Part shown: positions 1 through 64,000 of the stretch, one piece after another
Layout: every line of letters begins with the position of its first letter
Position numbering within the stretch: the first letter of the stretch is position 1
Assembly: GCA_019637395.1 (NCBI GenBank)
Contig: JAHBVR010000009.1
Location: 266,412 to 330,411 of the forward strand
DNA: 64,000 nt
Direction: 5' to 3'
DNA from: Vulcanimicrobiota bacterium
GTDB lineage: Bacteria > Vulcanimicrobiota > Xenobia > Xenobiales > JADMJV01
Translations under genes and position numbers: made by a program
Notes under the pieces: model-generated
Databases searched by the model: none
The model's input: the letters and a program-made list of their open reading frames with translations, nothing else
Told to the model about the DNA's origin: nothing

Positions 1-1877
1 GGCTCTTTCCCGAGAAACGCGACGGGCTGTCCGTCTACCTGCCCGTCTACCAGGGCAATCCGCGCACGGAGAATCAACGGCGCGAAGACCTGGTGGGCAT
101 CATCGGCGGCTCCTTTTACGTGTCCGAGTTGACCCAGCGGCGTCTGCGCACCCTCCTGCCGGCCGGCATTGGCTATCAGATCACCGTGCGGGATGCCGCC
201 GCCTTTCCCGAGACCGAGGAGGACGGACAGGCGAGGGAGATGACCACTTCCTTCAATCTCACCTTTGCCGATCAGGACTGGCGCCTTCAATTCTGGGCCA
301 CCCCCGCCTTTGTGGCCGACGCCCGGAGCAGCCATCCCTGGCTGGTGGGCCTGATCGGCACGCTGCTCTCCTGCTTGACGGCGACTCTGACCTTGTTGGC
401 CGTGGATCGCCAGGCGGTGGTGGATCGCATGGTGATGGAACGCACCGCGGACCTGGCCATGCAGGCTCAGGAAGCCTCCCAATCCAGCCTGGCCAAGAGT
501 CGCTTCCTGGCGGTCATGAGCCATGAGATCCGCACACCGATGAACGGCGTGCTGGGACTGGGCCACTTGCTCCTGAATACGCCCCTGAACTCCCAACAGA
601 AAGACTATGTGGAAACTCTGCTGACCAGCGGCAATTCTCTGCTGCGCATTCTTAACGACGTACTCGACTTCAGCAAAATCGACTCCGATCGCCTGGAAGT
701 GGAAGAGCGCCCGGTCGATTTGATCGAGTTGATCGACGGCGTGCTGGATCTTTTCGCCAAGCCCGCCCAAGATCGGGGCCTGACCTTGGAACTGGTTCTG
801 ATCGGCGAGCGATTGCCGGCCTACACGGTGCTGACCGATCCTACCCGGTTGCGCCAGATTTTGCTGAATCTGGTGGGCAACGCCGTCAAGTTCAGCGAAA
901 ACTGCCGAGTCCAGGTCGAGTTGGAGCTACGCGAGCAGGACTGGCTCGTGCGCGTCCGCGACCAGGGTATCGGCATTCCTCCCGAGATTCTGGAGCGCCT
1001 CTTCGAGCCGTTTTCCCAGGCCGATTCTTCCATTGCCCGGCGTTTTGGCGGCACCGGCCTGGGCCTGACTATCAGCCGAGGGTTGATCGAGCGCATGGGC
1101 GGGAGATTGTGGGCTGAAAGCCAGCCCCAGCAGGGATCGGTTTTCACCCTGCTGCTGCCGCGCCGCGACTGTCAATGCCCGGGACAGCATTGGCTGCCTC
1201 TGGGAAGCCAGGTCTATCTGCGAGTCGAATTGACCAGCTCGGGCGAGGCCGCCCTGGCTCACTGGGTCAGCGAGCGGCTGGGAGCTTCGCAACCCATCCC
1301 GGACGCCCGCCTTATCGTTCTTTGCGAATTGAAGAACGCACCTGCCGACCAGGAAGTGCTGGTGATCGCCGACCAGGGTGAAGTGGTGCCCCCGCACTTA
1401 GTGGAATCGGTCATCGTGAGACCGCTGCGGGCCACCCGACTGGCGGCCATGCTGAGAACCTTGACCGGAGTGCCCGAAAGCGCCGTCCCGGAGCCCGGTC
1501 GCGCTCGCTTGAATATTTTGCTGGCTGAAGATAATCGCGTCAACCAGAAGGTGGCCCAGCGCCTCTTGAGCGAGATGGGCCACGAAGTGACCGTGGTGGG
1601 AGACGGTGTCCAGGCTGTGGCCACGGCTCAGGAGCGGAGTTTTGACTTGATTTTGATGGACATCCACATGCCGGAAATGGATGGACTTCAGGCCATCCAG
1701 ATCTTACGTGCCCAGGGATACAAACTCCCGATCGTGGCCCTCACTGCCCTGGCCAGTCTGGAGGACGAGCAGATGTGTCTGCGCGCCGGCGCGAGCGCGT
1801 TTCTGAGCAAACCGTTCGATCCGGCTCGGCTGGAGCAATTGCTACACCAAAGCGTGGGCACCGAGTTTTCTGGCTAA
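1..1877 (+). CDS. Hybrid sensor histidine kinase / response regulator (periplasmic sensor + TM + HisKA + HATPase_c + C-terminal receiver). 5'-partial: the reading frame is open to the window edge
   Basis: H-box SHEIRTPMNGVLGL, N/G-box LVGNAVKF, G2 GGTGLGLTIS, receiver NILLAEDNRVNQKVA..DLILMDIHMPEMDG. TM helix WLVGLIGTLLSCLTATLTLLAV follows an upstream sensor region. No stop between nt 3 and the GTG at 93 in the same frame. Confidence 0.85.
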   Translation, partial: LFPEKRDGLSVYLPVYQGNPRTENQRREDLVGIIGGSFYVSELTQRRLRTLLPAGIGYQITVRDAAAFPETEEDGQAREMTTSFNLTFADQDWRLQFWATPAFVADARSSHPWLVGLIGTLLSCLTATLTLLAVDRQAVVDRMVMERTADLAMQAQEASQSSLAKSRFLAVMSHEIRTPMNGVLGLGHLLLNTPLNSQQKDYVETLLTSGNSLLRILNDVLDFSKIDSDRLEVEERPVDLIELIDGVLDLFAKPAQDRGLTLELVLIGERLPAYTVLTDPTRLRQILLNLVGNAVKFSENCRVQVELELREQDWLVRVRDQGIGIPPEILERLFEPFSQADSSIARRFGGTGLGLTISRGLIERMGGRLWAESQPQQGSVFTLLLPRRDCQCPGQHWLPLGSQVYLRVELTSSGEAALAHWVSERLGASQPIPDARLIVLCELKNAPADQEVLVIADQGEVVPPHLVESVIVRPLRATRLAAMLRTLTGVPESAVPEPGRARLNILLAEDNRVNQKVAQRLLSEMGHEVTVVGDGVQAVATAQERSFDLILMDIHMPEMDGLQAIQILRAQGYKLPIVALTALASLEDEQMCLRAGASAFLSKPFDPARLEQLLHQSVGTEFSG

Positions 1878-1925
1878 GCTAAACACCAGCAGGATTATCA
1901 GGCTGACCTACAAAAAAGCCTGGCT

Positions 1926-2177
1926 ATGTTGGATAAAACTGAACTTTCCGCCTATCGAATGGCCTCGGCCATTGCCCGCCTCGCCTGGGTAAAAACCTAC
2001 GGGGAAGCCTATTGGACGCAAGACGACGGAGTCGGCACCGTCGAGGTACACTTTGGAGCCGCCGGCCCGACCTGTAAGTGTTGTGGTGAGCCTTTGGATA
2101 AACAAAAGTGGTTGCGTTTGATTCTGGGGGACTACGGGCCGGAGTTTCGCCGTCTGTTGCCGCCGCCCCCAAGGTGA
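1926..2177 (+). CDS. Hypothetical small protein with CKCCGEP Cys cluster
   Basis: ORF fills the 330-bp gap between the kinase and the next gene. No recognisable family, no clear SD. Confidence 0.3.
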   Translation: MLDKTELSAYRMASAIARLAWVKTYGEAYWTQDDGVGTVEVHFGAAGPTCKCCGEPLDKQKWLRLILGDYGPEFRRLLPPPPR

Positions 2178-2205
2178 TCCGGAAGGGACTCCAAAGTGCC
2201 GGTAG

Positions 2206-2721
2206 ATGACTCCCTGGATTACGCTGACTCTGGCCAGCATGCTCGGTTTGACGGCCGCCGGAAGCGACCCGGTCTGGCTGCATACTCCCTGGGCCGGCCT
2301 GGGTAGCGCTTTCCATGCGGCCCACCCCCTTTTTCTGGGCACGCTGGCTCTGGCCTTGATGCTGGCGGCCGTGCCGCTGGAATTGCGAGTGGGCCGGGGC
2401 GGCTTGCTGGCCAGCTGGTCCTTGCCGTTGCTGCTGCAGTTCTGGCTATGGGGTCGCGCCTGGCCGGAATTGGGCGCTCTCTCGCTGCTGGCCACGCTGC
2501 TGCTGGTTTCTGTGCGCCGCTCGGAACGACTGCCCTGGAAGGTCTGGGGGCCCTTGCTGGTGGCCGAGGCGCTGACTCTCTACGCTGTGCGTCCCTCCTG
2601 GCTGGCTCTGGCGCTGACGCTGGCGGTGGGATTGGCGGTGGGCCGCTGGGCGCGCAGCGAACCGGTGCAGATCCTGGGATGGGCGGGAGGCGGAGCCTTG
2701 ATGCTGGCATGGCTCAGTTAG
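2206..2721 (+). CDS. Hypothetical polytopic membrane protein
   Basis: 171 aa, Leu/Ala/Trp-rich hydrophobic segments throughout. Its stop overlaps the start of the aminotransferase gene. Confidence 0.45.
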   Translation: MTPWITLTLASMLGLTAAGSDPVWLHTPWAGLGSAFHAAHPLFLGTLALALMLAAVPLELRVGRGGLLASWSLPLLLQFWLWGRAWPELGALSLLATLLLVSVRRSERLPWKVWGPLLVAEALTLYAVRPSWLALALTLAVGLAVGRWARSEPVQILGWAGGGALMLAWLS

Positions 2722-3839
2722 GTTCGCGCCGGCTTTTTCCGCACCTGAAGGCGGCCAGTTACCTGAACCACGCCGGCGTATCGCCGCTTTCCACGCCCGT
2801 GGTGGAAGCCGTGCAAAAAAGTCTGGCGGCTCTGGCTGGGGAGGGGGTCGGCGCCGTGCCGGAGCTGTTGTCCATGCGCTTCCGCCTGCGCTGCAAGCTG
2901 AGTTGGATGCTGGGATGCGAGGCCGAGGATGTGGCTCTGACCACCGGCACATCCTGGGGAGTCCTGGCTATCGCCCAGAACTTTCCCTGGCGCCAGGGTG
3001 ATCGCATCGCCTGTGTTGAGGGTGAGTTTCCCACCAACGTGACCCCCTGGCAGGCGACCGGCCAGGAAGTCATTTTTCTCAAACCGGACTTCAGCGATCT
3101 GGAGATGCAACTAAAACGCGGGATTCGTTTGTTGGCCTTCAGCGCCGTCTCGTTTCAGACGGGCTGGCTCCACCCCTGGCGAGAAATCGCTCAGCTGGCT
3201 CACCAATACGAATGTGAGGTCTTCGTAGACGCCATCCAGGCGGTCGGAGTGCTACCTTTTTCGGTAGGAGAGCTTGACTATGTGGCGGGCGGCGCCCACA
3301 AATGGCTGATGGGGGCGGAGGGCTGCGGCTATCTCTACGTTTCTCCCCGGCGCCAAGCCCAACTGCACCGCCGCTGGGCGGGCTGGCTTAGCCATCAACA
3401 AGCCGTTGATTTCTTATTCGAAGGCCCGGGTCATTTACGCTATGACCGGAGCCTTCGGGAAGACCCCCAGTTCCTGGAAATCGGCAGCAGTTCGGCACTC
3501 TCCCAAGCCGCTCTTGAGGCCAGCCTGAACCTGGTGCAGTTTGTGGGAGTGGAGGGAATCTTTGCCCACGTCACTCGCTATCTGGATGAACTGGAAGCGC
3601 AATTGAGCTTTCCCGGTTGGTTCAGCTTGCGCCAGCCCGGACGAACCTCCGGGATTCTTTCTCTGAAGCCGCCGCCGGGCACCGACCTGGCCGCCTGGGA
3701 GAAAGCTCTGCGTCAGCGCGGCGTGCAAATCTCCACCCCCGACGGCTTGATCCGTCTGGCTCCGCATTGGCCCAATTCCCTGGAGGAAGTGCCGCTGGTG
3801 GTGGAAGCTTTTCAGGAAGTGCAAAGGAGCTTTTTATGA
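2709..3839 (+). CDS. PLP-dependent class V aminotransferase (cysteine desulfurase / isopenicillin-N epimerase-like)
   Basis: YLNHAGVSPL N-terminal motif, PLP-lysine motif GGAHKWLMG, about 376 aa if started at the in-frame ATG (MAQLGSRRLFPHL). The ORF track extends upstream to 2448, overlapping the previous gene. Confidence 0.8.
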   Translation: MAQLGSRRLFPHLKAASYLNHAGVSPLSTPVVEAVQKSLAALAGEGVGAVPELLSMRFRLRCKLSWMLGCEAEDVALTTGTSWGVLAIAQNFPWRQGDRIACVEGEFPTNVTPWQATGQEVIFLKPDFSDLEMQLKRGIRLLAFSAVSFQTGWLHPWREIAQLAHQYECEVFVDAIQAVGVLPFSVGELDYVAGGAHKWLMGAEGCGYLYVSPRRQAQLHRRWAGWLSHQQAVDFLFEGPGHLRYDRSLREDPQFLEIGSSSALSQAALEASLNLVQFVGVEGIFAHVTRYLDELEAQLSFPGWFSLRQPGRTSGILSLKPPPGTDLAAWEKALRQRGVQISTPDGLIRLAPHWPNSLEEVPLVVEAFQEVQRSFL

Positions 3840-4540
3840 GCTTGATCTACGCCGTCAGTCTGCGCGCTCTGAAGTCCCTGTTGCTGCCGTTCTGGGTGCC
3901 CATCTTGAAGGGGGTGGAGAACATCCCTGTCGACGGTCCTGTGATTCTGGTCTCCAACCATCCGACCGTGCTCGATGGCCTGGTCTTGGGCAGCGTGTTG
4001 CCGCGTAAGGTGCGCTTTCTGGTTTCTACGGAACCACTCAAAGTGCCGTTGGTGGGTTGGTGGCTGCGCGCCCTGGGTTTCATCCCGGTGGGCCGTGGCG
4101 AAGGGGCCATGGATCGCACCCTGGAGGCCTTGCGCCAGGGAGACTGTGTGGGCTTTTACCCGGAAGCGGACCCGACCCACAGTTACGAGCTGCAGCCCTT
4201 TCACAAAGGGGTGGCGCTGGTCGGGGAATGGACGCGCGCTCCGGTGGTCCCGGTGACGACGTATGGTAGCGAACAGCTCTGTTCTGCCGACTGCAAGTAT
4301 GTGAGTGGCGGCCACGTCTGGATTACTTTTGGAAAGCCCCTCTATTGGCAAGAGGGGGAAGCGACCGCCGACTTTTTGGAGCGCATGCGCGAAGCCATCC
4401 GTGTCCCGCTGCAAAATCCGCCCGCGCCTCGCCCTCGCCCGCGCCAACTGAGCCACTGGCTCTGCACCGCCCTGTGGACCCCCGTCAGTTGGGCCCTGCT
4501 CAAACTGGCCGACTTCGTGCGGCCGGGCGGTAAGCGCTAA
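3836..4540 (+). CDS. plsC: 1-acyl-sn-glycerol-3-phosphate acyltransferase-like (lysophospholipid acyltransferase, PlsC family)
   Basis: NHPTVLDG (HX4D-like) acyltransferase motif, FYPEADPT motif. ATG overlaps the upstream TGA (ATGA), indicating translational coupling with the aminotransferase. Confidence 0.75.
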   Translation: MSLIYAVSLRALKSLLLPFWVPILKGVENIPVDGPVILVSNHPTVLDGLVLGSVLPRKVRFLVSTEPLKVPLVGWWLRALGFIPVGRGEGAMDRTLEALRQGDCVGFYPEADPTHSYELQPFHKGVALVGEWTRAPVVPVTTYGSEQLCSADCKYVSGGHVWITFGKPLYWQEGEATADFLERMREAIRVPLQNPPAPRPRPRQLSHWLCTALWTPVSWALLKLADFVRPGGKR

Positions 4541-4784
4541 CTGTGGTGGCGCTAACTTTAAGCGGCCGGGTGCGACTTATTTTCCAGTGCGGAAGCCTGC
4601 GGTCCAGTTCTCGCATCACTTCCGCCAATCGCTCATTTCGAGGCGTATGGCTTCGGATAGACATTTCTTGCTCCAGCATGGCCACCTGGACTTGCTCGAA
4701 GGCCTTAGAAGTAATTTGACGCTGCGATGCCAACGTGTTCAGCAGGTGCTCAGCCTCCCGGTTCAGTCGTCCGTTGACATCCAT
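4500..4784 (-). CDS. Hypothetical small protein, last gene of a two-gene minus-strand unit
   Basis: 94-aa ORF with ATG directly downstream of the 4821..5540 gene. The 3' end overlaps plsC antisense, so the true stop is uncertain. Confidence 0.3.
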   Translation of the reverse strand: MDVNGRLNREAEHLLNTLASQRQITSKAFEQVQVAMLEQEMSIRSHTPRNERLAEVMRELDRRLPHWKISRTRPLKVSATTVSAYRPAARSRPV

Positions 4785-4820
4785 CTTGCAAGAAGATCCG
4801 CGAATGAAACAGTCGTCAAA

Positions 4821-5540
4821 CTAGCTCGGCTTGCCGGGCTTGATGACGAGCTTCAAATTGGTATGCTTGCCGCCCTGAGGAATGATGCGAATCACCTCGG
4901 TGGAGGCCTCGCCCAGCCCAGGCTTGCGGGCATGCACGATCAACTGGCGGGCCTTGCGGGTGGATTCGAACTCGACATCCACCAGGAAGTGACCGGGGCG
5001 GGGATGTTTCAGCTTGGTCCAATCATAGGTCTGCTGATAGGGAATCTCCGGCAAATCCACGGTAATTTGCACATCGCCCAGTGAACTGGAGCCGACTACT
5101 TCGACGGACCCCTCCACCTGCAACTTGAGAGCCGTCAAATTAGGCGTGGCCGGAGCCCGCGACGGGCCCGAGCCGGGATTGCGAGCACCGGGAGTGCGCC
5201 AGCCAGCCACCATCCACACCAGCCCCACCACGATAAGCACCGCCATGACAGCCCGAACCGTGTGCACCGGAAACAGATCCTGGAGGCGCTGCAGCAAACC
5301 GGGCCGGTAAGCGCGAGCCTCGGCCGGGCCCGTGTGATAACGGCTGGTGGCCGACTTGGTCTGCACCTTGATGGCCGGCTCGGGGGCTCCGTCCACCACC
5401 TCGCGCAGTTCGATGACCGTATAACCACGGCGATGGGCGATCTCGCGGGCGTCGGACAGGCTCTGAGCCTCCATGGTGCCGCGTCGAATCTTCCCCTCGG
5501 TATCGCTCACTTGAAAGTGAAAACGGGCCATCGCGCTCAT
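4821..5540 (-). CDS. Hypothetical single-pass membrane protein with N-terminal GspF/PilC-N-like domain
   Basis: N-terminus FHFQVSDTEGKIRRGTMEAQSLSDAREIAHRRGYTVIEL resembles the cytoplasmic N-domain repeat of T2SS-F/PilC, followed by TM AVMAVLIVVGLVWMVAGW and a C-terminal domain. Confidence 0.5.
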   Translation of the reverse strand: MSAMARFHFQVSDTEGKIRRGTMEAQSLSDAREIAHRRGYTVIELREVVDGAPEPAIKVQTKSATSRYHTGPAEARAYRPGLLQRLQDLFPVHTVRAVMAVLIVVGLVWMVAGWRTPGARNPGSGPSRAPATPNLTALKLQVEGSVEVVGSSSLGDVQITVDLPEIPYQQTYDWTKLKHPRPGHFLVDVEFESTRKARQLIVHARKPGLGEASTEVIRIIPQGGKHTNLKLVIKPGKPS

Positions 5541-5669
5541 AGATTAGGCGGGCGGCCAAAATTTCCTCGGCAGGATTCGTCTGGAGTGAGGGCGTACGAA
5601 CAGACGTTTCGCAGGAAAGCCTATATTAATTGAAAAATACTCAACACAACCCGTCAAAGGATTTCAATC

Positions 5670-8600
5670 TTGTTCCTTAAGCGACTGGAACTTTATGGCT
5701 TCAAAACTTTCTCGCAGAAGACCGAGATCGATTTTACGCGTGGTTTTTTAGCGGTCGTCGGCCCCAATGGAAGCGGCAAGAGCAACCTGACCGACGCCAT
5801 TCGCTTCTGCCTGGGGGAACACAGCGTCAAAGCCATGCGAGCCACCAAGCTGGAAGAACTGGTCTTCGCCGGCTCGCCCACCCGCAAAGGCGCACCCTAT
5901 GCGGAAGTCACCGCCATCTTTGACAATAGCGACCAGGTGCTGCCGCTGGACCTGGCCGAGGTGGCCATCACCCGCCGCCTGGACGCCGAAGGCGACAGCA
6001 AGTTCTTCATCAATCGCACCGCCTGCCGCCTGCGCGACATCCACGAAATGCTCATGGGCAGCGGCGTCGGTCCGGGCAGCTTCTCGGTGTTGGGCGGCAA
6101 AGAAGTGGATATGGTGCTCTCCACCGACCCCAAAGAACGCCGTAACATGCTGGAAGAAACGGCCGGCGTCAACCGCTACAAATTCCGCAAACGCGAAGCT
6201 TCCCGGCGGCTGGAGAAAACCGCCGCCAACCTGACCCGCCTCTACGACATCCTGCGCGAGCTGGAACTGCAACTGGAGGAAAGCGAAAAGCAACTGGAGC
6301 GTTACCGCAAATACCGAGAAGCCCAGGTCGAGCTGAAAGCGCTCGAGCTGGAGCTGGCCATCCAGGAATGGAGCCGCCTGCAGCAGTCGATCGAGGAACT
6401 GCGGGCCAAACTGGCCAAAGCCAGGGCTCAGGTGGCCGAACTCGAGGAACTCTCCGAGCAGGCCCGCCACGCCCTGGAGGCCGCTTCCTTGGAAAAACGC
6501 CGCCGCGACGCCGAACGCGAGCGCCTGCTGGGTGGCTGCGCCGAGTTGCGCGAAAAAACCAGCGTCACCCGCGCCAACCTGGATTCGCTGGTCAAGCGGC
6601 GCACCGAACTGGAACACTCCGCGCAGAACGCCGAAGCTCGGCTGGCTTCGGCCGAGCAGCGCATGCAAGACTGCGAAAAAGACCTGGAAGCGGTGCTGCT
6701 GGCCCTGCCCGAAGCCGGCGCGGAGCTCACGGCCGCGCGCGCCAAGCTGCAGCAGGCTCGGCAAGATCGCGAGCAACTGCCTTTGCAGGGTCACAGCCCC
6801 CATGCCCAACTGCGCCAACGCCTGGCCGCGGTGGAAAAAGAGCAGCACCAGGGATTGGGACGCCGCGAGACTTTGCGCGCCCGCCAGGAAGCCGACGACG
6901 AGCGTATTCTGGAACTGATCGAGCAGCGCGAAACCTCCCGCAAAGAGCTGCTGGAGGCCGCCAACGAGTCCGAGCTGGACAGCGAATTGGTGGAACAACT
7001 GCAAGAAGCCGGCACCCTCACGGCCCAGGTGGAAGCCGAGAAGAAGCAGCTAGAGCAGCAACTGCTGGAAGTGCAGCAGCAACATCGCGAACTCGAAAGA
7101 CAACGCCGTCCGCTGGTCAGCAAGCTGGCCGAACTGGAAGCCCTGCTGGATGACGGCAGCGGCCTGCCGCCGGCCGTGCGGGCCGTGCTGCAGTGGAAAG
7201 ATCCAGGCATGCTGGGCCTGCTGGGGCAACTGGTCAAAGTTCCCTCCGGTCTGGAGCAAGCTTTTGAAGCGGCCCTGGGCGGCCACGTCAACGACGTCAT
7301 CACCCGCGACCGGCGGGTGGCCTCCAACTTGATCGAACGCCTCAAGCAGGAACGCATCGGCCGCGTTACCTTCTGGCCGCTGGACCTGGAGCGCATGCCC
7401 CCGCCCCCGCCCCAGCTGCCCGACCGCCGCGGGGTGGTGGGCCTGGCCCTGGAATTGCTTGGCTATCCGCGCGAAATCGAGAGCGTGCTGGGGGAGATGC
7501 TGGGGCGCACCGTGATCATGGAAGATATGCCCACGGCGCTGCAGCTCTACGATCGCTGCCGCGGCCGCCGGCCGCATCTGGTCACGCGCCAGGGCGAATA
7601 TTTAAACCCTTCCGGCGCCCTCACCGGCGGCGCCGCCCGCCAGAATCAATCCGGCCTGCTCTCGCGCCGGCGCCTGCTGGACGAAGCCCGCCAGCAACTG
7701 CAAAAGCAGGAAATCGAATTGCAGCGCTGCCGCGACCGCGAAGAAAAGCTGCTGGCCGAGCGCACTCAGGCCGACCAGACGCTGCAGGCGGCGCGCGAGG
7801 CCTTCCGCTCGCTGAAGGCCGAACTGGCCGACCTGGAAGCCGAAGGCAAGCGCAAGAACCAGGATCGCGAACGCCTGCAGCGCGGCCTGGACAAAGCCGA
7901 AGAAGAACTCAAAATGCTGCAGCAGCGTTCGCAGGCCGCCGATCTGGAACTGGACGAGTTGGAAGAGTCGTTGGCCGGATGGGCTAGGGAAAAGGCCGAG
8001 CTGGAAAGTCAGTTGACCCAGTTTCAAGAGGAAGAAGCCCGCCTGCAGACGTTGCGCGAGGAGCTGCAGACCCGTCTGGGTGAATGCGAACTCGAATTCG
8101 AGCGGCGCCGTCAAGCCCACCAACAACTGGAAAGCGAGCAGGTGCGCGTGCTCCAGCGCAAAGAGGAGCTGGTGGCCGACCAATCTCAAGCCGAGAGCGA
8201 AGCTCAGCGCTGCCGCCAGCTTCTGGGGGGCATGCAGGCCGAAAATGACGGACTGCAGACCCTGCTGGAAAGCTTGCAGGCCGAGCTGGAAGAACGCCAG
8301 CAACAGCTTGAGCAACAGCGTCTGGAAAATCTGGAGCGCGAAGCCGCCTGGACAGCCCTGGCCGAACAGGTGCGCCAACTGGACGAGGACCTGCGCACCC
8401 GGCAGAACCAGCAGACCAAGGTGGAAATCGAACTGGCCGGACTGGAAGCTCGTCGCGAAGAAGCGCTGGAGCGCCTGGGGGACGTCCCCGAGGGCGAGGA
8501 AGTCAAGCCGGCCAACCCCATGACCCCGCTGGAGCTGGAAAAAGCCAAACAGCGCGCCAACCGCCTGCGCAATTTCCTGGAAAACTTCGGTTCGGTCAAT

Positions 8601-9233
8601 CTGGGCGCTCAAGAAGACCACGAACGCCTCCAGGAGCGCCATCTGGATCTCAAGTCACAGGTCGACGATCTGGAAGAAGGCGCCGCCAGTCTGCGCGCCA
8701 TCATGGCCGAACTGGACGCCATCACGGTGGTGCAGTTTAAGGAGACTTACGACAAAGTCAACGAGACCTTCGCCAAGGTTTTTGTCGATCTATTTCAGGG
8801 CGGCAACGCCCGCCTGGAACTGTGCAATCCGGACGATCTGCTCGATTCGGGCGTGGAAATCGTCGCCTGTCCACCGGGCAAACGCTTGCAAAATCTACAG
8901 TTGCTCTCCAGTGGCGAGCGCGCCCTCTCGGCCATGGCCTTCCTACTTTCGCTACTCACGGTCAAGCCCAGCCCGATCGTCATTCTGGACGAGCTGGATG
9001 CCCCTCTGGACGACTCCAACGTGGAGCGGGTGGCCAGCCGCCTGGGCAATTTCGCCAATTCTTCGCAGTTCCTGGTCATCACCCACAACCGCAAAACCAT
9101 GGAATTCGCCGACCGCCTCTACGGCGTAACCATGGAGGAGCCCGGCGTCAGCCGCATCCTCTCGGTCAAGCTTACCCAAGACGGGGAATACGCCCCCAGC
9201 GAAGCCCCGCTGAAAGAAGAAGCCCATGTCTAA
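5670..9233 (+). CDS. smc: Chromosome segregation protein SMC
   Basis: Walker A GPNGSGKSN, long coiled coils, hinge, C-terminal signature LSSGERALSAMAFLLSL and Walker B IVILDELDAPLD. TTG start. Confidence 0.95.
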   Translation: MFLKRLELYGFKTFSQKTEIDFTRGFLAVVGPNGSGKSNLTDAIRFCLGEHSVKAMRATKLEELVFAGSPTRKGAPYAEVTAIFDNSDQVLPLDLAEVAITRRLDAEGDSKFFINRTACRLRDIHEMLMGSGVGPGSFSVLGGKEVDMVLSTDPKERRNMLEETAGVNRYKFRKREASRRLEKTAANLTRLYDILRELELQLEESEKQLERYRKYREAQVELKALELELAIQEWSRLQQSIEELRAKLAKARAQVAELEELSEQARHALEAASLEKRRRDAERERLLGGCAELREKTSVTRANLDSLVKRRTELEHSAQNAEARLASAEQRMQDCEKDLEAVLLALPEAGAELTAARAKLQQARQDREQLPLQGHSPHAQLRQRLAAVEKEQHQGLGRRETLRARQEADDERILELIEQRETSRKELLEAANESELDSELVEQLQEAGTLTAQVEAEKKQLEQQLLEVQQQHRELERQRRPLVSKLAELEALLDDGSGLPPAVRAVLQWKDPGMLGLLGQLVKVPSGLEQAFEAALGGHVNDVITRDRRVASNLIERLKQERIGRVTFWPLDLERMPPPPPQLPDRRGVVGLALELLGYPREIESVLGEMLGRTVIMEDMPTALQLYDRCRGRRPHLVTRQGEYLNPSGALTGGAARQNQSGLLSRRRLLDEARQQLQKQEIELQRCRDREEKLLAERTQADQTLQAAREAFRSLKAELADLEAEGKRKNQDRERLQRGLDKAEEELKMLQQRSQAADLELDELEESLAGWAREKAELESQLTQFQEEEARLQTLREELQTRLGECELEFERRRQAHQQLESEQVRVLQRKEELVADQSQAESEAQRCRQLLGGMQAENDGLQTLLESLQAELEERQQQLEQQRLENLEREAAWTALAEQVRQLDEDLRTRQNQQTKVEIELAGLEARREEALERLGDVPEGEEVKPANPMTPLELEKAKQRANRLRNFLENFGSVNLGAQEDHERLQERHLDLKSQVDDLEEGAASLRAIMAELDAITVVQFKETYDKVNETFAKVFVDLFQGGNARLELCNPDDLLDSGVEIVACPPGKRLQNLQLLSSGERALSAMAFLLSLLTVKPSPIVILDELDAPLDDSNVERVASRLGNFANSSQFLVITHNRKTMEFADRLYGVTMEEPGVSRILSVKLTQDGEYAPSEAPLKEEAHV

Positions 9234-9921
9234 ACTGCTCTCGCTGCTCTCGCGCAAATTTGTCTTGATGGTCAGCCTGCCCAAAAACGATCCCAAGCTG
9301 GCGGTGGCCGCCGTGGAATCCGGCGCTCAATGCTTGAAGGTGCACATCAACTGCCACCATTTCGCCAGCGGCACCACTTTTCACGCCTGGAAAGAAGAGC
9401 GCAAAGCCATTCTTGAGGTGCTCTCGGCGGTGGATGTGCCGATCGGCATTGTGACCGGAGAAGAAACCCAACCGGATGCGGAAGACCTGGCCGACATCCA
9501 GAGCCAGCGCTTCGACTTTTGGGACCTGTTCGCCAAATTCACCCCCCCCGGACATCTGAAACTGTCCATGGGCCGGATGGTGGCGGTCGACAGCGGCTGG
9601 ACTCCCGACTTGATGAAAGCGCTGGAAGAAATCGGCATCCACATCATCGAGGGCTCGGTGATTCCTAAAACCGAATACCGCACTCCCCTCAACCTGGTCG
9701 ATCTGGCTACCTACCTGCGCCTGACCCGGGCCAGCAATATGCCGGTCCTGATTCCCACCCAGAAGGCGGTTCAGCCCCATGAGGTGGGGGCGCTGCAGAA
9801 AGTGGGCGCGGCCGGCCTGACCATCGGCGCGGTGGTGACCGGACTGGAGGAAGCCGGCCTGCGCGCGGCCACTCGGGCCTTCGCCGAGCACATCGAGGAC
9901 CTGCCCCCCAATCAGGGCTGA
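9226..9921 (+). CDS. Hypothetical protein (possible TIM-barrel-like fold). Overlaps smc stop and is coupled to the next gene
   Basis: 231-aa ORF, coding-like composition. 3' end abuts the start of the DUF4127-like gene. Confidence 0.45.
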   Translation: MSKLLSLLSRKFVLMVSLPKNDPKLAVAAVESGAQCLKVHINCHHFASGTTFHAWKEERKAILEVLSAVDVPIGIVTGEETQPDAEDLADIQSQRFDFWDLFAKFTPPGHLKLSMGRMVAVDSGWTPDLMKALEEIGIHIIEGSVIPKTEYRTPLNLVDLATYLRLTRASNMPVLIPTQKAVQPHEVGALQKVGAAGLTIGAVVTGLEEAGLRAATRAFAEHIEDLPPNQG

Positions 9922-11234
9922 TGCGAGACTGGCTTTTCATTCCCCTGGACGACCGGCCGTGCTGCCGCCAGTTCCCCCAGCGTTTGGCCAGCCTGGAACT
10001 GCCGCCCCGGGAACTGCTGGGCAACTTTCAAGAACCGGGTAACGGCGAGGCCCTGCTTGACTGGCTGGAAGAGCGTGCCAGCGGCGCTCCCGGCGCCATC
10101 GTTTCCATCGACATGCTGGTGTGGGGCGGCCTGGTGGCCAGTCGCCATCCCTCCGGCGATCTCAAGCGGGCTCTGGCCAGGCTGCAACGGCTGTGGGAAA
10201 TCCGCCAGCGCCACGACCTGAAGCTACTGGCCTTTCAGACCATCATGCGCAACGCCCCCACGCAGACCACCGCCGAGGAGGTGGAGTGGGCGGAAGCCAT
10301 CGTGGAGTTTTCCCAGGATCCCGACAACGAGGTGCTGCGCTCGGCCATTCCCTCCCAGGTGTTACACGACTACATGCGGGTGCGCCAGCGCAACCTGCGC
10401 ATCTATCGAGAATTGGCCCAGCATGCCTGGGAGTCGAACTATCTGGTTTTCGCTCTCGACGACAGCAAAACTTCCGGCTGGAATTTATTGGAACTCAACT
10501 CGCTGGGTGAGGTCAACTCCTTACCAGGCACCGACGAGACCGGCCTGCTGCTGGTCTGCCGGGCCCTGGCCCGCCGGCGCACCATTCAGGTCGATTGGTC
10601 GCACGCTGACTTGCCTCAGTTACAGGGACTTTATGAGGACCGGCCGGCCGGGGCGGTGCTCAAAGCCCAGATGCAGGCGGCCCAACTGGAGGAAGGCAGC
10701 TCCAATGACCAGCTCTGGCTCTACGGGCGCGAGAACCATCCCCAGATCGAAGCCCGCTCCCAACAATTCGCGGAAGTGGACGGAGCCTGGCTGGCTTACC
10801 TGGGAACAGCGCTGGCGGCCGGCGCCCGCATCGTGCTGGTGGACCTGACTTTCGCCAACGGGGGCGACTTGAGCCTGGGACAGGCTTTACGCAGCCGTGG
10901 TCTGTGGCCCAAACTGGCCGGCTATTCGGCCTGGAATACGCTGGGAAACCGTGTCGGCTGCGGACTGGCCACGCTGGCGCTGGACGCCACCCCGGAGTTC
11001 CTGGCCGAACGGCTGGCCGACGACTTGCTTTACCAGGCCGACTTCCGCTGGCGGGCCGCCCGGATGCTCGGCCATCCCGGTCTGACTCTGAGCGACCACG
11101 AGGCCAGGCGGGTGGAGCTGGAGATTTTTCCCGCCTTGCGCGAGCGAGTCAAGGCCTATCTGCCGGCCCATTGCGAATTTCGCCTGCCCTGGCAACGACT
11201 TTTCGAAGTGGAATGCGAGTCCAGATTCGAGTAA
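9921..11234 (+). CDS. DUF4127-like protein of unknown function
   Basis: N-terminal IPLDDRPC motif recalled as characteristic of the DUF4127 family. 437 aa. Confidence 0.5.
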   Translation: MRDWLFIPLDDRPCCRQFPQRLASLELPPRELLGNFQEPGNGEALLDWLEERASGAPGAIVSIDMLVWGGLVASRHPSGDLKRALARLQRLWEIRQRHDLKLLAFQTIMRNAPTQTTAEEVEWAEAIVEFSQDPDNEVLRSAIPSQVLHDYMRVRQRNLRIYRELAQHAWESNYLVFALDDSKTSGWNLLELNSLGEVNSLPGTDETGLLLVCRALARRRTIQVDWSHADLPQLQGLYEDRPAGAVLKAQMQAAQLEEGSSNDQLWLYGRENHPQIEARSQQFAEVDGAWLAYLGTALAAGARIVLVDLTFANGGDLSLGQALRSRGLWPKLAGYSAWNTLGNRVGCGLATLALDATPEFLAERLADDLLYQADFRWRAARMLGHPGLTLSDHEARRVELEIFPALRERVKAYLPAHCEFRLPWQRLFEVECESRFE

Positions 11235-11281
11235 TAATTAGACCAGGAAGTCGATTTTCCTGACCCGAACGACCGCGTTTC

Positions 11282-12043
11282 ATGTTTGACGCTTTCTTCA
11301 CCGCCAATGGACTGGCAACTTTGGCCACCCTGTCCGTGCTGGAAGTGATCCTGGGGATCGACAACCTGGTCTTCATCGCCATCCTGGTGGCCCGCCTGGA
11401 ACCGGCACGCCAACCGGCCGCCCGCCGCATCGGGTTGGGGCTGGCCATGATCACGCGCTGTCTGCTGCTGGCCACCATGTCCCACCTGGCTCACCTGACT
11501 CATCCCACAGGCCTGACCGTGCCCTTTAGCGGCCATCCCCTTTCTTTTCGGGACCTGGTGCTGCTGGGAGGCGGCTTCTTCCTGCTCTACAAAGCCACCA
11601 AAGAGATTCATGAAAAACTGGAAGAAGATGACGACGAGATGGAGCCGCCGGCCCACGCCAACTTTGTCAAAATCATCTTTCAAATCGTGGTGGTCGACAT
11701 CATCTTCTCCCTGGATTCGGTGGTTACGGCCGTGGGCATCGCCGACGAGCTGGAGATCATGATCGCGGCCGTGATCCTGGCCGTGATGGTGATGATCATT
11801 TTCTCCGGGCCCATCAGCAATTTCATCAATCGCCATCCTTCCATCAAGATGCTGGCGCTGAGCTTTCTCATCCTCATCGGCTGCATGCTGGTGGCCGAAG
11901 GCACCGGCCACCACATCAACAAAGGCTACATTTACTTCGCCATGTTCTTCTCGCTGACGGTGGAGTGGCTGAACCTTTCCACCAAGAAGAAGAAGAAGAA
12001 AGCCAGACTGGCTCTTAAGAAAGCCCAAGCTGAGAACGCTTGA
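11282..12043 (+). CDS. TerC/Alx-family integral membrane protein
   Basis: LEVILGIDNLVFIAILV signature. Lys-rich tail. Confidence 0.85.
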   Translation: MFDAFFTANGLATLATLSVLEVILGIDNLVFIAILVARLEPARQPAARRIGLGLAMITRCLLLATMSHLAHLTHPTGLTVPFSGHPLSFRDLVLLGGGFFLLYKATKEIHEKLEEDDDEMEPPAHANFVKIIFQIVVVDIIFSLDSVVTAVGIADELEIMIAAVILAVMVMIIFSGPISNFINRHPSIKMLALSFLILIGCMLVAEGTGHHINKGYIYFAMFFSLTVEWLNLSTKKKKKKARLALKKAQAENA

Positions 12044-12797
12044 GATCATTTAGAGCGGGGAAGCGGCCCCGGTAAGCCCGTAAATCCTCCAGGTCCAACG
12101 CCGCCGAAAGCTGCCCCGGATGCTCATCCAGTTGAGCCACCACTTTGCCATGCGGATCGATCAGACGAGACGAGCCGGGATAGTTGACTTGAGGATCGGC
12201 GCCGCAACGATTGACTCCCAGCACATAGGCCTGATTCTCGATGGCCCGGGCCATCAACAGCGCCTCCCAATGATGGACACGGGGCGCCGGCCAGTTGGCG
12301 ATAACCACGTACAGCTCGGCGCCTTGATAGGCCAGATGGCGAAAAGTCTCGGGAAAACGCAAGTCATAACAAACCAGCGGCGCCACCTTACAGCCGTTCC
12401 ATTGGAACAGGAAGAAATCGTCCCCGGCCTGGTAGTGCTCACTCTCGCCGCCGTACGAAAAAGGATGCTGCTTGGCGTAAGCGCCCAAGAGCCGGCCCGC
12501 CGGGTCGAAAACGAGAGCCATATTGCGGCCCAATTCACGCTCCCCCCACCAACTGGCCCCGCCGACAAAAAACACGCCGTATTCGCGGGCTAAACCGGCA
12601 AAGAACTCTGTGGTTTCTCCTTGCGGCTGCTCAGCCAGCCCCTCGCGGCGCATCGTGAAACCGATACAGGAGAGTTCGGGCAGGACTACCAGGTCTCCCG
12701 GTTGCGGGCGCAGTTGCCCCAGCAACGCTCTCAAATGGCTGAAGTTGGCCGGCTTATCTTCCCAGTGGATATTGTATTGCAAGGCGTGCAGGTTCAT
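12015..12797 (-). CDS. Carbon-nitrogen hydrolase (nitrilase superfamily, omega-amidase-like)
   Basis: E-K-C triad context: LVVLPEL (Glu), catalytic Cys in LVCYDLRFPE, 260 aa. Confidence 0.85.
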   Translation of the reverse strand: MNLHALQYNIHWEDKPANFSHLRALLGQLRPQPGDLVVLPELSCIGFTMRREGLAEQPQGETTEFFAGLAREYGVFFVGGASWWGERELGRNMALVFDPAGRLLGAYAKQHPFSYGGESEHYQAGDDFFLFQWNGCKVAPLVCYDLRFPETFRHLAYQGAELYVVIANWPAPRVHHWEALLMARAIENQAYVLGVNRCGADPQVNYPGSSRLIDPHGKVVAQLDEHPGQLSAALDLEDLRAYRGRFPALNDLKRSQLGLS

Positions 12798-12840
12798 GGC
12801 CGGTGGGTTCGCTCCGAGGCCTGCTTGACCTCGGAGAAAA

Positions 12841-12862
12841 TATAGTTTACATATAAACTATA
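12841..12862. promoter_or_regulatory. Palindromic operator TATAGTTTA-CATA-TAAACTATA upstream of marR
   Basis: Perfect 9-bp inverted repeat in an AT-rich divergent intergenic region. Confidence 0.45.
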
Positions 12863-13332
12863 TGCACGACTCGGATAGCCCAAGATTTTATCCGCTACCT
12901 GTGCACGAGGAGCCGGAGGCGGTGCGCCTGCGGACCTGGGTTCAACTGGCGCGCACCTTCTATCGTATCGAACAGTCGATTTCCGCCAGGTTGGCGGAAA
13001 AAGAGCTGACCATGGCTCAGTTTGACGTGCTGGCCACGCTGCGCTACAGCGAGGGCGTCACCCAAAAAGAGCTGGCCGAATTGCTGCTGGTGACCAAAGG
13101 CAATGTAGTGGGTTTGTTGGACCGCCTACAAAAACTGGACCTGGTGGAGCGGCGCGCCGACCCCGACGACGGCCGAGCCAATCGGATTCACTTAACCGCC
13201 CGAGGCCGCCGCAAGCTCGAATCCGTTCTGCCGGTCCACGATCGCCTGGTGTTACGCACCCTGGACTGTCTGGACCAGCAGGAGGTCGGTACCTTGCGCC
13301 GCCTTCTCAAGTCTCTCGAGCAAGCTCTATAA
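12862..13332 (+). CDS. MarR-family transcriptional regulator
   Basis: Winged-HTH region TQKELAELLLVTKGNVVGLLDRLQKLDLVERRADPDDGRANRIHLT. Confidence 0.85.
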   Translation: MHDSDSPRFYPLPVHEEPEAVRLRTWVQLARTFYRIEQSISARLAEKELTMAQFDVLATLRYSEGVTQKELAELLLVTKGNVVGLLDRLQKLDLVERRADPDDGRANRIHLTARGRRKLESVLPVHDRLVLRTLDCLDQQEVGTLRRLLKSLEQAL

Positions 13333-13348
13333 AATTTTTTGATCAATT

Positions 13349-13366
13349 AGTTTATATATAAACCAA
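13349..13366. promoter_or_regulatory. Second palindromic operator AGTTTATATATAAACC between marR and the esterase gene
   Basis: GTTTATATATAAAC is a perfect palindrome and shares the AGTTTA..TAAACT half-sites with the site upstream of marR. Confidence 0.4.
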
Positions 13367-13383
13367 ATCCAAGGAGAAACACC

Positions 13384-13977
13384 ATGAAAATCCTCCGAGC
13401 CGGCCCCGCATCGGCTCCCAACACCCTGATTTTGCTGCATGGCCGCGGCGCCACCGCCGAGAGCATCTTGCCGCTCTACCAGGAACTGACCCTGGGTCCC
13501 GAATGGCGGGCGCTGGCCCCCCAGGCCCCGGGAAACAGCTGGTATCCCCACAGTTTTCTGGCCCCGCTGGAAGAAAACCAGCCCTACCTGGAGCAATCCC
13601 TACAGACCGTCCACTCGGTGATTGGCGATCTGACTTCGGAGCGGGTGGCCATCCTCGGGTTCTCTCAAGGAGCCTGCCTGGCCCTCGAATACGCGGCCCG
13701 CCACCCGCGCCGCTATGCGGCGGTGCTCGCCCTGACCGGCGGCCTGATCAGGCTGCGGCAGCAGGGTGACCTGAAAGGCACGCCCTTCTTTCTGGGCAGC
13801 GGCGACCCCGATCCTCACGTCCCCTTCCGCCGGGTGGAGGAAAGCGCGCTATCACTGCGGGGCCTGGGAGCCCGGGTGGAGACGCGCCGCTATCCCGGCA
13901 TGCCCCACACCATCAACCACGATCAACTGAACCACTGCCGCGCGCTTCTGAGCGCGCCGAAAGGAACCCTGAAATGA
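13384..13977 (+). CDS. Phospholipase/carboxylesterase-family alpha/beta hydrolase
   Basis: Nucleophile elbow GFSQGA, LLHGRGA oxyanion region, 197 aa. RBS AAGGAGAAA before the ATG. Confidence 0.8.
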   Translation: MKILRAGPASAPNTLILLHGRGATAESILPLYQELTLGPEWRALAPQAPGNSWYPHSFLAPLEENQPYLEQSLQTVHSVIGDLTSERVAILGFSQGACLALEYAARHPRRYAAVLALTGGLIRLRQQGDLKGTPFFLGSGDPDPHVPFRRVEESALSLRGLGARVETRRYPGMPHTINHDQLNHCRALLSAPKGTLK

Positions 13978-14870
13978 AACCGACCCTCCCCGGACTCCAC
14001 CACGTCACCGCTATCACCGGTCACGCCCAAAAAAACCACGACTTCTACACCGAGACCCTGGGCTTGCGCATGGTCAAGCTGACCGTCAACTTTGACGACC
14101 CTTCCAGCTACCACCTCTACTACGGCGACGCCAGCGGCAGCCCGGGCACCATCATGACTTTCTTCGCCAGTGAAAACTCCTATCCGGGGCGCATCGGCGC
14201 GGGACAGGCCACCGTCACCAGCTTCGCGGTTCCGATCGGCTCGCTGAGCTATTGGAAAAACCGTTTAGAAAGTTCGGGATTTCCCGTGAAACAGTTGGAG
14301 GTATGGGGTAAGACCCGGCTGGAATTTCAGGACCCGGACGGCCTGCGCCTGGCCCTGGTCGAAGAGGGAGAAGGCGAAAGGGACATCCGGGGCTTCGCCG
14401 GCGTAACGCTGGCGCAATCCAACCCGGCCGCCAGCCACGCTCTGTTGACCGAAACGCTGGGCTTCCAGCTCGAGGAGAACACGGCCGAGCGCAAATTCTA
14501 TCGCAGCCAGACCTCCTGGCTGGAGTTGGCGTCCGACCCGGGTGCACCCGGGCGAATGGGTTCCGGCACGGTCCACCATATCGCCTGGCGCACTCCCGAC
14601 GACGCCAACCAGGCACTCTGGCTGGAAACCTTGGAGAGTCAGGGCTACCGAGTTTCACCGATCATGGATCGCAACTACTTCCATTCCATCTACTTCCGTG
14701 AGCCCGGCGGCGTTCTCTTCGAGATTGCCACCGATCCGCCGGGATTCACGGTCGACCAGCCTCTGGAAGAACTGGGTAAAAAACTGGTGCTGCCGGCCTG
14801 GCTGGAACCCAGCCGAGAGAAAATTCAGCGGTTTCTACCAAAACTTACGCTGCCTGTAGCCACTAAATAG
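13974..14870 (+). CDS. VOC-family ring-cleaving (extradiol-type) dioxygenase, two glyoxalase-like domains
   Basis: LHHVTAITGHAQKNHDFYTETLGLRMVK and second-domain VHHIAWRTPD. ATGA overlap with the esterase gene. Confidence 0.8.
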   Translation: MKPTLPGLHHVTAITGHAQKNHDFYTETLGLRMVKLTVNFDDPSSYHLYYGDASGSPGTIMTFFASENSYPGRIGAGQATVTSFAVPIGSLSYWKNRLESSGFPVKQLEVWGKTRLEFQDPDGLRLALVEEGEGERDIRGFAGVTLAQSNPAASHALLTETLGFQLEENTAERKFYRSQTSWLELASDPGAPGRMGSGTVHHIAWRTPDDANQALWLETLESQGYRVSPIMDRNYFHSIYFREPGGVLFEIATDPPGFTVDQPLEELGKKLVLPAWLEPSREKIQRFLPKLTLPVATK

Positions 14871-14906
14871 AGGCCGCCCGCAGCCTGGACCAGAATTCTC
14901 TGGTTC

Positions 14907-16169
14907 ATGCCGCGGTGGTTTCTTGTGTTTCTTCTAGTGGCCCCTGCCGGGCTTTCGGTTTCTGGCAAGGAGCCCTACGGCCTGGCGGTTGTGGACGAAG
15001 CTGGCCGCCTTGAGCGGGTGGCTCTGGAAAAGGCGGCCCGGCCGCTACTTCTCAGAGGTGCGGCCATGGCCATCGTGCTGGTGCGACGGGGCGGCCAGCC
15101 GGACGCGGTCAAGCAACTCAGTCAGCTCGGGCTGCTTCACGATCGGCAAATTTCCCCTTCCGGGCTTTATCTTTACGTCAGCCTGCAACCTCACTACAGC
15201 GAACTGCGCGCGGGAGCGCGCTTCAGCGCTGACCTGCCGGCCCGTCAACTGGAGAAAATCCGGAACCAGACGCTCAATCCCCAACTACGCGCGGAGCTCT
15301 ACCAGCAGGGCTTCGTGGACTCCCTTGGGGAATTGGAGCGGAGTCTTTCCCACAGTCTTTCGCTCAAGGATTGGCTGAAGGGAGCGACGCTCACCTTCAT
15401 AGCCTGCGGCACCCTTTATCTGGTGGGCTTTTGGGATTGGCTTTGGGCTACTCTCCCGGGGCGAGGCCTGTTCTGGCTGTGGTGCCTGACACCCATCGCG
15501 CGTGCCCGGCGGCGCCGGGAAAGGGAGCGAGCGCGCCTCGGGCAACTGCACCTGCTGCAAGGGCGAGCCGAGTCCCTGGAAAGGACGCAGCAGAACTCGC
15601 CGAGGTTGAATTCCGTCCAGCGCGCCGACCTGGCCTCGCTCCAGGAGCAAGTGAAGGCCGCCGCGCTCCTCGGCCTCTCGGAGTTAGCCGAACTTCGCGC
15701 TCGCCTGGAGGCCGAAAGCAGGCGCCTGGAACGGCTGCAACGCTGCCACACCTCCGGAAGCAACGAGCTACGCGAGGCTCAGCGGATATTTCAATCGATC
15801 CGGTCCACCCTGAAGTCCCGCAAAAAGACCCGGGCCTTGTTGCAGAGCCCGGAAGCACAGGCCCTGGAAGCCGAACTCAGACAAGAGTCCGACCTGCGTC
15901 AACACTACAGCGAAGCCGGCGCCAGCTTCGAAGAATTCGAGCAATCCGAGCTGCGCTGCAAAAATCTTCAGCAACGCGCGCGGGAGTTCGGGCAGATTCA
16001 CGGAGTGCTTCCGCGCGGCCCGCAAGTTCAAACGGGCTGGGCGACGGCCTCAGCCAGCAGCGAATCTCCCGGCTATCACGGCAGTTCGACTTCCCACTAC
16101 GACGACCGAAGCGGCAGCTACGACCCGCCCACCTCTTCGTCCGAGAGCTGGGCCGGCGGCGACTGGTGA
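14907..16169 (+). CDS. TPM-domain (YgcG-like) membrane protein with cytoplasmic coiled-coil and Ser/Gly-rich tail
   Basis: Signal-like N-terminus, TPM-like block IVLVRRGGQPD..LYLYVSLQPHYSELRAGARFS, TM LTFIACGTLYLVGFWDWLWATL, C-terminal SGSYDPPTSSSESWAGGDW. Confidence 0.5.
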   Translation: MPRWFLVFLLVAPAGLSVSGKEPYGLAVVDEAGRLERVALEKAARPLLLRGAAMAIVLVRRGGQPDAVKQLSQLGLLHDRQISPSGLYLYVSLQPHYSELRAGARFSADLPARQLEKIRNQTLNPQLRAELYQQGFVDSLGELERSLSHSLSLKDWLKGATLTFIACGTLYLVGFWDWLWATLPGRGLFWLWCLTPIARARRRRERERARLGQLHLLQGRAESLERTQQNSPRLNSVQRADLASLQEQVKAAALLGLSELAELRARLEAESRRLERLQRCHTSGSNELREAQRIFQSIRSTLKSRKKTRALLQSPEAQALEAELRQESDLRQHYSEAGASFEEFEQSELRCKNLQQRAREFGQIHGVLPRGPQVQTGWATASASSESPGYHGSSTSHYDDRSGSYDPPTSSSESWAGGDW

Positions 16170-16171
16170 AT

Positions 16172-17314
16172 CTACGATATCTGACCCAGGAATGAATAGA
16201 GGGGCAGAAAGATCGAGAGGATCACGGTGGCAACCAGACTGGCCACGCTGGCCAGCAGCAGGGGCTCCATGGCCGCGCTCATGGCGTCGACCGCGTAGTT
16301 CATTTCCAGGTCATAGTAGGCGCCGGCCCGTCCGAACATTTCGGGCATGCGCGAAGCCTGCTCGCCGGCCATCACCATGTGGGCCAACGAAGGCGGATAA
16401 ATATCCGGATTCATGGCCATATGGTCGGAGACCGGCTCGCCCTCGGTAATGGTTTTCTCCATGAACGGCGCATCTTGAATGAATTCCGGATTGCCACTGG
16501 CGCCGGCCGCCATGCGCAGGGTGCGGGCCAGGTCCATACCGGATGCCAGCATCGCTTCCACCGAGCAGCAGTAACGGGCGCAGGCACCCTTCTGAAGCAT
16601 CGATCCGATCAAGGGAATTCGGCGCAAAAATCGCCAGGTGGCCACCTGCCCATTGGGAGTTTTCAAGAACTCGCGTCCGGCCGTCAACACCACTCCGATG
16701 GTACCGACCAGCAGCAACCAGAATCCCGGCTGGCGCACGGCTTCGGTAATGAACATGATGATGCGCGTAATCAGCGGCAGAGGCACGTTCATGTCTTTGA
16801 AAATGGTGAGAAAGCTGGGCAGCACCGTGTAAAACATGAACAAGGTCAACACCACCGCCAGAATGAGCACGAAACAGGGATACGACATGGCCGACTTGAG
16901 ACGTTCGCGCAGACGATTATCGCGCTCCAACCAATCCGACAGACGTTCCAGTGAAGTATCCAGTTCACCCGTACGTTCGCCGATCTGAACCAGTGTCGAA
17001 TAGATCTTGGTAAAAATCCTGGGATAGAAGGTCATCTGGTAGGAAAGCACGTGACCTTGCGATACCTTCTCGGCCAGATCGCGGATCACTTCCCCGAAGT
17101 TGGGATACTCTTCCTGATGAGACAGGGTTTCCAGCGCCTGCACGATGGGCACGGCGTTGCGCAGCATCGTCGCCAATTGCCGGCTGAAGATGCACAGAGC
17201 CTGAGGGGGGACAGTGACTTTGGCTCGCCAGTCGCCAGGCGCCCCCGGTGCAGTACTCGGCGTAGGTGCGGCCATTGCCAGGAGATTTGATGTCAGGTTC
17301 ATTTGTCCTGGCAA
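16172..17314 (-). CDS. Type II secretion / type IV pilus platform protein (GspF/PilC family)
   Basis: Two T2SS-F repeats, FSRQLATMLRNAVPIVQAL and a second repeat, with 3 TM segments. N-terminal cytoplasmic lead shorter than usual. No adjacent secretion ATPase. Confidence 0.85.
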   Translation of the reverse strand: MPGQMNLTSNLLAMAAPTPSTAPGAPGDWRAKVTVPPQALCIFSRQLATMLRNAVPIVQALETLSHQEEYPNFGEVIRDLAEKVSQGHVLSYQMTFYPRIFTKIYSTLVQIGERTGELDTSLERLSDWLERDNRLRERLKSAMSYPCFVLILAVVLTLFMFYTVLPSFLTIFKDMNVPLPLITRIIMFITEAVRQPGFWLLLVGTIGVVLTAGREFLKTPNGQVATWRFLRRIPLIGSMLQKGACARYCCSVEAMLASGMDLARTLRMAAGASGNPEFIQDAPFMEKTITEGEPVSDHMAMNPDIYPPSLAHMVMAGEQASRMPEMFGRAGAYYDLEMNYAVDAMSAAMEPLLLASVASLVATVILSIFLPLYSFLGQIS

Positions 17315-17399
17315 ATGGCTGGATTATCCCACTCCAGGACTCCTTGTGGAGGGCGAGAAGTGCAGTGGGAAAGCTATCAAGTATGAGGAGTCTGTCAGG

Positions 17400-20300
17400 A
17401 TGTGCGGTATCGCAGGTCTGGTTTATGAATACAATTCAAGCACCCCGGCCAAGGATTGGCCGGCACTGGAAGAAGCCCTGCAGCGCCTGCGCAACCACAC
17501 TCCCGACTGGAATCAACCCGATCCCGTCTTGCCACTGTTGGATTCGGTGGAAGAGCAGTTGCGCGACATCCGCGAATGGCCTATTCTCAGCCAGCTCTGG
17601 TCCAACCCCGGCCGCCAAGAGCAACTGAATCAAGCAGCCATCGGTCTCGATTTCTGGGATCAGCAGCTGCAGAAAGCCACCACCTCCTCCGATCTCTCCA
17701 TTGCCCTGCTGGAAACCTGGAACGCCATCAGCGTGCGCGTGCGCGATATCGGCTGGACCCTCCAGCAAGACGCTCTGGGCGGTCTGCGGCGCTGCGCCGC
17801 TTTGCTGCCGCACGCCTGGCGGGACAATCCGAAAGCTTGTTTTGAAGCCTGGAAACTGACGGTTACGCTGGAGAACATCGGCCGCATGGAAGTGCGCGGT
17901 CGTGACTCGCTGGGGTTTTCGGTCATGGTTTCGTTTCCCGAGCGCGCCTCGCTGGGCGTCTGGCGTGACAAACTGAACGAAACCCAACAGCATTTGCTCC
18001 ATCAACGCCTGCAGGGAGTGGATCTGGTCGACCAGGCCATCGTGCTTGACGAGGCCAGCGTGATTTTTGTCTACAAAGTGGCCCAAGAAGTGGGCGCGCT
18101 GGGCGATAATGTAGCCCAGATCACTTCGCAAATGAAGAGGGACGAACTGCTCTGGCTGGCGCTGGCTCCGGAAACCTCCCGGGTCAACGTCTTCTCGCAC
18201 ACCCGCTGGGCTTCCAACGGAATCATCAGCGAGCCCAACTGCCATCCTATTTCCGAGCTGACTCTGAAGCAGAACGGCAAAACCAGTGGCGCGCCCTCGC
18301 CCCATCGCATCATGGTCTGCTTGAACGGCGATGTCGACAACTACCAGGAGCTGTGCGCCCGCATCACCTCCGAAACAGGCCGCACCATTCCCGCCAAAAT
18401 CACTACCGACACCAAGATCATCCCGGTACTGGTCGACTACAACTTCCAAAAATGCAAAGACATGCGCGAGGCCTTCATCAAGACGGTCCAGCACTGCGAA
18501 GGCTCGATCGCGGTCATCATGCACAACAGCCTGGAGCCGAAACGAATTTACCTGGCTCTGCGCGGCTCCGGCCAGGCCCTTTTCGTGGGATTGTGCCGTT
18601 ATGGCTATGTCTTTGCTTCCGAACTTTATGGCGTGGTCGAACAAACGCAGCGCTTTTTCCGCGTGGACGGCACCACCGAGCGCGTGCCCGGCAAGCCCGA
18701 CAGCGCCGGCCAGGTGGTGGTGCTCGAATCCAACGGCGCCGGCGAGATGGAGGCCGTGGAACTGTGGTCCTTCGACGGTGAGCGGCTGCCCTGCGACCAG
18801 GTGAAAATTCATCAGGCCGAGATCACCACCCGCGATATCAACCGCGGCTCCTTCTCCCATTATCTGCTCAAGGAGATCAACGAAGCTCCCGAGTCGATTC
18901 GCAAGACGCTGCGCGGCAAGTTCCAGCTGGACGCCGAGGCACGCCAGGCGCGCATGAACCTGGATTCCAAAGTCATTCCCGACGAAGCCCTGGAACGTCT
19001 GCGCCAGGGCCAAATTCGCCGGTTGCTCTTTATCGGCCAGGGCACGGCCGCCGTGGCCGGCCAGGCGGTGGCCGCCATCGCCTCCCGCGTGCTCGGTTCC
19101 AAGCTGGCCGTGCAGGCCATGAAAGCCACCGAACTGTCCGGCTACTCCATGGATCAAAAGCTGGACGATGCCCTCATCATCGCTATTTCCCAGTCCGGCA
19201 CCACCACCGACACCAACCGCACCGTGGACATGGCCAAAGCGCACGGGGCCACTGTCATGGCTATCGTCAACCGGCGCAATTCCGACCTGGTCTACAAGGT
19301 AGACGGCGTGCTCTATACCAGCGACGGCCGCGACATCGAGATGTCGGTGGCTTCCACCAAGGCTTTCTACAGTCAGGTGGTGGCCGGCTATCTGGTAACT
19401 TACCATCTGGCCAGCCTGCTCGGGCTGATGGAGCAGCAAGAGCTTTACCGCGAGCTGTCGGAGCTGATGCGCCTGCCCGACCTCATGAAAGCGGTGCTGG
19501 CTGACCCGGGGCGCATCCGCGAATTTGCCGAGCACTGGGCGCCCGTGCGCCGCGACTGGGCCATCGTGGGCAGCGGTCCCACTCGCGCCGCCGCCGATGA
19601 GATCCGCATCAAATTGAGCGAACTCTGCTACAAGTCGATCGCCACCGACTACATCGAGGACAAAAAGCACATTGATCTGTCGTCTGAGCCGCTTACGCTG
19701 GTGTGCGCCGCCGGTCTGCCGCTGGTGGCTCTGAAAGATGCGGTCAAGGAAGTGGCCATCTTCAAGGCCCATAAATCGGTGCCCATCGTGATTACCACCG
19801 AAGGATTTACGGCCTTCGAACCCTATGCCGCCGGCGTGCTCTACGTGCCCAAGAGCTCGGAAGCAGCTTCGGTGCTGCTCAACACACTGGTGGGCCATTT
19901 GTGGGGCTACTTCTGCGCCGGCGCCATCGATCGCGGCGCGGAACAGCTCCGCCACGCCCGCGCTCTGGCCGTGCAGGTCTTGACCGAGAGCGATAAAATC
20001 GAGCTTTCCCCCAGCCTGCTACGCCAGGTGCGCGACCTGGGGCGCCGTTTTCAAGACGAACTCTGGCGCGGCCGCTTCAACAGCAGCCTGTCGCTGGAGG
20101 TCGGCAGCAAACTGGGCGGGCTCTTCCAGTACTTCACCGGTGCCAGTTCGCTGCGCCAGTTCGCGGCCGAGTTCCAGGCGCCGCCTACCGCCGGCGGCGT
20201 GGCCGAGGTGCTCGTGCAATCGCTGTCGCAGGCCATCGCCGAGCTGAGCCGGCCCATCGACGCCATCAAACATCAGGCCAAGACGGTCACGGTGGGCATC

Positions 20301-20918
20301 TCCCGCCTCGAGGAAAGCTACGACGGCCCGCTCTTTGACGCTCTGCGCCAGCTCTCCATCGAACCCGATTCGGTGCCTTATGCCGATCTGGTCACCCTGC
20401 GAGTGGTCAGCCAGGCCGTGCGGGAGGTCTCGGGCATCACCTGCTACCAGGTGGATGGGCTGGGCACCATGGGCGAGGTAACGGCCGCCTCCACCGTCAA
20501 GGTGATTGCCAAGCTGGGACGAGCCGCCCAAATGCGCAGCCGCGCCGACAAGTCGCACGTGCTGGTGGGCACCAAGGAATGGTGCGTGCGTCGCGGCTCC
20601 ACCTACATCGGGCGCGGCCGCAAGGACCAATGCCCGATCATGATCGTACCCAGCGCTCCGCGCGGACAGGTCGAACGGCTGGCCCTGCTGCATCTGGATT
20701 TGCACGATCAACTGGCCATCGACCACAAGGTTTCGCTGTTGCGCGACCTGTCGGGTCGCTACGAGGACGTCAAAAGCCAGGTGCTGGAAACCGACGCGGA
20801 ATGGACGGACGCGGTTTTGGAGGGCATCTCCGCGGCCGATCTGATTTTGCTGCCCGTCGAACAACTTACCGAGCGCGTGCTGGCCTATTTTACCAAGGGC
20901 CAGGAAGCCAGAGTATGA
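17400..20918 (+). CDS. Giant GlmS-like glutamine amidotransferase (class II Ntn) with two SIS domains plus large insertion and C-terminal extension
   Basis: Start MCGIAGL (Cys2 nucleophile) with RBS GAGGAG 8 nt upstream. GATase-2 motifs RGRDSLGF and HTRWASNG. SIS motifs LFIGQGTA..SQSGTTTDT and WAIVGSGPTRAAADE. 1172 aa against about 610 for canonical GlmS. Confidence 0.8.
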   Translation: MCGIAGLVYEYNSSTPAKDWPALEEALQRLRNHTPDWNQPDPVLPLLDSVEEQLRDIREWPILSQLWSNPGRQEQLNQAAIGLDFWDQQLQKATTSSDLSIALLETWNAISVRVRDIGWTLQQDALGGLRRCAALLPHAWRDNPKACFEAWKLTVTLENIGRMEVRGRDSLGFSVMVSFPERASLGVWRDKLNETQQHLLHQRLQGVDLVDQAIVLDEASVIFVYKVAQEVGALGDNVAQITSQMKRDELLWLALAPETSRVNVFSHTRWASNGIISEPNCHPISELTLKQNGKTSGAPSPHRIMVCLNGDVDNYQELCARITSETGRTIPAKITTDTKIIPVLVDYNFQKCKDMREAFIKTVQHCEGSIAVIMHNSLEPKRIYLALRGSGQALFVGLCRYGYVFASELYGVVEQTQRFFRVDGTTERVPGKPDSAGQVVVLESNGAGEMEAVELWSFDGERLPCDQVKIHQAEITTRDINRGSFSHYLLKEINEAPESIRKTLRGKFQLDAEARQARMNLDSKVIPDEALERLRQGQIRRLLFIGQGTAAVAGQAVAAIASRVLGSKLAVQAMKATELSGYSMDQKLDDALIIAISQSGTTTDTNRTVDMAKAHGATVMAIVNRRNSDLVYKVDGVLYTSDGRDIEMSVASTKAFYSQVVAGYLVTYHLASLLGLMEQQELYRELSELMRLPDLMKAVLADPGRIREFAEHWAPVRRDWAIVGSGPTRAAADEIRIKLSELCYKSIATDYIEDKKHIDLSSEPLTLVCAAGLPLVALKDAVKEVAIFKAHKSVPIVITTEGFTAFEPYAAGVLYVPKSSEAASVLLNTLVGHLWGYFCAGAIDRGAEQLRHARALAVQVLTESDKIELSPSLLRQVRDLGRRFQDELWRGRFNSSLSLEVGSKLGGLFQYFTGASSLRQFAAEFQAPPTAGGVAEVLVQSLSQAIAELSRPIDAIKHQAKTVTVGISRLEESYDGPLFDALRQLSIEPDSVPYADLVTLRVVSQAVREVSGITCYQVDGLGTMGEVTAASTVKVIAKLGRAAQMRSRADKSHVLVGTKEWCVRRGSTYIGRGRKDQCPIMIVPSAPRGQVERLALLHLDLHDQLAIDHKVSLLRDLSGRYEDVKSQVLETDAEWTDAVLEGISAADLILLPVEQLTERVLAYFTKGQEARV

Positions 20919-20927
20919 CCCTGACTG

Positions 20928-20957
20928 TTGACAATCTCGGGTTGTACTCAGTATAGT
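20928..20957 (+). promoter_or_regulatory. Sigma70-like promoter for rpmH-rnpA operon (TTGACA-N18-TATAGT)
   Basis: Consensus -35 and near-consensus -10 about 25 nt upstream of the rpmH RBS GGAGGAA. Confidence 0.45.
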
Positions 20958-20980
20958 GTCCGCTCAGCCGGAGGAACAAG

Positions 20981-21115
20981 ATGAAACGCACTTATCAACC
21001 CAAAAAGAAGACTCGCAAAACCGAGCACGGATTCTTCAAACGGATGAGCACTCCGGGCGGCCGTAAGGTTCTGTCCCGCCGCCGGGCCAAGGGACGGGTA
21101 CGTCTCACCTATTAA
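20981..21115 (+). CDS. rpmH: 50S ribosomal protein L34
   Basis: Hand translation [44 protein letters not shown]. Below the ORF-track length cut-off. RBS GGAGGAA. Confidence 0.9.
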
Positions 21116-21118
21116 AAG

Positions 21119-21481
21119 GTGGGCTCGCTTGAAACCCTGAGAAGAAACTGGGAGTTTCAGCAAGTATTTCGCGTCGGGAAGTCAGTTCCAGGGCGCGAAA
21201 TTGTTTTGTACGGCTTGCGCACCAAGCGCAAACTGGCTCGCTTCGGTTTCTCCATCAGCAAGAAGGTCGGCTGTGCCGTCGTGCGCAACCGTGTGCGTCG
21301 GCGCCTGCGGGAAATCTGCCGCCTGCACCTGCCCGATCTGAAAGCCGGCTGGGACCTGGTGATGGTGGTGCGCAGCGAGGCAGCCGAACGCGATTTCCGA
21401 GCCTTGCAGGTGGCTTTTCAGCAACAAGCTCAGCGGTTAGGATGTTGGAGTGAGCAAACCCAGCCTGCCGGCACGCTTTAG
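21119..21481 (+). CDS. rnpA: RNase P protein component
   Basis: Basic RnpA-like sequence [29 protein letters not shown] start 3 nt after the rpmH stop. Confidence 0.85.
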
Positions 21482-21674
21482 TCTGTTTTTTATCCGCTGC
21501 TACCAGTCGACCGCGCCCTTTCGGCCCGCCATGTGCCGCTTCACTCCCTCATGCTCCGAATATACCAGGCAGGCGATCGAAAAATATGGACTGATCAAGG
21601 GGGGATGGCTGGGCACGAAGCGAATCTGCCGATGTCAACCATTCTATCCCGGGGGACACGACCCCGTTCCGTAA
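21450..21674 (+). CDS. yidD: Membrane protein insertion efficiency factor YidD
   Basis: [22 protein letters not shown] motifs. Confidence 0.85.
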
Positions 21675-21680
21675 GCATTC

Positions 21681-22397
21681 ATGGATATCATCGCACCAAT
21701 CGCAAAATTTATGTCAGGCCTGCTTGAGGCCATCAATCACTTCACGGGCAACTACGGTTTGACCCTGGTGGTCTTCGCTGCCATCATCAAACTGGTGCTG
21801 TATAAGCCCACGCTGCAGATGTACCGGTCTCAAAAGGACATGGAAGTCATCAAGCCCAAAATGGAGGCACTGAAAAAGCAGCACGCCGACGACCCCAAGA
21901 AGCTAAATGAAGAAATCATGAAAATGTACAGCGAAGCCGGAGTCAATCCTCTGGCCGGCTGTCTACCTCTGCTGGTGCAGATGCCCATCATTTTCGGCAT
22001 CCTGCGCGCCATCAGCAGCAATCCCGATACCTACCGGAGCGCTTACTTTCTGTGGATTCATCCGGGCACTCTGCAGGGTATGTTTCCCAGCTATTTTGCC
22101 TCCAGCCTGGCCGACGCCGACCTGGCCATGGTGCTTTTCTACGGCTTTATGATGCTGCTTTCGCAAAAATTCACCCCCAGCCAGGGCGACCCGCAGCAGA
22201 AGGCCATCGGCCTGTATATGAGCATCTTCTTCACCTACATGATGTGGTCGATGAAATGGCCCTGCGCCCTGATTCTCTACTGGAGTTCTTTCCAGTTCTT
22301 CAGCGTGCTGCAGCAGGTGTGGATCCTCAAAACACTGGCGCTACCTGGGTCCGCCAAAGTGGAAGTCATCAAACCGCCCAGTCCAGCTAAAGCTTGA
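21681..22397 (+). CDS. yidC: Membrane protein insertase YidC, short form without large periplasmic domain
   Basis: 60-kDa inner-membrane insertase core with 5 TM segments, PLAGCLPLLVQMPIIFG, 238 aa. Confidence 0.85.
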   Translation: MDIIAPIAKFMSGLLEAINHFTGNYGLTLVVFAAIIKLVLYKPTLQMYRSQKDMEVIKPKMEALKKQHADDPKKLNEEIMKMYSEAGVNPLAGCLPLLVQMPIIFGILRAISSNPDTYRSAYFLWIHPGTLQGMFPSYFASSLADADLAMVLFYGFMMLLSQKFTPSQGDPQQKAIGLYMSIFFTYMMWSMKWPCALILYWSSFQFFSVLQQVWILKTLALPGSAKVEVIKPPSPAKA

Positions 22398-22420
22398 AAC
22401 CAAAAAGGGAGGTCGTCACG

Positions 22421-22981
22421 TTGAGAAATTTCTCGTCGGACGCACAATATGCCGAGGATGTGGCCGAGGAAGAAAAACCCGCTCGCTCCTCGGGCAGCAA
22501 ATCCGCTTCGGCGGACGATAACTATGACGAAGAGGATGATCCGATAGCCGATCTGCTCTTCGACATTATGGATCTGATGGGAATCGAAGCGGAAATCGAG
22601 TTCGAAGAACGCGACGACCACATTCGCTACCATATCGAGGGCCCCGAGCTGGGAGTGTTGATCGGGCGCCACGGGCAGACGCTGGAAGCGCTCCAGTTTC
22701 TGGTCGGCGTGATCAACGCCCGGCGCAGCCTGGTGGACTATCGCGTGGTGATCGACGTGGAGGGCTACCGGGAGCGCCGCGAAAAGCAACTGCGCGACCT
22801 GGCCCGCCGTTCGGCTCTCAAGGCCAACCGCGAAGGCCGCAAAATCGTGCTCTCCCCCATGCCTCCCGGTGACCGCCGCGTCATCCACCTGACCCTGGCC
22901 GGTGACACCAGCGTCAAGACCTACTCTGAGGGAGAAGAGCCCGACCGTTGCGTGGTAATTTCTCCAGGAGATCAAGAATAG
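22421..22981 (+). CDS. jag: Jag/KhpB RNA-binding protein (KH + R3H domains)
   Basis: C-terminal R3H LSPMPPGDRRVIHLTLAGDTSVKTYSEG. Start taken as TTG 7 nt after RBS AAGGGAGG; the ORF track begins at 22394. Confidence 0.75.
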   Translation: MRNFSSDAQYAEDVAEEEKPARSSGSKSASADDNYDEEDDPIADLLFDIMDLMGIEAEIEFEERDDHIRYHIEGPELGVLIGRHGQTLEALQFLVGVINARRSLVDYRVVIDVEGYRERREKQLRDLARRSALKANREGRKIVLSPMPPGDRRVIHLTLAGDTSVKTYSEGEEPDRCVVISPGDQE

Positions 22982-24327
22982 AGCCCACTGATACCATCGT
23001 GGCTGTCGCCACTCCTCCCGGTGAGGGAGGGGTGGCGATTGTGCGTTTGAGCGGTCCGCTGGCGCCGGTCATCCTCAAACGTCTGCATGGCCGCGCGCGC
23101 GCGCGCTGGGAATCGCACAAGCTCTACTATGGACCCATTGTCCAGGCGGATGGACAGGTGCTGGACCAGGGGCTGGTCACCTGGATGAAGGCTCCTCGTT
23201 CTTACACCGGCGAGGAAGTGGCCGAACTCCATTTACACGGAGGCCAGGCACTGGCTCAACTGGTCGTGCAGAACTGCCTGATCCACGGAGCCCGTCTGGC
23301 CGAACCGGGCGAATTCACCCTGCGTGCCTTTTTGAATGGCAAACTGGACTTGACCCAGGCCGAAGCGGTGCAACAGTTGATCCACAGTCGCAGCCAGCTG
23401 GCCGCTCAGTTGGCCAGCCGCAACCTGACCGGCTATTTTTCCAACCAGGTGGACGCGGTGCGCAAAGACCTGTTGCACTGGCTCTCTTTGCTGGAAGCCG
23501 AAATCGATTTTGGCGATGAAGTGCCGGGTCTGCCCCTGGAACAGTCTTTGCTGCGCTGGGGCCGAGCTTTTGAGACGGTGGATCGGCTGCTGCAGCAGGG
23601 ACAGTCCGGCAAGATCCTGGCCGACGGCTTGCGCACGGTGATCCTGGGTGCTCCTAATGCCGGCAAGTCCACCCTGATGAACCTGCTCTTGGGTCGCTCA
23701 CGGGCTCTGGTCACCGATATTGCCGGGACGACGCGCGATACCCTGGAAGAACCACTGATTGTGGCCGGCATTTCGCTGCTGCTGGTAGATACGGCCGGCC
23801 TGCGCCGGGATAGTCAAGATAGGGTCGAACAACTGGGCATCGAGCGCTCGCGGCAGGAAGCCGAACAAGCCGACCTGATCCTGTGGGTCGTCGACGGCAG
23901 TCAGGACCAACCCCCGGATGCCGAGTTTTATCAAATCGTCTTTGACCGCCCGCATTTACTCCTTTTGAATAAACGAGACCTGGGTCTGGCCCCCTGGACA
24001 GCCGATGACCAGGGAAGGCCTATCGGTCTACCGATATCCTTGCTGGAAGGCACCGGTTCGCTACTGCATCAGGTGGAGCAATTGGTGCGCGAACTGGTAG
24101 GCGAACAGACCGACGTCATGCGCCTGACGCACCGGCAATGGGAAACCCTGCTGCGCGCCCGTGAGTCTTTGCAGCGTTTAGGAGAGGCCCTGGAAGCCGG
24201 GATGTCGGCCGAATTTCTGGCTCTCGATCTGCGCGCCGCCGTGCAGGCCCTCGGCCAAATTCAAGGCCTGGACGTAGGCGAAGAGATCCTCGACCGGATT
24301 TTCTCGACTTTCTGCCTGGGCAAGTGA
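22948..24327 (+). CDS. mnmE: tRNA modification GTPase MnmE
   Basis: DTIVAVATPPGEGGVAIVRLSG, G1 GAPNAGKST, G2 TTRD, G3 DTAG, C-terminal CLGK. TTG start overlaps the jag stop. Confidence 0.9.
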   Translation: MRGNFSRRSRIEPTDTIVAVATPPGEGGVAIVRLSGPLAPVILKRLHGRARARWESHKLYYGPIVQADGQVLDQGLVTWMKAPRSYTGEEVAELHLHGGQALAQLVVQNCLIHGARLAEPGEFTLRAFLNGKLDLTQAEAVQQLIHSRSQLAAQLASRNLTGYFSNQVDAVRKDLLHWLSLLEAEIDFGDEVPGLPLEQSLLRWGRAFETVDRLLQQGQSGKILADGLRTVILGAPNAGKSTLMNLLLGRSRALVTDIAGTTRDTLEEPLIVAGISLLLVDTAGLRRDSQDRVEQLGIERSRQEAEQADLILWVVDGSQDQPPDAEFYQIVFDRPHLLLLNKRDLGLAPWTADDQGRPIGLPISLLEGTGSLLHQVEQLVRELVGEQTDVMRLTHRQWETLLRARESLQRLGEALEAGMSAEFLALDLRAAVQALGQIQGLDVGEEILDRIFSTFCLGK

Positions 24328-24339
24328 TAATATCGCCGA

Positions 24340-26208
24340 ATGGAAATCAAGACCGACGTTCTGGTCGTGGGAGCCGGCCACGCCGGCTGTGAAGCCGCTC
24401 TGGCGGCAGCTCGCATGGGTTGTCGCGTCACCGTTTTGACGGCCAGCCTGCAGCAGGTGGCTCGCATGCCCTGCAATCCCTCCATCGGCGGACCCGCCAA
24501 AGCCCATCTGGTCAAGGAGGTAGACGCGCTGGGTGGGGCCATGGGTCGAGCCATCGACGAAACCCACATTCACATTCGTATGCTCAACACCAGCAAAGGT
24601 CCGGCCGTGCAAGCTCTGCGAGCTCAGGCCGACCGACCCCGCTACTCCGAACGGGTGAAACTGGAAGTGGTTTCCCACCCCAACATCCAGATTCATCAGG
24701 ACCTGATTCAGGAACTGCACCTGCACAGGGGTGAAATCATGGGCGCCAGCGGAGCTTCCGGCACTCTCTACCGGGCCGGAGCCACCGTGCTGACCACCGG
24801 CACTTTTCTGGGTGGCCTGATCCATATGGGAGAGACCTCTTTTGCCGCCGGCCGGAGTGGAGAACCGCCGGCTCTGGCCCTTTCGCATTCGTTGCGAGCC
24901 TGCGGCCTGGAACTGGGCCGCCTCAAGACCGGCACGACGCCGCGGCTGCACCGCGACACTATCAACTGGCAGGCCATGGAGGAGCAGACTCCGACCGAGA
25001 CCCCGCTGGCCTTCTCGGAAATGTCGCCGCTGCAATTGCCGCCCAGGCAGCTCAGTTGCTATTTGACGCGCACCAGCCTGGCCACCAAGCAAGTCATCCT
25101 GGCCAACCTGCATCGCAGTCCGATGTACATCGGCCTGATCGAAGGCACCGGGCCGCGCTACTGCCCTTCCATCGAAGACAAGATGGTGCGTTTTGGCGAC
25201 AAGGATACTCATCAGATCTTTGTAGAGCCCGAAGGGTTTGATGTACCCGAGGTTTATCTCCAAGGAGTATCCACCAGCCTGCCGCTGGACGTACAGTGGG
25301 AGATTGTGCACAGCATCCCGGGCCTGGAAAACGCCACCATTCTACGCCCCGGCTACGCGGTCGAGTACGACTTCGTGCATCCCACTCAGTTGCAGCACAG
25401 TTTGGAGGTGACCCGCCTGCGGCGCCTTTTCCTGGCCGGGCAGATCAACGGCACCTCGGGTTACGAGGAAGCCGCCGCCCAGGGCATCCTGGCCGGCATC
25501 AACGCCGCCCGCCGCGCCTCGGGCGCCGAAACCATCGAATTGGGACGCGAACAAGCTTACCTGGGCGTGCTCATCGACGACCTGGTCAGCCGCGGAACCA
25601 GCGAGCCCTATCGAATGCACACTTCGCGCGCGGAATACCGGCTACTGTTGCGTCAGGACAATGCCGACGAGCGCTTGACCGAGTTGGGCCACCGCTGGGG
25701 TTGCGTGGGCACCGCTCAATATCAAACTTTCTGCGAAAAACAGGGCGTCAGTCAGCGAGAATACGAACGGTTACAAACCACTCGCCTCAAGCCGGCCGAT
25801 GCCGAAAAGGCCAGTGAGGCCTTCAAAACTCCGGTCAAGCCGGGCTGCAGCCTCTACGAACTGCTCAAGCGCCCCCACATCGAGTTGGCGCAAATCCGCC
25901 GCTTCGAAGGCCTCGAGGAGTTGCCCCAGCGCATCCTGGAGCGGGTGGAAATCCGCGTCAAATACGATGGCTATATGAAACGGCAGGACGACGAAGTGGC
26001 CCGGGCACGACGCATGGAAGACCGGGAGCTTCCGCCAGATTTGGAGTATACCGGATTGCGCACGCTGTCGTCGGAGGCGCGCGAGAAACTTTCCCGCCAG
26101 CGCCCGCGCACACTGGGTCAGGCATCCCGCATTCCCGGCGTCACTCCCTCGGATATCGCCACCTTGTTAGTGCACTTGAAACAGGCCCGTCCATGCAAAA
26201 CACTCTAG
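24340..26208 (+). CDS. mnmG: tRNA uridine 5-carboxymethylaminomethyl modification enzyme MnmG (GidA)
   Basis: FAD motif DVLVVGAGHAGCEAALAAARMG, 622 aa. Confidence 0.95.
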   Translation: MEIKTDVLVVGAGHAGCEAALAAARMGCRVTVLTASLQQVARMPCNPSIGGPAKAHLVKEVDALGGAMGRAIDETHIHIRMLNTSKGPAVQALRAQADRPRYSERVKLEVVSHPNIQIHQDLIQELHLHRGEIMGASGASGTLYRAGATVLTTGTFLGGLIHMGETSFAAGRSGEPPALALSHSLRACGLELGRLKTGTTPRLHRDTINWQAMEEQTPTETPLAFSEMSPLQLPPRQLSCYLTRTSLATKQVILANLHRSPMYIGLIEGTGPRYCPSIEDKMVRFGDKDTHQIFVEPEGFDVPEVYLQGVSTSLPLDVQWEIVHSIPGLENATILRPGYAVEYDFVHPTQLQHSLEVTRLRRLFLAGQINGTSGYEEAAAQGILAGINAARRASGAETIELGREQAYLGVLIDDLVSRGTSEPYRMHTSRAEYRLLLRQDNADERLTELGHRWGCVGTAQYQTFCEKQGVSQREYERLQTTRLKPADAEKASEAFKTPVKPGCSLYELLKRPHIELAQIRRFEGLEELPQRILERVEIRVKYDGYMKRQDDEVARARRMEDRELPPDLEYTGLRTLSSEAREKLSRQRPRTLGQASRIPGVTPSDIATLLVHLKQARPCKTL

Positions 26209-26858
26209 CGCCGGAAAAGCAGGCACTGCTGCAACAGTATGTGGAGCTTCTTTTGCAGGAAGGTGACCGGCTCGGATTGACGGCCTTTCGTACTCCTGAG
26301 CCCATCTGGAGCGAGCTGATCACCGATTCCGCCTCGGCTGCGGAGAAGCTGCCCGAAGGAGGAAAAATCGTCGACCTGGGCAGCGGTGGCGGTTGCCCGG
26401 GCGTGGTATTGCAAGTTCTACGCCCGGACACCAAGTTCTATCTGCTGGAGTCCAATGGCCGTAAAGCCGGGTTTCTGCGTAGCGTGGTAGAGAAACTCCG
26501 TCTTCCCTCGGAGGTTTTACAAGAACGCTCGGAAACGGTGGCCCATCAACCCGAATACCGCGCCCAGTTCGATATGGTTGTGGCCAAAGCTGTGGCCAGC
26601 CTACCCGTGCTTATCGAGTTGGCGCTACCTCTCTTGAAAGTGAAGGGCAAACTTCTCGCCTACAAGGGACCTCAGGCGCAGCAAGAAGTGGACGAGTCGG
26701 CGGTAGCTTTAAAGAACCTGCATGGCAGGACGCTGGCCGTGGAGCCCTATCACCTGGGCGAAAAAAGCTACTGCCACGTGATTGTAGAGAAAGCCTCGTC
26801 CACTTCCAAAGACTGGCCGCGCCGCCCGGGCATTCCGGCCAAACAACCCCTGAAGTAA
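26193..26858 (+). CDS. rsmG: 16S rRNA (guanine527-N7)-methyltransferase RsmG (GidB)
   Basis: SAM motif VDLGSGGGCPGVVL, 221 aa, overlaps the mnmG stop. Confidence 0.85.
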   Translation: MQNTLAPEKQALLQQYVELLLQEGDRLGLTAFRTPEPIWSELITDSASAAEKLPEGGKIVDLGSGGGCPGVVLQVLRPDTKFYLLESNGRKAGFLRSVVEKLRLPSEVLQERSETVAHQPEYRAQFDMVVAKAVASLPVLIELALPLLKVKGKLLAYKGPQAQQEVDESAVALKNLHGRTLAVEPYHLGEKSYCHVIVEKASSTSKDWPRRPGIPAKQPLK

Positions 26859-27127
26859 GCACGGAAGCGAATTGACGGCTCGTGCCCATCGAAACCCACC
26901 CAAGATGACGCCCTCAACAGGATGCTCGCGCGAGGATTGATCCGCCCCCCCGAGCCAAATATCAGCTATGCCAGGCCACGGGCACATTGTTCCGAGCACG
27001 TCTGGCCGGACCGGGATGATCGTCTTTGAAGTTCTGGGATTCTTCGGCTCTACGCCGTAGTGCTCGTCGAGCCCAGAACTCCGGAGGCCCTCCAAATTCG
27101 CAGCCTGGACCCTGAGTTGGCGGTCTG

Positions 27128-27560
27128 ATGGGCTCGGAGATCGAATGCCGGACGGCCATTGTCCGCAAGCGCCGCGAGAGAGTGCTCGACCAGGCCTCGC
27201 TCAGGCTGGCTCTACAAGGCCTGAGTCAGCTTCTGCGTACGTGTTCTGAAGTGCTGCCATCGACGGAGATCAAAAGGATAGCCGGCCGAATTGGTGACCG
27301 CCACCCTCTCCACGCAGCCGCCGCTCGATTTTGTTGCTTTGACTTAAGGTTGCGGGATGCCGCGCGAGCAGACGGTTTCGGTTGGTCCCCGCCCAAGTCT
27401 AAAGCGCGATCTTGCCCTTTACGTGCTCAACGAAATTTATTGGCGTGATAAGCGCGGACACGAGACCGATCTGGTTTTGCCGTCTCGCCACGGCCGGCTG
27501 ATCACCATCGAATGTCAATGGGCGTTCCGTCGTCAGTATCCCGAGGGAGCCAACCGGGTG
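27128..27560 (+). pseudogene. Decayed C-terminal fragment of an AAA_14/DUF4143-type ATPase gene (frameshifted, N-terminally truncated)
   Basis: Frame +2 IKRIAGR..RFCCFDLRL resembles the DUF4143 middle region. Frame +3 YWRDKRGHETDLVL..ITIECQW resembles the restriction-endonuclease-like C-terminus (YYWR..EVDFVL..IEVK). Stops in all frames near 27335-27350. No room for the N-terminal ATPase domain. Confidence 0.4.
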
Positions 27561-27648
27561 GTTGCCAGTGACGTCGACACCTCCTACCACCGGCAATTCG
27601 ACGAGCTAACCGTGGAGTTTCTCGGATTGAAGGACCTGGTGGAAAGCT

Positions 27649-30600
27649 TTAAACGGACCCGCCCGTCTTCAGCAGGTCCACCACATATTTGCCCAGCAGT
27701 TTGGTCTGGGTGGTGGAGATTTCCGCGAACTTGGCGCTGTGGGTCCAACCGATGCCGGCCTCATCGTGACGGGAGCTGATCACTTCGCAGTTGAGTTCGA
27801 GCTTGTCGTGATTGCCCAACGGACCCATATGCAACGTGAAGCGGGTGGTCGGACTCAACGGTCGGTCCACGGCCAGCAAAGCGCCGCCCAAGCCGATGTC
27901 GAGGGCGGTACCAGGGTGGCGCTCTTTGGTCTTGAGGTCAATTTCGATCGGCAGGTTGGCGGCCGCGCGCGTATATTTGCGCTGGTTGAAGACTTTCGAC
28001 TGCATGCCAATTTTGTTGAGAACAGTGATGACCCAGGATTTGCCCAACACCTCAGGTGATTCCTCGAACTGCAGACCGATGTCGAACTTACCCTCTTCAT
28101 CGCGGCTGGGACGCAACCATACAATACGGGCCGTTACGGGATCTTTGACGCGAGCTTCGGGCAGTGGATTGGAAACCTGAATCAACTGACCGCGCTGAAA
28201 GTTGCTGGCAGGCCCTTGCAGCTTGCCGCCGCCGAGGCTGATGTCGACCAGCTTCACGCTGACAGGACGGCCTTCCAGGTAGGCGCTGGTGTCGTAACTG
28301 CAAGCCAGACGAACGAGGCGGCGACGTTCCTGGGCACTCGCTCCTCCATCAAAGGAAGGCGCGGTGGCGACCGCTGCTTCCACCGCACCAGGAGGAGGCG
28401 CCGCCACCGCCTCCTCGGCAGCCACTTCTTCAATGGCCGCCTCCAGGCTGGTTTCAGACGAGGGTTGGCTGACTGGCGCTTCTTCAGTAGGAGCGACGGG
28501 CGCGGCGGTGGGCTCCGCCAGCGGTTCATCCAACCAGGAGGCGGTGGTCGGCCCGGCATCTCCGAAGAAGTCACCGCCTACGTCCATGCTCTCACCCGAG
28601 CCGACCAACAGGTCCTCGCCACTGGCGGCAGGGCTATCGATGACGGCCAGCGGCTCACTGGAAGCGAAGAAATCCTCTTCCCCCGAGACGATGGGTTGCC
28701 CTTCGAAGAGGTCGTCGGGCCCGGGCAGCTCCGCGCTGACGAATTCTGTTACCGGCTCCTCAAAGACGGGTTCCGTCACCTGCTGGTCGGGCCCCTCAAA
28801 CAAGTTCGCGGGACCGGCCAGTTCCCCGGAAACCTCGACCGCGATCGGCTCTTCCACTTCGGCCGGAGCTTCAACCGCGATCGGCTCTTCCACCTCGACC
28901 GGAGCTTCAAACGCGATCGGTTCTTCCACCTCGACCGGCGCTTCGACCGCGATCGGCTCTTCCACCTCGGCCGGAACTCCAACCGCGATCGGTTCTTCCA
29001 CCTCGGCCGGCGCTTCGACCGCGATCGGCTCTTCCACCTCGGCCGGAGCTTCAACCGTGATCGGCTCCTCCACCTCGATCGGCGCTTCGACCGCGATCGG
29101 CTCTTCCACCTCGACCGGAGCTTCGACCGCGATCGGCTCCTCCACCTCGGCAGGCGCTTCGACGGCGATCGGCTCTTCCACCTCGGCCGGAACTTCGACC
29201 GCGATCGGCTCTTCCACCTCGGCCGGAGGCTCGACCGCGATCGACTCCTCTACCTCGATCGGCGCTTCGACCGCGATCGGTTCTTCCACCTCGGCAGGAG
29301 GCTCGATCAGGATCGGCTCCTCCAGCTCAACCGGAGCCTCGGGCGCATCAACCTGCAGCGGCTCATCGATGACAACTTCTGTCATCTCGGCTTCAGGTTC
29401 GAGCAGGTCCAGATCGTCGTCGAGCGCCAGCTCGTCAAAGTCGAGATGATCCAGGTCGACGTCGGCCAGCTCACCCAGGTCGAGTTCGTCTTCGCTTACC
29501 TCGAGATCGAATGCCCCCACTTCCAGCTCATCGAGTTCCTCCAGAGCACCGAGATCGTAGTCCACCTGCGCATCCAGGAAAGGCTCCAAACCCTCTGAGT
29601 CGTCGATATCATACGCACGATCGGCCTCTGCATCAGCTACTGCCGGGGCCAACTCCAGGTCGTCTTCCAACTCGAGGTCGAGATCATCCAGGAAGGGAGC
29701 ACCCAGCTCCTCGTCCACCAGCTCGGCCTCGTCCTCGTCGAACAAGAGATTGGCGTCCAGCTCATCTAGAGCGAGCAAATCATCGCCTTCCAGGTCGAGG
29801 TTGTCATAGTCAAACTCGCCGAGCTCATCCAGGTCCAGATCGCCGACATCGAGGTCGCCAAGCTCGAACTCCTCCCCGCTGAGGTCAAGGTCGTCGAGGA
29901 GGTCGTCCTGCAGGAGCAACTCATCATCTTCGGGGATGGCCGGAAGATCCTCAGCGGTGATGTCCTGAGGTTCAAATAAGGGAGCACGGGCGGCCGGTTT
30001 TTCGGCTCGCGACAGCCAGGCCAGCGGAGCGGGCTTGGGCTGGCCGGCGGGGGACCTCCTGGTCGGCGTCTCCCCTGAACTCAAGCTGAACGGCTGGGGC
30101 TTGGGACGCCTTGGCCGGCGAACCGGAGGGCTATCGCCTCCCAGGCGCAACTCGGTGGCCGGTGGATGCGTGCGAGCCTTGCGCTCCACGCGCACCGACA
30201 GCCAGCTCGGGGTCTCGGCCGAGCCGGCGGGTTTTCTGAGTTCGAAATCAGGGGAGGAGCGTTCGCTCTCGACCGGCCGCGAGTAATAGTAGGGGACATC
30301 GTCTTCAAAGTCCTGGTCGCGATAGAGCGGACCCCGGGCGCGCACCGGCTGGTAGTCTTCGCGGGTGAACTCTTCCCGAGAACGATGGAACTTGGAAAAA
30401 TGTTGGGTTATCCGGGTGCGCGGATCGGCCGTTCGCTCAAAAGATTCTTCACTATCCGAGCGGCGGCGGCGTTCCCGGTAGATACCCGGGACATCCACGG
30501 CGGCGGAGATTTGTCCGAGCAGTCGGGCCCGTTCTTGCTCGGCTTCCCAAATCAGTTGCTCGGTGAGGCGAACCGAGCGTCCGTCCTGGCGGCGAACCTC

Positions 30601-30834
30601 CAGTTCACGCTTGAGGCTGTGGAGAATTTCTTCAACGTCCGCCAGACTCTCGCGTAAGTTCTGGAGACGGAGCAAGGCCAGCCGATCGGCGGCGTAGTTG
30701 ACCATGTCCTGCAGCCCGCTGGTCTCGCGACTGCGCCGGGCCAGTGGCGGCAAGTCAGGATCAACCGCTCCCTCAAAAGAGGAAGCAGCCTGCCGCAGCC
30801 TGCCGGGTAGGTCTGATCCTTGATACTCCGCCAT
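27649..30834 (-). CDS. Large acidic repeat protein with C-terminal tandem PilZ (c-di-GMP receptor-like) domains
   Basis: 1061 aa: coiled-coil N-domain, Pro/Arg-rich linker, about 200-aa D/E/L-rich low-complexity region, 14 copies of PAEVEEPIAVEA, then two PilZ motifs (RRRLVRL..DISLGGGKLQ and QRKYTRA..DIGLGGALLAV). Confidence 0.8.
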   Translation of the reverse strand: MAEYQGSDLPGRLRQAASSFEGAVDPDLPPLARRSRETSGLQDMVNYAADRLALLRLQNLRESLADVEEILHSLKRELEVRRQDGRSVRLTEQLIWEAEQERARLLGQISAAVDVPGIYRERRRRSDSEESFERTADPRTRITQHFSKFHRSREEFTREDYQPVRARGPLYRDQDFEDDVPYYYSRPVESERSSPDFELRKPAGSAETPSWLSVRVERKARTHPPATELRLGGDSPPVRRPRRPKPQPFSLSSGETPTRRSPAGQPKPAPLAWLSRAEKPAARAPLFEPQDITAEDLPAIPEDDELLLQDDLLDDLDLSGEEFELGDLDVGDLDLDELGEFDYDNLDLEGDDLLALDELDANLLFDEDEAELVDEELGAPFLDDLDLELEDDLELAPAVADAEADRAYDIDDSEGLEPFLDAQVDYDLGALEELDELEVGAFDLEVSEDELDLGELADVDLDHLDFDELALDDDLDLLEPEAEMTEVVIDEPLQVDAPEAPVELEEPILIEPPAEVEEPIAVEAPIEVEESIAVEPPAEVEEPIAVEVPAEVEEPIAVEAPAEVEEPIAVEAPVEVEEPIAVEAPIEVEEPITVEAPAEVEEPIAVEAPAEVEEPIAVGVPAEVEEPIAVEAPVEVEEPIAFEAPVEVEEPIAVEAPAEVEEPIAVEVSGELAGPANLFEGPDQQVTEPVFEEPVTEFVSAELPGPDDLFEGQPIVSGEEDFFASSEPLAVIDSPAASGEDLLVGSGESMDVGGDFFGDAGPTTASWLDEPLAEPTAAPVAPTEEAPVSQPSSETSLEAAIEEVAAEEAVAAPPPGAVEAAVATAPSFDGGASAQERRRLVRLACSYDTSAYLEGRPVSVKLVDISLGGGKLQGPASNFQRGQLIQVSNPLPEARVKDPVTARIVWLRPSRDEEGKFDIGLQFEESPEVLGKSWVITVLNKIGMQSKVFNQRKYTRAAANLPIEIDLKTKERHPGTALDIGLGGALLAVDRPLSPTTRFTLHMGPLGNHDKLELNCEVISSRHDEAGIGWTHSAKFAEISTTQTKLLGKYVVDLLKTGGSV
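28838..29345. repeat. 36-bp tandem repeat, about 14 copies (codes for the 12-aa PAEVEEPIAVEA units)
   Basis: Plus-strand unit ggctcttccacctcggccggagcttcgaccgcgatc reiterated with point variants. Confidence 0.85.
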
Positions 30835-30975
30835 ACGAGATGTGCGGCAACGCTACGCCATAAAAAGCAAACACCCTGGTGTTTCCAGGGGTCTCGCTAC
30901 CGCCGATATGTGACTCCAGTTCCCTTGGTGCGACCGTTCAGGATCGTCTCTCCCGAACTCTGTCAAGCTGACCTG

Positions 30976-31518
30976 CTAGGCCGAATCCAGGTCGCTAAAT
31001 TCGTTGACCACCTCACGAACTTTTCTGGGCCTGGCGGCTTCCCGGTCACGCCGGGGGGGGACTTCTCGGGAGACCTGCTCAGCCCTGCGTGGAGGCCGCT
31101 CACCGCTATAAAAACGCTCGGCACTGCCCCAACCACGCCCGCGCTCGCGACTGCGGCGACTCTCTTCCTCAGCGCGCACGGCGGCGTCGATAATGTGGTG
31201 CAGGCGCACCCGCTCCGACTCCGCCAGGCGAATGAAATTCTGAATCAGACCAAGAGGGCGTCCTTCATCGGTACGCCGCGTCTCATCATCGCGCAGGCCC
31301 CGCACGATGGCCTCCACGTCTTCCAGCGCCTCTTGTAGAGCTTCCAAGCGGAGAGTGGCCAGACGGTCTTGGGCCAGGCCCAACAACTCCTCCAACCGGG
31401 TCTCTTCCTCCACGCGAGCGTGGTAGGAATTATTATTTTCCGCTTCGAGAAAAAGCTCTTCCAACGCCTCGGCTTCAGCACGCAGGCGGGACGCTAGTTC
31501 GAAGGAGGACTCACGCAT
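30976..31518 (-). CDS. Hypothetical coiled-coil protein, paralog of the N-terminal domain of the tandem-PilZ protein
   Basis: LATLRLEALQEALEDVEAIVRGLRDDETRRTDEGRPLGLIQNFIRLAESERVRLHHIIDAAV aligns with LALLRLQNLRESLADVEEILHSLKRELEVRRQDGRSVRLTEQLIWEAEQERARLLGQISAAV in the downstream protein. Confidence 0.6.
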   Translation of the reverse strand: MRESSFELASRLRAEAEALEELFLEAENNNSYHARVEEETRLEELLGLAQDRLATLRLEALQEALEDVEAIVRGLRDDETRRTDEGRPLGLIQNFIRLAESERVRLHHIIDAAVRAEEESRRSRERGRGWGSAERFYSGERPPRRAEQVSREVPPRRDREAARPRKVREVVNEFSDLDSA

Positions 31519-31672
31519 TCCCTCGCTACCTTCTTACCTTGTCAGTCAGGACATGCCGCTGCCTCTGTTGGCTGCGGATGTCCGGCTATGATACGATGGC
31601 CCCCTGGAGGAACCTTCCATCCAGAACAAAATTTCGCATCCCAAACCCCTCAGGAGGGCTCGTTAAGAACAA

Positions 31673-31942
31673 ATGTCCCATCAACCCAACATCGAAATCT
31701 ATACCTGGCAGACCTGCCCTTATTGCCGCAGAGCGAAAGCCCTGCTTGACTCCAAAGGAGTCAGTTACCATGAGATCTCGGTCGACGGCGATGAAGCGGC
31801 CCGCGACGCCATGGCGCAGCGCACCGGTGGCAAGCGCTCCGTTCCTCAAATCTTTATCAACGGCCAACATATCGGTGGCTGCGACGACCTTCACGCTCTC
31901 GACGCCCGTGGAGGCCTCGATCCACTGCTGAAAGCCACCTGA
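31673..31942 (+). CDS. grxC: Glutaredoxin 3
   Basis: CPYC active site. Near-colinear with E. coli Grx3 (VPQIFINGQHIGGCDDLHALDARGGLDPLL). Confidence 0.85.
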   Translation: MSHQPNIEIYTWQTCPYCRRAKALLDSKGVSYHEISVDGDEAARDAMAQRTGGKRSVPQIFINGQHIGGCDDLHALDARGGLDPLLKAT

Positions 31943-31945
31943 GCG

Positions 31946-32371
31946 ATGCTGGGCGCCGCCGCTTTGTTCTTCGGATTACAGTTGCTGGCGCCCATCGTGG
32001 GCACCCTGCTGGCCTACGGGCATTGTTACCATCAGCGCCTGCAGGGAGTATCCGGTCAATACCTGGAAGGCACCCTGGCCAGGTGGGGATTCCTCACCTC
32101 GGCCGGCCTGAGCGTTCTCTTTTTCTGGTTCTGGCCCGAGGGGACCAACAACTGGACGCAGATGCCGGGGCTATCCTGGATCGCCAGGCTAACCCTGATC
32201 GATCCACCCCAATCCGACAGCAGCTACCCTCTGGTCAAGATGCTGGTTTCCCTATCGATAGGCCTTCTTGCCGGTCTGGCGGCGCGCATCCATGCCTTTG
32301 GCCTGACGCGCCGTCTGGTGCGCGAAGTTCCCCGCTTCTACCGAAATGAGGACGCCGTAGGTAAGCGCTGA
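31946..32371 (+). CDS. Hypothetical membrane protein
   Basis: 141 aa, 3-4 hydrophobic helices, directly follows grxC. Confidence 0.4.
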   Translation: MLGAAALFFGLQLLAPIVGTLLAYGHCYHQRLQGVSGQYLEGTLARWGFLTSAGLSVLFFWFWPEGTNNWTQMPGLSWIARLTLIDPPQSDSSYPLVKMLVSLSIGLLAGLAARIHAFGLTRRLVREVPRFYRNEDAVGKR

Positions 32372-32392
32372 GTCCAGGCGAAGGGGGGAACT

Positions 32393-34264
32393 ATGAGTCA
32401 GGTATCCCTTTTCCGAAAATGGCGCTCCAAAGCTTTTTCCGACCTGGTCGGACAGGAGGCAGTGGTCAAGACCCTGCGCAACGTACTGGCCGGCGGTTCT
32501 CCCGCCCGGGCCTATCTCTTTTGCGGTCCGCGCGGCACGGGTAAAACCAGCACCGCCCGTATTTTTGCCAAAGCGCTGTGCTGCGAAAACGGCCCCGCCC
32601 TGGAACCCTGTAATCACTGTTCCACCTGCCGGGAAATCGCCCAGGGCAACTGCATGGACGTCTTTGAAATCGACGCTGCCTCCAACACGCAGGTCGAGAA
32701 AATCCGCGATTTCATCGTGGACAAAGTGCACTTCGCTCCGGCCAAAGCCCGTTTCAAGGTCTATATCATCGACGAGGTGCACAAACTCTCCACCTCCTCC
32801 TTCAACGCCCTGCTCAAGACGCTGGAAGAACCTCCAGCCCACGTCGTCTTCGTGCTGGCCACCACTCATCCCCATGAATTGCTGCCGACCATCCTCTCCC
32901 GCTGCCAGCGCTACGATTTCCGGGCCTTTTCTCTGACCGAGGTAGAAGCCCACCTGCAGCACATCGCCGTCGAAGAAAAACTCGAACTCGACCCGCTGGC
33001 CCGCCAACTGCTGGCCCGGGCCGCCCAGGGTTCCATGCGCGACGCTCTGGTACTGCTCGAGCAGGCGCAGCACTACAGCGGCGGTGCCGTGCAGCCGGCC
33101 GACGTCGTGCAAATGCTGGGACTGCTGCCTCAGGATACGCTGGGGCGCTGGGTCGAGGCCCTGCGCCAGGGGGACGCGGCCCTCTTGCTGGGAGCAGTGG
33201 AGGATATGCATAGGGGCGGGCAGGATTTCGTGCGCGCTGTCGATCTCTGGGTCGACCACTTGCGGCTGATCATGCTCTCCAAAGTGGGGGCTCACGAAGC
33301 TGGTTTGAGCGAACTGCACGAAGCCTACCGCACGGCTTTGCAAAGCCAGGCGCAAAATTTGACCATGAGCCAGATTCTCAACTGGCTGCGCGCCGCCGTC
33401 GACCTGCAACAGGCCATTCGCGACGGGCAACCCCCACGCATCGCCCTGGAACTATGCCTGGTGGCCCTGTGCGCACCACCTGCTCCCGTGTCCGCAATCG
33501 CGCCCGGCGCAGCCGCCCCTGCCCCCGTAGTGGCCACTCCCGCGCTGGAAGCACTCACCCTTCAGGTGCAGGACCTGCAAGAAAAAGTAAAATCTCTGCT
33601 GACCGCTGCGCGCCCGCGTGGGGAACAGCCGCTTCCCGCGGAAAAGCAACCGGCCGAGCCGCCACGCCCGGCTGCCCGCCGGGAAACTCCACCGCCCACC
33701 CGGGCGCCGGTTGCACCGGCCGCTGAGGTTGATTTCTTAGGACCCCCGCGAGAGGAAGAACGCATTCCACCAGCCCGTTCCGCTGACGCGCCCAGCGACG
33801 ATGACTTTCTGGGTCCCCCGGCCGAAGAAAGACAGGCTCCCCCGCCCCGGCGCGAATCCCCCCGGGCGGCCCAGCGGCCTCCGGCCGAGTTGCCCAACGG
33901 GGGCAAAGCCATCACCCAGGCCCGCGATTTCTGGCCGCATTTGATCCAGAGTCTGAAAGCTCGCGACGGGCGGCTGCAGGCCATGATGAAAGACGCCCAA
34001 CTGCGTGAGTTTCAACCGGATCGCCTGGTCATCTCGTTGTCCTCGACTCTGAAGTTCCACTACGAATACATATCCCGTCAGGTCCGCCTGCTCGAAGAGG
34101 TAAGTAGCGGACTTATGCAAAGCAAGGTGCGCATTGAAGTAGTGGTGGACGGAGCGCAACAGGCGCCCGTCCAAGAACAAGAACACGAGACCCTGGTCAA
34201 GAAAGCCTCCGGCTTGTTCGGAGGTCGCATCTTGGATGCGGCGAATGACACCCAGTCGGATTAG
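32393..34264 (+). CDS. dnaX: DNA polymerase III subunits gamma/tau
   Basis: Walker A GPRGTGKTS, Zn module CNHCSTC, DExx IIDEVHKLS, Pro-rich tau linker. Confidence 0.9.
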   Translation: MSQVSLFRKWRSKAFSDLVGQEAVVKTLRNVLAGGSPARAYLFCGPRGTGKTSTARIFAKALCCENGPALEPCNHCSTCREIAQGNCMDVFEIDAASNTQVEKIRDFIVDKVHFAPAKARFKVYIIDEVHKLSTSSFNALLKTLEEPPAHVVFVLATTHPHELLPTILSRCQRYDFRAFSLTEVEAHLQHIAVEEKLELDPLARQLLARAAQGSMRDALVLLEQAQHYSGGAVQPADVVQMLGLLPQDTLGRWVEALRQGDAALLLGAVEDMHRGGQDFVRAVDLWVDHLRLIMLSKVGAHEAGLSELHEAYRTALQSQAQNLTMSQILNWLRAAVDLQQAIRDGQPPRIALELCLVALCAPPAPVSAIAPGAAAPAPVVATPALEALTLQVQDLQEKVKSLLTAARPRGEQPLPAEKQPAEPPRPAARRETPPPTRAPVAPAAEVDFLGPPREEERIPPARSADAPSDDDFLGPPAEERQAPPPRRESPRAAQRPPAELPNGGKAITQARDFWPHLIQSLKARDGRLQAMMKDAQLREFQPDRLVISLSSTLKFHYEYISRQVRLLEEVSSGLMQSKVRIEVVVDGAQQAPVQEQEHETLVKKASGLFGGRILDAANDTQSD

Positions 34265-34278
34265 GAGCAGCAGAGCCA

Positions 34279-34662
34279 ATGAGCGATACCCCGAAAATCT
34301 TAGTGGTGGACGACGATGAGCACATCCTTCGCTCACTCAGTCAGTATTTAGAGCTGGAAGACTTCAACGTAGTCAGTGCCTCGAGTGGTCCCGAAGCTCT
34401 CGCGCTCTTCGCCCAAGAAAAACCCGATTTGCTGGTTCTTGACGTGATGATGCCCGGCATGGACGGCTTCCAGGTCTTGGAAACATTACGCAAGGACCCC
34501 GAAACCGCCGGCGTGCCCGTGCTCATGCTGACGGCCCGCGACCAGCACAACGATATTCTCAAAGGCTACCAGATGGGAGCCACCTCCTATCTGGTCAAAC
34601 CCTTCAACTTGGACGAACTCGTGGAAGCCATTCGCGAGGTCTTCGCCAGCAAATCCAGTTAA
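34279..34662 (+). CDS. Single-domain response regulator (CheY-like receiver)
   Basis: ILVVDDDE, phospho-acceptor DLLVLDVMMPGMDG, LMLTAR, K in LVKPF. 127 aa. Confidence 0.85.
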   Translation: MSDTPKILVVDDDEHILRSLSQYLELEDFNVVSASSGPEALALFAQEKPDLLVLDVMMPGMDGFQVLETLRKDPETAGVPVLMLTARDQHNDILKGYQMGATSYLVKPFNLDELVEAIREVFASKSS

Positions 34663-34677
34663 TTTCAAGGAGCTGTC

Positions 34678-34998
34678 ATGCAACGTGAACTGATGCGTAA
34701 AATGCAGAAGATGCAGGAGAAGCTTACCGCTTCGATGGGTCAGATGCAGGAAGAGCTCGAGACCGTAACGGTTGAAGGCACGGCCGGCCAGGGGATGGTG
34801 AAAGCCACCGTCAACGGCCATGGCATGCTGATGTCGATCAAGATCGATCCTAAGGCGGTCGATCCTGAAGACGTGGACATGCTCGAAGACCTGGTCCTGA
34901 CCGCGGTCAAAGACGCCATCGAAAAATCCAAGTCGCTCTCCGGGGACAAGATGTCCAAACTGACCGCGGGCTTGCCGATTCCACCCGGATTCTTCTAG
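34678..34998 (+). CDS. ybaB: Nucleoid-associated protein YbaB/EbfC
   Basis: MQKMQEKL..VEGTAGQGMVKATVNGHGMLMSIKIDP..KLTAGLPIPPGF. RBS AAGGAG. Confidence 0.9.
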   Translation: MQRELMRKMQKMQEKLTASMGQMQEELETVTVEGTAGQGMVKATVNGHGMLMSIKIDPKAVDPEDVDMLEDLVLTAVKDAIEKSKSLSGDKMSKLTAGLPIPPGFF

Positions 34999-35004
34999 GT
35001 CTCG

Positions 35005-35616
35005 TTGGACTACCCCGAAGCTCTGGAAGAGTTGGTCGAGTCGCTGCAGCAGTTACCGACCATCGGACCCAAGTCAGCACAACGTTTAGCCTTCTGGCTT
35101 CTGGAAACCGCGGAGCCGAAGGCTTTGCGTTTATCTGAAGCCATTCGTAGCGCTCGCAACCAGATTCGCCCCTGCCGGCGCTGCTTCAATTATAGCGACC
35201 GGGAACTCTGCCAAATTTGCGCCGACCCTCAACGCAAGACGGGGGTGGTATGCGTGGTGGTCCAACCCAAAGACATTGTGGCCCTTGAAAAGACCCGAGA
35301 ATATCGGGGGGGCTACCACGTTTTGGGTGGGCTACTCTCCCCCTTGGACGGTATCGGGCCCGACCAGGTTCGCATCCACGAACTGCTGGAGCGAGTACGC
35401 GAAGAAGCCATAGACGAAGTCATTCTGGCTCTGGACACGACGGTGGGGGGTGAGGCGACCTGCCTCTACCTGTCCCGTCAACTCGGCCCCGAAACTTCGG
35501 TCACCAGGCTGGCCCAGGGACTGCCGGCGGGTGGCAACCTGGATTACACCGATGAAGTCACTCTGGGGCGGGCCTTGCGTGGCCGGCGCCGGGTGGAAGA
35601 TCTGAGCCCACAGTAA
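35005..35616 (+). CDS. recR: Recombination protein RecR
   Basis: HhH LPTIGPKSAQRLAF, C4 zinc finger CRRC..CQIC, Toprim domain. TTG start. Confidence 0.9.
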   Translation: MDYPEALEELVESLQQLPTIGPKSAQRLAFWLLETAEPKALRLSEAIRSARNQIRPCRRCFNYSDRELCQICADPQRKTGVVCVVVQPKDIVALEKTREYRGGYHVLGGLLSPLDGIGPDQVRIHELLERVREEAIDEVILALDTTVGGEATCLYLSRQLGPETSVTRLAQGLPAGGNLDYTDEVTLGRALRGRRRVEDLSPQ

Positions 35617-35628
35617 GGAAGGCATGAA

Positions 35629-36645
35629 ATGCGCGTCTTTGTAACGGGAGCCACGGGTTTTATCGGAAGAGAGATCGTCCGCCACCTGCAGCAGGCGGGA
35701 CACGATGTCTTCGCCCTGTGCCGCAACCCCGACGATTTGTACGTCAGCAACGTGCAAAAGGTACAGGGTGATATCCTCCAACCTCATACCTTTGAAGCCC
35801 AACTGCGCGAAGCCGAAGCCTGCGTTCACTGCGTCGGCATTCTGCGCGCCTTTCCAGAGAAAGGCATCACTTTTGAAAAACTGCATTATCAGGCCACCCT
35901 CAACCTGGTGCGAGCCTGCGGCAAAGTGGGCGCGCAACGCTTCATCCACATCAGCGCCAACGGCGTGGAGAAGCATCCCACCACCGAGTATATGCGTTCC
36001 AAAGCCAAGTCTGAACAGGCGGTCCGCTCTTCTAGCCTGGATTGGACGATTCTGCGACCCTCGGTCGTTTACGGCGGCAACCCCAACAAAGAAAACTTCG
36101 TCAAAATGCTGCGCGACAATCTTTCCAAGACCAGCCTGTTTCCCTATTTTGGCAAGGGCGAGTATTGCCTGGCGCCCATCTCCACCTGGGAACTGGCCGA
36201 AACCGTGCGCCGCTGCCTGGAGAATCGCGACAGCGTGGGCAAAGTCTACCATCTGGGTGGCGACGAGGTCTATACCTATAAGGCGCTGCTACACTTGATT
36301 TGCGAGGCGGGCGGCTACAAAACGAAGCTTTTCTCCTTGCCTCCGGTGCTGATGAGCACGGCCGCCGGCCTGCTGGGCGGCTTCAAATGGTTTCCCATGA
36401 CCACCGATATGTTGCGCATGCTGACGAGCGGCAATGACATGCCCGCCAACGCTCAGACGCAAAAGGTGCTGGAGGTTCCCAGCGTCAGCTTCCGAGGCTG
36501 GCTCCATCACGGGTTGATGGAACCGGCCGGAGCGGCCGCCTTGACCGAAAAATCCGCAGCCCGCGTCACCACTCAATTGCAGCCCGACGACGCCCCCGCC
36601 GTCAACGCTACCCAACCGCTCAACTCAGAGGACGCCCCAGCATAG
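35629..36645 (+). CDS. NAD(P)-binding atypical SDR (NmrA/epimerase-dehydratase-like)
   Basis: VFVTGATGFIGREIV Rossmann motif, 338 aa. Confidence 0.8.
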   Translation: MRVFVTGATGFIGREIVRHLQQAGHDVFALCRNPDDLYVSNVQKVQGDILQPHTFEAQLREAEACVHCVGILRAFPEKGITFEKLHYQATLNLVRACGKVGAQRFIHISANGVEKHPTTEYMRSKAKSEQAVRSSSLDWTILRPSVVYGGNPNKENFVKMLRDNLSKTSLFPYFGKGEYCLAPISTWELAETVRRCLENRDSVGKVYHLGGDEVYTYKALLHLICEAGGYKTKLFSLPPVLMSTAAGLLGGFKWFPMTTDMLRMLTSGNDMPANAQTQKVLEVPSVSFRGWLHHGLMEPAGAAALTEKSAARVTTQLQPDDAPAVNATQPLNSEDAPA

Positions 36646-38221
36646 CCTCCCCACTGTCCCGAGCACTGCGGTGCAGGCCTTCCAGGACCGCCTCGGCGCC
36701 CTGCAGCTCGTCCAACCGATCCAGTTGCTCCAGGCATTCCAGCCAGATCGACTGCTGCTCGCCTTTGCGCGCATAGGCGGCGGCCGAAGCGAAAGATTGG
36801 GCCGCTCCCTCGAGCTCGCCCCGGGCCAGGCACAAATAGCCGCGCTCGCGTAGCGCCTCACAGCGCAGAGCCGCATCTTTGGGAACCTCGTTGAGCACCT
36901 CGATGGCCAGCATCAAATTACGATTGCATTCGTACAGTCTTCCACGCAAACGCTCAAGGCGGGCGGTCAGGATATAGATCTGAGCGGAATCGGCCGGACC
37001 GGTTCCCTGGCCCAGCATCCAGCCGGCCGCCTGCAAATCCTGACCGGCCTCCTCCAGCAAATTGCGCTCGATCAAGGTACGACTGCGCTCGACCCGAGCC
37101 CGCAGCACGGGATTGCGTTCCCCCAACTGCAAGAACCGCTCCAGACTTTCCGAGAAGAGTTGGCAGGCCTGCTGATTGTCACCCTGAGCTCGATAGGATA
37201 AGCCCAGACTGCTCAAAGCATAGGCCAGAGCGCGGTAGTTGCCAAAGCGCCGGCACATTTCCACGTCCAGTTGGTGAAAGCGAATGGCCCGCGGATAGTC
37301 CCCCAATTTCATACACAGGTTGCCCAGACGGCCGTAGACGACGGCCAGCTCCGACTCGGCTCCCAGGCGGCGGCTCAGCCGCTCGGCTTTGTAAGTGAAG
37401 TGCAGCGCCTCGGTAATCTTGCCCAGGTCGCTGCAAACCTGACCCAGGCCTTCGTAAGCTTTGGCCACGCCGATCCACATCTGCAAATGCCAGTAGGCGC
37501 GCAAAGCTTGTTCAAGGAACTCGAGAGCCCGTTGCGGCTCCCCCTGCTCCTGGTGGAGGAGTCCCAACAAACGGCAGGCCTCGGCCTGGCAACGATCGGG
37601 TCGAGAACGCGGCCGTTCCATCACGTGCAGCCAGGCTTCCTCGGCCTGGTCGAAGCGGTGCAGGCGGAAAAGCACCCGGCCTCGCTCGATGTCGCTTTCG
37701 TCGTCTCCGAGCTGGGGCAGCATGCGTAAAGCTTCCCGCAATTCCCCGGCCCGCACCAACAGGCGCGCTTTCTCCAGTTGCCAGGCGCGCGCGAACTGCC
37801 CCTCCGGGTCCCATTGCCGGGACAGCAGCAAGGCCTGCTGAGCCTGCTCCTGCTCGCCATACATACCATGAATCTGGGCCGAAAGAATCAGGGCGCGAAC
37901 CAACAACGGCTTGAGGGTGATGGAGGTACGCCGGCACAGCAACCCGTCCAACTCATGGGAAGCCTGATCCCAACGCTGTAACTGTACCAACAACTCGGAA
38001 CGCCACAGGCGAATGGCTGCTTTCTGATCGGCCAGACAGGGGTCGTCGGCGGCTTCCTCTTCGAGCCGATCCAGCCAGGCTCCGCCTAGCTCGAGAGCCC
38101 GGCCATAATCAAAACGCGAAAGGCTGTCTTCAATCGTCTCCAGGAAATGCCGGCATAGCTCTACGGCTCGAGCTTGCGTCAGGTAGATTGCGACCAACTT
38201 TTCTAAACTTGCAGGTTGCAA
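36620..38221 (-). CDS. TPR-repeat protein
   Basis: Reiterated TPR-like helix pairs (LGNLCMKLGDYPRAIRFHQ, LAYALSSLGLSYRAQGD and others). No HTH or enzymatic domain recognised. Confidence 0.65.
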   Translation of the reverse strand: MQPASLEKLVAIYLTQARAVELCRHFLETIEDSLSRFDYGRALELGGAWLDRLEEEAADDPCLADQKAAIRLWRSELLVQLQRWDQASHELDGLLCRRTSITLKPLLVRALILSAQIHGMYGEQEQAQQALLLSRQWDPEGQFARAWQLEKARLLVRAGELREALRMLPQLGDDESDIERGRVLFRLHRFDQAEEAWLHVMERPRSRPDRCQAEACRLLGLLHQEQGEPQRALEFLEQALRAYWHLQMWIGVAKAYEGLGQVCSDLGKITEALHFTYKAERLSRRLGAESELAVVYGRLGNLCMKLGDYPRAIRFHQLDVEMCRRFGNYRALAYALSSLGLSYRAQGDNQQACQLFSESLERFLQLGERNPVLRARVERSRTLIERNLLEEAGQDLQAAGWMLGQGTGPADSAQIYILTARLERLRGRLYECNRNLMLAIEVLNEVPKDAALRCEALRERGYLCLARGELEGAAQSFASAAAYARKGEQQSIWLECLEQLDRLDELQGAEAVLEGLHRSARDSGEAMLGRPLS

Positions 38222-38239
38222 TAGAGCTCAAGAAAAATC

Positions 38240-39169
38240 ATGATAAGAGGGAACTCTTTTGAGGAGCTTGACGACTCCTCCTTTGAAGGAAGTAAGCCTG
38301 ATTTGAGCATGGTCATGTTGCAAAGAGAATGGAGCCTCCAGATGGCCCGCAAGGAACCGGGCCGGTCCGGAGGCTACCCTGGTTTGTTCTGGGCGGCCAT
38401 CGCCCTGAGCTTGCCGCTGCTTCACCATGCCCTGGCCTCGTATCGACTGGATTTCTTGCCTGAACGGCGCGGCTCGTTTGAACTGGCTGGATTCTGGCTG
38501 ATCGGACTTACCTGTTTGCGCGCCTGCATCAGCTGCGCCGCCAGTATGGCCGAAGAAGTCCAGCACCATTCGATCCAGTTGGTACGCCAGCTTCCTCGCT
38601 CGGGCGGCCTGGCCGGCCTGCTCCTCACGAAAATCGCCGTTGCCTCCATACCCCTGCTCATGGAGTGGGGACTGTTCGCAGGTCTGGCCGGTTTGCTCTG
38701 GTTGTTGGGAGTGCCGGTGCAGGACTGGAACTCCGGGCGTTTTCTGGCGGTCGGCCTCACCTCAATGCTCTTTTTCTCCTCGTTGGGTTTGTGGATTGGC
38801 GCGCGTCTGGCCGAACCCGAACGGGCCGTCAACAACGCCCGCGTGGCCGTAGTTATGACACTGGTGGGCTGGGCGATGCTCGAGAGTGTCCTCAAGGGCC
38901 CCACTTTGCTGATCGCCGCCCTCATCTGGATTGGCTTCATGTTTCGCTCCAGCCCGCGCGTCACTTCCGCCTTCCAGGGCGGAGTCATCAGCGCCGTGGT
39001 GGTCCTGCTGCTACCGCAGGCCTATATGCTGGGTGACCTGCGTCTGGCCCAGATGAGCCCTCTGATGGCTGCTTCGAACCCGGATTTGACGCGCGATGAC
39101 TGCATTCTCTACTGCGTCGGCACCGTAGCCATCTTACTGCTGAACCTTCGCCAGTTGAGGAAGCTATAG
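38240..39169 (+). CDS. Hypothetical polytopic membrane protein
   Basis: 309 aa, multiple hydrophobic helices. Immediately followed by the next ORF. Confidence 0.45.
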   Translation: MIRGNSFEELDDSSFEGSKPDLSMVMLQREWSLQMARKEPGRSGGYPGLFWAAIALSLPLLHHALASYRLDFLPERRGSFELAGFWLIGLTCLRACISCAASMAEEVQHHSIQLVRQLPRSGGLAGLLLTKIAVASIPLLMEWGLFAGLAGLLWLLGVPVQDWNSGRFLAVGLTSMLFFSSLGLWIGARLAEPERAVNNARVAVVMTLVGWAMLESVLKGPTLLIAALIWIGFMFRSSPRVTSAFQGGVISAVVVLLLPQAYMLGDLRLAQMSPLMAASNPDLTRDDCILYCVGTVAILLLNLRQLRKL

Positions 39170-39988
39170 GTGGCCCTGGGGCCGCAGTTGCCCGAGTCCC
39201 CCCATCGCGGCGAACGGCGCCTGCTGGATCGGGCCATGTTTTTGGGCGACATCGGGCGTACCGGCAAATCCTCGGAAACCAACCTCAAGGAGGCTGGCAA
39301 CCGTGACCCTTTCAAGATGTTTCTTGAAAAAGAGGTAAACCAGGAAGACGAATTGGTCGAAAAAAAGGCCGAAGGTGACGTGACGGAGGCGGCTGTCGAG
39401 AGCGAGGCCGGTTCAGCCGCCAGCCAGGAAGTCAAGGACGACCAGGTAGAGAACCGCAAGGACGCCGATCGCCAGGCGCTTGAGGGCGGGGCCGAGCAGG
39501 CCGAGCGCGCCACCGCCTCCAACCACGGCTTGTGGCGCGGCCCGCAACTCAATATGGGAGCTGCCATGGTGAGCGTACCCCAGCAATTGCAGGCGCAGCA
39601 GCTGGAGAAGCAGGGACGCGCCCAGAAGCAGCGTGATACCGGCGACAGAGAAAAACTGGAAGAAGGCAAGCAGCGCGTGGACGACGCTCTCTTGCAAGCT
39701 CTGCGTCAGTCGGGACTGGCCCACCCGGTCACCGGCTTCGCCGATCCTCGCCTGCAAGGCGGCCGGCCCCAACTCGGTCCGGAGTGGGCCGTCAAAAACC
39801 AGGTTTACCGCTGGGAGTCCTCGCCCGGTCATCGCCAGGTGCTGCGCTGGGGTGACAAAGAGAGCCTGCTGGAGACCACCGCCGCCGGTCAACGCCAGGT
39901 CATTCAGAAGCTGGGTGAGCAATTCTGGTCGCAAACCACCCTCTGGGACAGCGACACCGGCTTTGACATTTCTAACGACAGCCGCTGA
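39170..39988 (+). CDS. Hypothetical charged/low-complexity protein
   Basis: GTG directly after the upstream TAG. Glu/Gln-rich. No family recognised. Confidence 0.35.
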   Translation: MALGPQLPESPHRGERRLLDRAMFLGDIGRTGKSSETNLKEAGNRDPFKMFLEKEVNQEDELVEKKAEGDVTEAAVESEAGSAASQEVKDDQVENRKDADRQALEGGAEQAERATASNHGLWRGPQLNMGAAMVSVPQQLQAQQLEKQGRAQKQRDTGDREKLEEGKQRVDDALLQALRQSGLAHPVTGFADPRLQGGRPQLGPEWAVKNQVYRWESSPGHRQVLRWGDKESLLETTAAGQRQVIQKLGEQFWSQTTLWDSDTGFDISNDSR

Positions 39989-40025
39989 CCTTGCCAGAGT
40001 GGACCAAGCTCGATAAACTAAGTTC

Positions 40026-40262
40026 ATGAGAATCATTAACGTCCACGAAGCCAAGACACATCTTTCCAAGCTACTAGAGGACGTAAAAGCCGGCGAGGAG
40101 ATCGTGCTGGCCAAAATGGGAAAACCCTATGCCAGGTTGGTGCCCATAGACCAGCCCAAGCCGGTAAGGCTGGGATTTTTAAGCGGTTCGGTCGGTGACG
40201 ATATTCTCCAACCCATGTCGGATGAAGAGTTGGCAGACTGGGAAGGGCCGATCCACCCTTGA
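40026..40262 (+). CDS. vapB: Type II antitoxin (Phd/YefM-type, VapB-like)
   Basis: IINVHEAKTHLSKLLEDVKAGEEIVLAKMGKPYARLVP. 4-nt overlap with the downstream PIN gene. Confidence 0.75.
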   Translation: MRIINVHEAKTHLSKLLEDVKAGEEIVLAKMGKPYARLVPIDQPKPVRLGFLSGSVGDDILQPMSDEELADWEGPIHP

Positions 40263-40648
40263 TACGCCTTCTTCTGGATACCCATGCGCTGCTCTGGGCC
40301 TGGACGGAGCCTGCAAAATTGTCGGAGACCGCCCGCGCATTGATTCAAGAACCTTCGAATACTCGTTGGGTCTCGCCCGTGACCGGTTTTGAGATCTCCC
40401 AGAAGTATCGATTGGGAAAGCTGCAGGTGGAGCCTGGCCTGGTCAGCAACTACACCGACCATCTGCGCACTTTCCAGGCAGAAGAACTCCCCCTCCTGTC
40501 AAAACACGCTCTGTATGCCGGTGGGCTTCCAGGCGAACATAGAGACCCGTTCGACCGTCTTCTGGCCGCCCAGAGTTTGTTAGAAGGTGTTCCCTTGCTG
40601 ACCGCCGACCCGGCCTTCCTCGGCTTTGGAGTCCAGACGATTTGGTAA
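40259..40648 (+). CDS. vapC: PIN-domain toxin VapC
   Basis: LLDTHALLW (Asp1), DPFDRLLAAQ, C-terminal Asp in LLTADP. Confidence 0.85.
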   Translation: MIRLLLDTHALLWAWTEPAKLSETARALIQEPSNTRWVSPVTGFEISQKYRLGKLQVEPGLVSNYTDHLRTFQAEELPLLSKHALYAGGLPGEHRDPFDRLLAAQSLLEGVPLLTADPAFLGFGVQTIW

Positions 40649-40738
40649 TGCGAAACCTCTGACATTGCAATTGCACAGCCGGCCGCCTGAGCGAAGAGCA
40701 ACTGGCCGCCTGGTTCAGGCAGCGCCTTCCAGGCTCTC

Positions 40739-42322
40739 TCACTTGCTGACGACCTCGACATGTTGACCCTGAATCCAGGAAACCTCGAGTCGGACCGGCA
40801 CAGATAGTTCTTTCTGCAATCGATCCCGCCACTGCTTCCAAAGCCCGGCGCGCGGTCTGGTGGGCATCTGCAGGCTGACGACGAGCGAAAGTTCGCTTCC
40901 GCTCAGGCTGGCCCGAGCTTCGACCAGCCAGACCTCAGGTAGCTTTTCTACCTGTTCGTGCAGCCACTTTAACGCTCGCGCCTCCAGTTTCTGACGGAGT
41001 AACTCAGCCTCGCCAACCACTTTCTCGGGCGCAAATTGCAGGGGTCCGTCTTCGGTGTAATCATAGATTACGGTGGTGCGAACGGTGAGCTTCAATTGAT
41101 ACTGCCTCTGGCCGCGCTGGCTCAGGAATTGTTGGGTTGTCTGTTGCAGTTTTCCGACCAGTTCGCTTTCGAAGACATAGGGGCTGCGCAAACTCACCAG
41201 CAATTCCGCGGCTGGCGGCTCCAGACGCAGGCTGCGGAAATTGACCAGTTCCACTTGAGAAAACTGTTTTATCGCCTCCTGAAGAGCCCATTCGGCATCC
41301 GTTCGGAATACGTCTTCAGCGCTCGGCTCGGCTCGCAGCGGGGCAAAAAGCCTGCCCTCCGGCGCCACATAGCTGGACAAAGCCGTACCCACGCGCAGGT
41401 CGATGGTTTCCGGCAACCGCCTTTGCAGCAGGTCGCGCAGGGACTGGACAAAACCCACGGTCAGTTCCTCAGGAGCGCGCACCAGCAAGTCGATTTGCAG
41501 CCGCTGAGCCTGCAGCCTGAGACGGGTCGACTCCAGCCGCGCACCGGGAAGATTGGCCAGGGCCTGATTAACGACTTCCCGGGTCACCCGTTGCGCGTAG
41601 CGTTCCTGCATCAATTGCCGCAATTGGCGCTCCAAAAACCAGGCCGTTCCTCCCAACAGCAGCAGGTTTAAGGCCAGCGCCCGCACCAAGGAAGGATTGC
41701 GCCGCAGCTCGGCCCATTGGGAGAGGCCGGCCAGGGTAAAGACCACGGCGCTGGCCAACTGAATGGCCACAAAGTTAGCCAAGAACAACATGACGGCGCC
41801 GAAGGCTTCACTATAGAGACCGCCGCCCAGGCAAAGGCCAGCGGTGCACAAGGGAGGAACCAGAGTCACCGCGATGGCCACGCCGGCCACGCTCTCCGAG
41901 ACACGTTTGTCCACCGAGGCATAGGCGCCTGCCAGCCCGGCGGCAAACCCAATAGCCATATCCAGCAGAGTTGGCCGGAAGTTGGCCGCGATCTGCTGTT
42001 GCGAGTAATCCAGTTGCTCAGGACCAAAGAACCTGGCCAGCAACAGGCCGGTGACCAGACAAATCAGCGTTCCCACTCCTTCGCTTAAGAGAGAGCGGCG
42101 AAATCGTCTCATTTCCCCGCGTACCAATCCCAACGAAATCCCCAGGATGGGACCGGTCAAAGGAGCCATGGTGGCCGCTCCGATCACGGTCGCCGGAGAG
42201 TTTGCCAGCAACCCGAAAGTGCACACAGCCGCGGACAAAACCATCAAAGCCCCATAAGCGCGATGGAAGGCCGCCATGGAGTCGATTTTCTTGAGAATGA
42301 CCTGCTCTGGCAGACGCATCAA
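40739..42322 (-). CDS. Membrane protein with N-terminal multi-TM domain and large C-terminal soluble domain (possibly DUF389/TIGR00341-like)
   Basis: 527 aa. Hydrophobic first roughly 230 aa, then an Arg/Leu/Gln-rich soluble region. Confidence 0.55.
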   Translation of the reverse strand: MMRLPEQVILKKIDSMAAFHRAYGALMVLSAAVCTFGLLANSPATVIGAATMAPLTGPILGISLGLVRGEMRRFRRSLLSEGVGTLICLVTGLLLARFFGPEQLDYSQQQIAANFRPTLLDMAIGFAAGLAGAYASVDKRVSESVAGVAIAVTLVPPLCTAGLCLGGGLYSEAFGAVMLFLANFVAIQLASAVVFTLAGLSQWAELRRNPSLVRALALNLLLLGGTAWFLERQLRQLMQERYAQRVTREVVNQALANLPGARLESTRLRLQAQRLQIDLLVRAPEELTVGFVQSLRDLLQRRLPETIDLRVGTALSSYVAPEGRLFAPLRAEPSAEDVFRTDAEWALQEAIKQFSQVELVNFRSLRLEPPAAELLVSLRSPYVFESELVGKLQQTTQQFLSQRGQRQYQLKLTVRTTVIYDYTEDGPLQFAPEKVVGEAELLRQKLEARALKWLHEQVEKLPEVWLVEARASLSGSELSLVVSLQMPTRPRAGLWKQWRDRLQKELSVPVRLEVSWIQGQHVEVVSK

Positions 42323-42333
42323 GCCTGGTTCGT

Positions 42334-43152
42334 CTAGGCCCGACCTGACTCCGTCAGAGCGATGAGCACTTCCATGAGTTCCTCCAACTGATCCTGGTTC
42401 CGGTAGTAAAGCTCAATCTTGCCCTTGTCCTTGCTGGACGGGCGTATTTTCACCACCGCGTTCAGTTGCTGGCCCAGTTGTTGCTGAATGTGCTCCCAGT
42501 CGGGAGTCAAACTCTTGCCTTTGCGCGCCGGCTTCTGCTCGTGCAGTTTGCGAATGAAATCCTCGGTCGCGCGCACCGACAGTTGCCGCTCGCGGATCTC
42601 GTGCCAGGCGCGCAACTGGTTACGCTCCCCTTCCAGCGAGAGTACGGCCCGGGCATGGCCGGCGCTCAGAACGCCGGCTTCCAAGTCTGCCAGAATGGAA
42701 GGGGGCAGGCTGAGCAGGCGGATGGCGTTGGCTACGGCCGGCCGGCTGCAGCCCAGGCGCCGGGCCAGTTCGTCCTGGGTCAGCTTGTGCTCGCGCAGCA
42801 AGAATTGAAAGGCGCGGGCTTCCTCGACCGGGTTCAGATCCTGGCGCTGCAGGTTCTCGATCAAGGCCACTTCCAACAGATTCTGCGGTGCGAACTCCTG
42901 GATCAAGGCCGGGATCTCTTCCAGGCCGGCCAATCGCGAAGCGCGCCAACGGCGCTCGCCCACCACCAGGCGGTAGCCTTCGGGCTCGCGAGTGACCACC
43001 ACCGGCTGCACCACGCCGTGCAATTGAATGGAGTCGGCCAGTTCCTGCAGGCGCTCCTGGTCGAAGCGCCGGCGCGGCTGCAAAGGGTTGGCGCGAATCT
43101 GGCGGATGGGTAAAACGGCAAAACCGTTCTCGGGAGACTTGGGCTTACTCAT
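42334..43152 (-). CDS. parB: Chromosome partitioning protein ParB/Spo0J
   Basis: ParB box II GERRWRA, HTH TQDELARRLGCSRPAVANAIRLL, N-terminal LPIRQIRANPLQPRR, C-terminal dimerisation domain. Confidence 0.9.
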   Translation of the reverse strand: MSKPKSPENGFAVLPIRQIRANPLQPRRRFDQERLQELADSIQLHGVVQPVVVTREPEGYRLVVGERRWRASRLAGLEEIPALIQEFAPQNLLEVALIENLQRQDLNPVEEARAFQFLLREHKLTQDELARRLGCSRPAVANAIRLLSLPPSILADLEAGVLSAGHARAVLSLEGERNQLRAWHEIRERQLSVRATEDFIRKLHEQKPARKGKSLTPDWEHIQQQLGQQLNAVVKIRPSSKDKGKIELYYRNQDQLEELMEVLIALTESGRA

Positions 43153-43167
43153 GTTTCACGTGAAACA
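43152..43167. other. parS centromere-like site, perfect consensus TGTTTCACGTGAAACA
   Basis: 16-bp palindrome read directly, abutting or overlapping the parB start codon. Confidence 0.8.
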
Positions 43168-43611
43168 TTGGCTTTCGTTTTTCAGATTTCCTTCGGCTTG
43201 ACCCCTTATACTCCAGCCATGGAGATCTCGCTCCCCGGGCGCCAGACGGCGGCCACCGCCAAGGATGCCTACAAGCACTATAAAAGCCTGGACAACACCC
43301 CCCAGGATCGCGATCCGCGCGACCATTTTATCGAATTTACCCAGGAAGGCCAGAACGTTGAGGTCGCTCTCACGCCCTCGGGATTTCTGGCCCGCCAGAC
43401 CCAGGCGGAGCAGGTCACCATCACCCGGGCCGAGGTGCCTCGCTGGATAGGCAAGGCTCAAGTCGAGGTGGTGTGCCGCACTACCCAGGGGGCCTACAGT
43501 GGATTTTTAGGCGGGGTAGACATCACTCCCGACAACGAGGGACAAGAACGCGCCCGGCAGGTCTTTTATCAGTGGCAGAAGCCTCTGCAGAAGCCTGGCT
43601 GCGGTGGCTGA
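43168..43611 (+). CDS. Hypothetical protein (likely start at MEISLPGRQ, about 43219)
   Basis: Coding-like composition. Divergent from parB. No family recognised. Confidence 0.4.
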   Translation: MAFVFQISFGLTPYTPAMEISLPGRQTAATAKDAYKHYKSLDNTPQDRDPRDHFIEFTQEGQNVEVALTPSGFLARQTQAEQVTITRAEVPRWIGKAQVEVVCRTTQGAYSGFLGGVDITPDNEGQERARQVFYQWQKPLQKPGCGG

Positions 43612-43644
43612 CCCTGACCCACAAACTCCGCCGGTCGGCGGGGC

Positions 43645-44238
43645 CTAAGCGACAGCCCTCTCGAAGGCCGGGCGGGTGCACACTCGCTTGAAGTAAGCGC
43701 GCACGTGCTCAAATCCCTCGAGCAAATTCATCATCTGGGCCCAGCCCAGAATCGAACCGAAAATCACATCCACCATGGAGAAGCGCTCCCCCAGCAGATA
43801 CGAGCGGCTGGCCAGGTGGTCGTCGGCAATGCCCAGAGCGCGGTCAAAACCCTCTTTGGCTCTGGTAGCGCGCTCGGCCGAGCGTTCCTCCTCGGGTAAG
43901 CGCACGGTGTGCAGAAAGATCTCCAGCAAATGTGGTTCCAGGGCAGCTCCTACAAAAAAGGCCCACTGGTAGTATTGGTGGCGTTCCTCGGCAGTCGGCG
44001 CCAGCCCGGCCCGGGGAAAGCGGTCGGCCAGGTAGAGAGCAATAGCCGAAGCCTCCGTCACCACTTGATCGCCATCCACCAGCGTGGGAATTTGTCCCAG
44101 CGGATTGGCCTTTTGCAGCTCCGAGTTGTTCAGATCATCAGGAAACTTGAGACGAATCAGCTCGTGCGCAGCAGCCACTTCTTCCAAGGCCCAGCGCGAG
44201 GACACCGCCCGGGTTTGGGGGGCGTAAAAGAGTTTCAC
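43645..44238 (-). CDS. Glutathione S-transferase
   Basis: N-terminal thioredoxin-like MKLFYAPQTRAVSSRWALEE..IPTL, C-terminal GST helices. Confidence 0.85.
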   Translation of the reverse strand: MKLFYAPQTRAVSSRWALEEVAAAHELIRLKFPDDLNNSELQKANPLGQIPTLVDGDQVVTEASAIALYLADRFPRAGLAPTAEERHQYYQWAFFVGAALEPHLLEIFLHTVRLPEEERSAERATRAKEGFDRALGIADDHLASRSYLLGERFSMVDVIFGSILGWAQMMNLLEGFEHVRAYFKRVCTRPAFERAVA

Positions 44239-44935
44239 GACCTGGCCACCTCCACTTCGTGGGCTATCTGATAGGCGGGGCGGGCCTTGAGCTTTCCGAT
44301 GTAGCCACGCAAGCCGGGAAAATCCCCCAGCAGTCCCTGCATATCCGCCCAGTCCAGAGCGGAACCCACCAGCACGTCGGCGGCCGTGAAGCGCTCCTCG
44401 GCAATAAAGGAGCGGTTGGCCAGGTGATCGCTGATAATCTGGAGACGCGCCTGCAATAAGTTTTTGGCCTGCTCGACGCGTTCAGGCTTGCGTTGCTCCT
44501 CCGGTAGAAAGCGAGTGTGCAGAAAGATCTCCAGCAGTTGATGCTCCAGCGTGTTGTAGATGTAGAAGCAAAAGCGGTAATAATCCCCCGTTTGTCTAGA
44601 GCCGGAGCCAGAGTCCCCGGCTTGTAACGGTCGGCCAGGTACAGGCAAATAGCCCCGGACTCGCAAATCACCCGATCCCCATCCTGCAGGACCGGGATCT
44701 GGGTGAGCGGGTTCAGCTTGCGAAACTCCGGCTGGCGCTGGTCGCCGGCACGCAAATCCATGGGTACGATTTCGTAATCCAGGCCCAGTTCTTCCAACAC
44801 CCAACGAGGCCGGGTTGCTCGGGACTGTTTTGAGTAATACAGCTTCATCATAGGTTCCGCCACTTTGAAAAAAATCCCAGACTCCCTGTAGGACTTAAGT
44901 CCGTTCGGAGCCTGGCCATTTGGCCAGGTCAACAC
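44235..44935 (-). pseudogene. Glutathione S-transferase paralog disrupted by a +1 frameshift in a G5 homopolymer
   Basis: N-terminal half in ORF 44264..44935 (MKLYYSKQSRATRPRWVLEE..ADRYKPGTLAP), C-terminal half in ORF 44235..44804 (YYRFCFYIYNTLEHQLLEIFLHT..). Frames join if one G is removed from aaacgggggatt near 44600. Confidence 0.7.
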
Positions 44936-44988
44936 TTCTCAAACACTTTACTAACGTTGGCAGCAACAGTTAAGCGTATGCTTGACTA

Positions 44989-47349
44989 ATGAATCAGATC
45001 CAACCCCTCCTAGTCATCCGCAACTCGGTCCTGTTTCCTCACATGGTGACTCCCATCACCGCGTCACGGGGCCGCTCCATCGCGGCCGTCGAGGCGGCTC
45101 TCGAGGGTGATCGCTCGCTGATCGTCGTGACGCAGCGCGATCTCTCGGTGGAAGAGCCGACTCAGGACGACCTCTACACAATCGGCACACGCGTGACCAT
45201 TCAAAAGGCCACCCGCGGTCAGAACGGCTTCCAGGTCGTGCTCCAGGGGGTGGAACGAGTCCGTCTGGTCAAGCTGGAGCCCGGCAAACCCTATCTGCAG
45301 GCCCGCTTTCAGGTTCTTCCCATTCAGGAAGACCGTAGCGCCGTGGTCGAGGCTCTGCATCGCAGCGTGCTTGATCTTTCCGCTCAACTGCTGACCCTGA
45401 TGGGCCAGACGCAACGCCAGGGCGCCAAAGCCGTGCTGGATCAACTGACCTCTCAACTGACCGACCCGATGCAGTTGGCCTACTTCATCGCCGGCTTCAT
45501 GAAGCTGGAACTCGAGAAAGAGCAACAAGTGCTGGAAGCCTCCAGCCGCATGGAGGCTCTTGAGCTGATCCACAAGTTTTTGGCCCACGAGTTGGAAGTC
45601 CAGCAAGTGCGCCAGCGCCTCCATAGCCAGGTTCAAAACGAGATGGGCAAGGAGCAGAAGGACTACTTGCTGCGCCAACAGTTGCGCGCCATCCAGAACG
45701 AGCTGGGCGAAGACGACAGCGATCGGGCTGAACTGCAAATCCTGCGCGAAAAGCTGGACCAGGCGGAACTTCCGGAAGAGGCCCGCAAGGAAGCCGACCG
45801 GGAGCTGAAACGCCTGGAACGACTCAATCCCTCTTCCCCAGACCATTCGCTGACGCGCGGCTATCTGGAGCTGCTCTCGGAGCTGCCCTGGAACAAGACC
45901 ACCGAGGACAACCACGACTTGAAGCGTGCCCGCGGCATACTTGAGGAAGACCACTTCGGACTCAAGACGGTCAAAGAACGCATTCTCGAGCACCTGGCCA
46001 TCATGAAGCTGAACGCTGGCGCCAAGGCGCCCATCGTTCTGCTGGTGGGGCCGCCTGGTGTGGGCAAAACTTCGCTGGGCCAGAGCATCGCTCGAGCCCT
46101 GGATCGAAAGTTCGAGCGCCTTTCCCTGGGCGGTCTGCACGACGAAGCTGAACTGCGCGGCCATCGCCGCACCTACATCGGAGCCTTACCGGGCCGTCTG
46201 ATTCAGGGCCTGCGCCGGGCCGGCGTGAAGAACCCCGTCTTGATGCTGGACGAAGTCGACAAACTGGGCAACAGCTACCGCGGCGACCCCGCCTCGGCCT
46301 TACTCGAGGTGATCGATCCGGCCCAAAACGACAAATTCCGCGACAACTACCTGGACCTGCCTTTTGACCTGTCCAAAGTGCTCTTCATCCTGACCGCCAA
46401 CACCACCGATTCGATCCCGCGACCCCTGCTCGACCGCATGGAAGTGATTCGTCTTAGCGGCTACAGCGAGGAAGAAAAGCATCAGATTGCCCGCCGTTAC
46501 CTGCTGCCGCGCGTCATCAAAGAGGCGGGTCTATCCGAAGATTCGCTGAGCTTGAGCGACGAGACTCTGGCGCATATCATTTCACGCTACACCCGGGAAG
46601 CCGGTGTGCGCGAACTGGAACGAGTGCTGGGCAAGCTGGTGCGCAAACTGGCCTTGCGCTTCGCCGAAGCTGAAGGGCCGAGCGCCATCGAGCTTTCCAC
46701 TGCGGAAGCAGTAGAACTGCTGGGTGCCGAGCGTTTCTTGCCCGAGTCGGCTCGCACGGAAAAACACCCGGGCGTGGCCACCGGCCTGGCCTGGACCGAG
46801 GTGGGCGGCGACGTGCTCTACGTGGAGTCGATCAGCCTGCCTTCGGGCAAGGGGCTGACCTTGACCGGTCAGCTGGGCGACGTCATGAAAGAGTCGGCCC
46901 AGGCGGCCCAGAGCTACGTGCTTTCCAAGGCACGCAGCTTCGGGTTGCCCGACAAGTTGCCGCGCACCGAGGGCGTGCATATTCATGTGCCCGCCGGCGC
47001 CATCCCCAAAGACGGACCTTCCGCCGGCGTCACCATGGCGGTGTCGTTGCTGAGCGCCTACACCGGCATCGCCGCCCGCAAGGATCTGGCCATGACCGGA
47101 GAGATCACCTTGACGGGACTGGTTCTGCCGGTGGGCGGAATCAAGGAGAAGGTGCTGGCCGCTCGGCGCGCCGGCATCAAAACCGTGATTTTACCCAAGG
47201 AGAATGAGCGCGATCTGAAGGAGCTTCCCGATAACGTGAGGGCTGAGATGACCTTTTATCCGGTTGGCCATCTCGACGAAGTTTTCGCGGTAGCGCTGCC
47301 CGACCTGGAAAAGCGCGGGCTGAGCGTAGTGGATATGCGGGCCTCGTAA
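44989..47349 (+). CDS. lon: ATP-dependent Lon protease
   Basis: Walker A GPPGVGKTS, catalytic Ser DGPSAGVT, catalytic Lys GGIKEKVLAARRAGIKTVILP, 786 aa. Confidence 0.95.
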   Translation: MNQIQPLLVIRNSVLFPHMVTPITASRGRSIAAVEAALEGDRSLIVVTQRDLSVEEPTQDDLYTIGTRVTIQKATRGQNGFQVVLQGVERVRLVKLEPGKPYLQARFQVLPIQEDRSAVVEALHRSVLDLSAQLLTLMGQTQRQGAKAVLDQLTSQLTDPMQLAYFIAGFMKLELEKEQQVLEASSRMEALELIHKFLAHELEVQQVRQRLHSQVQNEMGKEQKDYLLRQQLRAIQNELGEDDSDRAELQILREKLDQAELPEEARKEADRELKRLERLNPSSPDHSLTRGYLELLSELPWNKTTEDNHDLKRARGILEEDHFGLKTVKERILEHLAIMKLNAGAKAPIVLLVGPPGVGKTSLGQSIARALDRKFERLSLGGLHDEAELRGHRRTYIGALPGRLIQGLRRAGVKNPVLMLDEVDKLGNSYRGDPASALLEVIDPAQNDKFRDNYLDLPFDLSKVLFILTANTTDSIPRPLLDRMEVIRLSGYSEEEKHQIARRYLLPRVIKEAGLSEDSLSLSDETLAHIISRYTREAGVRELERVLGKLVRKLALRFAEAEGPSAIELSTAEAVELLGAERFLPESARTEKHPGVATGLAWTEVGGDVLYVESISLPSGKGLTLTGQLGDVMKESAQAAQSYVLSKARSFGLPDKLPRTEGVHIHVPAGAIPKDGPSAGVTMAVSLLSAYTGIAARKDLAMTGEITLTGLVLPVGGIKEKVLAARRAGIKTVILPKENERDLKELPDNVRAEMTFYPVGHLDEVFAVALPDLEKRGLSVVDMRAS

Positions 47350-47576
47350 ACTGGCGAGGCGGCCGGTTCGATAACCGGCCGCCTCTTTTTTATGAGATGG
47401 CATACAGGCAGGCCAGCGAGACCAGGAAGTAGACGGCGAACAAAACATAGTCGCGTTCTTCCCAAAAGAGCTCTTCGGCTTCGCTCAAATCCAGAGTTTG
47501 CTTTGTCATGAACCCAGCCTACTGGCTCGGGCTGAAGCTCAAGCCCGAATCGAACTGAACCTTTTCTGAAGCCGGT

Positions 47577-49223
47577 TCAGCGGGATACGACGAAGCCTTG
47601 CACGCGCAAGGCTTCGCCGCATTCCGGATCAGCCGCCAAAACCGCTTTCGCGAGTTGGGCCGCTTCCTGCATGCGGCCCTGGGCGGCCAGCGTGTAAGCC
47701 AGTCCGGAAGCCGCTGAAATGTCGTAGGGTTCGACCTTGAGCGCTCTTTGAAAGAGTTGGCTAGCCCAATCGAAGCGGCGCATGCTCAGGGCGTTGCGGG
47801 CCAGACGCTGCCAGCGAAAAGACTCGCGCCAGGCAGCCTCGGGCTGGAAGCGAAAGATGACTCCGTTCGGACTGCGCGAAACTTCTTGATAAAGCCAGCC
47901 ACGCCGCTGCAGGTGCCTCAGCAACGCCTGGCTATCGGCTTCCTGCAGGCGCTCCACCACCAGTAAAGTCACCTGGCTGTCGCAGATATCCTGCAACCAG
48001 ATCCACTCACGCTCGACGGCCTGCATCTGCTGCACCGAATTCATGGGCAGGTCAGTCCACAACCACCAGCTCTGATCGCGAGCCGAGAGCACCGTTTCGG
48101 ACGTCTGAGTGCGCAGCAGCGCCAGCAGGCCAGCATCTTTGGCGACCGGGATGGCCTGCCAGCCGTCCAGGGCGCTACCCACCAGGTTGACCAGCACCAG
48201 GCTCCAGAAAGCCACCCGGATCAGAGGCCGGCGCACCGCGCCTAACTGAAACCACAAGCCCAATTGCAAAAAAGGCAAGAAAGGCAGCAACAACCGGGGA
48301 TGCGTGAAGGGCCACCCCAACAGCATTCCCACGCCGGCCAGCACCCAGCCCAGCAGCAGCGGACGAGCGCGCATCCCCCACAAGCCGCACAGGCCGAGTG
48401 TGAAGGGAACCAGCCCTGACCAGAGGGGAAGCCAGTCGGGAAGCCAGCGAAAACCAGTCACCATGAGCAGGCCCGCCGTGCAGGGAAAATACTGCAGGTT
48501 CTCACGGAAGGTGAGCCATGGGTGACTCAGGGCCGCATCGGCCTGGTTGTCGTAGCCGGTCAAGACGGTGCGCAGCAGACAGGGCCCGGCCGTCAGCGCG
48601 AATCCCAACAAAAGCGGTGGAAGCATCTGGAAGCAGCGCCAGCGCCACCTCCAGATGGCCTGCAGCACCATCACAGCCAGCAGAAAAACGGCCACCACTC
48701 GAACGATGGTGAGAATCCCCAGGGCCATTCCAAAGTAAAAGAAGCGTCGAAAGGTCGGCTGCTCGACCCGAACCAGTTGGTCCCAAAACCACAGACAGGC
48801 GAAGAAACCGATCAGAAAAGGCTGCTCCGACATGATCTGAGTGGTATGGAAAAGCCAGAAGGGATTGAAGAGAGCCAGCAGAGGGGCCCAGCGCCAGACG
48901 CCGGGCAGTTCCTCGGCCAGACGCCGAGCGTAGGCCATCATGGCCCAGGCGGCCAACCCCGCAAAAACCAGACCCTGCAAGCGGCAAACGTCGTAGTTAT
49001 GCGGCCAGATCCACTGCAAAGGCAGCAGTAGCAAGGGGTAGCCGGGAGGAAAGCGCTGGTGCGGGGGATGCCCCACGAAGGCCAGGTCCAGATAGGGCTG
49101 GCCCTGACTCAGCGAGCGTGCCAGGGCCAGGTAGGAAGTGTCGTCGTTAGTGTCGCCGGGAGTGTAGGTATTCCAAGAGCCCAAGGCCAGCAGCCAAAAG
49201 AGCAGCGGCCAAAAGCGCAGCAC
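47577..49223 (-). CDS. GT39/ArnT-PMT-like polytopic glycosyltransferase-family membrane protein with C-terminal TPR repeats
   Basis: About 11 TM segments, DDTSYLALARSL loop motif near the N-terminus, C-terminal TPR (AYTLAAQGRMQEAAQLAKAVLAADPE). Confidence 0.45.
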   Translation of the reverse strand: MLRFWPLLFWLLALGSWNTYTPGDTNDDTSYLALARSLSQGQPYLDLAFVGHPPHQRFPPGYPLLLLPLQWIWPHNYDVCRLQGLVFAGLAAWAMMAYARRLAEELPGVWRWAPLLALFNPFWLFHTTQIMSEQPFLIGFFACLWFWDQLVRVEQPTFRRFFYFGMALGILTIVRVVAVFLLAVMVLQAIWRWRWRCFQMLPPLLLGFALTAGPCLLRTVLTGYDNQADAALSHPWLTFRENLQYFPCTAGLLMVTGFRWLPDWLPLWSGLVPFTLGLCGLWGMRARPLLLGWVLAGVGMLLGWPFTHPRLLLPFLPFLQLGLWFQLGAVRRPLIRVAFWSLVLVNLVGSALDGWQAIPVAKDAGLLALLRTQTSETVLSARDQSWWLWTDLPMNSVQQMQAVEREWIWLQDICDSQVTLLVVERLQEADSQALLRHLQRRGWLYQEVSRSPNGVIFRFQPEAAWRESFRWQRLARNALSMRRFDWASQLFQRALKVEPYDISAASGLAYTLAAQGRMQEAAQLAKAVLAADPECGEALRVQGFVVSR

Positions 49224-51059
49224 CTAGACCAGGCCGAGCACTTCTACATCGGCAAAGTTGTCCATGACGCGCCGGCTGCGCGCCTGCTTCAAGCACTCCA
49301 GCGCGCGGGCCAGCGGCACCGTCTGCTGTTCCTTGACGCAGTAGCGCCTCCAGGTCACTTCTTGCTGTTCCTGCTCACGTTCACCCACGATAAAGATGTT
49401 GGGCGTTTTGGAGGTGGCGGCGTTGCGGATCTTCTTGTTGAATGAATCGCTGCCCAGATCGGCCTCGGCCCGGAAGCCCAATTTGAAGAGCTCCTGAGCT
49501 ACCTTTTGGGCGTAGTCCCCGAAGTTCTCGACATGAACCGGCACCACCACTACCTGGCGGGGAGCCATCCAGGTGGGGAAAGCCCCTTTGAAATGCTCGA
49601 TCAGGAAGGCCAGGAAGCGTTCGTGGGTTCCCAGCGGGGCGCGATGGATGCAGTAAGGAACGTGTTCCTGTCCGTCGGTTCCCACGTAGGTCAGGTTAAA
49701 GCGGGCCGGTACGGCAAAATCCAACTGATTGGTGGAGGCGGTTTCCTCGCGGCCCACCACGTTGCGCACCTGGAAGTCCACTTTGGGCCCGTAGAAGGCG
49801 GCTTCGTCCTCGCCAATCTGATAGTCAATGCCAATCTCGTCGAGAATGCCCTTGATGACGGCTTCCGATTTGATCCAGTCTTCCGGCATGTTGACGTATT
49901 TGTCTCCCAGCCGCTCGGGGGTGTGGGTGGACAGGCGCATCCAGAAATGGGAGAGACGGAACATTTCGTAGTAGCGCTTGTGCAGGTCGAGCACTTTGGT
50001 GAATTCGTCCTTGAGCTGTTCGGGGGTGCAGTAGATGTGGGCGTCGTTCATGCACATGCCGCGCACCCGCAGCAGACCGGCCAGCGAGCCGGAACCCTCG
50101 TAACGATAGACCTGCCCATACTCGGCCAGGCGAATCGGCATCTCACGGTAAGAGCGCGGCCGGTTGCCGAAAATCAGGTGGTGAAACGGGCAGTTCATGG
50201 GCTTGAGGTAATATTCGCGGTTCTCGTCGACGACCATGGCCGGGAACATGCCTTCTTTATAGTGGGCCAGGTGGCCCGAGGTTTCAAAGAGCTTACCGTC
50301 GGTCACATGAGGCGTGGCCACCCGCTGGTAGCCATCGGCGAATTCCCACTCCTTGGCCAGATTCTCGAGCTCATCGCGCAGCACGGTGCCGTTGGGCATC
50401 CACAAGGGCAAGCCGGGTCCGACATGATCGGAGATCATAAAGATCTCCAGCTCTTTGCCCAACTTGCGGTGGTCGTATTTTTTAGCTTCCTCGCGCAGGC
50501 GCACGAACTCTTTGAGTTCGGCCTTGGTGTCGAAGGCCAGGCCGTAGATGCGGGTCAACTGTTCGCGCTTCTCATCGCCGCGCCAGTAGGCTCCGGCCAG
50601 GCTATCGAGTTGGAAACAGTCGGCGGGAATCTGGCCGGTATGTTCCACATGCGGTCCGGCGCACATGTCCTCGAAAGGACCATTACGGTAGAAGCTGAGG
50701 CTTTCGCCACGCGAAGCCAGGTCCTGGCAATATTCCGCTTTCAGATTCTCGCCCTGCTCGTTGAGCATAGCCACCGCCTCGGCGGCCGTCATTTCGCGGC
50801 GTTCGAAAGGCTGCTTCTCGTTGATGATCTTGCGCATCTCTTTTTCGATAGCGCCAAAATCCTCATCGCTGATCGGCTCGGCAAAGTGGAAATCGTAATA
50901 AAACCCGTTTTCCACCGGTGGGCCGAAGCCCAACCTGGTGCCGGGCCGCACTTTCTGCACCGCCTGCGCCAAAATGTGGGCCAGCGAGTGACGCCGCTTG
51001 TAGAGCGGGTCGTTCTCCTTGCCCTCAAAATCCAGCCCCGCATACGCCTTCTTGGCCAT
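49224..51059 (-). CDS. thrS: Threonine--tRNA ligase, short form lacking N-terminal TGS domain
   Basis: RRHSLAHIL, FYYDF, class II motifs, RDHRKLGKELEIF, 611 aa. Confidence 0.9.
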   Translation of the reverse strand: MAKKAYAGLDFEGKENDPLYKRRHSLAHILAQAVQKVRPGTRLGFGPPVENGFYYDFHFAEPISDEDFGAIEKEMRKIINEKQPFERREMTAAEAVAMLNEQGENLKAEYCQDLASRGESLSFYRNGPFEDMCAGPHVEHTGQIPADCFQLDSLAGAYWRGDEKREQLTRIYGLAFDTKAELKEFVRLREEAKKYDHRKLGKELEIFMISDHVGPGLPLWMPNGTVLRDELENLAKEWEFADGYQRVATPHVTDGKLFETSGHLAHYKEGMFPAMVVDENREYYLKPMNCPFHHLIFGNRPRSYREMPIRLAEYGQVYRYEGSGSLAGLLRVRGMCMNDAHIYCTPEQLKDEFTKVLDLHKRYYEMFRLSHFWMRLSTHTPERLGDKYVNMPEDWIKSEAVIKGILDEIGIDYQIGEDEAAFYGPKVDFQVRNVVGREETASTNQLDFAVPARFNLTYVGTDGQEHVPYCIHRAPLGTHERFLAFLIEHFKGAFPTWMAPRQVVVVPVHVENFGDYAQKVAQELFKLGFRAEADLGSDSFNKKIRNAATSKTPNIFIVGEREQEQQEVTWRRYCVKEQQTVPLARALECLKQARSRRVMDNFADVEVLGLV

Positions 51060-51061
51060 GA

Positions 51062-51373
51062 TTAGTCCTCTTCGATTGGTTGATTGAGCTTGTAGTAGCG
51101 GTCCGAGTCCATCATGGATGGATAGTGGACCAGCGCCATATTGATCAACACTTCATACTCCAGCAGAATTTTCGTCAAGGAGGCGTGCTGCTCGTCGTTC
51201 AGCTGGGGTTCGAGTTTCTCGAGCATGCCGATGATACAGTTCTCCTGCTCCAGGATCTCGGCCGCCGTGATCTGCCCGTCGGCGATGTAGCGCTGCCAAC
51301 GAGGATGCCCTTCGATAAAGTCGTCGCGCAACAGGTCGATGCCCTGCCCGTCAAACCAAGGATCTCTAGCCAT
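51062..51373 (-). CDS. Hypothetical 103-aa protein immediately upstream of thrS
   Basis: ORF ends 3 nt before the thrS start. Acidic. No family recognised. Confidence 0.4.
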   Translation of the reverse strand: MARDPWFDGQGIDLLRDDFIEGHPRWQRYIADGQITAAEILEQENCIIGMLEKLEPQLNDEQHASLTKILLEYEVLINMALVHYPSMMDSDRYYKLNQPIEED

Positions 51374-52070
51374 GAGAACTTCCCTCCTTCACAGAGGGGG
51401 GGAAGTTCTGCGCCAGGGAAGGAGGGCCTGCCTGCAGCCGAAAGTCATGCGAGTGAGACCCACGCTGCGCATCACCTTGATGGCCCTGCTGGCAGCCTTG
51501 TCAGGAGCTCTTGGACTGGTGACGCCCACCATCGCCGGTAGCCGCCTGCTCAAGTTCAATGGCTTCCCCATCGTACTTTCCGGCTTCTTGCTGGGGCCTA
51601 TCGGTGGTTTCTGGTGCGGTGCCCTGGCGGACATCGTGGCTTTTATGCTCAAACCCGGCGGCGCCTACAACCCGTTTTTTACAGTGACTTCGGGCCTTAC
51701 CGGCATGATGCCGGTTCTACTCTATCAGGAGCTGGCGCCGCGACGAGAGGGCAAGCTGCTGCTCGATCCTTGGATGTTACTGGTGTCTATAGGTCTGGCA
51801 CAGGTTGGGATCAAGGTTCTCCTGGTGTCGCCTATGCTTGCAGTCTGGTCCGGGCTGCCGGTAAAGGCTCTGGCGCTTCACGCAACTGTGGAGCAGGTCG
51901 TTCACACTCCCCTTTATGCTTACGCGGTCTGGGTGGTGGTGCGGCGCGTCGTGCTTCGAAGTCGGCCTGAGTCCCAGGCCAGCGCTCTACCCTGGGTAGA
52001 CGAGCTGAAACAAATGCCAGAACTTCAATTCGATCCGGGGATAAGCCCCACGGGATCCCAGGAGTTATGA
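51339..52070 (+). CDS. Polytopic membrane protein, possibly ECF-transporter S-component-like (probable start near 51447, MRVRPTL)
   Basis: Small about-200-aa five-to-six-helix membrane protein with Gly-rich helices (FPIVLSGFLLGPIGGFWCGALADIVAF). Confidence 0.45.
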   Translation: MPCPSNQGSLAMRTSLLHRGGEVLRQGRRACLQPKVMRVRPTLRITLMALLAALSGALGLVTPTIAGSRLLKFNGFPIVLSGFLLGPIGGFWCGALADIVAFMLKPGGAYNPFFTVTSGLTGMMPVLLYQELAPRREGKLLLDPWMLLVSIGLAQVGIKVLLVSPMLAVWSGLPVKALALHATVEQVVHTPLYAYAVWVVVRRVVLRSRPESQASALPWVDELKQMPELQFDPGISPTGSQEL

Positions 52071-52075
52071 TTCCC
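51783..52075. repeat. Copy 1 of about 295-bp segmental duplication (3' end of the membrane-protein gene)
   Basis: About 80% identical to 52196..52494 (e.g. tctataggtctggcacaggttgggatcaaggttctcctggtgtcgcc vs tctatagatctgggacaggcggggctaagggttcctctggtgtcgcc). Confidence 0.8.
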
Positions 52076-52195
52076 TACTTGAGGGGTGTAGGGTGGCTGG
52101 CTCCGGGTCAGATTGGACAAACTGACCGTAGTATAGGTAACTCCCATCGCTTTCTCCCTGATGAATTCAAGACGAGCATATCACGGCGCACCCCG

Positions 52196-52494
52196 CGCGA
52201 TCTATAGATCTGGGACAGGCGGGGCTAAGGGTTCCTCTGGTGTCGCCTTGGCTTGCAGTCTGATGCGGGCTCCCGGTAGAGGCTTGGGCGCTTCCCGCAG
52301 TTGTGGAGCAGGCCGCTCATACTCCTCCCTGTCCTCTCTGGGCTTACGCGGTCTGGGTGGTGCTGCGGCGCGTCGCGCTTCGAGCTCGGCCGGAGTCTCG
52401 CGCAAGCGCTCTACGCTGGGCAGACGACGTAAACCAAAAGCCAGAGCCTCCAGACGATCCAGGGATAAGCCCTTCAGACCCCCGGGAGTGGTAA
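52196..52494. repeat. Copy 2 of the segmental duplication. Encodes a C-terminal gene fragment on the + strand and overlaps the 3' tail of the URO-D-like gene on the - strand
   Basis: Plus-strand ORF 52303..52494 translates to HTPPCPLWAYAVWVVLRRVALRARPESRASAL, paralogous to the C-terminus of the 51339..52070 protein. Confidence 0.8.
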
Positions 52495-53347
52495 GGACCA
52501 GGGGACGGGTGGTGATCTCTCCCAGGTGCTGGCGCAGACTGCCGCGCAGCCAGGCGGGAGAAGCCTCGCTCCAGCCCTCGGGGTCCAGACCGCCCCAAAC
52601 AAAGCCGGACCAGCGCATGGCGCCGCGAGCCAGGTTGGGGCCGGCCGCCACCGGCCAGCCCAGGCCCTGGCAGGGCAGCTTGAGCTCTTCCCAAAAGATC
52701 CGCCGTCCCAGGAACTGGACCACGCTCCAGGCCGGTTTGCAGCCCTCGATCAAGCTGAGCAGCGAGGCCAACAGCTTCTCTTTATAGACGGCCGGCTCCA
52801 TGAACTCGTGGCTGGCGGCCGTCTCTTCCAAGATGATGCCCTGCACGCCCGCTTCCACCGCCAGTTTGATGAAGCTGGCCAGCGACCTGGCCAGATTCTC
52901 GATGGCCTGCTGGAAAAAGCCGCCGCCCTCGCGCAAAGCTTCCAGAGTGAGCTTATGCCCGGCCAGTTTTTGCAGTTGCAGAAACGGGCTGGGCACCACC
53001 GCCACCACCGGGCGCTTGCCAAAGTAAGCCCGGCAGGTGGTGCGAATGGCGTCCTGCTGCTGACTCCAGGCTCCGTGGCGGCCGTGCACCGGCCCGATCT
53101 TGGCCAGATCCGAGGGGCGATCCAGGGAGACGTTGGAATCCAGCGTATAACCAAAACAAGCAGGCACAACCACGACATCCGTCTCAGTGCGTTCCACAAA
53201 GGCCTGCACCGCCTGAGCCAGCACGTCGCCGCCCAGAAGTTCCAGATCGTAACTGGGATAGAGACAGAAAGCCGGCCGGTCGACCGGCTCCCCCTTGAGA
53301 ACTCGCTCGATTCGATCCAGTGGTTTTAAATTGGGGACTCTGTCCAC
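52202..53347 (-). CDS. Uroporphyrinogen-decarboxylase (URO-D/MtaA) family protein with Pro/Arg-rich C-terminal tail
   Basis: N-terminal LKGEPVDRPAF and TIM-barrel-like body. The last roughly 95 aa are low-complexity and encoded antisense to duplication copy 2. Confidence 0.45.
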   Translation of the reverse strand: MDRVPNLKPLDRIERVLKGEPVDRPAFCLYPSYDLELLGGDVLAQAVQAFVERTETDVVVVPACFGYTLDSNVSLDRPSDLAKIGPVHGRHGAWSQQQDAIRTTCRAYFGKRPVVAVVPSPFLQLQKLAGHKLTLEALREGGGFFQQAIENLARSLASFIKLAVEAGVQGIILEETAASHEFMEPAVYKEKLLASLLSLIEGCKPAWSVVQFLGRRIFWEELKLPCQGLGWPVAAGPNLARGAMRWSGFVWGGLDPEGWSEASPAWLRGSLRQHLGEITTRPLVLTTPGGLKGLSLDRLEALAFGLRRLPSVERLRETPAELEARRAAAPPRPRKPREDREEYERPAPQLREAPKPLPGARIRLQAKATPEEPLAPPVPDL

Positions 53348-53348
53348 C

Positions 53349-54689
53349 TTAGCCGGCTCCGTGGCACTTCTTGAACTTTTTGCCGCTACCGCAAGGGCAG
53401 GGCTCGTTGCGGCCCAGTTTCTGGCTCAGGTATGGGTTGGTGCAGTCCAGCGACTGCTTGAAAGCCGGGTTGTTAGGCTCTTTGCTCACGGCCCGGCGGA
53501 AGGCGTGGCCGGCGGCCTGAGCATCGCCGTTGACCTTGAAGAGCCAGCCCAGCACGGCATAAGGATAACCCTGCTCTTTGTCCAGCTCGATGGCTTTCTG
53601 AGCCAGTTGCTGAGCTTCTTCCTTGTGGCCGCGCAGGTGGGCCACAATGGCGCTATTCAAGAAAGTGACGCCCAACTTGTGGCCATCCTCGGCCACCACG
53701 AAGCGGCCGACTTCTTTCGCTTCCGGGGGCAGCGCACAGACCAGCACCGCCTTGCCCACGGGATACTGCGCAAAACAGGCGGCCGCTTTATCCAGATACT
53801 CCTGGGCCGAATCCAACTGGTTATCGAGGATGTCGATGACCCCCAGGTTCAGGTAGAGCAGGCCGATATTGTCGTCTTCGACCTTACGGGCCTGGCAGTC
53901 TTCCACGCCCTTTTTCAGATTCTGGCGGGCCGGTTCCAGTTGCTCTTCCATCAACTGCAGGAAACCCAGGTTGTTGAAGACCAGGAAGTGGTTGGCGTCA
54001 TTCTGAGCCAGATGGGCTTCGTAGTCGGCGATGGCGGCGGCCCGGCCTTTGTGCCGGTAGATGAGCAAGGACAGGTTGGTGACGCAGGTGGCCACTCCTT
54101 CGGTGTCACCCTGTTCGGAGAACATCTTGCGAGCGGTCGCGAAGTCCTGGGCCGCCTGGGTGGTGTGGCCAAGATCGATGCGCACCCCGCCCAGGTTACG
54201 GAAGCCACGGGCGATACCGGCCTGATCTTCCAATCTGCTGTAGAGCTTATGAGCGCGCTCATAGAGCGCCTCGCCCTGGCGGAATTCGCCGCGCTGGTGA
54301 TGAGCACCGCCCAATTCTTCGAGGTTGCGGGCCTGCGCGCCCAAATCGCCGGCGCCTTCGGCCAGGCGCAAACTACGGCTCAGAAAATTGATGGCTTCAG
54401 CCGGCTTCTCCAGGCCGTTGAGGCAGACGCCCATCTGATAGAGCATTTCCTCCTGCTCACCCGGAGTGGCCTCCCCCGATTCGGCCCGGATGGCCTGGAG
54501 CATGTCCCAGGCGCCGCGGAAATCTTTCTGCATGATGTGAGCCTTGGAGGCCTGAAGTTTTTCGCCCAGGGGGGAGAGGGTCGCTTGCTCGGACATTGGT
54601 CTATTCCTATCTCGTAATGCTCCTCGCGTTTTGCCCAAACCATGCGGGATTAAACGTCCCCAGGGGAGCTTTCGCCGGGGCGCGAACAC
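53349..54689 (-). CDS. TPR-repeat protein with C-terminal SEC-C zinc-binding motif
   Basis: Multiple TPRs. C-terminus NEPCPCGSGKKFKKCHG. Confidence 0.7.
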   Translation of the reverse strand: MFAPRRKLPWGRLIPHGLGKTRGALRDRNRPMSEQATLSPLGEKLQASKAHIMQKDFRGAWDMLQAIRAESGEATPGEQEEMLYQMGVCLNGLEKPAEAINFLSRSLRLAEGAGDLGAQARNLEELGGAHHQRGEFRQGEALYERAHKLYSRLEDQAGIARGFRNLGGVRIDLGHTTQAAQDFATARKMFSEQGDTEGVATCVTNLSLLIYRHKGRAAAIADYEAHLAQNDANHFLVFNNLGFLQLMEEQLEPARQNLKKGVEDCQARKVEDDNIGLLYLNLGVIDILDNQLDSAQEYLDKAAACFAQYPVGKAVLVCALPPEAKEVGRFVVAEDGHKLGVTFLNSAIVAHLRGHKEEAQQLAQKAIELDKEQGYPYAVLGWLFKVNGDAQAAGHAFRRAVSKEPNNPAFKQSLDCTNPYLSQKLGRNEPCPCGSGKKFKKCHGAG

Positions 54690-54695
54690 TACAGG

Positions 54696-55574
54696 ATGCT
54701 GAAGAAACTGTTCCTACTGCTGGCCCTGACCGGCCTGGCCCTGGCGCGGCCCACCCAGAGTCCGCGCGGCTTGTGCACTTTTGACGTGCCCAGCAACCTG
54801 GTACCCCACGGGGGAATGACCTGGGGCAACTATCCGGGCATCCAGCTGGACATGCGCGAAGAATATTCCGACAGCGAAGACATGAAGCCGTTTATCCTGA
54901 GCGTGGCCCCCACCACCCCCAACGGCAAAAAACAGGCCGAAGACGTGGAGGTGGACGGAGCCCGCGGCCAGTTGATCACGCGTATCGAGAACAACACCAA
55001 CACCTACATTCACCTGGTGGTGCGCAAAGGCAAGTACAACTTCGGTTGGACCATGGCCGCCAACACCGTCTCCAAGGACGAAGCCTCCGAACTCTTTCGC
55101 AACTTACGCGAATCCATCAAGTTCACCCCCGATTTGATGACGGCCGGCGGCGAGGCCCGTGAGGTGCGCGATCCCAGCGGCCAGTTGATCGTCAAGATCC
55201 CCGGAGGCTATGGCGGCGGCGGGCGCAAGTTCAGCAACGGCCAGGTGATGATCATCATGAACACGCTCAAAGAGGCCAAACCCGAAACCTCGCGCGAGTG
55301 GGTAGCCAACTACATTCCCACCGGCTACGTCTCTTACCAGCGCCGCCACAACGTGGAGGTCGGCGGCAAACAGGTCGACATCATCCTGGCCGAAAGCGAA
55401 GGCAAGGATCCCAACAACAAGATGGAAGCCCAGATGGTGCTGCTGACCCAGGGCAAGACGGCGGTGGTGCTCACTTTCGCCGGCCCGGCCCGGCTGCGCC
55501 AGCAGATCAGCCTGGTGCGCGAGACGGTGGTCAGTCAATCCCAGTGGGCAGGGAGTGTGAAAAAGGACGACTAG
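54696..55574 (+). CDS. Secreted/lipoprotein-like hypothetical protein
   Basis: Signal peptide MLKKLFLLLALTGLALA. 292 aa. Confidence 0.5.
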   Translation: MLKKLFLLLALTGLALARPTQSPRGLCTFDVPSNLVPHGGMTWGNYPGIQLDMREEYSDSEDMKPFILSVAPTTPNGKKQAEDVEVDGARGQLITRIENNTNTYIHLVVRKGKYNFGWTMAANTVSKDEASELFRNLRESIKFTPDLMTAGGEAREVRDPSGQLIVKIPGGYGGGGRKFSNGQVMIIMNTLKEAKPETSREWVANYIPTGYVSYQRRHNVEVGGKQVDIILAESEGKDPNNKMEAQMVLLTQGKTAVVLTFAGPARLRQQISLVRETVVSQSQWAGSVKKDD

Positions 55575-55613
55575 GGGAAAGACCCACTTATCCCAGATAA
55601 CTAGGAGTCCTCG

Positions 55614-57680
55614 ATGTCCACGGCCGCCCCTTCGAAAAAGCTTCCCAAAGAGCTGAACGCTGAAAAACTGCAGCAAGCCTACCGGCTCATGTTGACTTCG
55701 CGCCGCATCGACGACCGCGAAGTGCAGATGAAGCGCCAGAACAAGATCTTCTTTCAGATCAGCGGGGCCGGACACGAGGCCGTGCTGGTGGCCGCCGGCT
55801 ACCACCTCAAGGCCGGTCAGGACTGGTTCTTCCCCTACTATCGCGACCGGGCCCTGTGTCTGACTCTGGGAATGACTCCTCTGGAGATGCTGCTCTCGGC
55901 TGTGGGCGCGGCCGCCGATCCCAACTCGGGCGGCCGTCAGATGCCCTCTCACTGGGGCCACAAGGATCTGAATATCGTGTCCACTTCCAGCCCCACCGGC
56001 ACTCAGTTCCTGCAGGCGGTCGGCTGCGCCGAGGCCAGCCAGTTCAAGAATATCCCCGATGACGTCACCTTCGTCAGCAGCGGGGACGGCACCACCAGCC
56101 AGGGGGAGTTTTTTGAAGCCCTCAACTCCGCCTGCACCCTCAAAGCCCCGGTGCTGTTTCTGATCGAGGACAACGGCTACGCCATCTCGGTGCCGGTGGA
56201 GGTGCAAACGGCCGGCGGCAGCATCTCCCGGCTGGTGGGCGACTGGCCCAACCTGTACCATGCCCAGTGCGACGGCTGTGATTTCTTGGAAAGCTATGAG
56301 ACCCTGGGTAAGGCCATCGCCTACATCCGCGCACGCAAGGGTCCGGCCCTGGTCCATGCCAAGGTGGTGCGCCCCTACTCGCACTCCCTTTCCGACGACG
56401 AGACCGCCTATAAAACCCCTGCCGAACGGGAGGAAGAAGCTCAGCGCGACCCGATCCTGCGTATGGAGCAGTGGTTGCTGGCCCAGGGAGTAACCCGGTC
56501 CCAGATCGAGAAAATCCAGGCGGAAGTAGACGCGGAAGTAAAAAAGGCCGCCGAAGACGCCGAAGCTTCACCTCAACCCGGCACTGACACGGTCTACCAC
56601 CACGTCTACTCCAGCGAAGTCAAACCGGACTTCAGCACCAGCCCCAATTTCCAGGGGGACCCCACCACCATGGTGGACCTGATCAATTCCTGCCTGCGCG
56701 ACGAGCTGGAGCGCAACCCCGACATCCGGATCTTTGGGGAAGATGTGGCGGACGCCAGCCGCGCCGAAGCACTCGAGCATTGCAAAGGCAAAGGCGGCGT
56801 CTTCAAGGTGACCCACGGCCTGCAGAGCAAATTCGGCGGGCAGCGCGTCTTCAACAGTCCGCTGGCCGAAGCCAACATCATCGGACGGGCCATCGGCATG
56901 GCCCTGCGCGGCCTCAAGCCGGTGCCGGAAATCCAATTTTTCGACTACATCTGGCCGGCCTTCATGCAGTTGCGCAACGAGCTGGCCACCATGCGCTGGC
57001 GCTCCAACGGCGCCTTCAAGGCTCCCCTGGTAGTGCGCGTGCCCATCGGCGGCTATCTGAAAGGCGGCGCTCCTTATCACTCGCAATGCGGCGAGGTGCT
57101 TTTCACCCATACTCCGGGCGTGCACGTGGTCTTTCCCAGCAACGCCGAGGATGCGGCCGGCCTGTTGCGCACGGCCATCCGCTGTGATGATCCGGTGCTT
57201 TTTCTCGAACACAAGCACCTCTACCGGCAGACCTACAACAAAGGCCGCTATCCGGGCAACGACTACTGCATTCCCTTCGGCAAGGCCAACCTGGTCCGCG
57301 AAGGCAAGCACCTGACCATCGTAACCTACGGTGCCCTGGTACAACGCAGCCTGGTGGCCGCCAAGGAAGCCGCTCAAAAAGGCATCGAGGTGGAGATCCT
57401 CGACCTGCGCACCCTCAATCCCTATGACTGGGATGCCATCGCCGCTTCCGTCAAAAAGACGAGCAAGGTGATCGTAGCCCACGAAGACTGCCTGTCCTGG
57501 GGCTACGGCGCGGAAATCGCCGCCCGCATCAGCGACGAACTCTTCGAATACCTGGACGGACCCGTCAAACGCATTGGTGCCACGGATACTTTCGTAGCTT
57601 ACGCTCCCAACGTGGAGGACGTCCAACTGCCCCAGGTCGAAACGGTATCCAAAGCCATCCACGATCTCATCCGCTATTAA
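55614..57680 (+). CDS. TPP-dependent 2-oxoacid dehydrogenase E1 component, fused alpha-beta subunits
   Basis: Alpha-half TPP motif [17 protein letters not shown]. Beta-half transketolase-like pyrimidine-binding and C-terminal domains. 688 aa. Confidence 0.85.
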
Positions 57681-57686
57681 CCCGGC

Positions 57687-58073
57687 CTACCAAATTCTCT
57701 TGACCCCGTAGGCGTCAAAGATCGGATCTCGCGAAATCAACCTCAATTGGTGATGCTGGCATTGGGAAACCAGAAGCCGGTCAAAAGGGTCGCCGTGGTG
57801 AGGGGACAGGTTCTCGACCCCCAGGCAGTCCTGCAGGCTGATGGGCAACGGCAAAAACTGGTATTTCTCGGTGGCCTCCCGGAAGAGTTCGGCCGTTCCA
57901 ACTTTGAGACGAAGCTTTCCCAGGGCAACCTTGATGGCCATCTCCCAGGCCGAGGCCAGGCTGAAATAGACTTCGTGAGCACCGTCTTTCAGGATATCCA
58001 GGGCTGCGGGACTCAGGCGGGAGCCGCCATCATAGCACCAGATCAAGGTATGGGTGTCGAGAAGCAGCCTCAT
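57687..58073 (-). CDS. vapC: PIN-domain toxin VapC (second copy)
   Basis: LLDTHTLIW, GDPFDRLLVSQ. Confidence 0.85.
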   Translation of the reverse strand: MRLLLDTHTLIWCYDGGSRLSPAALDILKDGAHEVYFSLASAWEMAIKVALGKLRLKVGTAELFREATEKYQFLPLPISLQDCLGVENLSPHHGDPFDRLLVSQCQHHQLRLISRDPIFDAYGVKRIW

Positions 58074-58298
58074 TTATTGGTATTCTTTGAAGTCTTCCAG
58101 AGGTGCGTCGAAGTCGTCGGCCATGTACAGGACAGATCCGGGCCTACCCAAGGAACGGGTGCGCCGGGGTTCCTGGTGGACGACAAGCCGCACGACAGGC
58201 GTTCGCCCCCGGGCGATGATCACTTCCTCCCCCGCCAACACTTCCTGGATCAAACGTGATAGATGCGTTTTGGCTTCATGGATCGTGACAGTTTTCAT
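58074..58298 (-). CDS. vapB: Phd/YefM-type antitoxin (second copy)
   Basis: VTIHEAKTHLSRLIQEVLAGEEVIIARGRTPVVRLV. Abuts the vapC start. Confidence 0.75.
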   Translation of the reverse strand: MKTVTIHEAKTHLSRLIQEVLAGEEVIIARGRTPVVRLVVHQEPRRTRSLGRPGSVLYMADDFDAPLEDFKEYQ

Positions 58299-58439
58299 TC
58301 TTTCAGCTTATCAGACTAAGTCGCTTAGTCAAGACTTTCACCAGGGAGCCCTGGTTGTTACCAATCTTTTTCAAAGTTATTTCAGTTGTACTTCGTATCC
58401 TGGTTGCAGAATCTCTAAAGCAAGGGGCAAGGAATCGAG

Positions 58440-60752
58440 ATGAGCAGCTTTCGTGTAGGTGGAGTACCCCTCGACGCGCAGAAAATCAACAAAGCCTTCC
58501 TGGAAAAGATGATCGCCAACGTTGACAAAGCGCAGCCTACCGAAGGCAAAGAGCTGGCCTCTCAAGCTTTGACCGAAATCTTCGAGAAGGGCGAGATGTC
58601 GCCCGGCGGTCTGGAAGGGCTGCAAGCTTACGGCAAAGCCGTAAGCAAGGAATGGAAAGCCGACAAGGACGCCATTTGGGCCGCCAAGCAGGCCGCTCCG
58701 GTAGATAACGCCACCATCGAAGCGCGCCGCACCAATCTCAACAGCAACGCCCCGTTCTTAGGCCAGTACAATACCCTGATCGACAACCTCAGAGAGCAGA
58801 CCGCCAAGGCGGCTGTGCAGGCGATGGCCGGCTCCAGCTTTGGTCCCACCAACTTGGTGGCCGGCTACGCAGCCTGGCTCAACGGCCCGAAATGGGACAA
58901 CAGCGCCAACAAAAAGACCACCGAACTGGTGAATACTTACAAAGAATACCTGACCGAAAATTCGCCCATGACCACTCGGGGCAACACCGTGCAGCAAGTG
59001 CACCGGGCCGAGCTGTGGAAGACCCTGACCGGCCTGACGCGCGAAGCCGCCGAAGGCGGCAAGGCCGGCAAGCCTCAGGAAATCACCGCTCAGTATTACG
59101 AATTGACCTCTCCTGAACTGGTCGGCAATCTGGCCGAAGCCGCCAGAGCGGGCAGCAAACTGCGGCTCAACCTGGACGCCGGCCGACTTTCCTATCCGGC
59201 CACCGATCCGCTCACCAACACGGAGTATTTCCAGGTCGACGAGATCGCTAAAAAGATGCGCACGGTGGTCCAGTTCACCGAAATCGAAGGCGCCGACGTG
59301 GCCGTCTCCCTGTTCCCTTCCAAAGGTGAACTGGGCAGCGCCGAAGACCTGATGCACCGCAAAGTTTTGCGGGTGGGCGAGAAAGTTCTCATGAGCGGAA
59401 TGAACGGCAACGTCAGTTCCGGCGAGAACGTGGACGCCGGCTACGTGATCGAGGGCCCGGCCGCCCGCGCCTTCACCCAGAACGTGGCTCGTGACATCGC
59501 CACCTCGGCGGGCGCCGATGGCGAAGCCATCTGGGGCAAGAAGCAGTTCGAGAAGTTCGACAAGAGCGACCTGAGAGTAAGCAGCTCCGGCCTGGTCGCC
59601 TTGCTGGACAGCCTGAACGGGCCCAGCCCGGCCGGCAGCAAATCGGCCCATCCCAAGTCCGTCGAAGACCTGGAAAAGCTGGCCAAACAGGCCGGAGTCG
59701 AGCTGGCCTCGGTGGTCGAAGTGCCGGCGGACGGATTCGACTCGCTGCTCAACAGCGAGGGTGTGGTCAGCCTCAGCCAGGAAGGCAAGAAACTGCTGAA
59801 AGGCCTGATGGAGCGCGGAGTTGCCGCCACTCAGACGGCCAAGAACCTCGAGCGCCTCAGCGACGTCGGTCTGCCCGAAGGCAAGGCCAACGGCAAGACG
59901 GTGGTCGACATCGCCGACCAGCCGGCCGAACGCGAGACGCTGGTGCTCAACGCCATCAACCAGGCCAAGGAGTTCATCTACATGCCCGGCTTCGTGGTCA
60001 CCCGGGCCGTGGCCGCCGCCATTGTGGCCAAGCAAGAGCAGGCCATCCAGGATGGCAAGCCGCTCGACATCAAAGTGGTGGCCGACTCGGGAATCTACCC
60101 GTTCGGCGGCACGCCCAACAGCTTTGGCGTGGATTACCTGGAAGATCACGGCATCTCGGTGCGTTGGGCCAAGCTGCAACGGACCGGTTCCCACGACCGC
60201 AAGGTTCACGCCAAGCAGATCCTGACGGATCAAGGCGAAATCGCCGGTTCCACCAATTTCTCGGCCAAGGGCATGCGGGAAAATTGGGAAACTTCGGCTT
60301 ACGTCCACTTCGAGGAAAAAGACGCCCAGGCCCAGGCCCTGAAAGCTCAGTCCAAGGCTCAATTCGAAGACCTGTGGGAAAATAACAGCTACGCGCTTTC
60401 CGTAACCGACTTGGCCCGTTTGTATTCAAGAAATGAGCAGGCCGAAGGCCATGAGCATTTCGTGGACAGCGCCCGGGCGGGAGCCACCCGCGAGGTGCTC
60501 ACCGCCATCGAGAACTACGAAGTAGAAACCGGCGCGCTGATGGGGAGATTGCACGAAGAGCGCCGCGAGGTGGCCGACAAGAAGGCTTCCTTCATCCAGC
60601 AGGGCTATTCCGACGGAGATGCTATGTTGATGGCCGCCGATGCAGTGGTAGGGAAAGACGAACTGTCCAAACTGACCTCCGCGCTGCCCTCCAGCATCGA
60701 GCTGGAGCGCCTCCACTCCAAGGTGGAGCGCTGGAAAGCCAAGGGGGAATAG
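58440..60752 (+). CDS. Phospholipase D superfamily protein with two HKD motifs and extra N- and C-terminal regions
   Basis: Motif 1 HRKVLRVGEKVLMSGMNGN (degenerate). Motif 2 HAKQILTDQGEIAGSTNFS (perfect HxKx4Dx6GSxN). 770 aa, no signal peptide or TM. Confidence 0.75.
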   Translation: MSSFRVGGVPLDAQKINKAFLEKMIANVDKAQPTEGKELASQALTEIFEKGEMSPGGLEGLQAYGKAVSKEWKADKDAIWAAKQAAPVDNATIEARRTNLNSNAPFLGQYNTLIDNLREQTAKAAVQAMAGSSFGPTNLVAGYAAWLNGPKWDNSANKKTTELVNTYKEYLTENSPMTTRGNTVQQVHRAELWKTLTGLTREAAEGGKAGKPQEITAQYYELTSPELVGNLAEAARAGSKLRLNLDAGRLSYPATDPLTNTEYFQVDEIAKKMRTVVQFTEIEGADVAVSLFPSKGELGSAEDLMHRKVLRVGEKVLMSGMNGNVSSGENVDAGYVIEGPAARAFTQNVARDIATSAGADGEAIWGKKQFEKFDKSDLRVSSSGLVALLDSLNGPSPAGSKSAHPKSVEDLEKLAKQAGVELASVVEVPADGFDSLLNSEGVVSLSQEGKKLLKGLMERGVAATQTAKNLERLSDVGLPEGKANGKTVVDIADQPAERETLVLNAINQAKEFIYMPGFVVTRAVAAAIVAKQEQAIQDGKPLDIKVVADSGIYPFGGTPNSFGVDYLEDHGISVRWAKLQRTGSHDRKVHAKQILTDQGEIAGSTNFSAKGMRENWETSAYVHFEEKDAQAQALKAQSKAQFEDLWENNSYALSVTDLARLYSRNEQAEGHEHFVDSARAGATREVLTAIENYEVETGALMGRLHEERREVADKKASFIQQGYSDGDAMLMAADAVVGKDELSKLTSALPSSIELERLHSKVERWKAKGE

Positions 60753-60816
60753 CCATTCATGTCTTTTTCAGGAGGTCCGTCTACACTGTAGTCACTCGGG
60801 AAGGACATTTGAGACT

Positions 60817-61983
60817 ATGAATTCGGTCAGCAATCGCAACATTCTCCGCCAGGAATTCAAAAAAGAACTCCAGGGCTACTATCAGCTCAACGGCCAAAAG
60901 AATGGCTCGCCCATCGAAGGAACCATCTATCCTCCCGATATCACTCCCAACGACCAGGTGGCCTTAGAGAAACGGGTTGATGAGCTCTCCAGCTTCCTGG
61001 CCAGCAAAGAGGGGATCAATTTCCGGCCCACACCCGAGTTCGGCAAAGGCCGCGTCGAAGACCGCGCCCAGGTGGCTGCCAGCGCTTCGGGCTGGGTCAA
61101 GGCCTCGAGCCGGGTGGCCCTGCAGACGGCCACCAGCATGATTGGCAACCCCGCCATCCAGGCCATGGTCAACGAGGGTCTCAAGGGCTGCGAAGCGGAA
61201 TTCTTTACCGCCCCCTCCTCCAAGTCCGGAATGTTCCATCCCGCCGATGAGATCAACGAGGGCGGACTGGCCCTGCACACCGCGCGCGTGGTGCAGATGG
61301 GCGAGCATCTGGGCGAGTTTTTCGGCCTGAACGCCAGCGAGAAGGACAACCTGCGGGCCGGCCTGGTACTCCACGATTCGGTCAAAGGCGGCGACCCCTG
61401 GGCGGGTTACTCCAACGAGCACGGCGAGCTGGCCGGCCAGTTCATTGCCAGCCTGAACGGTCCGGCCGACGCCAAAGCCGTGGCGGCGCAGATTGCCACC
61501 AATCACATGGCCCTGTGGCGCCAGAAGAACGACGGCACTCCCAACCCGGCCGTGCCCGACAACAAAATGGACATGATTGCCTCCCTCTCCGACTACCTGG
61601 CCGCGCGCGACAACATCTACGTCGACGTGCCCGGCGTCGACAAGTCCATCGCGCCGATTTCCACCCCGGAAGACCGCATGAAGCCTCAAGTCTACAGCGG
61701 CACCACCAAGAACCGCTCCAAAGAGTTCCCGCGCGGCATGGAGATCACCATGGACAAAGAAGATCTCCACGTCGTCATCAACGGCAAGACCTACACCGGC
61801 AAGATCAACGACCCGGAAATCAAGGATGGATACTTAAGCTACGGTGGCTTTGAGGGCAAAGAGCTCGAAGGCATGTCCGTGAAAGCCAACTTCTGGCTGC
61901 TGACCGGCGCCAAAGGCGGCAAGGTCGTGTTGGGTAAAGGCGCCGAAACCGCCGAATACTTCGTGCGCCCGCCTCAAGCGTAG
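60817..61983 (+). CDS. HD-domain (metal-dependent phosphohydrolase-like) protein
   Basis: LALHTARV ... LVLHDSVKGG (H...HD motif pair). 388 aa. Follows the PLD gene on the same strand. Confidence 0.6.
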   Translation: MNSVSNRNILRQEFKKELQGYYQLNGQKNGSPIEGTIYPPDITPNDQVALEKRVDELSSFLASKEGINFRPTPEFGKGRVEDRAQVAASASGWVKASSRVALQTATSMIGNPAIQAMVNEGLKGCEAEFFTAPSSKSGMFHPADEINEGGLALHTARVVQMGEHLGEFFGLNASEKDNLRAGLVLHDSVKGGDPWAGYSNEHGELAGQFIASLNGPADAKAVAAQIATNHMALWRQKNDGTPNPAVPDNKMDMIASLSDYLAARDNIYVDVPGVDKSIAPISTPEDRMKPQVYSGTTKNRSKEFPRGMEITMDKEDLHVVINGKTYTGKINDPEIKDGYLSYGGFEGKELEGMSVKANFWLLTGAKGGKVVLGKGAETAEYFVRPPQA

Positions 61984-63187
61984 CTTCAGCTTAGAATAAG
62001 CTCTTGCGCTCGCCTGCTCTCCGCCGGTCAGGTCTGATAGGAACGAGCCACGCCCAGCTCCGCCCTTAGTGATCAATCCAAGCAAATGGTGCCAACTTCG
62101 GCCGCTAAGCCTGCAGGAAAGTCTCGATGTCACCGTCCCGATAGGCGCAAAGGTTCGGAGTGGCACCTCGATGAAATCCGCAACTTGCTTCTCACTGAGG
62201 ACTCGTTGAGAAGCCCGCGCAGATGGACCCAGATCCGCACCATCCATGTCGGAAAGCTCCTGTGGTCCTTGTGACAACTCTAGATCTATCGGCAGAGGGG
62301 GCTTCCGGCGGGGCCCACCGAGAAGGGCGTAGCTCGAATTCGTTCGCCCGGGCCGGCCACAGGCTTCGTCTCGCTGCACACTGTGCGGACACCACGCGGA
62401 CCGTGGATCTCGAAGACGTCTCTCCAGGAAGCGTTGAGCGTGGCCCCCTCCACAGCGGATGAAAGGTCAACTCGATCACTACCCCAAGGATCATTGATAG
62501 CGGGCTCGTCGCCAGCGCTCAAGTGGCTTGGCTTGTTGGCTTGAGTTCTGCTCCAGTCGGTTTGGCGGACGCCGTTCGAGATGGTGTTCATTTTCGAGTC
62601 TCCCATATCCAAAATCTGCTCTTTGCATCTCGCCGGGCCAGGATGAACAGTCCGCCGATTTGCGATTCCAGGTACCCTTGGATACCGTTTGGCCGCTGTT
62701 TGCGGTCCGTTGAGTAGAGATTACCCACTCGAGGTGATGAGAAGATGATAAGAGCCAAGGTTTTGTGAACGGATTGTGAACTTGTCCTGTGCTTTCTGCG
62801 ATGCAGGGTGTCTGGCCGCAGTAGCGTCCCGGCGCGCCAAACGATATCGTCGAGCTTGAATTCGGCCGGTTCGCCGGTTCGCCAAGCCGCATGGCCAGTG
62901 TGAAACGGCAGAGTATGATAGCAACTGTTACTCGATGCTGAAGAAGTCCAAGCCCTACCGGCCGTAAGAGCTGGCTCAGGACCTGCTCAGAAATCGGCCA
63001 AGCGAAAAGCGGGTCTGCTTAGCCGTGTCCAAATTTGAAGTAAGTCTCAATGAAAGAACCAGAAATTGACTCTTGACAAAGGCGGTAAAGAACTCGGCCA
63101 GCTTTAGCTCTCCGTCTGGCTGACGGTCCAGTGATGGCCACTTTGGCGCGATAACGTGCCGCAGTGGTCATCTCAACCAATAGATCG

Positions 63188-63811
63188 TTAGCCTTGTTCT
63201 GCCTTATTCCGCCAAAATGAGGCGCGCTCAGGGTCACTAGGCAAACCAGAAGCACCAGCCTCATACAAATCGGCAAGAACGCCTGCTGTCTCAACTGAAA
63301 CTTCCGGATTAGTTCCTGACGCAGCTTTTTCGAGCCATCCAATTCCCTCAGGAGTATGAACGGGCCCGCCCTCGCCTCTTAGAAGCATCAAGCCAAGATT
63401 ATACTGAGCGGTCTGTTCGTTCTGTTCAGCCGCCAAGAAATACCATCTACGGCTTTGCTCGAGGTCTTGACCCAGACCATCCGAGTTGGTCGCCAGAAGA
63501 GTCGCCATCTCAAGCTGTGCAGATGATTCACCCGCCTCTGCATGCTCCTGAAGAAGGCGTCTGGACAGATTAAGACCCTCGTCGATTTCAGCAACAAGTT
63601 GCACGGCTTCAAGGTGGCCAGCAGTGGCTGCCTTTCGGAGCCAGTCTACTGCCTTCTTGTAAGCTGGGCCGTGTTGACGATACCAACGATAGCCAAGGAT
63701 AAACTGCGCTTCCCTGTCACCTTGTCTAGCTTCTCTGTCAACATTGGTCCAGATATCGCCCTTGATTCGTTCACCTTGATCAATCCGTTGTTTCAGAAGA
63801 GAAAATTCCAT
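63188..63811 (-). CDS. Sel1-like repeat (SLR) protein
   Basis: Repeated AQYNLGLMLLRGEG..D...A..W..KAA-type Sel1 units. Markedly lower GC than neighbouring genes. Confidence 0.7.
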   Translation of the reverse strand: MEFSLLKQRIDQGERIKGDIWTNVDREARQGDREAQFILGYRWYRQHGPAYKKAVDWLRKAATAGHLEAVQLVAEIDEGLNLSRRLLQEHAEAGESSAQLEMATLLATNSDGLGQDLEQSRRWYFLAAEQNEQTAQYNLGLMLLRGEGGPVHTPEGIGWLEKAASGTNPEVSVETAGVLADLYEAGASGLPSDPERASFWRNKAEQG

Positions 63812-63870
63812 TGCTTCCTATCCGATCGCAAACCAACGCTACCCTGTACAAGCGCATTGGCAGTGTCTGG

Positions 63871-63897
63871 TATAAACATACCCATTAGGCATGTTTA
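63871..63897. promoter_or_regulatory. Inverted repeat ATAAACAT-N11-ATGTTTAT upstream of the Sel1-repeat gene
   Basis: Perfect 8-bp arms read directly, about 60-85 nt upstream of the minus-strand start. Confidence 0.3.
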
Positions 63898-64000
63898 TTG
63901 CTCTTTTTGAAGCCTGACAAAGTTCAAACCAATGCATAGAGCGCTCTCTAACACGGCATTGCGCAAAATCGGCTACACCAGCGTGCTGGACAGCATTGAA

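Follow-up and report, generated by a model that had tools for sequence, protein, structure and literature searches.

Our results indicate that a gene pair in this window (the whole 64-kb stretch of DNA analysed) was very probably un-overlapped by duplication: a segment that the two genes once shared in antisense appears to have been copied, with each gene keeping one of the copies. Specifically, in the ancestor of the Eremiobacterota clade concerned, convergent genes for a FolT-family transporter and a URO-D/MtaA-like protein would have shared ~285-305 bp on opposite strands. The conserved cores of both genes would have abutted near nucleotide 126-130 of the shared segment, with each C-terminal extension read antisense to the partner's core, such that the disordered tail of the URO-D-like protein would lie over FolT TM5-6 and the cytoplasmic tail of FolT over the last beta-alpha unit of URO-D. 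The shared segment would then have been duplicated in direct orientation in the window's lineage, presumably by in-situ tandem duplication. The upstream copy 1 would have been retained by the FolT gene and the downstream copy 2 by the URO-D-like gene, with loss of the overlap, after which each copy would have evolved under one frame, with the other frame starting to decay. The benefit may have been release from mutual constraint or from convergent transcription. The features concerned, in window coordinates, are the following.

51062..51373, minus strand: conserved hypothetical gene encoding 103 aa, located between the FolT gene and thrS and serving as a synteny anchor (ORF list, synteny)
51447..52070, plus strand: FolT-family ECF transporter S-component gene, 207 aa from the ATG at 51447 (TIGR04518, PF07155/PF12822)
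51786..52070, plus strand: copy 1 of the putative former overlap region, used now by the FolT gene only (TM5-TM6, C-terminal tail, TGA stop)
52071..52201, no strand: spacer of 131 nt between the two stop codons, flanked by CTA...CTA
52202..52494, minus strand: copy 2 of the putative former overlap region, used now by the URO-D-like gene only (codons 285-381 and TAG stop)
52261..52263, plus strand: in-frame TGA interrupting what is left of the FolT frame in copy 2 (translation ..SPWLAV-stop-CGLPV..)
52333..52341, approximate to a few nt, no strand: 9-bp insertion in copy 2 (copy alignment)
52202..53347, minus strand: URO-D/MtaA-like gene, 381 aa (PF01208; AlphaFold; Foldseek; 24 homologues)
53349..54689, minus strand: gene for a TPR/SEC-C-motif protein, immediately upstream of and co-directional with the URO-D-like gene, a synteny anchor

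The two copies at roughly 80% identity reported by the first-pass annotation were recovered by self-alignment as a ~295-bp direct repeat (copy 1 at 51786-52070, copy 2 at ~52201-52494, ~80% identical, with one 9-bp indel). Blastn aligned them at 79.4% identity over 272 columns (E=6e-67) and found no third copy in the window. The repeat search returned two pairs of blocks, 51786-51910/52201-52325 (82%) and 51908-52065/52332-52489 (79%), whose differing offsets of 415 and 424 reflect a single repeat interrupted by the 9-bp indel in the MAFFT alignment. The segment has the form of a tandem segmental duplication: adjacent copies in direct orientation, 79-82% identical over ~285 bp and with a period of 415/424. 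Copy 2 had also been thought to keep an open frame on the plus strand, which it does not: the TGA at 52261-52263 and the 9-bp insertion interrupt it, leaving an ORF of the last 63 codons only. The insertion, common to the window and to the relatives L004 and L023 only, lengthens the URO-D tail by three residues (PRKPREDREEYERP); in the FolT frame it would break up the TM6 motif PLYAYA. All of the data come from metagenome assemblies, so that an error of assembly or binning, for instance the mis-joining of a strain variant, might be suspected. That chance is close to negligible, since the arrangement is identical in at least four independent assemblies, of which L017-L020 are 100% identical across the repeat, over 1.8-2.4 kb, with the 2.4 kb around it identical throughout. 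Further, the copies are only 80% identical with differences that are specific to the coding frame, and related duplicated forms are seen in several assemblies.

Both partners belong to recognizable domain families. The assignment of copy 1 to the 3' end of a membrane-transporter gene was borne out by TIGR04518, the folate-family ECF S component, which matches the encoded protein at 68.6 bits (cutoff 60) over profile positions 6-159 of 163. The alignment spans FolT residues 6-164 and so reaches ~54 residues into the overlap. Orthologues score 52.9-69.8 bits, and the gene body upstream of the overlap has a pN/pS of 0.07-0.41 between lineages. The start codon could shift by a few codons (gene callers on identical contigs give 205-207 aa, and a longer ORF, starting at 51339, extends into the divergent gene upstream). 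The URO-D-like protein is matched by PF01208 at 37.4 bits (cutoff 23.9), and its AlphaFold model (pLDDT 83.6) has a URO-D TIM-barrel fold to about residue 328, followed by a conserved disordered tail rich in Pro, Arg and Glu. These results place it in the URO-D superfamily. The top Foldseek matches are URO-D structures and the methyltransferase of M. mazei (4ay7/4ay8), at E ~1e-13 and TM 0.62-0.72. The NCBIfam MtaA/CmuA subfamily models reach only 25-32 bits, far under their cutoffs of 235-244, so that no specific enzyme activity can be assigned.

Copy 2 covers, in antisense, the final 97 codons of the URO-D-like ORF (52202..53347), and the first-pass annotation had placed this Pro/Arg-rich end outside the URO-D fold. 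That holds for the last ~50 residues, which are predicted to be disordered (pLDDT <55 from about residue 331), and fails for residues 285-328, which are likewise encoded within copy 2 and form part of the modelled fold. The same annotation had offered, as one option, that the tail is a read-through extension made by the duplication, and one could accordingly suppose that the 3' end of the transporter gene was copied downstream of the URO-D gene, giving it a young, non-functional, chimeric end. The Pro/Arg-rich, predicted disordered composition of the last ~50 residues would suit such an origin, as would their sequence, the antisense of hydrophobic transmembrane codons. We regard this as extremely improbable, given that 24/24 homologues (57-89% identity) carry the tail, genomes lacking the duplication among them, and that few parts of the protein are better conserved. 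It is even retained in L013, where no FolT gene lies opposite. Hence, the duplication did not create the tail, and the causal direction is the reverse. Once separated, moreover, the tail evolves at a pN/pS of 0.05-0.19, and changes in its distal disordered half are concentrated at third positions of the URO-D frame (2/4/14, 2/3/23 and 4/6/32 by URO-D codon position).

Beyond the window, the FolT and URO-D-like ORFs overlap in antisense, both intact, by 284-305 bp in at least seven related Eremiobacterota lineages (284 bp in L002, L007/L011, L012 and L022; 293 bp in L001; 305 bp in L014/L015), and gene spacing in the P0009 and P0019 contigs implies the same state. Contig scans yielded five loci on genome contigs and three on metagenome contigs. 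The duplicated state was found in the window, L004, L005/L006/L010, L023 and the P0032/P0006 contig. Comparison of related genomes for copy 2, as the first-pass annotation had suggested, returned a duplicated segment in a few relatives and a single overlapped one in at least seven lineages. Synteny is constant throughout (E1 dehydrogenase, TPR-SEC-C, URO-D, FolT, 103-aa gene, thrS). The long overlap of antisense transcripts that had been envisaged for this locus has its counterpart in the ORF overlap of these relatives and not in the window itself, where the genes do not overlap and the stop codons stand 131 bp apart. The codon phase of the overlap is position 1 facing position 1, 2 facing 3, and 3 facing 2, and in most of the overlapped contigs examined the FolT gene had been left out by gene callers.

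We polarised the changes since the duplication against overlapped genomes and counted them by codon position as U1 / U2(=F3) / U3(=F2), where U denotes the URO-D and F the FolT codon position. In the window, copy 1 carries 4/16/2 changes, mostly at FolT third positions, vs 2/3/16 in copy 2, mostly at URO-D third positions (Fisher p=1e-5). The same mirror image is found in L004 (16/23/1 vs 1/1/23, p=4e-11) and L005 (10/40/5 vs 2/2/22, p=3e-11). In the URO-D frame, copy 2 has a pN/pS of 0.10-0.19 in the window, with an apparent FolT-frame value of 2.2-5, and of 0.05-0.19 across the duplicated genomes; in the FolT frame, copy 1 has a pN/pS of 0.5-0.6 in the window and 0.14-0.28 in L004/L005. The FolT tail (the last ~40 residues) evolves almost neutrally once separated, a hint that it may be dispensable. 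The unused frames have begun to decay. In the window, two stops interrupt the URO-D frame of copy 1, whose FolT frame is intact, and the FolT frame of copy 2, whose URO-D frame is intact, is broken by one stop and the 9-bp insertion, such that each copy loses one frame and keeps the other, the complementary degeneration of subfunctionalisation. Across the window, L004 and L005, the URO-D frame of copy 1 has 1-4 stops; within the aligned region, the FolT frame of copy 2 is interrupted by a stop in the window only, with none in L004 and L005. GC at the freed third positions goes up after separation.

In overlapped genomes, the URO-D-frame pS is lowered inside the overlap (0.21-0.37 vs 0.51-0.67 in the gene body), which points to constraint from the second frame. 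The apparent FolT-frame pN/pS there is ≥1, a value that dominance of the other frame would produce in this phase and that, taken alone, does not prove FolT constraint. One might thus argue that only one frame was coding in these genomes, with the other a "shadow ORF" held open by GC-rich codon usage. Long antisense ORFs are indeed common in GC-rich genomes, most of them without selection (bioRxiv 10.1101/724807), a shadow ORF of 519 aa lies opposite thrS in the window, and gene callers skip the FolT gene in overlapped genomes. Nevertheless, FolT is a recognizable family member with a profile alignment that extends 54 residues into the overlap and a body under purifying selection, while no stop comes earlier in the URO-D ORF, whose tail, once alone, is under strong purifying selection. 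Further, released frames gain stops (1-4 in the URO-D frame of copy 1 in each duplicated genome, and one in the FolT frame of copy 2 in the window), but neither frame is interrupted in any of the seven overlapped lineages with DNA. We therefore consider a single coding frame very improbable. The mirror-image codon-position changes, together with the decay of unused frames, argue instead that both frames of the shared segment have been under purifying selection as protein. Both proteins are presumably expressed.

The overlapped state also appears to be the older one, as the outgroups in the flank-gene tree (L001, L012 and L015) are all overlapped, making overlap ancestral. The opposite polarity, with two copies ancestral and overlaps arising repeatedly by recombination that collapsed them, deserves consideration, since tandem repeats do collapse via homologous recombination. 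Further, in the URO-D body tree, the overlapped L022 is sister to the duplicated L005 (100% bootstrap), which could be read as a reversion. We consider it very improbable, however. Beyond the overlapped outgroups (L015/L014, L012 and L001), a collapse would have to yield a chimera that works in both frames from copies that are 21-41% diverged, each copy 1 bearing stops in the URO-D frame. Polarised against overlapped genomes, moreover, the changes in each copy fall at the third positions of one frame, as they would for a single ancestral segment.

Although the direction of change seems clear, the details of the event are less so. The spacer showed similarity within shuffle range to the URO-D body, the FolT body, either copy and the junctions of relatives (Smith-Waterman); its RNA folding and promoter/terminator scans on both strands were no better than shuffles; and an Rfam scan of the whole window gave zero matches, leaving no riboswitch or sRNA explanation. 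Lacking detectable homology to its flanks, the spacer does not allow the original duplication unit to be reconstructed. We count this against the proposed duplication of a shared segment, along with the near absence of a spacer in the close relatives L004 and L023. The junctions of other duplicated genomes (-6 nt in L004, -4 nt in L005 and +4 nt in L023) would fit either a duplicated unit about as long as the overlap region or a deletion at a later stage.

The locus is also mosaic, and a simple single in-situ event does not fit all of the data. Specifically, L005 and L022 pair in the URO-D body tree, FolT "type A" is common to the window, L004, L023, L002 and L022, and the window and L004 differ by a pS of 0.19 in the FolT body vs 0.52 in the URO-D body. 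One potential explanation is that the second copy arrived with a FolT-bearing fragment from a diverged relative, through homology-facilitated illegitimate recombination, such that the copies were already diverged when they met. Both the mosaicism between URO-D body and FolT type and the pS contrast between window and L004 lend this some weight, as does a four-point test in which L002 is the partner of the window's copy 1 and L007 that of its copy 2 (distance sums 86 vs 104 and 106). We nonetheless hold it to be unlikely, given that both copies within a genome are of the same sequence type (A/A in the window, L004 and L023; B/B in L005), as in-situ duplication would produce, and that later allelic recombination of the FolT gene alone could explain the patchy similarity.

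On whether the duplication occurred once or several times, the trees of flank genes, URO-D body, FolT body and overlap copies give conflicting signals (a mis-extracted L015 start makes the FolT body tree unreliable). The copy-2 sequences form a cluster at 98%, although 5/6 of the shared derived sites are changes to G or C at freed third positions. We tentatively raise a reading, somewhat doubtful at present, in which a long-lived dual-coding overlap of ~95 codons was resolved by duplication more than once, under recurrent selection to escape inter-gene adaptive conflict. Candidate separate events are those of the type-A lineage (the window, L004 and L023), the type-B lineage (L005) and possibly the P0006/L016 lineage. 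On this reading, parallel, previously forbidden changes would have followed each time, namely His to Pro in the URO-D tail opposite FolT PLYAYA and the GC enrichment of freed third positions. L016 was also considered as an independent partial duplication; given P0006 and P0032, it more probably derives by deletion from a resolved locus.

How does this locus compare with known overlaps? The phase in which the second codon position faces the partner's third (123:132) is reportedly over-represented among such pairs according to Rogozin et al., and it is the phase found here. As in the conserved convergent (tail-to-tail) overlapping gene pairs of prokaryotes (Palleja et al. 2008, PMC2478687), two protein-coding genes share 3' ends on opposite strands, with a likely origin in 3' extension following stop-codon loss. 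Here, however, both partners are well-defined domain families with part of each conserved domain inside the overlap, and the window presents the resolved state rather than the overlap. Experimentally supported long antiparallel overlaps include adm/dmdR1 of Streptomyces coelicolor, cosA/iiv14 of Pseudomonas fluorescens and the nog1, laoB and asa class of E. coli (bioRxiv 10.1101/724807, PMC5810103). These share with our locus long antisense dual coding in which one frame per region probably arose by overprinting. They differ in that a young orphan ORF sits in an old gene, whereas at our locus two old genes each extend into the 3' end of the other, and in that their support is experimental and ours evolutionary. 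Viral overlapping genes (Pavesi 2021, PMC8227390) similarly exhibit mutual constraint, asymmetric evolution with one frame dominating, and an overprinted frame that encodes disordered, compositionally odd sequence. In contrast, our case is antisense rather than same-strand, lies in a cellular genome without obvious compaction pressure, and has had its conflict resolved.

The separation itself resembles subfunctionalisation, or escape from adaptive conflict, in that a two-job segment is duplicated and each copy keeps one job and degenerates for the other. The "functions" here are nevertheless two reading frames on opposite strands rather than two activities of one protein, and the unit duplicated is a ~290-bp gene end rather than a whole gene. 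Published accounts of overlap turnover (PMC4161906, PMC3843671) invoke start or stop movement or gene loss, with duplication unmentioned, and our full-text literature search found no bacterial example of overlap loss through duplication. The locus documents duplication with complementary degeneration as a route to overlap loss.

Long bacterial antisense overlaps are disputed, most being regarded as annotation errors or unselected shadow ORFs, and surveys accept at most some convergent overlaps as possibly real, among close relatives only (PMC2478687; bioRxiv 10.1101/724807). In this context, the locus offers a rare natural test, with unusually clean evolutionary evidence, drawn from sequence comparison, that two domain-family genes truly share a 284-305-bp antisense overlap and that this overlap is old. 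The duplication serves as a natural control, in which purifying selection maintains one frame of each copy while the other begins to decay. Because overlapped and separated states occur in close relatives, mutual constraint becomes directly measurable: synonymous rates are roughly halved in the overlap, one frame dominates, and codon usage recovers on release. The omission of the FolT gene by gene callers in most of the overlapped contigs examined implies, further, that such pairs are systematically under-annotated. If the overlap was indeed resolved repeatedly, the locus would amount to a natural experiment, run more than once, on what antisense dual coding costs bacteria.

A search of the window for repeats returned a direct repeat in two blocks, one 82% identical and offset by 415, the other 79% identical and offset by 424, which a MAFFT alignment joined into one single repeat broken by a lone 9-bp indel.

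Features of the repeat region in the window
51786-52070 and 52201-52494: direct repeat (copy 1 and copy 2)
about 51447..52070, + strand: FolT-family gene, whose 3' end is copy 1
52202..53347, - strand: URO-D-like ORF, whose codons 285-381 are antisense to copy 2
52071-52201: 131-nt spacer between the FolT and URO-D-like stops

By blastn, the copies are 79.4% identical over 272 columns (E=6e-67), and no third copy was found within the 64-kb window. Because the 2.4 kb spanning the repeat is 100% identical in L017-L020, related loci from independent assemblies, different sequencing runs and one NCBI MAG, an assembly artefact is ruled out as its source, and the duplication of about 295 bp described in the first-pass annotation is real. 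So is its reading of copy 1 as the 3' end of a membrane-transporter gene, which matches TIGR04518 (folate-family ECF S-component; 68.6 bits, cutoff 60) as well as PF07155/PF12822. Copy 2, in contrast, had been credited with an open frame on the + strand, but that FolT frame is broken by a TGA at 52261-52263 and by the 9-bp insertion, which lies within the TM6 motif.

The URO-D-like ORF matches PF01208 (URO-D; 37.4 bits, cutoff 23.9), scores far below cutoff against the MtaA/CmuA subfamily models, and has an identical protein annotated to a Candidatus Eremiobacteraeota MAG. Its product is predicted to fold as a URO-D-type barrel in an AlphaFold model built with 19 homologues as input (pLDDT 83.6), the best PDB matches being uroporphyrinogen decarboxylases and the Methanosarcina mazei methyltransferase 4ay7/4ay8 (TM 0.62-0.72). 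The modelled fold reaches well into copy 2, with predicted helices at 296-307, 312-315 and 319-328, and confidence is low only at residues ~331 to 381. A search of 5.8 billion proteins returned 24 close homologues, 360-398 aa long and 57-89% identical, plus a single distant match. The C-terminal tail is present in all 19 of the close homologues that were aligned, where it belongs to the best-conserved regions (LRRLPSxERLRETPAxxEARRAAxPPRPRK...GARTRLHAK..PEEPLSPP). Since every aligned homologue possesses it, the proposal that the duplication created the tail fails, and the tail is older than the duplication; the anatomy first described stands, while its causality is reversed. The TPR/SEC-C gene stop (53349-53351) lies 1 nt from the URO-D-like GTG start (53347; region 53345-53351), a tight spacing that is conserved in relatives. 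The two genes probably form one operon, and the role of the conserved, disordered tail may be connected with the TPR protein. The Eremiobacterota-type TPR/SEC-C and URO-D-like pair also occurs on L013 (3004-4155, + strand), a contig labelled 'uncultured Burkholderiales' that may be mis-binned; its URO-D-like gene keeps the conserved tail, with no FolT gene opposite and a different downstream synteny.

All related contigs share a gene order of E1 dehydrogenase, a ~290-aa gene, TPR/SEC-C, the URO-D-like gene, a 103-aa gene and thrS, and most of these contigs lack a called transporter gene between the URO-D-like and 103-aa genes. Listing their ORFs revealed an intact FolT-family ORF of 204-212 aa on the opposite strand, entering the end of the URO-D-like gene. 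Stop to stop, the overlap measures 284 bp in L002, L007/L011, L012 and L022, 293 bp in L001, and 305 bp in L014 and L015, and gene spacing alone implies that two more contigs are also overlapped. The FolT ORFs of overlapped genomes score 52.9-66.4 bits against TIGR04518, and, as the profile alignment spans residues 6-164, the overlap encodes about 54 residues of the domain (TM5-6). The cores of the two genes meet near nucleotide 126-130 of the shared segment, such that the C-terminal extension of each is the antisense of its partner's core. The codon phase, derived from coordinates and verified by translation, is pos1:pos1, pos2:pos3, pos3:pos2; it is the phase that Rogozin et al. (2002) reportedly found favoured in conserved convergent overlaps. 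A 519-aa ORF antisense to thrS (49506-51065, + strand) is, in contrast to this genuine dual-coding segment, a typical GC-rich shadow ORF. The 103-aa ORF (51062-51373, - strand), 2 nt upstream of thrS, matches nothing in Pfam or NCBIfam; given its 84-97% conservation in every related locus, it probably encodes a real small protein, which is possibly co-translated.

We aligned the shared segment of overlapped genomes with both copies of duplicated genomes, and assigned each difference between copies to one of them, using the overlapped genomes as outgroups. The polarised changes in the two copies are mirror images.

Changes per copy, as URO-D position 1 / URO-D position 2 (= FolT position 3) / URO-D position 3 (= FolT position 2)
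Window: copy 1 (FolT-linked) 4/16/2; copy 2 (URO-D-linked) 2/3/16; Fisher p 1e-5
L004: copy 1 (FolT-linked) 16/23/1; copy 2 (URO-D-linked) 1/1/23; Fisher p 4e-11
L005: copy 1 (FolT-linked) 10/40/5; copy 2 (URO-D-linked) 2/2/22; Fisher p 3e-11

Nei-Gojobori estimates agree with these counts: in copy 2, pN/pS is 0.05-0.19 in the URO-D frame, with an apparent value >2 in the FolT frame, and in copy 1 it is 0.14-0.6 in the FolT frame, the URO-D frame containing 1-4 stops. Once released, the distal, disordered half of the URO-D tail still carries a strong coding signature (2/4/14, 2/3/23 and 4/6/32 by codon position); the freed FolT C-terminal tail is almost neutral and FolT TM5-6 tightly constrained. 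In overlapped genomes, ordinary purifying selection acts on the bodies of both genes, and the URO-D frame dominates the overlap (9/6/30 between L002 and L007, 2/0/14 between L014 and L015). URO-D synonymous divergence between overlapped genomes is 0.21-0.37 inside the overlap versus 0.51-0.67 in the gene body of the same pairs, a reduction that is the footprint of the second frame. After separation, GC rises from 0.44-0.55 to 0.55-0.71 at freed URO-D third positions and from 0.55-0.61 to 0.62-0.85 at freed FolT third positions. We therefore consider it highly probable, on this comparative evidence, that an ancestral antisense gene overlap of ~290 bp, protein-coding in both frames, was un-overlapped by duplication: the shared segment would have been copied, the FolT gene keeping one copy and the URO-D-like gene the other, with complementary loss of frames.

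In a neighbour-joining tree from ThrRS, TPR/SEC-C, the 103-aa protein and the URO-D body, L001, L012 and L015 fall outside a well-supported clade of the window, L004, L005 and L007, to which L002 is the next closest (98-100% bootstrap). As these outgroups are all overlapped, the tree indicates that overlapping genes came first and that the two-copy state is derived.

Junctions of the two-copy loci
Window: 131-nt spacer between stops
L004: stops share the palindrome CTATAG
L005/L006/L010: stops share CTAG
L023: 4-nt spacer
GCA_041443045.1 contig: carries P0032, a homologous protein, and a 385-aa URO-D-like gene

On L016 (1-2095), a metagenome contig of 2 kb that belongs to the P0006/P0032 type, the URO-D tail is truncated after PRPRKPREPFE, and the FolT ORF, its stop lost, reads on for another 40 codons; the contig resembles either a resolved locus with a deletion spanning its junction or an assembly chimera. 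The window's spacer showed no detectable homology to the gene bodies, both copies or relatives' junctions, no RNA structure and no terminator, and has no other copy in the window. TGATT(C/T)CCTA directly follows the FolT stop in both the window and L023, which shares the 9-bp insertion; the window's spacer is bounded by CTA on both sides (TGATTCC-CTA-...-CTA-TAG), and L023 has only TGATTTC-CTA at that position, so the spacer may be a later insertion of ~128 nt with a 3-bp target duplication.

Resolution may have taken place in one event or in several. A His to Pro change in the tail (PRKH to PRKP), common to all resolved loci, favours one origin, and the copy-2 sequences of the window, L004 and L005 cluster together (98% bootstrap). 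Against one origin count the differing junctions, the matching copy types within each duplicated genome (A/A in the window, L004 and L023; B/B in L005), and the URO-D body tree, where duplicated L005 is sister to overlapped L022 (100%). Further, of the six derived sites that the copy-2 sequences have in common, five changed to G or C at third positions that had been freed, which makes convergence plausible. Between the window and L004, pS is 0.19 in the FolT body and 0.52 in the URO-D body, a gap that shows recombination within the locus. The phylogenetic signal over ~3 kb (L004/L005/L022/L002 against the window) is mosaic, the URO-D body pairing L005 with L022 and FolT 'type A' being common to the window, L004, L023, L002 and L022, which suggests that these uncultured lineages often undergo homologous recombination with one another. 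The simplest reading of the mechanism is an in-situ tandem duplication; joining with a diverged allele is a possible alternative.

The ingredients of this locus are all known already. No credible co-directional or divergent overlap >60 bp emerged from surveys of prokaryotic overlaps, one survey of antiparallel ORFs of at least 180 bp concluded that selection on them is rare (bioRxiv 10.1101/724807), and in viruses overlaps have been described as an adaptive conflict (PMC8227390). Studies of overlap turnover deal with start/stop movement or gene loss (PMC4161906, PMC3843671), neither source mentioning duplication as a route. What is unusual here is how long and how old the overlap is, that it pairs two domain families, and that it was resolved by duplication, the frame losses of the two copies being complementary; our limited full-text literature search found such a resolution undocumented for bacteria. 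The ~290-bp overlap with the URO-D-like gene is also why the FolT-family gene was left out of public gene calls for L001 (4797-5435, - strand), L002 (4914-5531, - strand) and L007 (3902-4519, - strand): real genes in long antisense overlaps silently vanish from annotations and protein databases.

What the first reader, a model, noticed from the sequence alone, without database searches (positions are those of the whole stretch)
57687..64000. Terminal accessory island: vapBC, two-HKD phospholipase-D-family protein, HD-domain protein, AT-richer spacer and Sel1-repeat protein form a candidate toxin/immunity or defence module
After the housekeeping E1 dehydrogenase the content changes. A vapBC pair (57687-58298) is followed on the opposite strand by a 770-aa two-HKD PLD-superfamily protein (58440-60752) and an HD-domain protein (60817-61983). 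About 1.2 kb with no convincing ORF follows, noticeably AT-richer than the window average by eye. A Sel1-like-repeat protein (63188-63811) then lies on the other strand behind its own inverted repeat. Two readings are possible. (a) The PLD+HD pair is a nuclease/phosphohydrolase antiphage-type module in a TA-marked defence island; I do not recognise this pairing as a named system. (b) The PLD is a Tle5-like interbacterial phospholipase effector and the Sel1-repeat protein its immunity partner; Tli5b-type immunity proteins are Sel1-like. Against (b), no T6SS genes, PAAR/VgrG or signal peptide are present.
Basis: partly seen in the sequence, partly recalled or inferred. Interest (0 to 1): 0.8.

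Follow-up and report, generated by a model that had tools for sequence, protein, structure and literature searches.

The report
Native PLD–HD enzyme pair, not island
The supposed toxin/immunity or defence island is a patchwork: a native, vertically inherited pair of phosphoesterase genes found only in the uncultured Xenobia bacteria, flanked by an unrelated toxin-antitoxin insertion on one side and a foreign Sel1-repeat gene with insertion sequences on the other.

The parts
58440..60752 (+). Two-HKD PLD-superfamily phosphodiesterase, 770 aa. N-terminal helical domain found only in this family (aa 1-175), PLD lobe 1 (about 176-345), helical insert (about 346-484), PLD lobe 2 (about 485-650), C-terminal helical domain.
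59355..59429 (+). HKD motif 1, HRKVLRVGEKVLMSGMNGNVSSGEN. Gly replaces the canonical Asp.
   Evidence: Translation. H306, K308, N322 and N324 invariant in 39 sequences.
60207..60257 (+). HKD motif 2, HAKQILTDQGEIAGSTN (canonical).
   Evidence: Translation. H590, K592 and N606 invariant, D597 nearly invariant.
60817..61983 (+). HD-domain metal-dependent phosphohydrolase, 388 aa, with a C-terminal 8-stranded beta-barrel (aa about 290-388, nt 61684-61980). Operon partner of the PLD, separated by a 64-nt gap.
   Evidence: Invariant H141, H154, H186-D187, K190, H202, H230, D259. AF2 pLDDT 92.9. Foldseek match to YhaM 9h3f, E 1.3e-4. Homologs carry PF01966. Adjacent to the PLD in L001/L012, L009, L011, L014, L015, L090, L092.
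61237..61377 (+). Core H...H...HD metal-binding segment of the HD domain.
   Evidence: Translation HPADEINEGGLALH...LVLHD. Weak alignment to YhaM.
57687..58298 (-). vapBC type II toxin-antitoxin pair (vapB 58074-58298, vapC 57687-58073). An independent insertion, not part of the PLD-HD unit.
   Evidence: PIN E 2e-11 and PhdYeFM_antitox E 2e-9. Present only in near-identical loci L006-L008. L013 has a GNAT gene in the same slot.
61984..63187 (.). Non-coding or degenerate spacer. Other assemblies of the same strain end at 62958, and GC drops after that point.
   Evidence: No Pfam, Rfam or tRNA hit. Flat codon-position GC. L007 and L008 are 100% identical over 975 nt and then end. GC 0.573 then 0.524.
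63188..63811 (-). Sel1-repeat protein, 207 aa, cytoplasmic. A foreign, strain-specific gene beside IS elements, unrelated to the PLD-HD unit.
   Evidence: Pfam Sel1 E 1.2e-18. GC3 0.44, CAI z -2.6. Nearest homolog only 57% identical. An IS5-like DDE transposase and IS66 TnpB follow in L006.

Best explanation
The region is a composite. Its core, PLD 58440-60752 plus HD 60817-61983, is a native, vertically inherited two-gene operon of the class Xenobia (Eremiobacterota/Vulcanimicrobiota). It is one clade of a PLD family that appears restricted to Xenobia. That family has a private N-terminal helical domain and occurs in 1-5 copies per genome.

Shown: both proteins keep every catalytic residue, so both are probably active enzymes.

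Inferred mechanism: the PLD attacks a phosphodiester through the usual covalent phospho-histidine intermediate (H306/H590). The metal-dependent HD enzyme, with its slightly basic beta-barrel as the substrate-binding module, then processes the phosphorylated product, either as a phosphatase or as a 3'-exonuclease.

My preferred substrate is nucleic acid: DNA or RNA end-cleaning or turnover, analogous to TDP1 or PLD3/4 followed by a 3'-phosphatase or a YhaM-type exonuclease. I read this as a cellular function rather than an immune or toxin function.

vapBC is an unrelated toxin-antitoxin insertion. The Sel1 gene with the IS elements is a separate, recently acquired piece.

Sub-confidences: composite structure and native operon, about 0.8; nucleic-acid substrate, about 0.4.
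For: Native and vertically inherited:
- PLD and HD have GC 0.608, equal to the window mean. GC3 is 0.78 and 0.81, and CAI z is +1.3 and +1.8, like the E1 dehydrogenase gene.
- In L013 the PLD is 90% identical and its conserved neighbours are 81-94% identical, which fits descent together.
- There are no plasmid or phage copies.

The pair is real:
- The PLD and the long HD form are adjacent on the same strand, 42-93 nt apart, in at least 8 distinct loci with otherwise unrelated flanks.
- PLDs linked to an HD gene are monophyletic in a neighbour-joining tree (no support values computed).
- Identities of the two genes fall in step: 88/89, 78/83, 61/69, 54/55%.

The family as a whole:
- 90 hits in about 43 assemblies of the one-genome-per-species collection. 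Those with informative names are Xenobia/UBP9/Bruticola.
- Gut lineages have one copy, syntenic with an EngB-like GTPase gene (my identification; Pfam MMR_HSR1). Other clades each have their own synteny.
- The N-terminal domain occurs only in this family: 10 hits in 1.84 billion proteins, either 741-796-aa proteins like the family's members or short fragments of 115-159 aa.

Active enzymes: invariant HKD and HD residues.

Lean towards nucleic acid:
- The HKD domain of 39/39 members matches DpdK, 33/39 match DrmC and 4-5 match NucT. None matches the Cls, PssA or PLD lipid models.
- 12 of 27 HD members match YhaM, and YhaM is the only significant fold match.
- One paralog clade appears co-transcribed with sbcD-sbcC, with a 39-nt gap.
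- The barrel is the only basic module, pI 8.2 against 5.2 for the HD domain.
Against: - All profile matches to nuclease-type PLDs and to YhaM are far below the curated cut-offs (18-23 bits against 100-133; 12.8 against 460).
- Both proteins are acidic overall, pI about 5.4-5.6.
- The C-terminal barrel also resembles lipocalin/FABP folds, which bind lipids.
- In L001 the pair sits between PhoD and an Exo_endo_phos gene, which would also fit phosphate scavenging from lipids.
- Flanks of the PLD-HD pair are poorly conserved and contain TA modules in 2 loci, and Septu plus Cas remnants in 1. That is some resemblance to a variable or defence region.
- Vertical descent is calibrated against flanking genes in only one relative (L013).
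Confidence: 0.45

Rival explanations
1. Phospholipid turnover or remodelling pair. The PLD hydrolyses or transphosphatidylates a glycerophospholipid to phosphatidic acid plus head group. The HD enzyme, holding an acyl chain or lipid in its lipocalin-like barrel, removes the phosphate, as in a PLD -> phosphatidate phosphatase route to diacylglycerol. It might serve phosphate scavenging.
Confidence: 0.3
2. Unnamed two-gene antiphage defence module. A PLD-type nuclease plus an HD nuclease degrade invading or host nucleic acid. The module sits in a variable, TA-marked region.
For: Both domains have nuclease-type relatives used in defence: weak DrmC, DpdK, PbeA and ZacB hits, and an HD domain as in Cas3. 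Flanks of the pair differ between species. TA modules lie nearby in the window and in L092. Septu, Cas5e/Cas6e remnants and an RNase_T-WYL gene lie 3.5-9 kb from the pair in L015.
Against: PADLOC and NCBIfam scores are far below the cut-offs, and no partner genes of DISARM, Dpd, Pbe or Azaca were found. Composition is native and CAI is high. The pair forms a single clade present in all the closest relatives, rather than a patchy distribution. There are no plasmid or phage copies. Known defence genes lie near only 1 of 8 distinct loci. Other family clades are embedded among housekeeping genes. vapBC is common in this genome, with a second pair at 40 kb.
Confidence: 0.15
3. Tle5-like interbacterial phospholipase effector with the Sel1-repeat protein as its immunity partner.
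Against: The Sel1 gene has GC3 0.44 and CAI z -2.6. It is convergent, 1.2 kb away, lacks a signal peptide or lipobox, and sits next to IS elements. It accompanies no other PLD locus, and its nearest homolog (57%) and a 42% homolog (L089) have no PLD neighbour. The conserved partner of this PLD is a cytoplasmic enzyme with intact active-site residues, not an inhibitor-like periplasmic protein. No VgrG, Hcp or PAAR family was reported in any flank examined; one search lists only the 25 commonest Pfam families. The N-terminal domain is not shared with other toxins. Identity to PldA is 15%.
Confidence: 0.03

Closest known systems
P. aeruginosa PldA (Tle5a; PDB 7v53) and eukaryotic-type or Streptomyces phospholipases D
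   Different: Only about 15% identity. The N-terminal helical domain is private to this family. There is no T6SS linkage and no conserved periplasmic immunity gene. HKD motif 1 has Gly in place of Asp. No lipid-PLD, Cls or PssA sequence profile is matched.
Nuc/NucT, DrmC (DISARM) and DpdK: single-HKD PLD-type nucleases and defence-associated PLD proteins
   Same: The C-terminal HKD domain of all 39 family members gives its best, though weak, profile matches to these. Nuc and NucT superpose on one lobe at rmsd 2.0-2.4 A.
   Different: Scores are 18-23 bits against cut-offs of 100-133. Those proteins are small single-domain proteins that dimerise, or are parts of multigene systems whose other genes are absent here.
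PLD3/PLD4 5'-exonucleases and TDP1 (two-lobed PLD-superfamily enzymes acting on nucleic-acid ends)
YhaM 3'-5' exoribonuclease (PDB 9h3f)
   Same: The HD partner's only significant fold match (E 1.3e-4, 21% identity over 178 columns). 12 of 27 family members touch the YhaM model. The H...HD metal site is shared.
   Different: NCBIfam score is 12.8 against a cut-off of 460. YhaM has an N-terminal OB fold, whereas this protein has a C-terminal 8-stranded barrel and a long N-terminal extension.
E. coli ClsC-YmdB and ppk-ppx operons (PLD-fold enzyme plus a hydrolase partner)
   Different: There is no sequence similarity to ClsC, YmdB, PPK1 or PPX. PPK1 lacks HKD motifs. YmdB is a macrodomain protein, not an HD protein.
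VapBC type II toxin-antitoxin
   Same: A PIN toxin with Phd/YefM-type antitoxin directly upstream, abutting genes, and a VapB-like C-terminal toxin-binding tail.
   Different: Nothing unusual. It is simply not linked to the PLD-HD pair in any other genome.

Membership tests
PLD superfamily (two-HKD) | Two HxK(x)4D(x)6G(S/G)xN motifs | tested here: met
   Motif 1 is HRKVLRVG..SGMN, with Gly at the Asp position. Motif 2 is HAKQILTD..GSTN. H/K/N are invariant in 39 sequences.
PLD superfamily (two-HKD) | Profile match above the curated threshold and a bilobal PLD fold | tested here: met
Tle5/Tli5 T6SS phospholipase effector-immunity pair | Genetic linkage to T6SS components (VgrG, Hcp, PAAR) | tested here: not met
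   No such family was reported in the window flank or in 10-kb flanks of the PLD-HD loci. The Pfam scan of 92 flank proteins lists only the 25 commonest families. Whole genomes could not be scanned.
Tle5/Tli5 T6SS phospholipase effector-immunity pair | An adjacent cognate periplasmic immunity gene conserved with the effector | tested here: not met
   The Sel1 gene has no signal peptide, is convergent and 1.2 kb away, and is compositionally foreign. It is absent from all other PLD loci. The conserved neighbour is a cytoplasmic HD enzyme.
Tle5/Tli5 T6SS phospholipase effector-immunity pair | Phospholipase activity that is toxic in the periplasm | not testable with these tools
   Needs expression and lipid assays.
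Named PLD-containing defence systems (DISARM DrmC, Dpd DpdK, Pbe, Azaca ZacB) | Protein scores above the family cut-off | tested here: not met
   DpdK 23.3 bits against 100; DrmC 18.3 against 133. PADLOC E-values of 1e-8 to 1e-3 cover one HKD domain only.
Named PLD-containing defence systems (DISARM DrmC, Dpd DpdK, Pbe, Azaca ZacB) | Presence of the system's other genes nearby | tested here: not met
   A PADLOC scan of 92 flanking proteins from 8 loci found only Septu (PtuAB), Cas5e/Cas6e and weak ankyrin or Cas3-HD hits. The strong hits are all in L015.
Defence-island gene (guilt by association) | Homologs are frequently next to known defence systems | tested here: not met
   1 of 8 distinct PLD-HD loci has defence systems within 10 kb, and TA pairs lie near 2 of 8. 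Other paralog clades sit beside an EngB-like GTPase gene, sbcDC, a nucleotidyl-transferase gene and a spermidine-synthase-like gene. The sample is small.
HD-domain metal-dependent phosphohydrolase superfamily | H...HD...H...H...D metal-ligand pattern and the HD fold | tested here: met
   Invariant H141, H154, H186-D187, H202, H230, D259. Fold match to the YhaM HD domain. PF01966 is recorded for many homologs. The query alone gives no Pfam hit.
YhaM exoribonuclease family | Equivalog-level profile score and OB-fold plus HD architecture | tested here: not met
   12.8 bits against a cut-off of 460. There is no N-terminal OB fold; a C-terminal beta-barrel is present instead.
Cardiolipin synthase / PssA-type phosphatidyltransferases | Match to Cls or PssA profiles; housekeeping lipid-gene context | tested here: not met
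VapBC type II toxin-antitoxin | PIN toxin with an upstream small antitoxin gene in one operon | tested here: met
   PIN 45 bits against 23.6; PhdYeFM_antitox 37.5 against 29.8; a VapB C-terminal match; abutting genes.

The most novel reading that the evidence does not exclude
The Xenobia long-PLD family is a radiation of nucleic-acid-directed PLD enzymes. The PLD-HD clade would be a previously unknown two-enzyme system. It could be a TDP1-like DNA-end-cleaning pathway, in which the PLD removes a 3' adduct and the HD removes the resulting 3' phosphate or nucleotide. Alternatively it could be a new chromosomally fixed antiviral nuclease pair.
Probability: 0.2. Interest if true: 0.6.

Novelty: new variant of a known kind. 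Interest (0 to 1): 0.3.

Why it matters
Read as an island, the finding would have suggested a new defence or effector-immunity system. The data instead show an uncharacterised, lineage-defining enzyme family in a class of bacteria (Xenobia) with no cultured representative that I know of. That class includes inhabitants of the human and animal gut. The family has at least ten paralog clades, each with a different conserved partner: HD, sbcDC, an EngB-like GTPase gene, or a small secreted protein. If the PLD-HD pair proves to act on nucleic-acid ends, it would be a bacterial analogue of the eukaryotic TDP1/PNKP logic. If it acts on lipids, it would be a new route for membrane remodelling. Either way it is a defined biochemical target, though not a categorically new kind of system.

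Tried and rejected
1. Is the small secreted protein downstream of a sister PLD clade (about 130 aa) homologous to the HD protein's C-terminal barrel, making a recurrent immunity-like partner? hhalign probability 0.1%. Rejected.
2. Is the PLD N-terminal domain a modular trafficking domain shared with other toxins? An exhaustive phmmer search found 10 hits, all 741-796-aa proteins like the family's members or short fragments. Rejected.
3. Are there mobile-element copies? tblastn of the PLD against plasmids and phages found no match.
4. Is the spacer an RNA gene, a tRNA integration site or a recognisable pseudogene? Rfam, ARAGORN, Pfam on six spacer ORFs, and blastn/tblastx against related loci all found nothing.
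5. Can IS or island boundaries be set from repeats in L006 11-15.8 kb? Only short repeats of chance quality were found.
6. Promoter and terminator scan of 57.5-64 kb: counts were not above the shuffled expectation.
7. Does the partner of a Sel1 homolog (L089, 356 aa) survive as a remnant next to the window's Sel1 gene? No.
8. Foldseek against afdb50: the library was unavailable.
9. Short HD homologs (270-300 aa, no barrel) are not next to PLD genes, so only the long form is the PLD partner.
10. Literature search for a PLD+HD defence system, or for any description of this family: none found.

Full report
**Observation**

- Pfam confirms a PIN toxin (57687-58073, -) and a Phd/YefM-type antitoxin with a VapB-like tail (58074-58298, -).
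- It also confirms a PLDc_2 protein of 770 aa (58440-60752, +) and a Sel1-repeat protein (63188-63811, -).
- The PLD has two HKD motifs, HRKVLRVG...SGMN and HAKQILTD...GSTN. Their His, Lys and Asn residues are invariant in 39 homologs.
- The 388-aa protein (60817-61983, +) gives no Pfam hit itself. Many homologs carry PF01966. H141, H154, H186-D187, H202, H230 and D259 are invariant. Its confident AF2 model (pLDDT 92.9) has one significant PDB match, the HD domain of the exoribonuclease YhaM (E 1.3e-4).
- The 1.2-kb stretch 61984-63187 contains no credible gene. Its ORFs lack any codon-position GC signal, and there are no Pfam, Rfam or tRNA hits.

**Is there a compositional break after E1?**

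Only partly.
- The window's 1-kb GC is 0.609 +/- 0.023. PLD and HD are both 0.608.
- GC3 is 0.78 for the PLD and 0.81 for the HD. Codon-adaptation z-scores are +1.3 and +1.8, the same profile as the E1 dehydrogenase gene.
- vapBC is slightly low (GC 0.567; CAI z -0.3 and -1.0). The proximal spacer is 0.573.
- The real break is at about 62959: distal spacer 0.524, Sel1 0.516 (GC3 0.44, CAI z -2.6), and 0.471 beyond.
- Two independent assemblies of the same strain (L007, L008) are 100% identical up to 62958 and end there.
- In the GenBank contig that contains the window (L006, GCA_026129085.1), Sel1 is followed by an IS5-like DDE transposase, IS66 genes and the contig end.

**Source organism and the PLD family**

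The HD and Sel1 proteins are identical to entries from a 'Candidatus Eremiobacteraeota' MAG. The PLD has 91 full-length homologs of about 740-860 aa at 38-90% identity.

A scan of one genome per species returned 90 hits in about 43 assemblies.
- Assemblies with informative names are Xenobia, UBP9, Candidatus Bruticola or Vulcanimicrobiota. Several others carry unrelated labels that I take to be mislabels (inference).
- Environmental genomes have 2-5 loci each. Gut and rumen lineages have one.
- A neighbour-joining tree (no support values computed) shows at least ten paralog clades. Most have their own conserved synteny: an EngB-like GTPase gene downstream in the gut lineages (my identification; Pfam MMR_HSR1); an apparent PLD-sbcD-sbcC operon with a 39-nt gap; a nucleotidyl-transferase gene; a DUF4178 / spermidine-synthase-like block; tandem PLD duplicates; and a small secreted 130-aa protein with secreted ankyrin-repeat neighbours.
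- The N-terminal 175 residues occur nowhere else. An exhaustive search of 1.84 billion proteins gave 10 hits, either 741-796-aa proteins like the family's members or short fragments. The domain is therefore part of the enzyme, not a shared trafficking module.

**The PLD-HD pair**

The long HD form lies directly downstream of the PLD on the same strand in the window and in L001/L012, L011, L014, L015, L009, L090/L091 and L092.
- The gaps are 42-93 nt. In L015 my ORF calls overlap, because the HD start there is uncertain.
- These PLDs form a single clade. PLD and HD identities fall together: 88/89, 78/83, 61/69, 54/55%.
- The flanks differ between species: PhoD and an Exo_endo_phos gene; ClpB; an ankyrin-HD_5 gene and PilZ; DUF5691.
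- The exception is L013. Its PLD is 90% identical, and the threonyl-tRNA-synthetase ... TPR-SecC - hypothetical - E1 - [slot] - PLD order is kept, with neighbours 81-94% identical. In that slot L013 carries a GNAT gene where the window carries vapBC.
- Shorter HD homologs without the C-terminal barrel are not PLD-linked.
- There are no plasmid or phage copies of the PLD.

I conclude that PLD-HD is a native, functionally coupled operon inherited vertically within a Xenobia sublineage. The vertical calibration rests on one relative.

**vapBC and Sel1**

vapBC is found only in the near-identical loci. A second vapBC pair lies at 40026-40648 in the same window, so a toxin-antitoxin pair does not mark an island in this genome.

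The Sel1 gene shows no link to the PLD.
- It has no close relatives. The next best homolog is 57% identical, on a contig of about 1 kb.
- It has no PLD neighbour in a 42%-identical homolog's locus.
- It lacks a signal peptide, is convergent with the operon, and is absent from every other PLD locus.
The defining features of a Tle5/Tli5 pair are not met here.

**Defence reading**

- PADLOC and NCBIfam give only domain-level matches (DrmC, DpdK, PbeA, ZacB), far below the cut-offs.
- I scanned 92 flanking proteins from the 8 distinct PLD-HD loci. Strong defence hits occurred only in L015: Septu PtuAB, Cas5e/Cas6e remnants and an RNase_T-WYL gene, 3.5-9 kb from the pair and separated from it by pseudopilin-like genes.
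- L092 has a PSK_trans_fac/PIN toxin-antitoxin pair 1.4 kb downstream.
- This is weak association on a small sample. Together with the native composition and the single clade, it makes a dedicated immune function possible but not favoured.

**What the enzymes do**

The PLD model is confident (pLDDT 91.3). The evidence on substrate points in two directions.

Towards lipid:
- The HD protein's barrel also resembles lipocalin and FABP folds.
- L001 has PhoD next door.

Towards nucleic acid:
- At profile level, all 39 family members match DpdK, 33 match DrmC and a few match NucT. None matches a Cls, PssA or lipid-PLD model.
- 12 of 27 HD proteins touch the YhaM model.
- One paralog clade sits with sbcDC.
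- The HD protein's C-terminal barrel is its only basic module, pI 8.2.

Both proteins are soluble and acidic, with no transmembrane segment.

I therefore commit, at about 0.4, to sequential processing of a nucleic-acid phosphodiester. The PLD would act through a phospho-histidine intermediate and leave a phosphorylated end. The HD would act as a 3'-phosphatase or exonuclease. Phospholipid turnover is the main rival, at about 0.3. All steps beyond 'both are probably active phosphoesterases encoded in one operon' are inference.

**Verdict**

The gene calls are confirmed, but the 'terminal accessory island' is not. It is a native lineage-specific operon between two unrelated accessory insertions. 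The Tle5/Tli5 reading is not supported. The defence reading is weakened but not excluded. The family is an undescribed variant within the PLD superfamily; no literature on it was found. Interest is modest.

Noticed in passing
window 40026-40648 (+): A second vapBC-like pair: antitoxin 40026-40262 and PIN toxin 40259-40648, overlapping by 4 nt. They are 42% and 33% identical to the pair at 57.7-58.3 kb, so there are two such modules in 64 kb.
   Followed up: partly
L013 7015-7674 (+): In the relative whose PLD is 90% identical, the slot between E1 and the PLD holds a 219-aa GNAT acetyltransferase gene instead of vapBC. The slot looks like a small insertion hot spot.
   Followed up: partly
L072 3027-9589; L076 9386-15957; L079 8715-15283: One PLD paralog clade (about 808 aa) lies 39 nt upstream of sbcD, followed by sbcC overlapping sbcD by 4 nt. 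This looks like a PLD-sbcDC operon in three assemblies.
   Followed up: partly
L038, L046, L048, L059 (about 7.6-12.3 kb in each): Tandem pairs of two divergent PLD paralogs (about 741 and about 752 aa) are conserved in four assemblies. They are followed by a glycine-rich membrane-like protein on the opposite strand.
   Followed up: no
L015 4396-13018: Downstream of a PLD-HD pair lie pseudopilin-like genes (N_methyl, DUF7305), then orphan Cas5e and Cas6e without cas3/cas1/cas2 in view, then Septu PtuB/PtuA and an RNase_T-HTH-WYL gene.
   Followed up: partly
L004/L024/L025/L026/L028/L029, just downstream of the PLD: A conserved secreted protein of about 130 aa (signal peptide plus a beta-rich domain; no Pfam hit in the member tested) follows one PLD clade on the same strand. 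Secreted ankyrin-repeat proteins are recurrent neighbours. The arrangement resembles an effector-immunity pair but was not tested.
   Followed up: partly
P0132, P0133 (short HD homologs): Some 290-300-aa relatives of the HD protein, lacking the C-terminal barrel, start with signal-peptide-like hydrophobic segments. This suggests that some branches of this HD family are exported.
   Followed up: no
window 62958/62959; L007 and L008 contig ends: Two independent short-read assemblies of the same strain end at the same base, where GC also drops. This fits a repeat or strain-variable junction at the start of the Sel1/IS segment.
   Followed up: partly
window 63019-63171 (-): A 50-aa ORF (MTTAARYRAKVAITGPSARRRAKAG...) starts 17 nt after the Sel1 stop codon on the same strand. 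It has no Pfam hit and may be a small co-transcribed gene or a remnant.
   Followed up: partly
record titles of L011, L015, L018, L022, L069, L073, L075, L084: Public MAGs labelled Burkholderiales, Selenomonadaceae, Riflebacteria, Synergistia, Bacillota or Armatimonadetes carry full-length members of this PLD family, which otherwise appears only in Xenobia. Their taxonomic labels are probably wrong (inference).
   Followed up: no
L090/L091 1996-3204 and 7974-8330; L014 8354-9559: An ankyrin-repeat + HD_5/HD protein lies upstream of the PLD-HD pair in L090/L091, where a PilZ gene lies downstream. In L014 the upstream 402-aa neighbour falls in my ankyrin-containing cluster c25. These may be c-di-GMP-related neighbours.
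   Followed up: no
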